From assembly GCF_042755905.1 (NCBI RefSeq), contig NZ_JBHZDG010000025.1, forward strand, positions 1,176-25,175: a stretch of DNA of 24,000 bases, in the 5' to 3' direction. The notes beneath the pieces are model-generated. The model was not told the DNA's origin. It saw nothing but the letters and a program-made list of their open reading frames with translations, and did no database searches. Source of the DNA: Streptomyces sp. NPDC059134 (GTDB lineage Bacteria; Actinomycetota; Actinomycetes; Streptomycetales; Streptomycetaceae). This document shows, piece by piece, positions 1 through 24,000 of this stretch (the stretch's first letter is position 1; each line of letters begins with the position of its first letter). The translations under genes were made by a program, and so were the position numbers.

Positions 1-128
1 AGATGAAGGCATAGTCTCTTGCGCGTTGCTTTTGCCTTCAAGTGGTGGCTGGCGAGACGTTATGCCTCACTTGAAAGGCTCGCCCACCCCACGCCCGGCG
101 ACGCAGCCGGGCGGCCTCAGGAGTACAC

Positions 129-1550
129 GTGACCAGCACAGCGCAGGTTCCGCCGCCAGGAGGTCGAGCGGCCCACCCCGAACACCTCGGCCATGTCGTC
201 TTCATCACGGCTGCCGCCGCGATGGGCGGCTTCCTCTTCGGCTACGACAGCTCGGTGATCAACGGGGCGGTCGAGGCCATCCGGGACCGGTACGACATCG
301 GCTCCGCGGCCCTCGCCCAGGTCATCGCCATCGCACTGATCGGCTGTGCGATCGGGGCCGCCACGGCGGGCCGGATCGCCGACCGCATCGGCCGGATCCG
401 CTGCATGCAGATCTCCGCGGTCCTCTTCACGATCAGCGCGGTCGGCTCGGCCCTGCCGTTCAACATCTACGATCTCGCGTTCTGGCGGATCATCGGCGGC
501 TTCGCGATCGGGATGGCGTCGGTGATCGGCCCCGCGTACATCGCCGAGGTCTCGCCGGCCGCCTACCGAGGCCGGCTCGGCTCCTTCCAGCAGGCCGCGA
601 TCGTCATCGGCATCGCCGTCTCGCAGCTCGTCAACTACGGCATCCTCCAGCTCGCCGACGGCGACCAGCGCGGCAAGCTGCTGGGCTTCGAAGCGTGGCA
701 GTGGATGCTCGGTGTGATGGTCGTCCCGGCGGTGCTCTACGGTCTGCTCTCCTTCGCGATCCCCGAGTCCCCGCGCTTCCTGATCTCCGTCGGCCGGGTG
801 GACCGCGCCAAGCAGGTGCTCGCCGAGGTCGAGAGCAAGGACGTCGACCTGGACGCGCGGGTCGACGAGATCAAGCACGCGATGCACCGTGAGCACAAGT
901 CGACCTTCAAGGACCTGCTGGGCGGTGGCGGCTTCTTCTTCCTGCCCATCGTCTGGGTGGGGATCGGACTCTCGGTCTTCCAGCAGCTCGTCGGCATCAA
1001 CGTCGCCTTCTACTACTCGGCGACGCTCTGGCAGTCCGTCGGGATCGACCCGTCCGGTTCGTTCTTCTATTCGTTCACGACATCGATCGTCAACATCATC
1101 GGCACCGTGATCGCGATGGTCCTGGTGGACCGCGTCGGCCGCAGGCCGCTCGCCCTCGTCGGCTCCGCCGGTATGGCCGTCGCGCTCGCCTGTGAGGCAT
1201 GGGCGTTCTCCGCCCACCTGGTCGACGGCAAGCTCCCCAGCACCCAGGGGACCGTCGCCCTGATCGCCGCCCATGTGTTCGTGCTCTTCTTCGCGCTGTC
1301 GTGGGGCGTCATCGTCTGGGTCTTCCTCGGCGAGATGTTCCCGAACCGGATCCGCGCCGCCGCGCTCGGTGTCGCCGCCTCGGCGCAGTGGATCGCCAAC
1401 TGGGCGATCACGGCGAGCTTCCCGAGCCTGGCCGACTGGAACCTCTCGGGTACGTACGTCATCTACGCCTGCTTCGCCACGCTCTCCATCCCGTTCGTGC
1501 TCTTCTTCGTGAAGGAGACGAAGGGGAAGACGCTGGAGGAGATGGGCTAG
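129..1550 (+). CDS. glcP: MFS sugar-porter family glucose/sugar:H+ symporter (GlcP-like)
   Basis: 473-aa ORF with a GTG start at 129, 5 nt after AGGAG (119-123). Multi-TM MFS layout with sugar-porter signatures: GFLFGYDSSVINGA, GRIADRIGR, PESPRFL, VDRVGRRPL and a C-terminal FFVKETKGKTLEEM. Its position beside ftsY/nsdA/amtB matches my memory of the S. coelicolor glcP1 neighbourhood. Confidence 0.9.
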   Translation: MTSTAQVPPPGGRAAHPEHLGHVVFITAAAAMGGFLFGYDSSVINGAVEAIRDRYDIGSAALAQVIAIALIGCAIGAATAGRIADRIGRIRCMQISAVLFTISAVGSALPFNIYDLAFWRIIGGFAIGMASVIGPAYIAEVSPAAYRGRLGSFQQAAIVIGIAVSQLVNYGILQLADGDQRGKLLGFEAWQWMLGVMVVPAVLYGLLSFAIPESPRFLISVGRVDRAKQVLAEVESKDVDLDARVDEIKHAMHREHKSTFKDLLGGGGFFFLPIVWVGIGLSVFQQLVGINVAFYYSATLWQSVGIDPSGSFFYSFTTSIVNIIGTVIAMVLVDRVGRRPLALVGSAGMAVALACEAWAFSAHLVDGKLPSTQGTVALIAAHVFVLFFALSWGVIVWVFLGEMFPNRIRAAALGVAASAQWIANWAITASFPSLADWNLSGTYVIYACFATLSIPFVLFFVKETKGKTLEEMG

Positions 1551-3016
1551 CCCGGCCCGGTCCCTGCCCCGGCCTCGCTTCCCGTCCTGGCCCCGGCCTC
1601 CGCTTCCGCGGGCGCCGGGGTCTTCGCGCGCTCACGCGGCAGCACCCCGTACAGCCCCGCGGCGACCAGGGTGGTGACCACCCAGCCCAGGCCGTTCTCC
1701 CCGACCCACGTCCCGGCGAGGGGGCCCGAGAACCACTGCACGGAGGTGAAGAGCACCCCCACCACCAGCGCCGTACCCCAGGCGGCCATGGCCGACGGGG
1801 CGAATCCGCCCCGGTACCAGTAGCCGCTGGTGCGGGTCGTGTCCATCAGCGCCGTGCCGTCGTACGTACGCCGCCGCAGCATGTCCACGCCGAAGACGCC
1901 GATCCACGCGGAGAACGCCACCGCGAGCAGGGTGAGGAACGAGACGAACGAGCCGATGAAGCTCGTGGCGACCACCATCAGCAGGAAGCCGAGGATCAGG
2001 CTGATCACCGCGTTCACACTGACCGCCCAGGCGCGCGGCACCTTGATGCCCAGCGTCTGCGCCGTGAACCCCGCCGAATACATCGACATCGAGTTGATCA
2101 GCACCATCCCCACCAGCGCGATCAGCAGATACGGCACGGAGATCCAGGTGGGCAGCAGCGCGCCGATGAAGGAGACCGGGTCCTGCGCCGTGGCCAGATC
2201 CGGCGTCCCCACCGCCATCACCGCGCCCATCAGCACCAGCGGCAGCACCACGATCCCCGCGCCGGCCACCGTCGTGCCGACCATGCCCCGGCCCGAGGCG
2301 GACCGGGGCAGATAGCGGGTGAAGTCGGGGCCCGAGGGGACCCAGCTGAGTCCGCCCGCCGCGATCGTGCCGATGCCCGCGATCATCATCGCCGTCGAAC
2401 CGGCCGGCTTGCCGAAGACCGCCGACCAGTCGGTCCCGGCGATGAGGTGGACGAGCACCAGCACGCTGAACGCGCCGAAGAGATACGCCGACCACGTGCT
2501 GCAGATCCGCAGCGCCTTGATGCCCAGACCCGAGACCAGGAAGGTCCCGGCCACGAAGAGCACCAGGGTGATCACGACGAGCGGGGTGCTCCGCTTGATC
2601 CCGAAGAGCAGATCGAGCACCGTCAGCACCGCGTACGCGCCGGTCACCGCGTTGATCGTCTCCCACCCCCAGCGGGCGATCCAGATCAGCGACCCCGGGA
2701 AGAGGTTCCCGCGCTGTCCGAAGACCGCCCGGGAGAGCGCCATCCCCGGCGCCCCGCCGCGCTTGCCCGCGATGGAGATCAGCCCGACCGTGCCGTACGA
2801 GACGACGGGCGCCGTGACGCCCACGACCAGCGCCTGCCAGATGTTGAGGCCGTTGAGGACGATCAGGCCGGCCCCCATCGTGAGCAGCAGCACGCTGATG
2901 TTGGCGGCGACCCAGGTGGGGAAGAGTCCCCGCACATGGCCGGTGCGCTCGTCGTCGGGGACGGGCTCCAGGCCACGGGTCTCCATCGCGCCTTCGGATG
3001 CGGAGGCGTGGGGCAT
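1547..3016 (-). CDS. NCS1-family purine/cytosine (nucleobase-cation symport) permease
   Basis: 489-aa ORF with ATG at 3016 and GGAG 7 nt upstream. Polytopic hydrophobic protein. The N-terminal ETRGLEPVPDDERTGHVRGLFPTWVAANISV motif is typical of cytosine/purine/allantoin-type NCS1 permeases. Its stop overlaps the glcP stop. Substrate is unknown. Confidence 0.8.
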   Translation of the reverse strand: MPHASASEGAMETRGLEPVPDDERTGHVRGLFPTWVAANISVLLLTMGAGLIVLNGLNIWQALVVGVTAPVVSYGTVGLISIAGKRGGAPGMALSRAVFGQRGNLFPGSLIWIARWGWETINAVTGAYAVLTVLDLLFGIKRSTPLVVITLVLFVAGTFLVSGLGIKALRICSTWSAYLFGAFSVLVLVHLIAGTDWSAVFGKPAGSTAMMIAGIGTIAAGGLSWVPSGPDFTRYLPRSASGRGMVGTTVAGAGIVVLPLVLMGAVMAVGTPDLATAQDPVSFIGALLPTWISVPYLLIALVGMVLINSMSMYSAGFTAQTLGIKVPRAWAVSVNAVISLILGFLLMVVATSFIGSFVSFLTLLAVAFSAWIGVFGVDMLRRRTYDGTALMDTTRTSGYWYRGGFAPSAMAAWGTALVVGVLFTSVQWFSGPLAGTWVGENGLGWVVTTLVAAGLYGVLPRERAKTPAPAEAEAGARTGSEAGAGTGPG

Positions 3017-3023
3017 GAACAGG

Positions 3024-3100
3024 CTCCGAACAGAGGTGGGGGCTCCTGCGGGGGAGTGGACCTCCGGGCGAACCCGGAACCTCCACCATCGTCTGTTCGG
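3024..3100 (-). promoter_or_regulatory. Candidate structured 5' leader of the NCS1 permease mRNA (outer helix includes part of the SD)
   Basis: 3026-3034 pairs with 3092-3100 (9 bp) and 3035-3039 pairs with 3083-3087 (5 bp), with a 4-nt bulge at 3088-3091. An inner hairpin pairs 3063-3068 with 3073-3078; its loop reads UUCG on the minus-strand RNA. The SD GGAG lies at 3027..3024, and its first two G residues are inside the outer helix. Confidence 0.4.
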
Positions 3101-3114
3101 GGTAAAACGTCCAA

Positions 3115-3150
3115 ATCGTCACGAGGATCGTCACGGGGATCTTCGTGGGA
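3115..3150. repeat. Tandem 12-bp-period direct repeats in the divergent NCS1/ftsY promoter region
   Basis: ATCGTCACGagg (3115-3126), ATCGTCACGggg (3127-3138) and the degenerate ATCTTCGTGgga (3139-3150). ATCG recurs at 3163. Confidence 0.7.
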
Positions 3151-3242
3151 ACCTCTGAAGTCATCGCCGGGCCGGACCCCCGCCGGGACGCGCCCGGCAT
3201 GGCCGGGAGCCGCGCCCGGCCGTGGCTGATACTGGGAGCGTT

Positions 3243-4454
3243 ATGGAAATCGTCATCCTTGTTGTAGTCATCGCCCTGGTCGCGGTCGGCGCGATCAGCG
3301 GGCTCGTGGTCAGCAGCCGCAAGAAGAAGCTGCCGCCCTCGTCACCGTCGAGCACGCCGACCATCACAGCCCCACCCGCCGAACCGCACGTCGGTGACGA
3401 GGCGGAGACACCGCGCGACGAACCGCGCCGCACGATCGAGGAGGTCGGGCTCCCCGACGCCACCGCCGGTGCGCCGGTCGTCGTCGAGGAGCCCGTCGAG
3501 GCCGCCGAGGCGCCCGCCATCGAGGTGCCCGAGCCGTCCGCCGGCCGGCTGGTCCGGCTGCGCGCGCGGCTCGCCCGCTCGCAGAACTCCCTCGGCAAGG
3601 GCCTGCTCACCCTGCTCTCCCGCGAACACCTGGACGAGGAGACCTGGGAGGAGATCGAGGAGACCCTGCTCACCGCCGATGTCGGTGTCGCGCCGACCCA
3701 GGAGCTGGTCGAGCGGCTGCGCGAACGCGTCCGGGTGCTGGGCACCCGCACCCCGGCGGAGCTGCGCACCCTCCTGAGGGAGGAGCTGCTGGTCCTCCTC
3801 GACCCCGATGTCGACCGGGCGGTCAAGACGGAGAGCGGGCTGGACACGCCCGGCGTCGTCATGGTCGTCGGCGTCAACGGCACCGGCAAGACCACGACCA
3901 CCGGCAAGCTGGCGCGGGTGCTCGTCGCGGACGGCCGGTCGGTCGTCCTCGGCGCGGCGGACACCTTCCGCGCCGCCGCCGCCGACCAGCTCCAGACCTG
4001 GGGCGAGCGCGTCGGCGCGCGCACCGTACGGGGCCCGGAGGGCGGCGACCCGGCGTCGATCGCCTTCGACGCGGTCAAGGAGGGCATCGCGGAGGGCGCG
4101 GACGTCGTCCTCATCGACACGGCGGGGCGGCTGCACACCAAGACCGGACTGATGGACGAGCTGGGCAAGGTCAAGCGGGTCGTGGAGAAGCACGGCCCGC
4201 TCGATGAGGTGCTGCTCGTCCTGGACGCGACGACCGGACAGAACGGCCTCGTCCAGGCGCGGGTCTTCGCGGAGGTCGTCGAGATCACGGGGATCGTGCT
4301 GACCAAACTGGACGGTACGGCCAAGGGCGGCATCGTGATCGCGGTCCAGCGGGAGCTGGGCGTACCGGTGAAGCTGGTGGGTCTGGGCGAGGGTCCGGAC
4401 GACCTGGCGCCGTTCGAGCCCGCCGCGTTCGTCGACGCGCTGATCGGGGACTGA
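3243..4454 (+). CDS. ftsY: Signal recognition particle receptor FtsY
   Basis: The C-terminal NG domain carries SRP-GTPase motifs: GVNGTGKTTTTGKLA (G1), DTAGRL (G3), TKLDGTAKGG (G4). I prefer ATG 3243 (GGGAG 4 nt upstream), which gives an N-terminal hydrophobic anchor MEIVILVVVIALVAVGAISGLVV. The ORF track's alternative GTG at 3222 has no RBS. Confidence 0.95.
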   Translation: MEIVILVVVIALVAVGAISGLVVSSRKKKLPPSSPSSTPTITAPPAEPHVGDEAETPRDEPRRTIEEVGLPDATAGAPVVVEEPVEAAEAPAIEVPEPSAGRLVRLRARLARSQNSLGKGLLTLLSREHLDEETWEEIEETLLTADVGVAPTQELVERLRERVRVLGTRTPAELRTLLREELLVLLDPDVDRAVKTESGLDTPGVVMVVGVNGTGKTTTTGKLARVLVADGRSVVLGAADTFRAAAADQLQTWGERVGARTVRGPEGGDPASIAFDAVKEGIAEGADVVLIDTAGRLHTKTGLMDELGKVKRVVEKHGPLDEVLLVLDATTGQNGLVQARVFAEVVEITGIVLTKLDGTAKGGIVIAVQRELGVPVKLVGLGEGPDDLAPFEPAAFVDALIGD

Positions 4455-4468
4455 CCCCGGTCCGGGAC

Positions 4469-4543
4469 GGGGGAGTACGGGGCACGGAGGGACGTCGGTA
4501 CGGGGGAGCGGGGTCCTGGGGCACGGGGTGCGGGGTTACGGGG
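4469..4543 (+). repeat. Dense G-tract array (potential G-quadruplex), built on repeated NACGGGG units
   Basis: Nine runs of 3 or more G in 75 nt. Six consecutive runs of 4-5 G lie between 4502 and 4543, separated by loops of 3-4 nt. The array sits in the 3' region just after the ftsY stop. Confidence 0.6.
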
Positions 4544-4576
4544 CGGAAGGCGGCCTCCGTATCCCCGCACCCCGTG
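4522..4576. terminator. Long GC-rich hairpin between convergent ftsY and the Prim-Pol-like gene (candidate bidirectional terminator)
   Basis: CACGGGGTGCGGGGTTACGG (4522-4541) is complementary to CCGTATCCCCGCACCCCGTG (4557-4576) at 19 of 20 positions. The loop is 15 nt and is followed by GGCTTTCG. Confidence 0.6.
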
Positions 4577-4636
4577 GGCTTTCGTGCCTCCGTACCCCTC
4601 CGCATCGGGGCCCTCGGGACCCCTCGGCCCGCCGGT

Positions 4637-5296
4637 TCACGGCGGTGGCATCGAGCGGTGACAGATGTACGCCAGGGTGCCGAGCAGAAGCCTGGCCTGC
4701 GGGGGCGCCGCGGCCGTGTCCAGGGACGGGGGCCGCAGCCAGCGGACCGGGCCCAGCCCCGCCAGGTCCGACGGGGGCGCCGTGACATGCGCGCCGGCGC
4801 CCAGCCCGTGCAGATCCAGGTCCGCGTCGTCCCAGCCCATCCGGTAGAGCAGCTCCGGCAGCTCGGCCGCCGCGCCCGGCGCGACGAAGAAGCGGGCGCG
4901 GCCCGTCGGCGTCGCCAGCACCGGGCCCAGCGGGAGCCCCATCCGTTCGAGACGGACCAGCGCGCGGCTGCCGGCCGGCTCCGCGACGTCGATGATGTCG
5001 AAACTCCGGCCCACCGGGAGCAGCACCGCCGCGCCCGGCACCTCCGACCACGCCTTCGCGGCGTCGTCCAGCGTGGCGCCCGCGGGGACCTCGGGGCCGA
5101 AGCCGAGCCGGTGGGCGCCCGGCGCCGGACACCCGGGGTCGCCGCAGGAGCAGTGTCCGCCCGAGGCCCGCGCGCCGGGCACGACGTCCCAGCCCCAGAG
5201 CCCGGTGTACTCCGCCACCGCGGTGCACTCTGTGGTGCGACCGCGGCGGCGTGAGCCGGACCGCATCTCGCGGATGCCGCCGATCGTGAAGCCCAT
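4637..5296 (-). CDS. Conserved actinobacterial protein with a bifunctional DNA primase/polymerase (Prim-Pol) N-terminal-like domain
   Basis: Reading from ATG 5296 (GGAGG 4 nt upstream) gives 219 aa. Prim-Pol-like blocks: GLWGWDVVPG, CSCGDPGCPAPGAH, FDIIDV, TPTGRARFFV, GAGAHVTAPPS. I reject the longer ORF start at 5395 because its extension is R-rich with no supporting signal. Confidence 0.6.
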   Translation of the reverse strand: MGFTIGGIREMRSGSRRRGRTTECTAVAEYTGLWGWDVVPGARASGGHCSCGDPGCPAPGAHRLGFGPEVPAGATLDDAAKAWSEVPGAAVLLPVGRSFDIIDVAEPAGSRALVRLERMGLPLGPVLATPTGRARFFVAPGAAAELPELLYRMGWDDADLDLHGLGAGAHVTAPPSDLAGLGPVRWLRPPSLDTAAAPPQARLLLGTLAYICHRSMPPP

Positions 5297-5726
5297 GCCC
5301 CCTCCAACGGGTCGAACTCGCCGGTGGTTACGACTCGCAGTCTGCCTGTTACGCTCCGTTGCCACCTGCGCCATTCGAGTGGCGCGAAGGGGCATTGGGG
5401 GTAGCGCGATCCGATTCGTGCGCCCCTATGTGCATCGTTCCGCCACCCCCTGAACGTCGTTCGTCAAGTCAATCGCGCTCTGTGGCGGGCGAGTTCATTC
5501 GAAGGGGTGGCGAATGGTGGCGATTGTGGAATCACCCTCGCCGGACGGGTGATCGTAGGATTACTTTCGGTGCACGAACCTCGGGGTAAGACAGTCTCGC
5601 GGGTATGCCAAGGGCAACTCGGTTTCCTGTTCGAAGGGGCGCAACCTCCGGACACGGAGCCGTCGCTCACGGCATTCTGATAGCGGTTCGCGAGACAAGG
5701 GCATTCGGTCGGATGGGGGCTTTCCA

Positions 5727-7202
5727 GTGGGCAGCGGCGCAGGCGGTACGGATACCGGCAAGCGTCCGAACGGGCAACTCAACTCGTGGTTCCTGCGCAG
5801 CGGCTGGTCGAAGGGTGAACTGGCGCGCCAGGTCAACCGCCGCGCGCGCCAGATGGGCGCGCATCACATCAGCACGGACACCTCGCGCGTACGCCGCTGG
5901 CTCGACGGCGAGCAGCCGCGCGAGCCGATTCCGCGCATCCTCTCCGAGCTGTTCTCCGAGCGCTTCGGCGCCGTGGTGGCCGTCGAGGAGCTGGGACTGC
6001 GCTCCGCCCACCGCTCCCCGTCGGTGTCCGGTGTCGACCTGCCCTGGGCGGGACCCCAGACCGTCGCACTGATCAGCGAGTTCTCCCGCAGCGACCTGAT
6101 GCTGGCGCGTCGCGGCTTTCTCGGTACGTCCCTGGCGCTGGCCGCGGGCCCCGCCCTCGTCGAGCCGATGCAGCGCTGGCTGGTGCCCACCCCCGCGGCC
6201 GATCCGGGCGAGCCGGCGCCGGACCCCGTCGCCCCGGCCCGCACCACCCGCCTCTCCGAACCCGAGCTGGACCTGCTGGAGTCCACCACGGCCTGCTTCC
6301 GGACGTGGGATGCCCAATGCGGCGGCGGTCTGCGCCGCAAGGCGGTCGTCGGCCAACTCCACGAGGTCACCGAACTCCTCCAGGAGCCGCAGCCGGAGGC
6401 GACCTCCAGGCGGCTCTTCCGGTGCGCGGCCGAGCTGGCGGAGCTGGCCGGCTGGATGAGCTACGACGTGGGCCTCCAGCCCAACGCCCAGAAGTACTTC
6501 GTCCTGGCCCTGCACGCAGCCAAGGAAGCCGGGGACAAGCCTCTCGGCGCGTACATCCTCTCCTCCATGAGCCGCCAGATGATCCATCTGGGCCGGCCCG
6601 ACGACGCCCTCGAACTCATCCATCTCGCGCAGTACGGCGGCAGGGACGGCGCCACCCCCAGGACCCAGGCGATGCTGTATGCGATGGAGGCCAGGGCGTA
6701 CGCGAACATGGGCCAGCCGAGCAAGACCAAGCGGGCCGTCAGAATGGCCGAGGACACCTTCTCCGACGTCGGGCTCGACGGCGAGCCGGAGCCCGACTGG
6801 ATCCGCTTCTTCTCCGAGGCGGAGCTGAACGGGGAGAACGCCCACTCGTACCGCGATCTGGCCTATGTCGCCGGCCGCAGCCCCACCTACGCCTCCCTCG
6901 CGGAGCCCGTCATGCAGCGGGCCGTCGAACTCTTCGCCAAGGACGACGACCACCAGCGCTCGTACGCGCTCAACCTGATCGGCATGGCCACCGTCCACCT
7001 CCTCAACCGTGAGCCCGAGCAGGCCACGGCGCTGGCGGAGAAGGCCCTGGACGTCGCCCGCTGTGTGCGCTCCGAGCGGGTCAACACCCGGCTGCGCAAG
7101 ACGCTCGACACGGCCGCCAGGGACTTCGGTGACGTCGCCGAGGTGGTCGATCTGACCGAAGTGCTCGCCCAGAAGCTTCCCGAGTCCGCGGAGGCCGTCT
7201 GA
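5727..7202 (+). CDS. nsdA: NsdA-like TPR-type negative regulator of differentiation/antibiotic production
   Basis: 491 aa with a GTG start. The N-terminus WFLRSGWSKGELARQVNRRARQMGAHHISTDTSRVRRWLDGEQPREPIPRILSELFSERFG matches my recollection of S. coelicolor NsdA (SCO5582). It also sits in the same position, immediately upstream of amtB. Confidence 0.85.
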   Translation: MGSGAGGTDTGKRPNGQLNSWFLRSGWSKGELARQVNRRARQMGAHHISTDTSRVRRWLDGEQPREPIPRILSELFSERFGAVVAVEELGLRSAHRSPSVSGVDLPWAGPQTVALISEFSRSDLMLARRGFLGTSLALAAGPALVEPMQRWLVPTPAADPGEPAPDPVAPARTTRLSEPELDLLESTTACFRTWDAQCGGGLRRKAVVGQLHEVTELLQEPQPEATSRRLFRCAAELAELAGWMSYDVGLQPNAQKYFVLALHAAKEAGDKPLGAYILSSMSRQMIHLGRPDDALELIHLAQYGGRDGATPRTQAMLYAMEARAYANMGQPSKTKRAVRMAEDTFSDVGLDGEPEPDWIRFFSEAELNGENAHSYRDLAYVAGRSPTYASLAEPVMQRAVELFAKDDDHQRSYALNLIGMATVHLLNREPEQATALAEKALDVARCVRSERVNTRLRKTLDTAARDFGDVAEVVDLTEVLAQKLPESAEAV

Positions 7203-7423
7203 GCCGCGGGCCCGCCCCCGGTCGTACACAGCCCGCGCCCGCCGTACACGGCACACCCCAGCTCCGGCCGCGGCAGCCACCCCGTACAGCCCGACACGGC
7301 TCCCCCGCCGCCAGGACAGCAGGGTGAATGCCGCGGCCGGTTTCCGCTGCCCGCGGGAGGCCCGCCGGGTGTCCGCGGAGGATATCCGTGTTCCCCGCTC
7401 GCGAGCGGCGGGTTCATCGGGGT

Positions 7424-7459
7424 GTAACACGCGGGACACCTTCGTCACCGTCGCGAAAC
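7424..7459 (+). promoter_or_regulatory. Tandem GlnR boxes (a-n6-b, a-n6-b) in the amtB promoter
   Basis: GTAAC(7424-7428)-n6-GACAC(7435-7439)-n4-GTCAC(7444-7448)-n6-GAAAC(7455-7459). This fits the published Streptomyces GlnR a-site gTnAc / b-site GaAAc pattern. It lies about 115 nt upstream of the amtB start. Confidence 0.75.
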
Positions 7460-7571
7460 ATCGAGCGGCACTGGCTGAAACCGCGCTGCGCCAATCTCCT
7501 GAGCACAGTCGGCCCCATACCTGCTTGAGCATCCGCACGGGCCGTATCCGACCCACGAGGAGACGCTGGCC

Positions 7572-9199
<1,628 letters not shown>

Positions 9200-9215
9200 A
9201 GACGGGAACGACTGG

Positions 9216-11738
9216 GTGACGAGCGTCGAAGAGACCACCGAAAAGGCAGACTCGGGACCCAGCGGTTATGCGGCGGCCCGGCTGCGCCTCCTCCAGGAGA
9301 AGGCGCGGCCAGGGCCGCCGCGCCGTACCGCGCTGGCCCGTCTCACCGACGACTGGCTGAACGCGCTGTTCACCACCGCCGCCCAGGAGACCGGGGTACG
9401 CGGCGCGGCCCTGGTCGCCGTCGGCGGCTACGGACGGGGCGAACTCTCCCCGCGCAGCGATCTCGACCTCGTGCTCCTGCACGACGGCAAGACGCCCGCG
9501 AAGGCGATCGCCGCCCTCGCCGACCGCGTCTGGTACCCCGTCTGGGACCTCGGCCTCGCCCTCGACCACTCCGTACGCACCCCCGCGGAGGCGCGCAGAA
9601 CCGCCGCCGAGGACCTCAAGGCGCAGCTCGGCCTGCTCGACGCCCGGCACGTTGCCGGAGACCTCGGCCTCGTCACCGGCGTACGCACCGCGATCCTCGC
9701 CGACTGGCGCAACACCGCCCCCAAGCGCCTGCCCGAACTGGACGAACTGTGCCGGGAACGGGCCGAGCGCCAGGGCGAACTGCAGTTCCTCCTGGAACCC
9801 GACCTCAAGGAGGCCAGGGGCGGACTGCGCGACGCCACCGCGCTGCGCGCCGTCGCCGCCTCCTGGCTCGCCGACGCGCCCCGCGAGGGTCTCGGCGACG
9901 CCCGTCGCAAGCTGCTCGACGCCCGCGACGCCCTGCATCTGGCCACCGGACGCGCCACCGACCGGCTCGCCCTCCAGGAACAGGACGCCGTCGCCGCCGA
10001 ACTCGGCCTGCTCGACGCCGACGCCCTGCTCCGCCAGGTGTACGAGGCCGCGCGCACCGTCTCGTACGCCTCCGACGTCACCTGGCGCGAGGTCAACCGC
10101 GTCCTGCGCTCCCGCTCCGTGCGGCCCCGGCTGCGCGCCATGCTGGGCGGCAGGCCCGCCCCGGACCGCACCCCGCTCGCCGAGGGCGTCGTCGAGCAGG
10201 ACGGCGAGGTCGTCCTCGCACGCACCGCCCGGCCCGAACGCGACCCGGTGCTGCCGCTGCGGGCCGCGGCCGCCGCCGCCCAGGCCGGGCTGCCCATCTC
10301 CCTGCACGCCGTACGCCGCCTCGCCCAGGCGGCGAAACCCCTGCCGGTTCCGTGGCCCGCCGAGGCCCGCGAGGAGCTGGTCACCCTGCTCGGGGCGGGC
10401 GAGTCGACCATTCCGGTCTGGGAGGCCCTCGAAGCCGAAGGGCTGATCAGTCAGCTCCTGCCCGACTGGGAGCGGGTACGGTGCCGGCCCCAGCGCAACC
10501 CCGTCCACACCTGGACCGTCGACCGCCACCTGGTCGAGGCCGCCGTCCAGGCGTCCTCGCTCACCCGCCGCGTCGGCCGCCCCGACCTGCTGCTCGTCTG
10601 CGCCCTCCTGCACGACATCGGCAAGGGCTGGCCCGGTGACCACTCCGTGGCCGGCGAGGTCATCGCCCGCGATGTCGCCGCCCGCATCGGCTTCGACCGC
10701 GAGGACGTCGCCGTCGTCGCCGCCGTCGTACGCCACCACCTGCTGCTCGTCGACACCGCCACCCGCCGTGACCTGGACGACCCGGCGACCGTCAGCTCCG
10801 TCGCCACCCGCGTCGGCTCGCTCGCCACCCTGGAACTCCTGCACGCCCTCACCGAGGCCGACGCGCTCGCCACCGGCCCCGCGGCCTGGTCCTCCTGGCG
10901 TTCCTCCCTCGTCACCGACCTGGTCACGCGCGTCGCCGCCGTGCTCGCCGGTGACGACCCGGCGGAGCCCGAGCCCTCCGCGCCCAGCGCCGAACAGGAA
11001 CGGCTCGCCGTCGAGGCGCTGCGCACCGGCGGTCCCGTACTGGCCCTGCACGCGCAGACCGAGGCCCCCCGCCCGGGGGGCGCGCAGGACGAGCAGGAGG
11101 ACGGGGCGCCGGAACCGGTCGGTGTCGAACTGCTCATCGCCCTGCCCGACCAGCCCGGCGTGCTGCCCGCGGCGGCCGGGGTGCTCGCCCTGCACCGGCT
11201 CACCGTGCGCGCCGCCGACCTGCGCGCCGTCGAACTGCCGGGCGAGCTGGCCGCCCGGCAGTTCGAGCCGGACGGCGGACCGGGGGCGGGGGCGGCGCCG
11301 GCCGGGACCACCGGCGTCCTGCTGCTGAGCTGGCGCGTCGCCGCCGCGTACGGCTCGCTTCCGCAGGCGGCCAGGCTCCGCGCCGACCTCGTACGGGCCC
11401 TGGACGGCTCCCTGGACATCCCGGCCCGGCTCGCCGAGCGCGAGGCCGCCTACCCCCGCCGCCGCGGCGTCACGGCCCCGCCGCCGCGTGTGACGGTGGC
11501 GCCGACGGCCTCCCGGCACGCCACGGTCATCGAGGTACGCGCACAGGACGCCCCAGGCCTGCTGCACCGCATCGGCCGCGCCCTGGAGGACGCGCGGGTG
11601 ATGGTGCGCAGCGCCCATGTGTCGACCCTGGGCGCCAACGCCGTCGACGCCTTCTACGTCACCTCCGACCGTGGACGCCCGTTGACGGCGGAGGCCGCCA
11701 CGGAGCTGGCCCGCGCGGTGGAGACCGCCCTGCGCTGA
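9216..11738 (+). CDS. glnD: PII uridylyl/adenylyl-transferase GlnD
   Basis: I chose GTG 9216, just after the glnK stop, giving 840 aa. The ORF-track start at 9120 overlaps glnK. Nucleotidyltransferase motif GGYGRGELSPRSDLDL, HD domain LLHDIGKG, and two C-terminal ACT-like segments. Confidence 0.93.
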   Translation: MTSVEETTEKADSGPSGYAAARLRLLQEKARPGPPRRTALARLTDDWLNALFTTAAQETGVRGAALVAVGGYGRGELSPRSDLDLVLLHDGKTPAKAIAALADRVWYPVWDLGLALDHSVRTPAEARRTAAEDLKAQLGLLDARHVAGDLGLVTGVRTAILADWRNTAPKRLPELDELCRERAERQGELQFLLEPDLKEARGGLRDATALRAVAASWLADAPREGLGDARRKLLDARDALHLATGRATDRLALQEQDAVAAELGLLDADALLRQVYEAARTVSYASDVTWREVNRVLRSRSVRPRLRAMLGGRPAPDRTPLAEGVVEQDGEVVLARTARPERDPVLPLRAAAAAAQAGLPISLHAVRRLAQAAKPLPVPWPAEAREELVTLLGAGESTIPVWEALEAEGLISQLLPDWERVRCRPQRNPVHTWTVDRHLVEAAVQASSLTRRVGRPDLLLVCALLHDIGKGWPGDHSVAGEVIARDVAARIGFDREDVAVVAAVVRHHLLLVDTATRRDLDDPATVSSVATRVGSLATLELLHALTEADALATGPAAWSSWRSSLVTDLVTRVAAVLAGDDPAEPEPSAPSAEQERLAVEALRTGGPVLALHAQTEAPRPGGAQDEQEDGAPEPVGVELLIALPDQPGVLPAAAGVLALHRLTVRAADLRAVELPGELAARQFEPDGGPGAGAAPAGTTGVLLLSWRVAAAYGSLPQAARLRADLVRALDGSLDIPARLAEREAAYPRRRGVTAPPPRVTVAPTASRHATVIEVRAQDAPGLLHRIGRALEDARVMVRSAHVSTLGANAVDAFYVTSDRGRPLTAEAATELARAVETALR

Positions 11739-11996
11739 GCCCGGCCGGGGCGTGCGCAACGGGGCCGGCCCCGGCACCTGGACCGGGCCGGGCCGGGGCG
11801 CGTGGGCGCTGCCGGGGCGACGGTTCCGGTTCCCGGACGCGCCCCGGCCGTACAGGGCGCGCACGGCTCCCGGACGGCCGTGCCACCCACGGGGCAGACC
11901 CCACCGCGCGCGGCCGGATACCCTGGGGGATGGTCTGTCCTTCACCGCGCGGGACAGCCCCCTCATCCGCTCCCGACCTGAGGATCCGCGACCGCC

Positions 11997-13553
11997 GTGT
12001 TCGATACTCTCTCCGACCGCCTCGCAGCCACATTCAAGAGCCTCCGGGGCAAAGGGCGCCTCAGCCCGGAGGACATCGACGCCACGGCCCGCGAGATCCG
12101 TATCGCCCTGCTCGAAGCCGATGTGGCGCTGCCCGTCGTCCGCGCCTTCATCGCCAAGGTCAAGGAGCGCGCGGCCGGCGCGGAGGTCTCCCAGGCGCTG
12201 AACCCCGCCCAGCAGGTCGTCAAGATCGTCAACGAGGAACTGGTCGGCATCCTCGGCGGTGAGACCCGCGTCCTGCGCTTCGCGAAGCAGCCGCCGACCG
12301 TGATCATGCTGGCGGGTCTCCAGGGCGCCGGTAAGACCACCCTGGCCGGAAAGCTCGGCCTCTGGCTCAAGGGCCAGGGGCACACGCCGCTGCTCGTCGC
12401 CTGTGACCTCCAGCGCCCCAACGCCGTCACCCAGCTCTCCGTCGTCGCCGACCGCGCCGGCGTCGCGGTGTACGCGCCGGAGCCGGGCAACGGGGTCGGT
12501 GACCCGGTCAAGGTCGCCAAGGACTCGATCGAGCACGCGAAGACCAAGCAGCACGACGTCGTGATCGTCGACACCGCGGGCCGCCTCGGCATCGACGAGG
12601 AGCTGATGAAGCAGGCCGCGGACATCCGCGACGCCGTCAGCCCCGACGAGGTCCTCTTCGTCGTCGACGCGATGATCGGCCAGGACGCCGTCAACACCGC
12701 GGAGGCATTCCGCGACGGTGTCGGCTTCGACGGCGTGGTGCTCTCCAAGCTCGACGGTGACGCCCGGGGTGGTGCGGCCCTCTCCATCGCGCATGTCACC
12801 GGCAAGCAGATCATGTTCGCCTCCAACGGCGAGAAGCTCGACGAGTTCGACGCGTTCCACCCGGACCGCATGGCGTCCCGCATCCTCGACATGGGTGACC
12901 TGCTCACCCTCATCGAGCAGGCGGAGAAGACGTTCAGCCAGGCCGAGGCCGAGAAGATGGCCTCCAAGCTGGCGAGCAGCAAGGGCGGGAAGGACTTCAC
13001 GCTCGACGACTTCCTGGCCCAGATGGAGCAGGTCAGGAAGATGGGCTCCATCTCCAAGCTGCTCGGCATGCTGCCCGGCATGGGGCAGATCAAGGACCAG
13101 ATCAACAACATCGACGAGAAGGACGTGGACCGCACCGCCGCGATCATCAAGTCGATGACCCCGGCCGAGCGCCAGGACCCGGTCATCATCAACGGCTCGC
13201 GCCGCGCCCGTATCGCCCGGGGTTCCGGTGTCGAGGTCAGCGCCGTGAAGAACCTCGTGGAGCGGTTCTTCGACGCGCGCAAGATGATGTCGAAGATGGC
13301 GCAGGGCGGCGGAATGCCGGGTATGCCGGGCGTCCCGGGGATGGGCGGCGGCCCCGGCCGTACGAAGAAGAAGACCAAGCAGGCCAAGGGCAAGCAGCGC
13401 TCCGGCAACCCGATGAAGCGCAAGGCCGAGGAGCAGGCGGCACTGGCGCGGCGCGAGGAGGCGGCGCAGTCGGGCAACGCGTTCGGACTGCCCGCCGGCG
13501 GCCAGGACAAGAACTTCGAACTGCCCGACGAGTTCAAGAAGTTCATGGGCTGA
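11997..13553 (+). CDS. ffh: Signal recognition particle protein Ffh
   Basis: 518 aa starting MFDTLSDRLAATFKSLRGKGRLS. GTPase motifs GLQGAGKTTLAGKL, DTAGRL and SKLDGDARGG. Methionine-rich M domain followed by a basic tail. Confidence 0.97.
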   Translation: MFDTLSDRLAATFKSLRGKGRLSPEDIDATAREIRIALLEADVALPVVRAFIAKVKERAAGAEVSQALNPAQQVVKIVNEELVGILGGETRVLRFAKQPPTVIMLAGLQGAGKTTLAGKLGLWLKGQGHTPLLVACDLQRPNAVTQLSVVADRAGVAVYAPEPGNGVGDPVKVAKDSIEHAKTKQHDVVIVDTAGRLGIDEELMKQAADIRDAVSPDEVLFVVDAMIGQDAVNTAEAFRDGVGFDGVVLSKLDGDARGGAALSIAHVTGKQIMFASNGEKLDEFDAFHPDRMASRILDMGDLLTLIEQAEKTFSQAEAEKMASKLASSKGGKDFTLDDFLAQMEQVRKMGSISKLLGMLPGMGQIKDQINNIDEKDVDRTAAIIKSMTPAERQDPVIINGSRRARIARGSGVEVSAVKNLVERFFDARKMMSKMAQGGGMPGMPGVPGMGGGPGRTKKKTKQAKGKQRSGNPMKRKAEEQAALARREEAAQSGNAFGLPAGGQDKNFELPDEFKKFMG

Positions 13554-13568
13554 CCGCATCCGCACGGA

Positions 13569-13608
13569 GGGCGGTGGCGCCACGACAGCGGTCCGCGCAC
13601 CACCGCCC
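13569..13608. terminator. Imperfect GC hairpin between convergent ffh and the yhfX-like gene
   Basis: GGGCGGTGG (13569-13577) is complementary to CCACCGCCC (13600-13608), with additional inner GCGC pairing. It sits in a 77-bp convergent gap. There is no clear U-tract. Confidence 0.4.
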
Positions 13609-13630
13609 GATCCGTCGACGACGGTCCTGT

Positions 13631-14812
13631 TCATGAGGCGGCCCCTTCGAGGGCCCGGCCCCGCGCGTCGTACAGCCCCGCCAGCCGGGGCTTTCCGGTG
13701 GAAAGACCGGTGACGACGGCGACGGTCGAGCGGGTGACGAAGATCTGCGTACGGAACGCCAGGACGGCGGTGTCCCCGGCCGCGACCCCGCCGGGTCCCC
13801 TGGTGGGCGGCTCCAGCAGGCGGTAGTAGTCGATGTTCTCCGCAGGGGCGTCGCACACCCGAAGGCGCTGTCCCGTACGGGGCAACAGGGCGGCGCGGAC
13901 CCCGGACCGGGCGTAGAACCCGCCGCCGAAGAGCGCGGGCCGGCCGTCCGCGAGCGTGTGGGCGACCTCGGTGACATACACATAGGCGGGCCGCTCCGGT
14001 TGGTGCGGATCCACGGCGTGCAGCGGCGTGGTGCCGGTGAGGGAGTGTCCCGGCTCGCCGTGCGTGGCGCCCACCCCGGCCAGCAGCGGCAACGCCGTCA
14101 CGGACGTCGCGCCCGGGGCGCTGAGGCCCAGCCCCCGATGGCCACGCGCGGCCAGCAGCTCCCGCGCCCTGCGGGCCAGTTCGAAGGTGGCCGTCGGGGC
14201 CGGCAGGCCCGTATCCGGGGCGCACACCACACAGGGGAACGCCGTCACCCCGGCGACCCTGACCGACGGCAGTCCCTCGACCTCGGCGGCGAAACCGTCC
14301 AGCGCGTCCAGCGGCACACCGCCCTCCTGCCCCGGATGGCCGGAGCCCGCCGCGGACTCGATCCGTACGAACACGTCCTGGACGACGCCGAGCCCGCCTG
14401 CCGCGTCCGAGACGGCCCGCGCGTTGGCGAGATCGAAGACCGTGACCGCCTCGGGGCGCCGGGCCAGCATCTCGGGCAGGGCACGGCGCGGGATCTGCAC
14501 GAGATGACCGAGGTTGCCCGCCCGGGCCCCGGCGGCGTACAGAGTCCGCGCCTCGGACAGGTCGATCGCGGCGAACCGGGGAATGTGGCGGGCGACCGCC
14601 CGGATCAGCGCGGGGTTGCGGCCCAACTGCTTGACCACGAACCAGAGCGAGAGCCCCAGCCGTCCCGCCTCGGCCGCGAGCAGCGCCGCGTTGGCCTCCA
14701 CGGCGTCCGCGTCCACGACATAGGTGTCCGGCGGAACGGCGCCCGAGACATGCAGCGCGGTCGCCGTCTCGACGAGCGCGGGGTTACGGGTGAGCACGGT
14801 GTCCAGGAACAC
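13631..14812 (-). CDS. YhfX-like fold-type III PLP enzyme (alanine-racemase N-terminal-domain family)
   Basis: GTG 14812 lies 2 nt after the upstream gene's stop (TGACCGTG) and gives 393 aa. FVVKQLGRNPAL resembles the PLP-lysine motif of alanine-racemase-like barrels. Size and neighbours match E. coli YhfX (from memory). Confidence 0.75.
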   Translation of the reverse strand: MFLDTVLTRNPALVETATALHVSGAVPPDTYVVDADAVEANAALLAAEAGRLGLSLWFVVKQLGRNPALIRAVARHIPRFAAIDLSEARTLYAAGARAGNLGHLVQIPRRALPEMLARRPEAVTVFDLANARAVSDAAGGLGVVQDVFVRIESAAGSGHPGQEGGVPLDALDGFAAEVEGLPSVRVAGVTAFPCVVCAPDTGLPAPTATFELARRARELLAARGHRGLGLSAPGATSVTALPLLAGVGATHGEPGHSLTGTTPLHAVDPHQPERPAYVYVTEVAHTLADGRPALFGGGFYARSGVRAALLPRTGQRLRVCDAPAENIDYYRLLEPPTRGPGGVAAGDTAVLAFRTQIFVTRSTVAVVTGLSTGKPRLAGLYDARGRALEGAAS

Positions 14813-14814
14813 GG

Positions 14815-15918
14815 TCAGCCCTTCAGGTCGCGCAGCGAACGGCGGAGGATGTCGATCACGAGGTCCGCGCCCGCCCGCATGGGGTTGATCCGTACGGTCC
14901 AGTCGGCGAGCCGAGGAGCGTCGTCGAGCGAGGACGCCGACATCCGGTGGACGAGCGGGGCGATCTCGTAGCGGGAGTTGGAACCCACCGGGTACGGCGC
15001 GGCGCCGTACCGCGCGGCGACGGCGGGCAGGTGGCGGGCGACGGGCCGGTCGAGCCGTACCAGCAGACAGCGGTCCTGTGCGTTGGCGATCCGGACCTCC
15101 GCGACCCCCGGTACCTCGCCGGCGGTCAAGCGTCCGGCGACCTCGGCGGACACCCGGGACTGGAGCGCCCACAGCACGGGCACATGGGTGAGCGCGCGCA
15201 ACGCCTCCAGCGCCTGGACTCCCTGGACCTGGCCGCCGCCCGAGTAGTTGTCGGTGCGGACGCGTCCGACCAGATCACGGGCGCCGACGACCGCGCCCAC
15301 CCCCTCGGGGCCGTGCAGCTTGAAGAGGGAGAAGCAGGAGACGTCGGCGCCGAGCTGGACGCCGCAGGCAGGCACGCGCAGCACCGTGTAGTTGTCGTCG
15401 ACGACCGTGCGCACCCCCGCCGCACGGCAGACCGCAAGTACCTCGCCCGGATCGTAGGAGTCCCCGAGCCGCTGCCTGCTGTGCTGGACGTACGCCCAGG
15501 CGAGATCGGTCGACGCCAGGGCCTCGCGGAGCGCCTTGCGGTCGTTGAAGTCGGCCTCGGTGGTGCGGACGCCGAGGCCCCGCAGGGTGACGGCGGTCGT
15601 CCGGTAGACCGGCGCCCGGTGGATCAGCAGTGGATCACCGGGAGAGAGGGCCGCCTGGAGCGCGGCCCGGATCGCGCCCGTACCGGCGCCCTGCACCAGC
15701 GCGGCGTCCTCGGCGCCGAACCAGTCGGCGAGCACGGCCTCGACGCGCGCCGTCGTACGGGGCCGGCCCAGCCCGGTGACCACACCGGCGTCCGCCTCGA
15801 AGAGCTGAGGGCCCTCGAAGTGCGCGGCGGTGTGCTCCAGCAGACTGAACTGGAGCTGGACGGCGTCCTCCAGCGCGATCGTGGGCAGCGGGAAGGTCCG
15901 GGGAAGAGGTGGAGGCAT
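14815..15918 (-). CDS. YhfS-like fold-type I PLP-dependent enzyme
   Basis: ATG 15918 lies 1 nt after the php-like stop (TGAGATG) and gives 367 aa. The blocks ALVQGAGTGAIRA, SCFSLFKLHGPEGVGAVVG (candidate PLP Lys), YSGGGQVQG and RINPMRAG closely parallel my recollection of E. coli YhfS. Confidence 0.8.
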   Translation of the reverse strand: MPPPLPRTFPLPTIALEDAVQLQFSLLEHTAAHFEGPQLFEADAGVVTGLGRPRTTARVEAVLADWFGAEDAALVQGAGTGAIRAALQAALSPGDPLLIHRAPVYRTTAVTLRGLGVRTTEADFNDRKALREALASTDLAWAYVQHSRQRLGDSYDPGEVLAVCRAAGVRTVVDDNYTVLRVPACGVQLGADVSCFSLFKLHGPEGVGAVVGARDLVGRVRTDNYSGGGQVQGVQALEALRALTHVPVLWALQSRVSAEVAGRLTAGEVPGVAEVRIANAQDRCLLVRLDRPVARHLPAVAARYGAAPYPVGSNSRYEIAPLVHRMSASSLDDAPRLADWTVRINPMRAGADLVIDILRRSLRDLKG

Positions 15919-15919
15919 C

Positions 15920-16984
15920 TCAGAACTCCTCGGCGTCGGTGCCCGCGGTCCGGGCGGTGTCGGTGGTACGGCGTGTGTCGGTGTCCTGACGTGTGCCGGG
16001 GGCACGGCGTGTGCCGGTGCCCGTATCGGCGCCGGTCAGGAAGCGCAGCGGGTTGCGGCGGGTCAGCAGATCGATCAGGTCGTCGTCCACGCCCGCCGCG
16101 CGCGCCGCCGGAACGAAGGAGCGGAAGAGATGCCCGTACCCGTGACCGCCCTCCGCCGTCAGATAGCCATGGCGGGAGATGTCGCAGCTCAGCAGGGCCC
16201 GCTCGGCGTACCCCGCGTCCAGCAGGGCCAGCAGCAGCCGCAGACGGGTGCGGTCGCTCTGGTAGCGCTCCTTGCCGATGGTGTCGAACGCGACGTACGC
16301 GCCGCTCGCCGCGATCTCCTGGTGGATCCCCGGATCGTCCAGCAGGTCCTGATGGCCGATCGAGATCCGGTGCGGTGGCAGCCCCGCACCGGTGAGCAGC
16401 TCCAGTTGGGCGAGCCCGCCGTAGCCGAACTGGGCATGGGTGGCGAGGGACAGACCTGTGGCGCGCGCGGCATGGGCCGAGGCGAGCAGCGCACGGCTCT
16501 CGCGTCCGCTCGGCCGGTCGCCGTGGCTGCCGATCTCACCGAGCACACCAGGTCTGACCCCGCTCGCGCCGATGCCGTCCTCGATCTCCCGCACCAGGAT
16601 CTCCGTGAGCCGCTCGACGCTCGCCTCCTCGGTCTCCCGGGGGTGGAACGGCTCGTAGTACCAGCCGGTGGCGGCGACCACCGCGACGCCTGACTCCTCG
16701 GCGATCCGCGCCAGGGCGCGCGGGGCACGGCCCATGCCCCGGCAGGTCAGCTCGATGACCAGGGCGAGCCCGAACTCGGCCGACAACGCGGCCAGTTCGC
16801 CGACCACGGCCGACCGGTGGCGTCCGGCCTCCAGGACGGCGGCGCGCTCACCCGTACGGTCGAGATCGAGCACCAGGTGCTCATGGGTGAGCACCGGGCC
16901 GCGCACGGCGGAGACGGGCAGGGGGCCGGCGACCGTGGTGATCCACGGGCTGGTGGAGGACGAAGCGGGAAGCGGGGAGTGCAT
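15920..16984 (-). CDS. php: Phosphotriesterase homology protein (Php/YhfV-like, amidohydrolase superfamily)
   Basis: ATG 16984 gives 354 aa. Metal-ligand motifs: LTHEHL (HxH), GVLGEIG, THAQ, SIGHQDL, AYVAFDTIGK, LLSCDISR. Carries an extra 38-aa T/D/R/G-rich C-terminal tail. Confidence 0.88.
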   Translation of the reverse strand: MHSPLPASSSTSPWITTVAGPLPVSAVRGPVLTHEHLVLDLDRTGERAAVLEAGRHRSAVVGELAALSAEFGLALVIELTCRGMGRAPRALARIAEESGVAVVAATGWYYEPFHPRETEEASVERLTEILVREIEDGIGASGVRPGVLGEIGSHGDRPSGRESRALLASAHAARATGLSLATHAQFGYGGLAQLELLTGAGLPPHRISIGHQDLLDDPGIHQEIAASGAYVAFDTIGKERYQSDRTRLRLLLALLDAGYAERALLSCDISRHGYLTAEGGHGYGHLFRSFVPAARAAGVDDDLIDLLTRRNPLRFLTGADTGTGTRRAPGTRQDTDTRRTTDTARTAGTDAEEF

Positions 16985-17039
16985 GGGTACCGATGCCTTC
17001 CTGACGGGTCCGTCCGCGCCGGGACGCCGGGTGCCGGTG

Positions 17040-18401
17040 TCAGCTCGTCGGCGGGGTGAACAGGTCGAGCCAGTGGAGAAGGTTGAGCAGGACACCGCCG
17101 GCGACGACCGCGGCGGGCGCCGCCGCCATCCGCACCACCGGTCTGCCCATCGCCTCGTTGAGGAGATAGAGCCCGCCGACGACGAGGATCGCCAGACCGC
17201 CGCCCATCACATGCGCCGCGAGCAGGGAGCCGAAGAGAATCGCCAGCCCCAGCGTCTCCGTGATCGCGGCGCGCAGATGCTCGGAGGAGTCACGCACGCT
17301 CGGGAGTGCGCCGAGAACCCTCCCGAGCGAGGAGAGCGCCAGCACTTCGAGCGCGAGCACCACGGCTCCGGCGCCCGCCGCGAGGAGCGGGTGCGGCAGC
17401 AGATAGCCGAGGGGGTAGACGAGCGTGAACCCGGCGATGCCGTACGCACCGGAGGCGAGCGCGGTCGTCGCGATCAGCGGGACGAAGCCGAACACCCGGT
17501 AGAAGTCGACCTGGGCGGCCTCGCTGTACTGCCCCTTGGCGATCAGGAAGCTGGTCGCCTCTCCGCCGCCGAATATGTGCATCTGTGCCAGGACACAGAC
17601 TCCGGCGCCCAGCACCATGAAGAGCGGCAGATGACGGCGCAGCCGCAGGGCGCTGTCACCGAACAGCGAGGCCATCGGATCGTCCGCGACACCCTCCCGC
17701 TTCTGCCCCTGTTCCGGCCCTTGGGCCCGCTGTTCCCGGGCCCGCTCCTGCTTCCTCCCGAGCAGGTCCTTGCGCACGGCGAACGCGATGAGGAGCAGTA
17801 CCCCCGCCGCCATCGCGAGCGAACCGGCGAAGATCTTCGGCCAGAGCTTCATCGTCATGACGACCAGGGCCAGTTCCAGCACGGCCGCCAGAGCGCCGCG
17901 CGGTCGTCCGAACTGCCGGGCGATGGCGAGCACCGGAAAGAGCGTGAAGAGGAAGAGAATCGGCGTCGACATCTGCTGCAACGCGGTCAGGAAGTCGACG
18001 GGCAGATCGTGCGCCAGGTCGTTGGCGGCGCCGAGGCCGAAGACGACCACCGCGCCCCAGGCGCCGCCCAGCAGCGGCGCTATCCACTTCCTGGGCGACA
18101 GGAGGCCCAGGATGTCGGTGGGGAGAAAGAGAAGCCAGGGATTGAGGACGCCGCTGGCGAGGGCCATGGGCGCGCCGAGTCCGAAGATGAAGCCCGCCGA
18201 GAGCCCGAAGGACACGGCAGTCGTGCCGGAGCGCCTGGCGCGCCCCTGGATGAAGTCGAGCATGAAGGGGCGTACGCCGTCGTTGAAGACGGCCAGCGCC
18301 AAGTGCGAGACGAAGGCGGTCAGCGCGCAGAGACTTACGACGAACAGCTTCTGCGTCAGTGAGAGGTCCAGACGGGTACTGGCTGCGAGGACGGTCTGCA
18401 C
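17040..18401 (-). CDS. YhfT-like polytopic membrane protein (putative transporter)
   Basis: GTG 18401 lies 8 nt after GAGGAG and gives 453 aa. Highly hydrophobic multi-TM protein with a central charged loop (RKDLLGRKQERAREQRAQGPEQGQKRE). Its position after the DUF2620 gene matches the E. coli yhfU-yhfT pairing. Confidence 0.7.
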   Translation of the reverse strand: MQTVLAASTRLDLSLTQKLFVVSLCALTAFVSHLALAVFNDGVRPFMLDFIQGRARRSGTTAVSFGLSAGFIFGLGAPMALASGVLNPWLLFLPTDILGLLSPRKWIAPLLGGAWGAVVVFGLGAANDLAHDLPVDFLTALQQMSTPILFLFTLFPVLAIARQFGRPRGALAAVLELALVVMTMKLWPKIFAGSLAMAAGVLLLIAFAVRKDLLGRKQERAREQRAQGPEQGQKREGVADDPMASLFGDSALRLRRHLPLFMVLGAGVCVLAQMHIFGGGEATSFLIAKGQYSEAAQVDFYRVFGFVPLIATTALASGAYGIAGFTLVYPLGYLLPHPLLAAGAGAVVLALEVLALSSLGRVLGALPSVRDSSEHLRAAITETLGLAILFGSLLAAHVMGGGLAILVVGGLYLLNEAMGRPVVRMAAAPAAVVAGGVLLNLLHWLDLFTPPTS

Positions 18402-18438
18402 AGGGAGGTCTCCTCTGCGGTCCGGCAGGCGGCCGGGG

Positions 18439-18795
18439 TCAGCCGCGCGCCGCGAGAGCGCGGGCCATGAGTGGGGCGAGCACATCGATCTGGTCGATCG
18501 CGAAGCCGAAGACCTTCTTGCCGTCGGCCACCAGCGCGGCCACCTGTTCGTCCGTCGGCACGGAGCGGCCGAAGGTGTGGCAGAGGGGACTGCCCAGCAA
18601 TCCGACGAGGATGCCGAGCGAGGCGCCGGCACCGGTGTGACAGGTGCCCAGGTAGTAGTCGGCCTGGCCGTTCCGGAGTTTCATCGCGGCGTCCATGTCG
18701 TTGGAGACCGAGATCTCCAGACCTTCGAGGCCGAGCCGCGTGACGGTGTCCGCGACCTCGGTCTTGCCGACGCCACCGGTGAGGATCTTCGTCAT
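18439..18795 (-). CDS. YhfU-like small protein (DUF2620 family)
   Basis: 118 aa. NDMDAAMKLRNGQADYYLGTCHTGAGASLG matches my recollection of the conserved YhfU core. The start overlaps the PRD gene stop (ATGA at 18792-18795). Confidence 0.7.
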   Translation of the reverse strand: MTKILTGGVGKTEVADTVTRLGLEGLEISVSNDMDAAMKLRNGQADYYLGTCHTGAGASLGILVGLLGSPLCHTFGRSVPTDEQVAALVADGKKVFGFAIDQIDVLAPLMARALAARG

Positions 18796-19199
18796 GACTG
18801 ACTCCTTCGCTCTGATACGTGGTGCGGGGCAGGGGAGTTCCGCGCCAGCACGGCGAGGTGCAGGCCCAGGAAGTTGACTTCGGAGCCGGGTAACGGTGCG
18901 CCGAGCGCCTCCTCGGCCCGTAACGCCACGGCATGCGCCCGGGCGAGTGCCTCGGGGTGTCCCGTCAGCTCGGCTGTGACCTGGCCGTCCGTGGGCGAGG
19001 TCTCGATGGATTCACCGTTCAGCAGCCGGGTGAGCGCCGCCATCAGATGGCTGGTGAGCAGCCCTGCCGTGTCCTCCGTGACGGTGAGACCCTCGGCGCC
19101 GAGAGCCTCCAGCTCCGCCGCGACAAACGCGGCAACCTCGGGACGGGCCTGCCCGGTCTCGCGGAAAAGCTGGATGCGGAGGGTGAGTTGGTTGTCCAT
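18792..19199 (-). CDS. Stand-alone PRD-domain protein (YhfY-like)
   Basis: 135 aa. ATG 19199 lies 5 nt after AAGGAG. All-helical sequence with two His residues (H51 in TSHLMAAL, H114 in LGLHLAVL) about 63 residues apart, as in PRD modules. Contains two in-frame TTA codons. Confidence 0.65.
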   Translation of the reverse strand: MDNQLTLRIQLFRETGQARPEVAAFVAAELEALGAEGLTVTEDTAGLLTSHLMAALTRLLNGESIETSPTDGQVTAELTGHPEALARAHAVALRAEEALGAPLPGSEVNFLGLHLAVLARNSPAPHHVSERRSQS

Positions 19200-19244
19200 G
19201 AAGCTCCTTTCTACGGATCACGTGAGCGGATGAACGAGATAAAT

Positions 19245-19268
19245 CAGTAACCAGGATTTTGTATTTTG
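19245..19268 (-). promoter_or_regulatory. Candidate operator site B, upstream of the PRD-led operon
   Basis: The plus-strand sequence CAGTAACCAGGATTTTGTATTTTG matches site A (20277-20300) at 19 of 24 positions. It lies in an AT-rich patch centred about 57 nt upstream of ATG 19199. Confidence 0.55.
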
Positions 19269-19329
19269 AGCTCCGCCGGTCCCGTCGCCGGTGGGATCGA
19301 GGTGTGTGGGGGTGCGGGCTGGGTGAGGG

Positions 19330-20268
19330 TCAGTACGAGGGTGTGCGCTCGCCGCGCAGTACTTCGGCCTGGAGCGCGGTGACGACCGACAGGTCGAGGA
19401 ACTCGCGGACCGCGCCGAGCGCCTTTGCCCCCTCGGATCTCCCGATGATCGCCGCGCTGGAGTTGCGCCGCGAGAGGTCGCGGGTGACCTCGTCGCCGAG
19501 CGGCAGGACGTCGACGTCCGTTCCGAGCAGGTTCTGGGCCTCGTCCAGGTTCCAGACCGTGGCGTCGGCCCGGTCCTGCTCGAAGGCCGCACGCAGTTCC
19601 GTCTGCGAGGTCTCGACCCACTCGATGTCGTCCCGCGCGGCGAAGGTGCGCTCCGCGAGTATGCGCTGGTCCTCCGAATTGTGGTCGACGGCGACGCGCA
19701 GCCCCGGGCCCTCCAGATCCGAGCCGTGGCGCAGCAGTATCCCGTGCGCCCCGACATAAGTGATCGGGCCGAGATCCGCGACGAGTTCGACCGGGTACTC
19801 CTCGATCAGTCGGTCGGCCGAGGAGCGGGAGAGCACCACGAGATCGACCTTGCCTTCGAGCAGGGTGGTGGTGCGGGCGTCCGCGCCCTGCATGAAGGTG
19901 ATCGCGAAGGGGGCTCCGGCCTCCTCGAAGGCGGAGCGCAGTCCGGTGGCCAGTCCCTCGTGGCGTCGGGAGTAGGGGAGCGGCATGGCGGCCAGCAGGG
20001 TGCCGAGCCCGGAGAGCCGCCAGAGTATCGAGCGGTCGGCGCGGACCAGGAACGTGCCGAGATGGCCCCGCGCCGTCGTCTCGATGGCTCCGGCGCTCTC
20101 CAGGAGATGGAGTGCGGCCTGCACCGTGCCGTTTCCGACGCCCAGTTCCACGGCGAAGTCGCGGACGCGGGGCAGCCGGGTGTCCGGCTCGTGGTTCAGC
20201 AGGAGTACTGCGAGCTGCCGGGCCGCGAGGCCGTTGCGGGTCAGGAAACGCTCGTCGAAGTCTGTCAC
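19330..20268 (-). CDS. YhfZ-like transcriptional regulator (GntR-like winged HTH plus periplasmic-binding-protein-like sensor domain)
   Basis: GTG 20268 gives 312 aa. N-terminal RLPRVRDFAVELGVGNGTVQAALHLLESAGAIETTARGHLGTFL is a GntR-type wHTH. The rest resembles a two-lobe binding-protein fold. The 582-aa ORF-track extension overlaps the methyltransferase gene and is rejected. Confidence 0.7.
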   Translation of the reverse strand: MTDFDERFLTRNGLAARQLAVLLLNHEPDTRLPRVRDFAVELGVGNGTVQAALHLLESAGAIETTARGHLGTFLVRADRSILWRLSGLGTLLAAMPLPYSRRHEGLATGLRSAFEEAGAPFAITFMQGADARTTTLLEGKVDLVVLSRSSADRLIEEYPVELVADLGPITYVGAHGILLRHGSDLEGPGLRVAVDHNSEDQRILAERTFAARDDIEWVETSQTELRAAFEQDRADATVWNLDEAQNLLGTDVDVLPLGDEVTRDLSRRNSSAAIIGRSEGAKALGAVREFLDLSVVTALQAEVLRGERTPSY

Positions 20269-20275
20269 GCAAATG

Positions 20276-20304
20276 ACAGTAAACAGGATTCTGGATACTG
20301 GCAA
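20276..20304 (-). promoter_or_regulatory. Putative sigma70-type promoter for a leaderless yhfZ-like transcript
   Basis: On the minus strand: TTGCCA (20304..20299), a 17-nt spacer, then TACTGT (20281..20276), then 7 nt to GTG 20268. There is no SD upstream of the GTG. The promoter overlaps operator site A. Confidence 0.45.
20277..20300 (-). promoter_or_regulatory. Candidate operator site A (24-bp imperfect palindrome) over the yhfZ-like promoter
   Basis: The plus-strand sequence CAGTAAACAGGATTCTGGATACTG is self-complementary at 18 of 24 positions (CAGTAnnCAGnAT / ATnCTGnnTACTG). Confidence 0.55.
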
Positions 20305-20531
20305 TGCCCCCTCGGCACCTTGGCGTCCATACGCCATTTCACCGCCCGGGACCTGTGGTCGAGACCGGTGGTCGTCCGCCTCGCGCAGGCGCGCGGCGAC
20401 GCCACGCCCGCCCCGTCGCGACCGGACCCGACCCGACCCGCCACCGATCCGGCCCCGGTCCGGCCTCGCCCCGGTCCGGCTCGACCTGATCGGCCCCGCC
20501 CCGAGTCGCCAACGCCACGCGTTCGTCGCCG

Positions 20532-21425
20532 TCAGGGCGTACGGGCGATCAGATAGCGGAAGACGTTCGGCATCCAGACCGTGCCGTCCCGCCGCAGATG
20601 CGGATGGAGCGCCTCGCCGATCTCCTTCTCCACCTGCCTCCGGTCGGTCGCCCGGATCGCGCCGTCGAACACCCCGGTCGACAGCAGCCCGCGTACCGCG
20701 CTCTCCTGGTCCGCGTATCCGAACGGGCACGCCACCCGTCCCGAACCGTCCGGTTTCAGCCCGGCTCGCGCCGCGACATCCTCCAGATCGTCCCGGTACG
20801 CGGGGCGCTTGGTGCCCTTGCGCAGCCGGTCCGCCAGCCGGCCGGCGACCCGCAGTACCGCGTCCGTGGCGCACCGCTCCGGCGGCCCCCAGCCGGCCAG
20901 CACCACCGGGATGCCTCGCCCGGCCAGCGGTATCGCCGTCCTGAGGGCGGGATCGAGCCCTTTCGCGTCGCCCGCCACGGAGCCGATCGGCTGGAAGGCG
21001 GTGATCAGGTCGTACCCGGGCCGACCGGGTTCCCCGGCGGCGTCGGCCATGCGGTCGGCGGGCAGCAGCGTCTCGCACCCGGTGTCGTTCCGCCGGTGTC
21101 CGGCCCCGTCCCGTCCGTCCTCCGCCAGCAGCCGCTCACGGGCCAGCGCCAGCCGGTCCCCGTCCGCTTCGACGCCGGTCACGCGGGCGCCCCGCGCGGT
21201 GGCCAGCAGCAGGGCGAGCCCGGAGCCGCAGCCGAGGCCGAGCACCCGGGTCCCGGTACGGACCTCCAGGCGCTCGTACACCGCTTCGTAGAGCGGCACC
21301 AGCATCCGTTCCTGGATCTCGGCCCAGTCGCGGGCGCGCCTGGCGGCTTCCGGCGGCACCGGGAGCGCCGGGTCCGTGGCCGTGTCCGAAGGGAGCTGAT
21401 GGTGCTGGACGAGCGTACGTGTCAT
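20532..21425 (-). CDS. Class I SAM-dependent methyltransferase
   Basis: ATG 21425 gives 297 aa. Motif I VLGLGCGSG is followed by VTGVEAD. The substrate cannot be determined from sequence. Confidence 0.7.
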   Translation of the reverse strand: MTRTLVQHHQLPSDTATDPALPVPPEAARRARDWAEIQERMLVPLYEAVYERLEVRTGTRVLGLGCGSGLALLLATARGARVTGVEADGDRLALARERLLAEDGRDGAGHRRNDTGCETLLPADRMADAAGEPGRPGYDLITAFQPIGSVAGDAKGLDPALRTAIPLAGRGIPVVLAGWGPPERCATDAVLRVAGRLADRLRKGTKRPAYRDDLEDVAARAGLKPDGSGRVACPFGYADQESAVRGLLSTGVFDGAIRATDRRQVEKEIGEALHPHLRRDGTVWMPNVFRYLIARTP

Positions 21426-21963
21426 GGATAGCGCCCCAATCCACCGAGAGGTCGTTCGTACCCTGTTTGACAGCCCCCCGTGTACGTGTGAGCACACACC
21501 CCCCGTATGTCAGGGAACTCCCCATCCCTGCCCGCGTCCAGTGGGTGACGGGCAAAGCGTGCGTGCCCCGGGCGTACGCCCCCGCGTGCATGGCTGATTC
21601 CTTTTCCCGGCCGCGGAACGGGTACCAGGATCTGAGCAGGACGGTCGAGCGGCCCGGCGGCCGAGCGGTGGGCGACCCGGCCCCGATTGAGCCATTCAGG
21701 GCAACGGTTCGCCGTGGGGGCGTCGCGGGAAGTTGGCGCCCGCCCCGGTACTGTCACCGTCGTGGGCGGGGTAGACGTAGATCGTCTACGCGTCGATGCG
21801 TATCCAACGCTACGTACCGGCTTGGTATGAGCTGTGAGCCTTCTCCGCAGATCGACGCACCCGCCCTCGTCGGGACGCATCAATGGCAACTGACGGGTAC
21901 GTGCAAATTATTTGTGATGCCCCGTAATGGAACCCGGGAGGGATCCGGCTCGTTATTCACGAC

Positions 21964-22557
21964 GTGAGCACGACACCACCTGTTCTCGCCGCAGAGCTGG
22001 CACAGGCGTGGGCCGACATTCAGCGGTCCCACCCCGAGCTGCCGGATCTTGCCGCGCCAGAGTCCCTGATCGGAGAGTCGTCGTCCGCCTGCGGCGCCGA
22101 GCTCTCTTTCGAACGACTGCTTCACGAAGCGGTCCACGGCATCGCCGCGGCCAGAGGTGTCCGCGACACCTCGCGCGCGGGCCGCTACCACAACCGCCGA
22201 TTCCTTGCGATCGCCGAGGAGATGGGTCTCGACCATCCGGAGGAGCCGCATCCCAGCAGCGGTTTCTCCCTGGTCTCGCTCAGCCCCGAGGCGAAGCGCC
22301 GGTACCGCCCCACCATGGAGCGGCTCCAGCGTGCCCTCAAGGCGCACACGGTCGCGACGGCCGCCGACACCAAGCGCAGCTTCCGCGGCCCGGCCGCCCG
22401 GCACGGTTCGTCCGGCGGTGGGGTGCGGGTCAAGGCGGTCTGCGACTGCGGCCGGAACGTGCGCGTCGTCCCCTCGGTCCTCGCCCAGGCGCCGATCGTC
22501 TGCGGGGGCTGCGGCAAACCGTTCCGTATCCCTGAAGTCGTCGCCGCCGCGAGCTGA
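21964..22557 (+). CDS. Conserved hypothetical protein with an HExxH motif and a C-terminal CxC...CxxC zinc ribbon (SprT-like?)
   Basis: 197 aa. LLHEAVHGIA is followed by GRYHNRRFLAIAEEMGL. C-terminal CDCGRNVRVVPSVLAQAPIVCGGCGKPF. The GTG start is uncertain because the nearest GGAGG is 22 nt upstream. Confidence 0.5.
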   Translation: MSTTPPVLAAELAQAWADIQRSHPELPDLAAPESLIGESSSACGAELSFERLLHEAVHGIAAARGVRDTSRAGRYHNRRFLAIAEEMGLDHPEEPHPSSGFSLVSLSPEAKRRYRPTMERLQRALKAHTVATAADTKRSFRGPAARHGSSGGGVRVKAVCDCGRNVRVVPSVLAQAPIVCGGCGKPFRIPEVVAAAS

Positions 22558-22857
22558 CGCGTCGCCCCGGCGCTCCGCGGGCGGCCCCCCTCCGACGGCC
22601 TCGTGCCGTCGCCGGGCGGCGGCCCGTATCCGCGGCACGGCCCCGTCATCCACGGGGCCGGAGCCGTGCGTCGTGCGCCCCGCCCCGGCCGGGTCAACCC
22701 CGGCGCCGGGGTGTGGCAGAATGGCCAGCCGTACTCGACAGTCGCACAGGACCCCTCTCTCCTCCGGCTGACGCGTCCATCGGGCAGATCGGGTACCGCA
22801 ACCCCACGCGGCGTCCCGCTGTGCCCAACCACGTCAAGACCAGGAGACACCACTCCA

Positions 22858-23304
22858 GTGGCAGTCAAGATCAAGCTGAAGCGTCTGGGCAAGATCCGTT
22901 CGCCTCACTACCGCATCATCGTCGCCGACTCCCGTACCCGCCGTGACGGTCGGGCCATCGAGGAGATCGGTCTGTACCACCCGGTGCAGAACCCCTCGCG
23001 CATCGAGGTCGACTCGGACCGCGCGCGCTACTGGCTGTCCGTCGGCGCCCAGCCGACCGAGCCGGTTCTCGCGATCCTCAAGCTCACCGGTGACTGGCAG
23101 GCGCACAAGGGCCTCCCGGCCCCCGCGCCGCTGCTCCAGCCGGAGCCGAAGGCCGACAAGCGCGCCCTCTTCGAGGCCGCCGCGAAGGACGCCGGCGACG
23201 AGCCCAAGGGCGAGGCCATCACGCAGAAGGCCAAGAAGTCCGACAAGAAGGCCGACGAAGCCGGGACCGAGTCCTCGGCCGCCGCCGAGTCGACCGGGGC
23301 CTGA
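22858..23304 (+). CDS. rpsP: 30S ribosomal protein S16
   Basis: GTG 22858 lies 11 nt after [47 protein letters not shown] is canonical S16, here with a K/A/E-rich C-terminal extension. Confidence 0.96.
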
Positions 23305-23306
23305 GC

Positions 23307-23546
23307 ATGCTCGAGGAGGCTCTCGAGCACCTCGTGAAGGGCATTGTCGACAACCCGGACGAAGTGCAGGTAGCCTCGCGCAACCTGCGTCGCGGCCGGG
23401 TGCTGGAAGTCCGGGTCCACCCGGACGACCTCGGCAAGGTGATCGGTCGTAACGGCCGCACCGCGCGTGCGCTGCGGACGGTCGTGGGCGCCCTCGGCGG
23501 CCGTGGCATCCGCGTCGACCTCGTCGACGTGGACCAGGTCCGCTGA
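23307..23546 (+). CDS. KH-domain RNA-binding protein (YlqC/UPF0109 family)
   Basis: 79 aa with the [17 protein letters not shown] GxxG KH motif. In the conserved position between rpsP and rimM. Confidence 0.9.
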
Positions 23547-23562
23547 CACACCAGAACACCGG

Positions 23563-23602
23563 CACGGGCCGGGAAGGGCACCTACCTTCCCGGCCCGTGT
23601 TT
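23563..23602 (+). terminator. Perfect 15-bp stem-loop followed by TTT, between the KH gene and rimM
   Basis: CACGGGCCGGGAAGG (23563-23577), a 7-nt loop, CCTTCCCGGCCCGTG (23585-23599), then TTTG. Confidence 0.6.
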
Positions 23603-23700
23603 GCGTGCTGGTACCACCATCATCGATTGAGCAACGACGGCGAGCGACCACCACCGCGACAGCGGGCGACGGTTCCGCCGCACAGAGGGCGGGCTTGGCA

Positions 23701-24000
23701 GTGCAGTTGGTAGTCGGGCGGATCGGCCGCGCCCACGGCATCAAGGGCGAGGTCACCGTCGAGGTCCGTACGGACGAGCCCGAGGTACGGCTCGGTCCCG
23801 GCGCCGTCCTCGGCACGGAACCGGCCTCGGCAGGGCCTCTGACGATCGAGACGGGCCGGGTGCACAGCGGCAGGCTGCTGTTGCGCTTCGCCGGCGTACG
23901 CGACCGTACGGGCGCCGAGGCGCTGCGCAATGTGCTGCTGATCGCCGAGGTCGACCCCGAGGAGCTTCCCGAGGATCCCGAGGAGTTCTACGACCATCAG
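23701..24000 (+). CDS. rimM: 16S rRNA processing protein RimM (5' part; continues beyond the window)
   Basis: GTG 23701 opens a frame that stays open to the window edge. [28 protein letters not shown] is the typical RimM N-terminus. Confidence 0.9.

Follow-up and report, generated by a model that had tools for sequence, protein, structure and literature searches.

In Streptomyces sp. NPDC059134, a yhfZ-like regulator gene and the yhfY-yhfU-yhfT-php-yhfS-yhfX operon downstream of it are each preceded by a 24-bp pseudo-palindrome. These two sequences, designated site A and site B, are very likely operators of YhfZ: A dimer that is released by a ligand would repress both its own gene and the operon. 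Such autoregulation and operon control by the YhfZ-like protein had been proposed in the initial annotation of the window (the whole 24,000-nt stretch of DNA that was analysed), and the prediction is supported by phylogenetic footprints, co-occurrence of the motif with the regulator, its uniqueness in the genome and a fixed distance to the start codon. YhfZ as the binding protein, the identity of the promoters, the repressive sign and the role of a ligand are what we infer.

Sequence, symmetry and uniqueness of sites A and B

Site A (20277-20300) reads CAGTAAACAGGATTCTGGATACTG on the plus strand and site B (19245-19268) reads CAGTAACCAGGATTTTGTATTTTG. In gene direction, i.e. on the minus strand, they correspond to CAGTATCCAGAA-TCCTGTTTACTG and CAAAATACAAAA-TCCTGGTTACTG, respectively. 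A recount from the sequence returned the values of the initial annotation: The sites agree at 19 of 24 positions, and site A is an imperfect inverted repeat with 18 of 24 positions self-complementary. It had also placed both sites in the only strongly AT-rich patches of the cluster, about 20 and 57 nt from the respective start codons. Indeed, 19228-19275 and 20261-20305 are the sole regions of the cluster (13631-20320) with 30-nt segments of at most 40% GC. The GTG of the regulator gene lies 20.5 nt from the centre of site A, and the ATG of the next gene at 19199 lies 57.5 nt from that of site B. With a position weight matrix (PWM) derived from other species, the opposite strand of site A still scores 31.5 bits, which reflects its dyad symmetry. 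In site B, asymmetry is pronounced: The half next to the promoter is close to the consensus, and the distal one is degenerate (7 of 12 positions in the window). Averaged over the orthologous loci, its symmetry is partial and extends to 6.7 of 12 pairs. At position 6/19 of the 24-mer, the symmetry is consistently broken by T/T.

In the 8.48-Mb genome (72% GC), sites A and B are the only copies of the motif. A degenerate pattern spanning both sites yielded two matches in the window when up to 3 mismatches were allowed, and none in 100 shuffles. Throughout the genome, no further sequence with 5 or fewer mismatches from either 24-mer was found. When the genome was scored with a PWM built without the two sites of the window (maximum 50.1 bits), site B reached 48.4 and site A 47.8 bits, and the best unrelated site 13.9 bits. 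A recognition site of a global regulator such as the dre box of DasR was considered and rejected on the grounds of uniqueness and sequence.

The YhfZ-like regulator, its gene cluster and conservation of the motif

The regulator gene (19330-20268, minus strand) begins with GTG and encodes a 312 aa protein composed of a GntR-type winged helix and an effector domain of the periplasmic-binding-protein type. Pfam detects YhfZ_C (1.2e-56; 192 bits, cut-off 35), HTH_41 (7.7e-13; 48 bits, cut-off 25) and, at residues 27-65, GntR (1.1e-6; 28.6 bits, cut-off 27). Residues 6-312 match the NCBIfam equivalog NF041241 YhfZ_full with 325.9 bits (cut-off 260), which assigns the protein to this family, and it is 34% identical to YhfZ of E. 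coli. No other YhfZ_C protein is encoded in the genome. The AF2 model (pLDDT 85) comprises an N-terminal domain with helices 11-23, 35-42 and 46-58 and a subsequent β-hairpin (62-66/72-77), all at a pLDDT of around 90. Thus, both Pfam and the model reveal the N-terminal GntR-type winged helix that defines the GntR superfamily. The C-terminal domain matches 2OZZ and the TauA/SsuA/MetQ folds (PBP-II). FCD, UTRA and aminotransferase domains were not found in the regulator, which therefore does not belong to the classical FadR, HutC, MocR or YtrA types. Instead, it is a separate GntR-superfamily subfamily characterized by YhfZ_C with a PBP-II fold. A literature search for any YhfZ protein returned no binding, footprint or expression data, only the description 'putative transcription factor', and the sole solved structure of the family does not contain the DNA-binding domain.

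Directly downstream and on the same strand follow all genes with which yhfZ is expected to be associated. The first operon gene (18792-19199) encodes a stand-alone yhfY-like PRD protein of 135 aa. Its Pfam PRD match is weak (E = 0.004); the orthologue in genome G370 reaches 4.5e-5. The next gene (18439-18795) codes for a yhfU-like DUF2620 protein of 118 aa (3.6e-41). The yhfT-like membrane protein (longest ORF 17040-18632) matches Pfam YhfT (5.4e-148) from residue 96 onwards, and the real start of its gene is probably near 18440. For the php-like gene (longest ORF 15920-17095), encoding a hydrolase of the phosphotriesterase family (PTE, 2.4e-59), the longest ORF probably begins upstream of the true start, too. 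The operon continues with genes for a yhfS-like PLP-dependent enzyme (longest ORF 14815-16005; YhfS-like_C, 3e-41, and Aminotran_5) and a yhfX-like PLP protein with an alanine-racemase fold (longest ORF 13631-15172; YhfX-like_C, 3.8e-23; Ala_racemase_N, 4.9e-15). The same gene set is present in E. coli K-12 and in a second actinomycete genus.

True operators should be conserved upstream of orthologous clusters. Phylogenetic footprinting indeed recovered site A in each of the 47 Streptomyces loci as well as in six genomes of the other genus; site B was recovered in 42 of the 47 loci. The latter number comprises 38 of the 43 loci in which the next gene was found plus G048, G040, G370 and G027. 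The mean fraction of the most frequent base is 0.93 within site A and 0.43 in its upstream flank; for the 24-mer of site B, the corresponding values are 0.90 and 0.49. The regulators of the Streptomyces loci compared are 68 to 100% identical. The distance between the end of site A and the GTG or ATG start of the regulator gene is 7-10 nt in all 47 loci, with the start codon 7-8 nt past the 24-mer in 44 of them. Wherever site B is kept, it is located directly 5' of the PRD (yhfY-like) gene. The universally kept symmetric core comprises the inner 18-20 bp, ATATCCA-GAATYC-TGGWTAY. In a survey of 401 Streptomyces species genomes with the pattern ATMCARRATYCTGKTTAYTG and up to 1 mismatch, the motif was detected in 42 of the 43 genomes that have a YhfZ ortholog and in none of the 358 that lack it (Fisher p = 2.6e-56). 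All matches adjoin the regulator gene or fall inside its cluster, and the reversed pattern used as control matched once. The laboratory hosts S. coelicolor and S. lividans have neither the cluster nor the motif. With two copies in the genome under study and none in any regulator-less genome, a generic repeat, which the initial annotation had named among the outcomes that would speak against an operator, could be dismissed, and so could a mobile element. Altogether, the sites display a footprint against diverged flanks, co-occurrence with the regulator and dyad symmetry, as is typical of operators.

Outside Streptomyces, the six genomes of the second genus encode a 39% identical regulator and a full yhfZYUT-php-SXW operon. 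Here, a perfect 18-bp palindrome, TATCCAGAA-TTCTGGATA, is located 7-9 nt before the ATG of the regulator gene, and site B is absent. A 32% identical YhfZ-like relative (L058) without a recognisable yhf operon also has a palindrome, CAATAATCAGAA-ATCTGATTATTG, beside its gene, although this case is anecdotal. The recognition helix of the regulator, G(N/K/A)GTVQxAL, is invariant wherever a CCA/TCA-type core is kept, and within Streptomyces both recognition helix and operator are essentially invariant.

Putative promoter elements and competing interpretations

In gene direction, site A fills the gap between two putative promoter elements read from the sequence, so that it would cover the core promoter of the regulator gene. 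The -35-like hexamer TTGCCA (20299-20304, minus strand) overlaps its first two bases, and the -10-like hexamer TACTGT (20276-20281, minus strand) follows 17 nt further on, 7 nt before the GTG. At the -35-like position, TTG(T/C/G)CA was found in 34 of 47 orthologous loci, and the -10-like hexamer is TACTGT in 42 and TATTGT in 4 of 47. Since the outer CA and TG of the site coincide with these boxes, operator and core promoter overlap, and conservation of the outer positions could partly reflect promoter elements alone. The position of TACTGT implies a leaderless or near-leaderless mRNA. The 8 nt preceding the GTG, tcatttgc, contain no Shine-Dalgarno sequence. With a -10 box about 7 nt 5' of the start, the arrangement corresponds to that of Streptomyces leaderless promoters and probably gives rise to a regulator mRNA without a leader. 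The -10 region of site B is TAYTGT in most species and TACTGA in the window, and a recognisable -35 box is absent in all 38 species compared. Due to these features and the poor distal half, the dimer may bind site B weakly or in a different manner. A generic, strict sigma-70 scan called no promoter at site A or site B because TACTGT shares just 3 of 6 positions with TATAAT. The promoter assignment therefore rests on the TAnnnT rule of Streptomyces, on spacing and on conservation.

The following switch is proposed: The regulator transcript would start at the GTG or 1 nt before it and thus be leaderless, and site A would span its whole core promoter (TTGCCA, 17-nt spacer, TACTGT). Upstream of the operon, site B would cover the -10 region of another promoter. 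As long as the small-molecule ligand is absent, a YhfZ dimer on each palindrome would block RNA polymerase, and occupied sites A and B would result in autorepression plus repression of the operon. Binding of the ligand to the C-terminal domain would release the dimer. In the five Streptomyces loci that lack site B, the operon probably runs from the site-A promoter.

As an alternative, the conserved blocks could simply be core promoter elements recognised by the housekeeping sigma factor or by an alternative one, with no dedicated regulator involved. The TTGnCA and TACTGT boxes kept at 17-nt spacing at site A, TAYTGT at site B and the constant spacing from the start codon or the Shine-Dalgarno sequence are consistent with this idea. 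By contrast, the 17-nt spacer TATCCAGAATCCTGT is conserved at least as well as the hexamers, which is not needed in a promoter, and site B keeps the spacer-equivalent sequence even though it has no -35 box. Neither the score of the opposite strand nor the perfect 18-bp palindrome of the second genus would be expected either. Furthermore, many promoters should share a sigma factor motif, but the present one is confined to the cluster. A promoter without an operator is, hence, highly improbable. An RNA-level function of the palindromes as hairpin, attenuator or antiterminator target was rejected as barely credible. PRD antiterminators bind RNA hairpins, and the gene directly downstream codes for a PRD-domain protein, but this protein has no CAT RNA-binding domain. 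Compared with shuffled sequences, site B does not fold better (z = +1.09), and the value for site A (z = -1.5) is not significant. Moreover, there is no compensatory covariation (pair 3/22: GC 24, AC 18, AT 3), no terminator-like structure was found, and site A would be located upstream of the inferred transcription start.

If the sites are operators, they might be bound by a protein other than YhfZ, either a complex with the PRD (yhfY-like) protein or a regulator whose gene lies elsewhere. Co-occurrence with the motif is just as strict for the PRD and DUF2620 genes as for yhfZ, so that the comparison cannot separate the three. Yet, neither the PRD nor the DUF2620 protein contains a DNA-binding domain, and YhfZ is the sole HTH protein of the cluster in Streptomyces, the second genus and E. 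coli. A global regulator is excluded by the uniqueness of the motif in each genome, and the 32% identical relative has its adjoining palindrome without the operon. Another binding protein is, therefore, very unlikely. It is somewhat less far-fetched, but still unlikely, that YhfZ binds both sites, represses only its own promoter and acts at site B as activator or dual regulator. The lack of a -35-like hexamer at site B in 38 of 38 species could mean that this promoter needs recruitment. In addition, the sensor fold of the regulator resembles that of LysR-type proteins, for which repression of the own gene and activation of the adjacent operon are typical. However, many Streptomyces promoters have no -35 consensus anyway. 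Site B overlaps a -10-like hexamer instead of being located upstream of a -35 box, and an operator on a -10 hexamer normally causes occlusion. In the five Streptomyces loci and the second genus without site B, the operon would depend on the site-A promoter, whose operator covers -35 to -10. Repression of both transcription units by YhfZ is thus preferred; at site B, the regulator may act as a repressor or as an activator.

Comparison with known systems

A close comparison is the yhfZ system of E. coli, which has a regulator of the same family (YhfZ_full equivalog) and the same gene cluster. In K-12, to which this comparison is confined, the cluster contains three perfect ATnTTCA-N6-TGAAnAT sites. 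They resemble ATATCCA-GAATTC-TGGATAT in their 7-6-7 architecture and have 5 of 6 specified arm positions in common with it. In both organisms, one site is found directly upstream of yhfZ and one inside the cluster. Their number and placement differ: In E. coli, yhfZ is preceded by two tandem sites and yhfX by a single one; in Streptomyces, yhfZ and yhfY are each preceded by a single site. The half-site is TTCA in E. coli and TCCA in Streptomyces, a single symmetric base change, and the recognition helices are SVGLTQAAL and GNGTVQAAL, respectively. In contrast to E. coli, the N6 spacer itself is kept in actinomycetes (GAATYC), and the regulator mRNA is probably leaderless in Streptomyces. A far-reaching but rather doubtful idea combines one YhfZ operator architecture from Proteobacteria to Actinobacteria with a two-protein switch involving the PRD protein in Streptomyces. 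The change in specificity from TTCA to TCCA would then track the helix change from SVGLTQAAL to GNGTVQAAL, and operator occupancy by YhfZ together with the PRD protein would respond to both a ligand and a phosphorylation signal. If true, such PTS-style control would represent a type of module that has not been described in actinomycetes.

The yhfZ-yhfS/php cluster is conserved from E. coli to Streptomyces, and the predicted operators provide a first handle on its control in Streptomyces. They could be used in reporter fusions or, with the purified regulator, in an EMSA-based ligand screen that might lead via the inducer to the substrate of the pathway. As no off-target copies of the 24-bp site occur in 8.5 Mb, regulator and operator could also serve Streptomyces synthetic biology as a compact and orthogonal pair. 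Compared across phyla, the predicted sites would also illustrate how a single base in a winged-helix operator may alter specificity in nature.

In conceptual terms, the proposed system is an ordinary switch, namely a local repressor with autoregulation of the standard type. With local repressors of the GntR superfamily (FadR, HutC/DasR/NagR, PdhR and AraR types) it shares the N-terminal winged helix (α1-α2-α3-β-β in the AF2 model), a C-terminal ligand-sensing domain and, according to the predictions, a dyad operator of about 20-24 bp over the core promoter as well as autoregulation combined with control of an adjacent catabolic-looking operon. The effector domain of YhfZ, a PBP-II domain resembling TauA/SsuA/MetQ and LysR effector domains, is unlike those of FadR, HutC, MocR and YtrA, and its predicted operator ATATCCA-N6-TGGATAT differs from the dre and FadR boxes. 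LysR-type regulators such as OxyR, TsaR and DarR, which appear in full length among the fold matches, have the combination of winged helix and PBP-II effector domain in common with YhfZ. Negative autoregulation from a site at the own promoter together with control of an adjacent operon, predicted for YhfZ, is found in them, too. In contrast to them, YhfZ has a HTH of the GntR type and no long linker helix, its gene is co-oriented with the operon instead of divergent, and its site is a single dyad instead of a pair of T-N11-A recognition and activation sites.

Genes of the cluster and the two dyads

All genes described here are located on the minus strand. The regulator gene (19330-20268, minus) starts with GTG and encodes a 312 aa protein with Pfam matches to YhfZ_C (1.2e-56), HTH_41 and GntR. 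It scores 325.9 bits against the NCBIfam equivalog YhfZ_full (cut-off 260). In its AF2 model (mean pLDDT 85.3), residues 11-77 form α1-α2-α3 and a β-hairpin wing, followed C-terminally by a two-lobed α/β domain. In Foldseek comparisons, this domain matches 2OZZ, the C-domain of Shigella YhfZ, as well as TauA, SsuA and MetQ; full-length LysR-type regulators are also found, with large rmsd. None of the solved structures contains the DNA-binding domain or DNA, and our literature search found YhfZ described only as a putative transcription factor. Downstream of the regulator gene, a PRD-like (yhfY-like) gene (18792-19199, minus) and a DUF2620 (yhfU-like) gene (18439-18795, minus) are followed by homologues of yhfT, php, yhfS and yhfX. 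A yhfW-like mutase gene, present in E. coli and a second actinomycete genus, was not recognised in the window. Beyond yhfX, a 1715-codon open frame (9078-14225, minus) overlaps several other long ORFs; the pieces 11963-13603, 10451-11419 and 9428-10411 have no Pfam match.

Site A (20277-20300, CAGTAAACAGGATTCTGGATACTG) precedes the regulator gene and site B (19245-19268, CAGTAACCAGGATTTTGTATTTTG) the PRD gene. In gene direction, they read CAGTATCCAGAA-TCCTGTTTACTG and CAAAATACAAAA-TCCTGGTTACTG, respectively. Re-reading the sequence confirmed what the initial annotation had reported: Both positions are exact, the sites agree in 19 of 24 bases, and site A is self-complementary at 18 of 24. They also lie in the only AT-rich patches of the cluster, since 30-nt windows with at most 40% GC occur solely at 19228-19275 and 20261-20305. 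The interpretation as operators proposed there is supported and sharpened by the comparisons below: As judged from sequence, sites A and B are very probably YhfZ operators. They are a not yet published element of a very familiar kind.

Conservation and uniqueness in Streptomyces

A related-locus search yielded six Streptomyces loci, and an ortholog search was performed in 401 Streptomyces species genomes. YhfZ orthologs (68-100% identity) were found in 43 of the 401; two more have only a 30% paralog. The motif is conserved upstream of the orthologous clusters, with site A present in all 47 loci examined. Its distance to the start codon is 8 nt in 38 loci, 7 nt in six, 9 nt in one and 10 nt in two. 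The mean top-base frequency amounts to 0.93 within the 24-mer versus 0.43 for the 24 nt upstream of it. The next gene was located in 43 loci, of which 38 have site B; so do the genomes G048, G040, G370 and G027 (0.90 inside versus 0.49 in the flank). The gene right after this site is always the PRD gene. In G370 (locus L062, 5967-7346) and, in the same arrangement, G027, site B is separated from the regulator gene by an additional yhfT paralog, apparently in one transcript with the regulator gene; these genomes therefore have two YhfT transporters. Five loci lack site B. In L042, L043 and L048, the PRD gene is preceded by a short intergenic region of 68-75 nt; that of L046 and L047 is long (254-279 nt) but likewise lacks the motif. 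Transcription of the operon in all five probably starts from the site-A promoter.

In S. triticagri (L004/L042), which has a short regulator-operon spacer and no site B, a 19-20-nt unit, (A/C)CCCGC(G/A)GACGTACCGAA, is repeated about three times in tandem after the regulator stop codon (L004, about 3940-4005). In two species (L008 and L010), the 5' UTR carries three to four tandem copies of a unit of about 20 nt, CGAGGAATCGCCCCC, placed after site B and before the Shine-Dalgarno sequence. In the window, the motif CGTGATCCGTAG(G/A)AAGGAG is located just upstream of the PRD start (19205-19230, minus). It is kept in the closest relatives L001, L002 and L006, duplicated in L006 and missing in less closely related species, whose UTR comprises only about 20 nt.

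A degenerate pattern covering both sites matched only these two in the window and nothing in 100 shuffles. Genome-wide (assembly of 8.48 Mb, 72% GC; window C25:1176-25175), no further copy within five mismatches of either site exists. With a weight matrix trained exclusively on sites from other species, sites A and B score 47.8 and 48.4 bits (maximum possible 50.1) and, because they are dyad-symmetric, still 31.5 and 20.3 bits on the opposite strand. The best unrelated position reaches 13.9 bits. A dispersed repeat, a possibility raised in the initial annotation, is thereby excluded, and the regulon is predicted to comprise just this cluster.

Motif and regulator co-occur. With at most one mismatch, the pattern ATMCARRATYCTGKTTAYTG was found in 42 of the 401 genomes, all among the 43 with a YhfZ ortholog, and in none of the 358 genomes without one (Fisher's exact test, p = 2.6e-56). 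Only G348, whose site has three mismatches, was missed. Every match adjoins the regulator gene or lies inside its cluster; the reversed pattern used as control matched once.

Promoter context and proposed mode of action

A -35-like TTGCCA (20304-20299, minus) overlaps the first two bases of site A and is followed, after a 17-nt spacer, by a -10-like TACTGT (20281-20276, minus). The 7 nt between TACTGT and the GTG at 20268 contain no Shine-Dalgarno sequence. Of the 47 orthologous loci, 34 have TTG(T/C/G)CA and 42 have TACTGT; a generic sigma-70 scan called no promoter. This geometry resembles a leaderless Streptomyces promoter whose operator would span the -35 to -10 region, and a leaderless regulator mRNA is quite likely. 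Site B lacks a -35 box. Of 38 species, 27 keep TAYTGT there, often with AGGAGG following after 7 nt, which fits a second promoter with its -10 region within the operator. The window sequence has TACTGA instead, with a predicted 5' UTR of about 45 nt.

Given these hexamers, the sites might be regarded as promoter elements only. This reading fails, as spacer conservation, symmetry and uniqueness speak against it. Binding by another protein is unlikely because YhfZ is the sole HTH protein common to all clusters. An RNA element is disfavoured by folding z-scores of +1.09 (site B) and -1.5 (site A) and by the lack of covariation. Among modes of action for YhfZ itself, activation at site B is conceivable; simple repression at both sites is the likely one. 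A YhfZ dimer would bind each dyad and occlude RNA polymerase, and a ligand of the PBP-like domain would release it.

Related sites in other genera and in E. coli

A class-level search yielded a second actinomycete genus (six genomes, e.g. GCA_004349105.1) with a 39% identical regulator and the full eight-gene operon yhfZ-yhfY-yhfU-yhfT-php-yhfS-yhfX-yhfW, the mutase gene included. The sequence before the regulator ATG, TTCTGGCCAATATCCAGAATTCTGGATAGTATcccgccATG, contains a perfect 18-bp palindrome, TATCCAGAA-TTCTGGATA (TATCCAGAATTCTGGATA; L052-L057, e.g. L056, about 1440-1485, and L061, 8950-9000). Between it and the ATG, at a distance of 7-9 nt from the latter, lies a -10-like TAGTAT. This genus lacks site B, so that the operon follows the regulator with no second site. 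In a third genus (L058, 2490-2515), a 32% identical YhfZ-like gene has a 24-bp near-perfect palindrome just downstream, CAATAATCAGAA-ATCTGATTATTG (CAATAATCAGAAATCTGATTATTG), with 22 of 24 positions symmetric and no second copy in the locus. The region has a noticeably lower GC content and no recognisable yhf operon. The symmetric core can accordingly be written as ATATCCA-GAATYC-TGGWTAY.

YhfZ of E. coli K-12 shares 34% identity with the window protein, and the E. coli cluster carries three perfect ATnTTCA-N6-TGAAnAT sites, a tandem pair before yhfZ and one before yhfX (L060 8009-8028, 9351-9370 and 9375-9394; NC_000913.3 around 3511008-3512393); the chance expectation at up to two mismatches is 0.52. 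These palindromes share the 7-6-7 architecture of the Streptomyces core. In an alignment from the dyad centre, the arms (A/G)TATCCA of actinomycetes and ATnTTCA of E. coli have 5 of 6 specified positions in common, a likeness that is suggestive, as independent positions are few. The arms mainly differ in one symmetric base, TTCA in E. coli versus TCCA in actinomycetes, and the putative recognition helix reads SVGLTQAAL in E. coli versus G(N/K/A)GTVQxAL throughout the actinomycete proteins.
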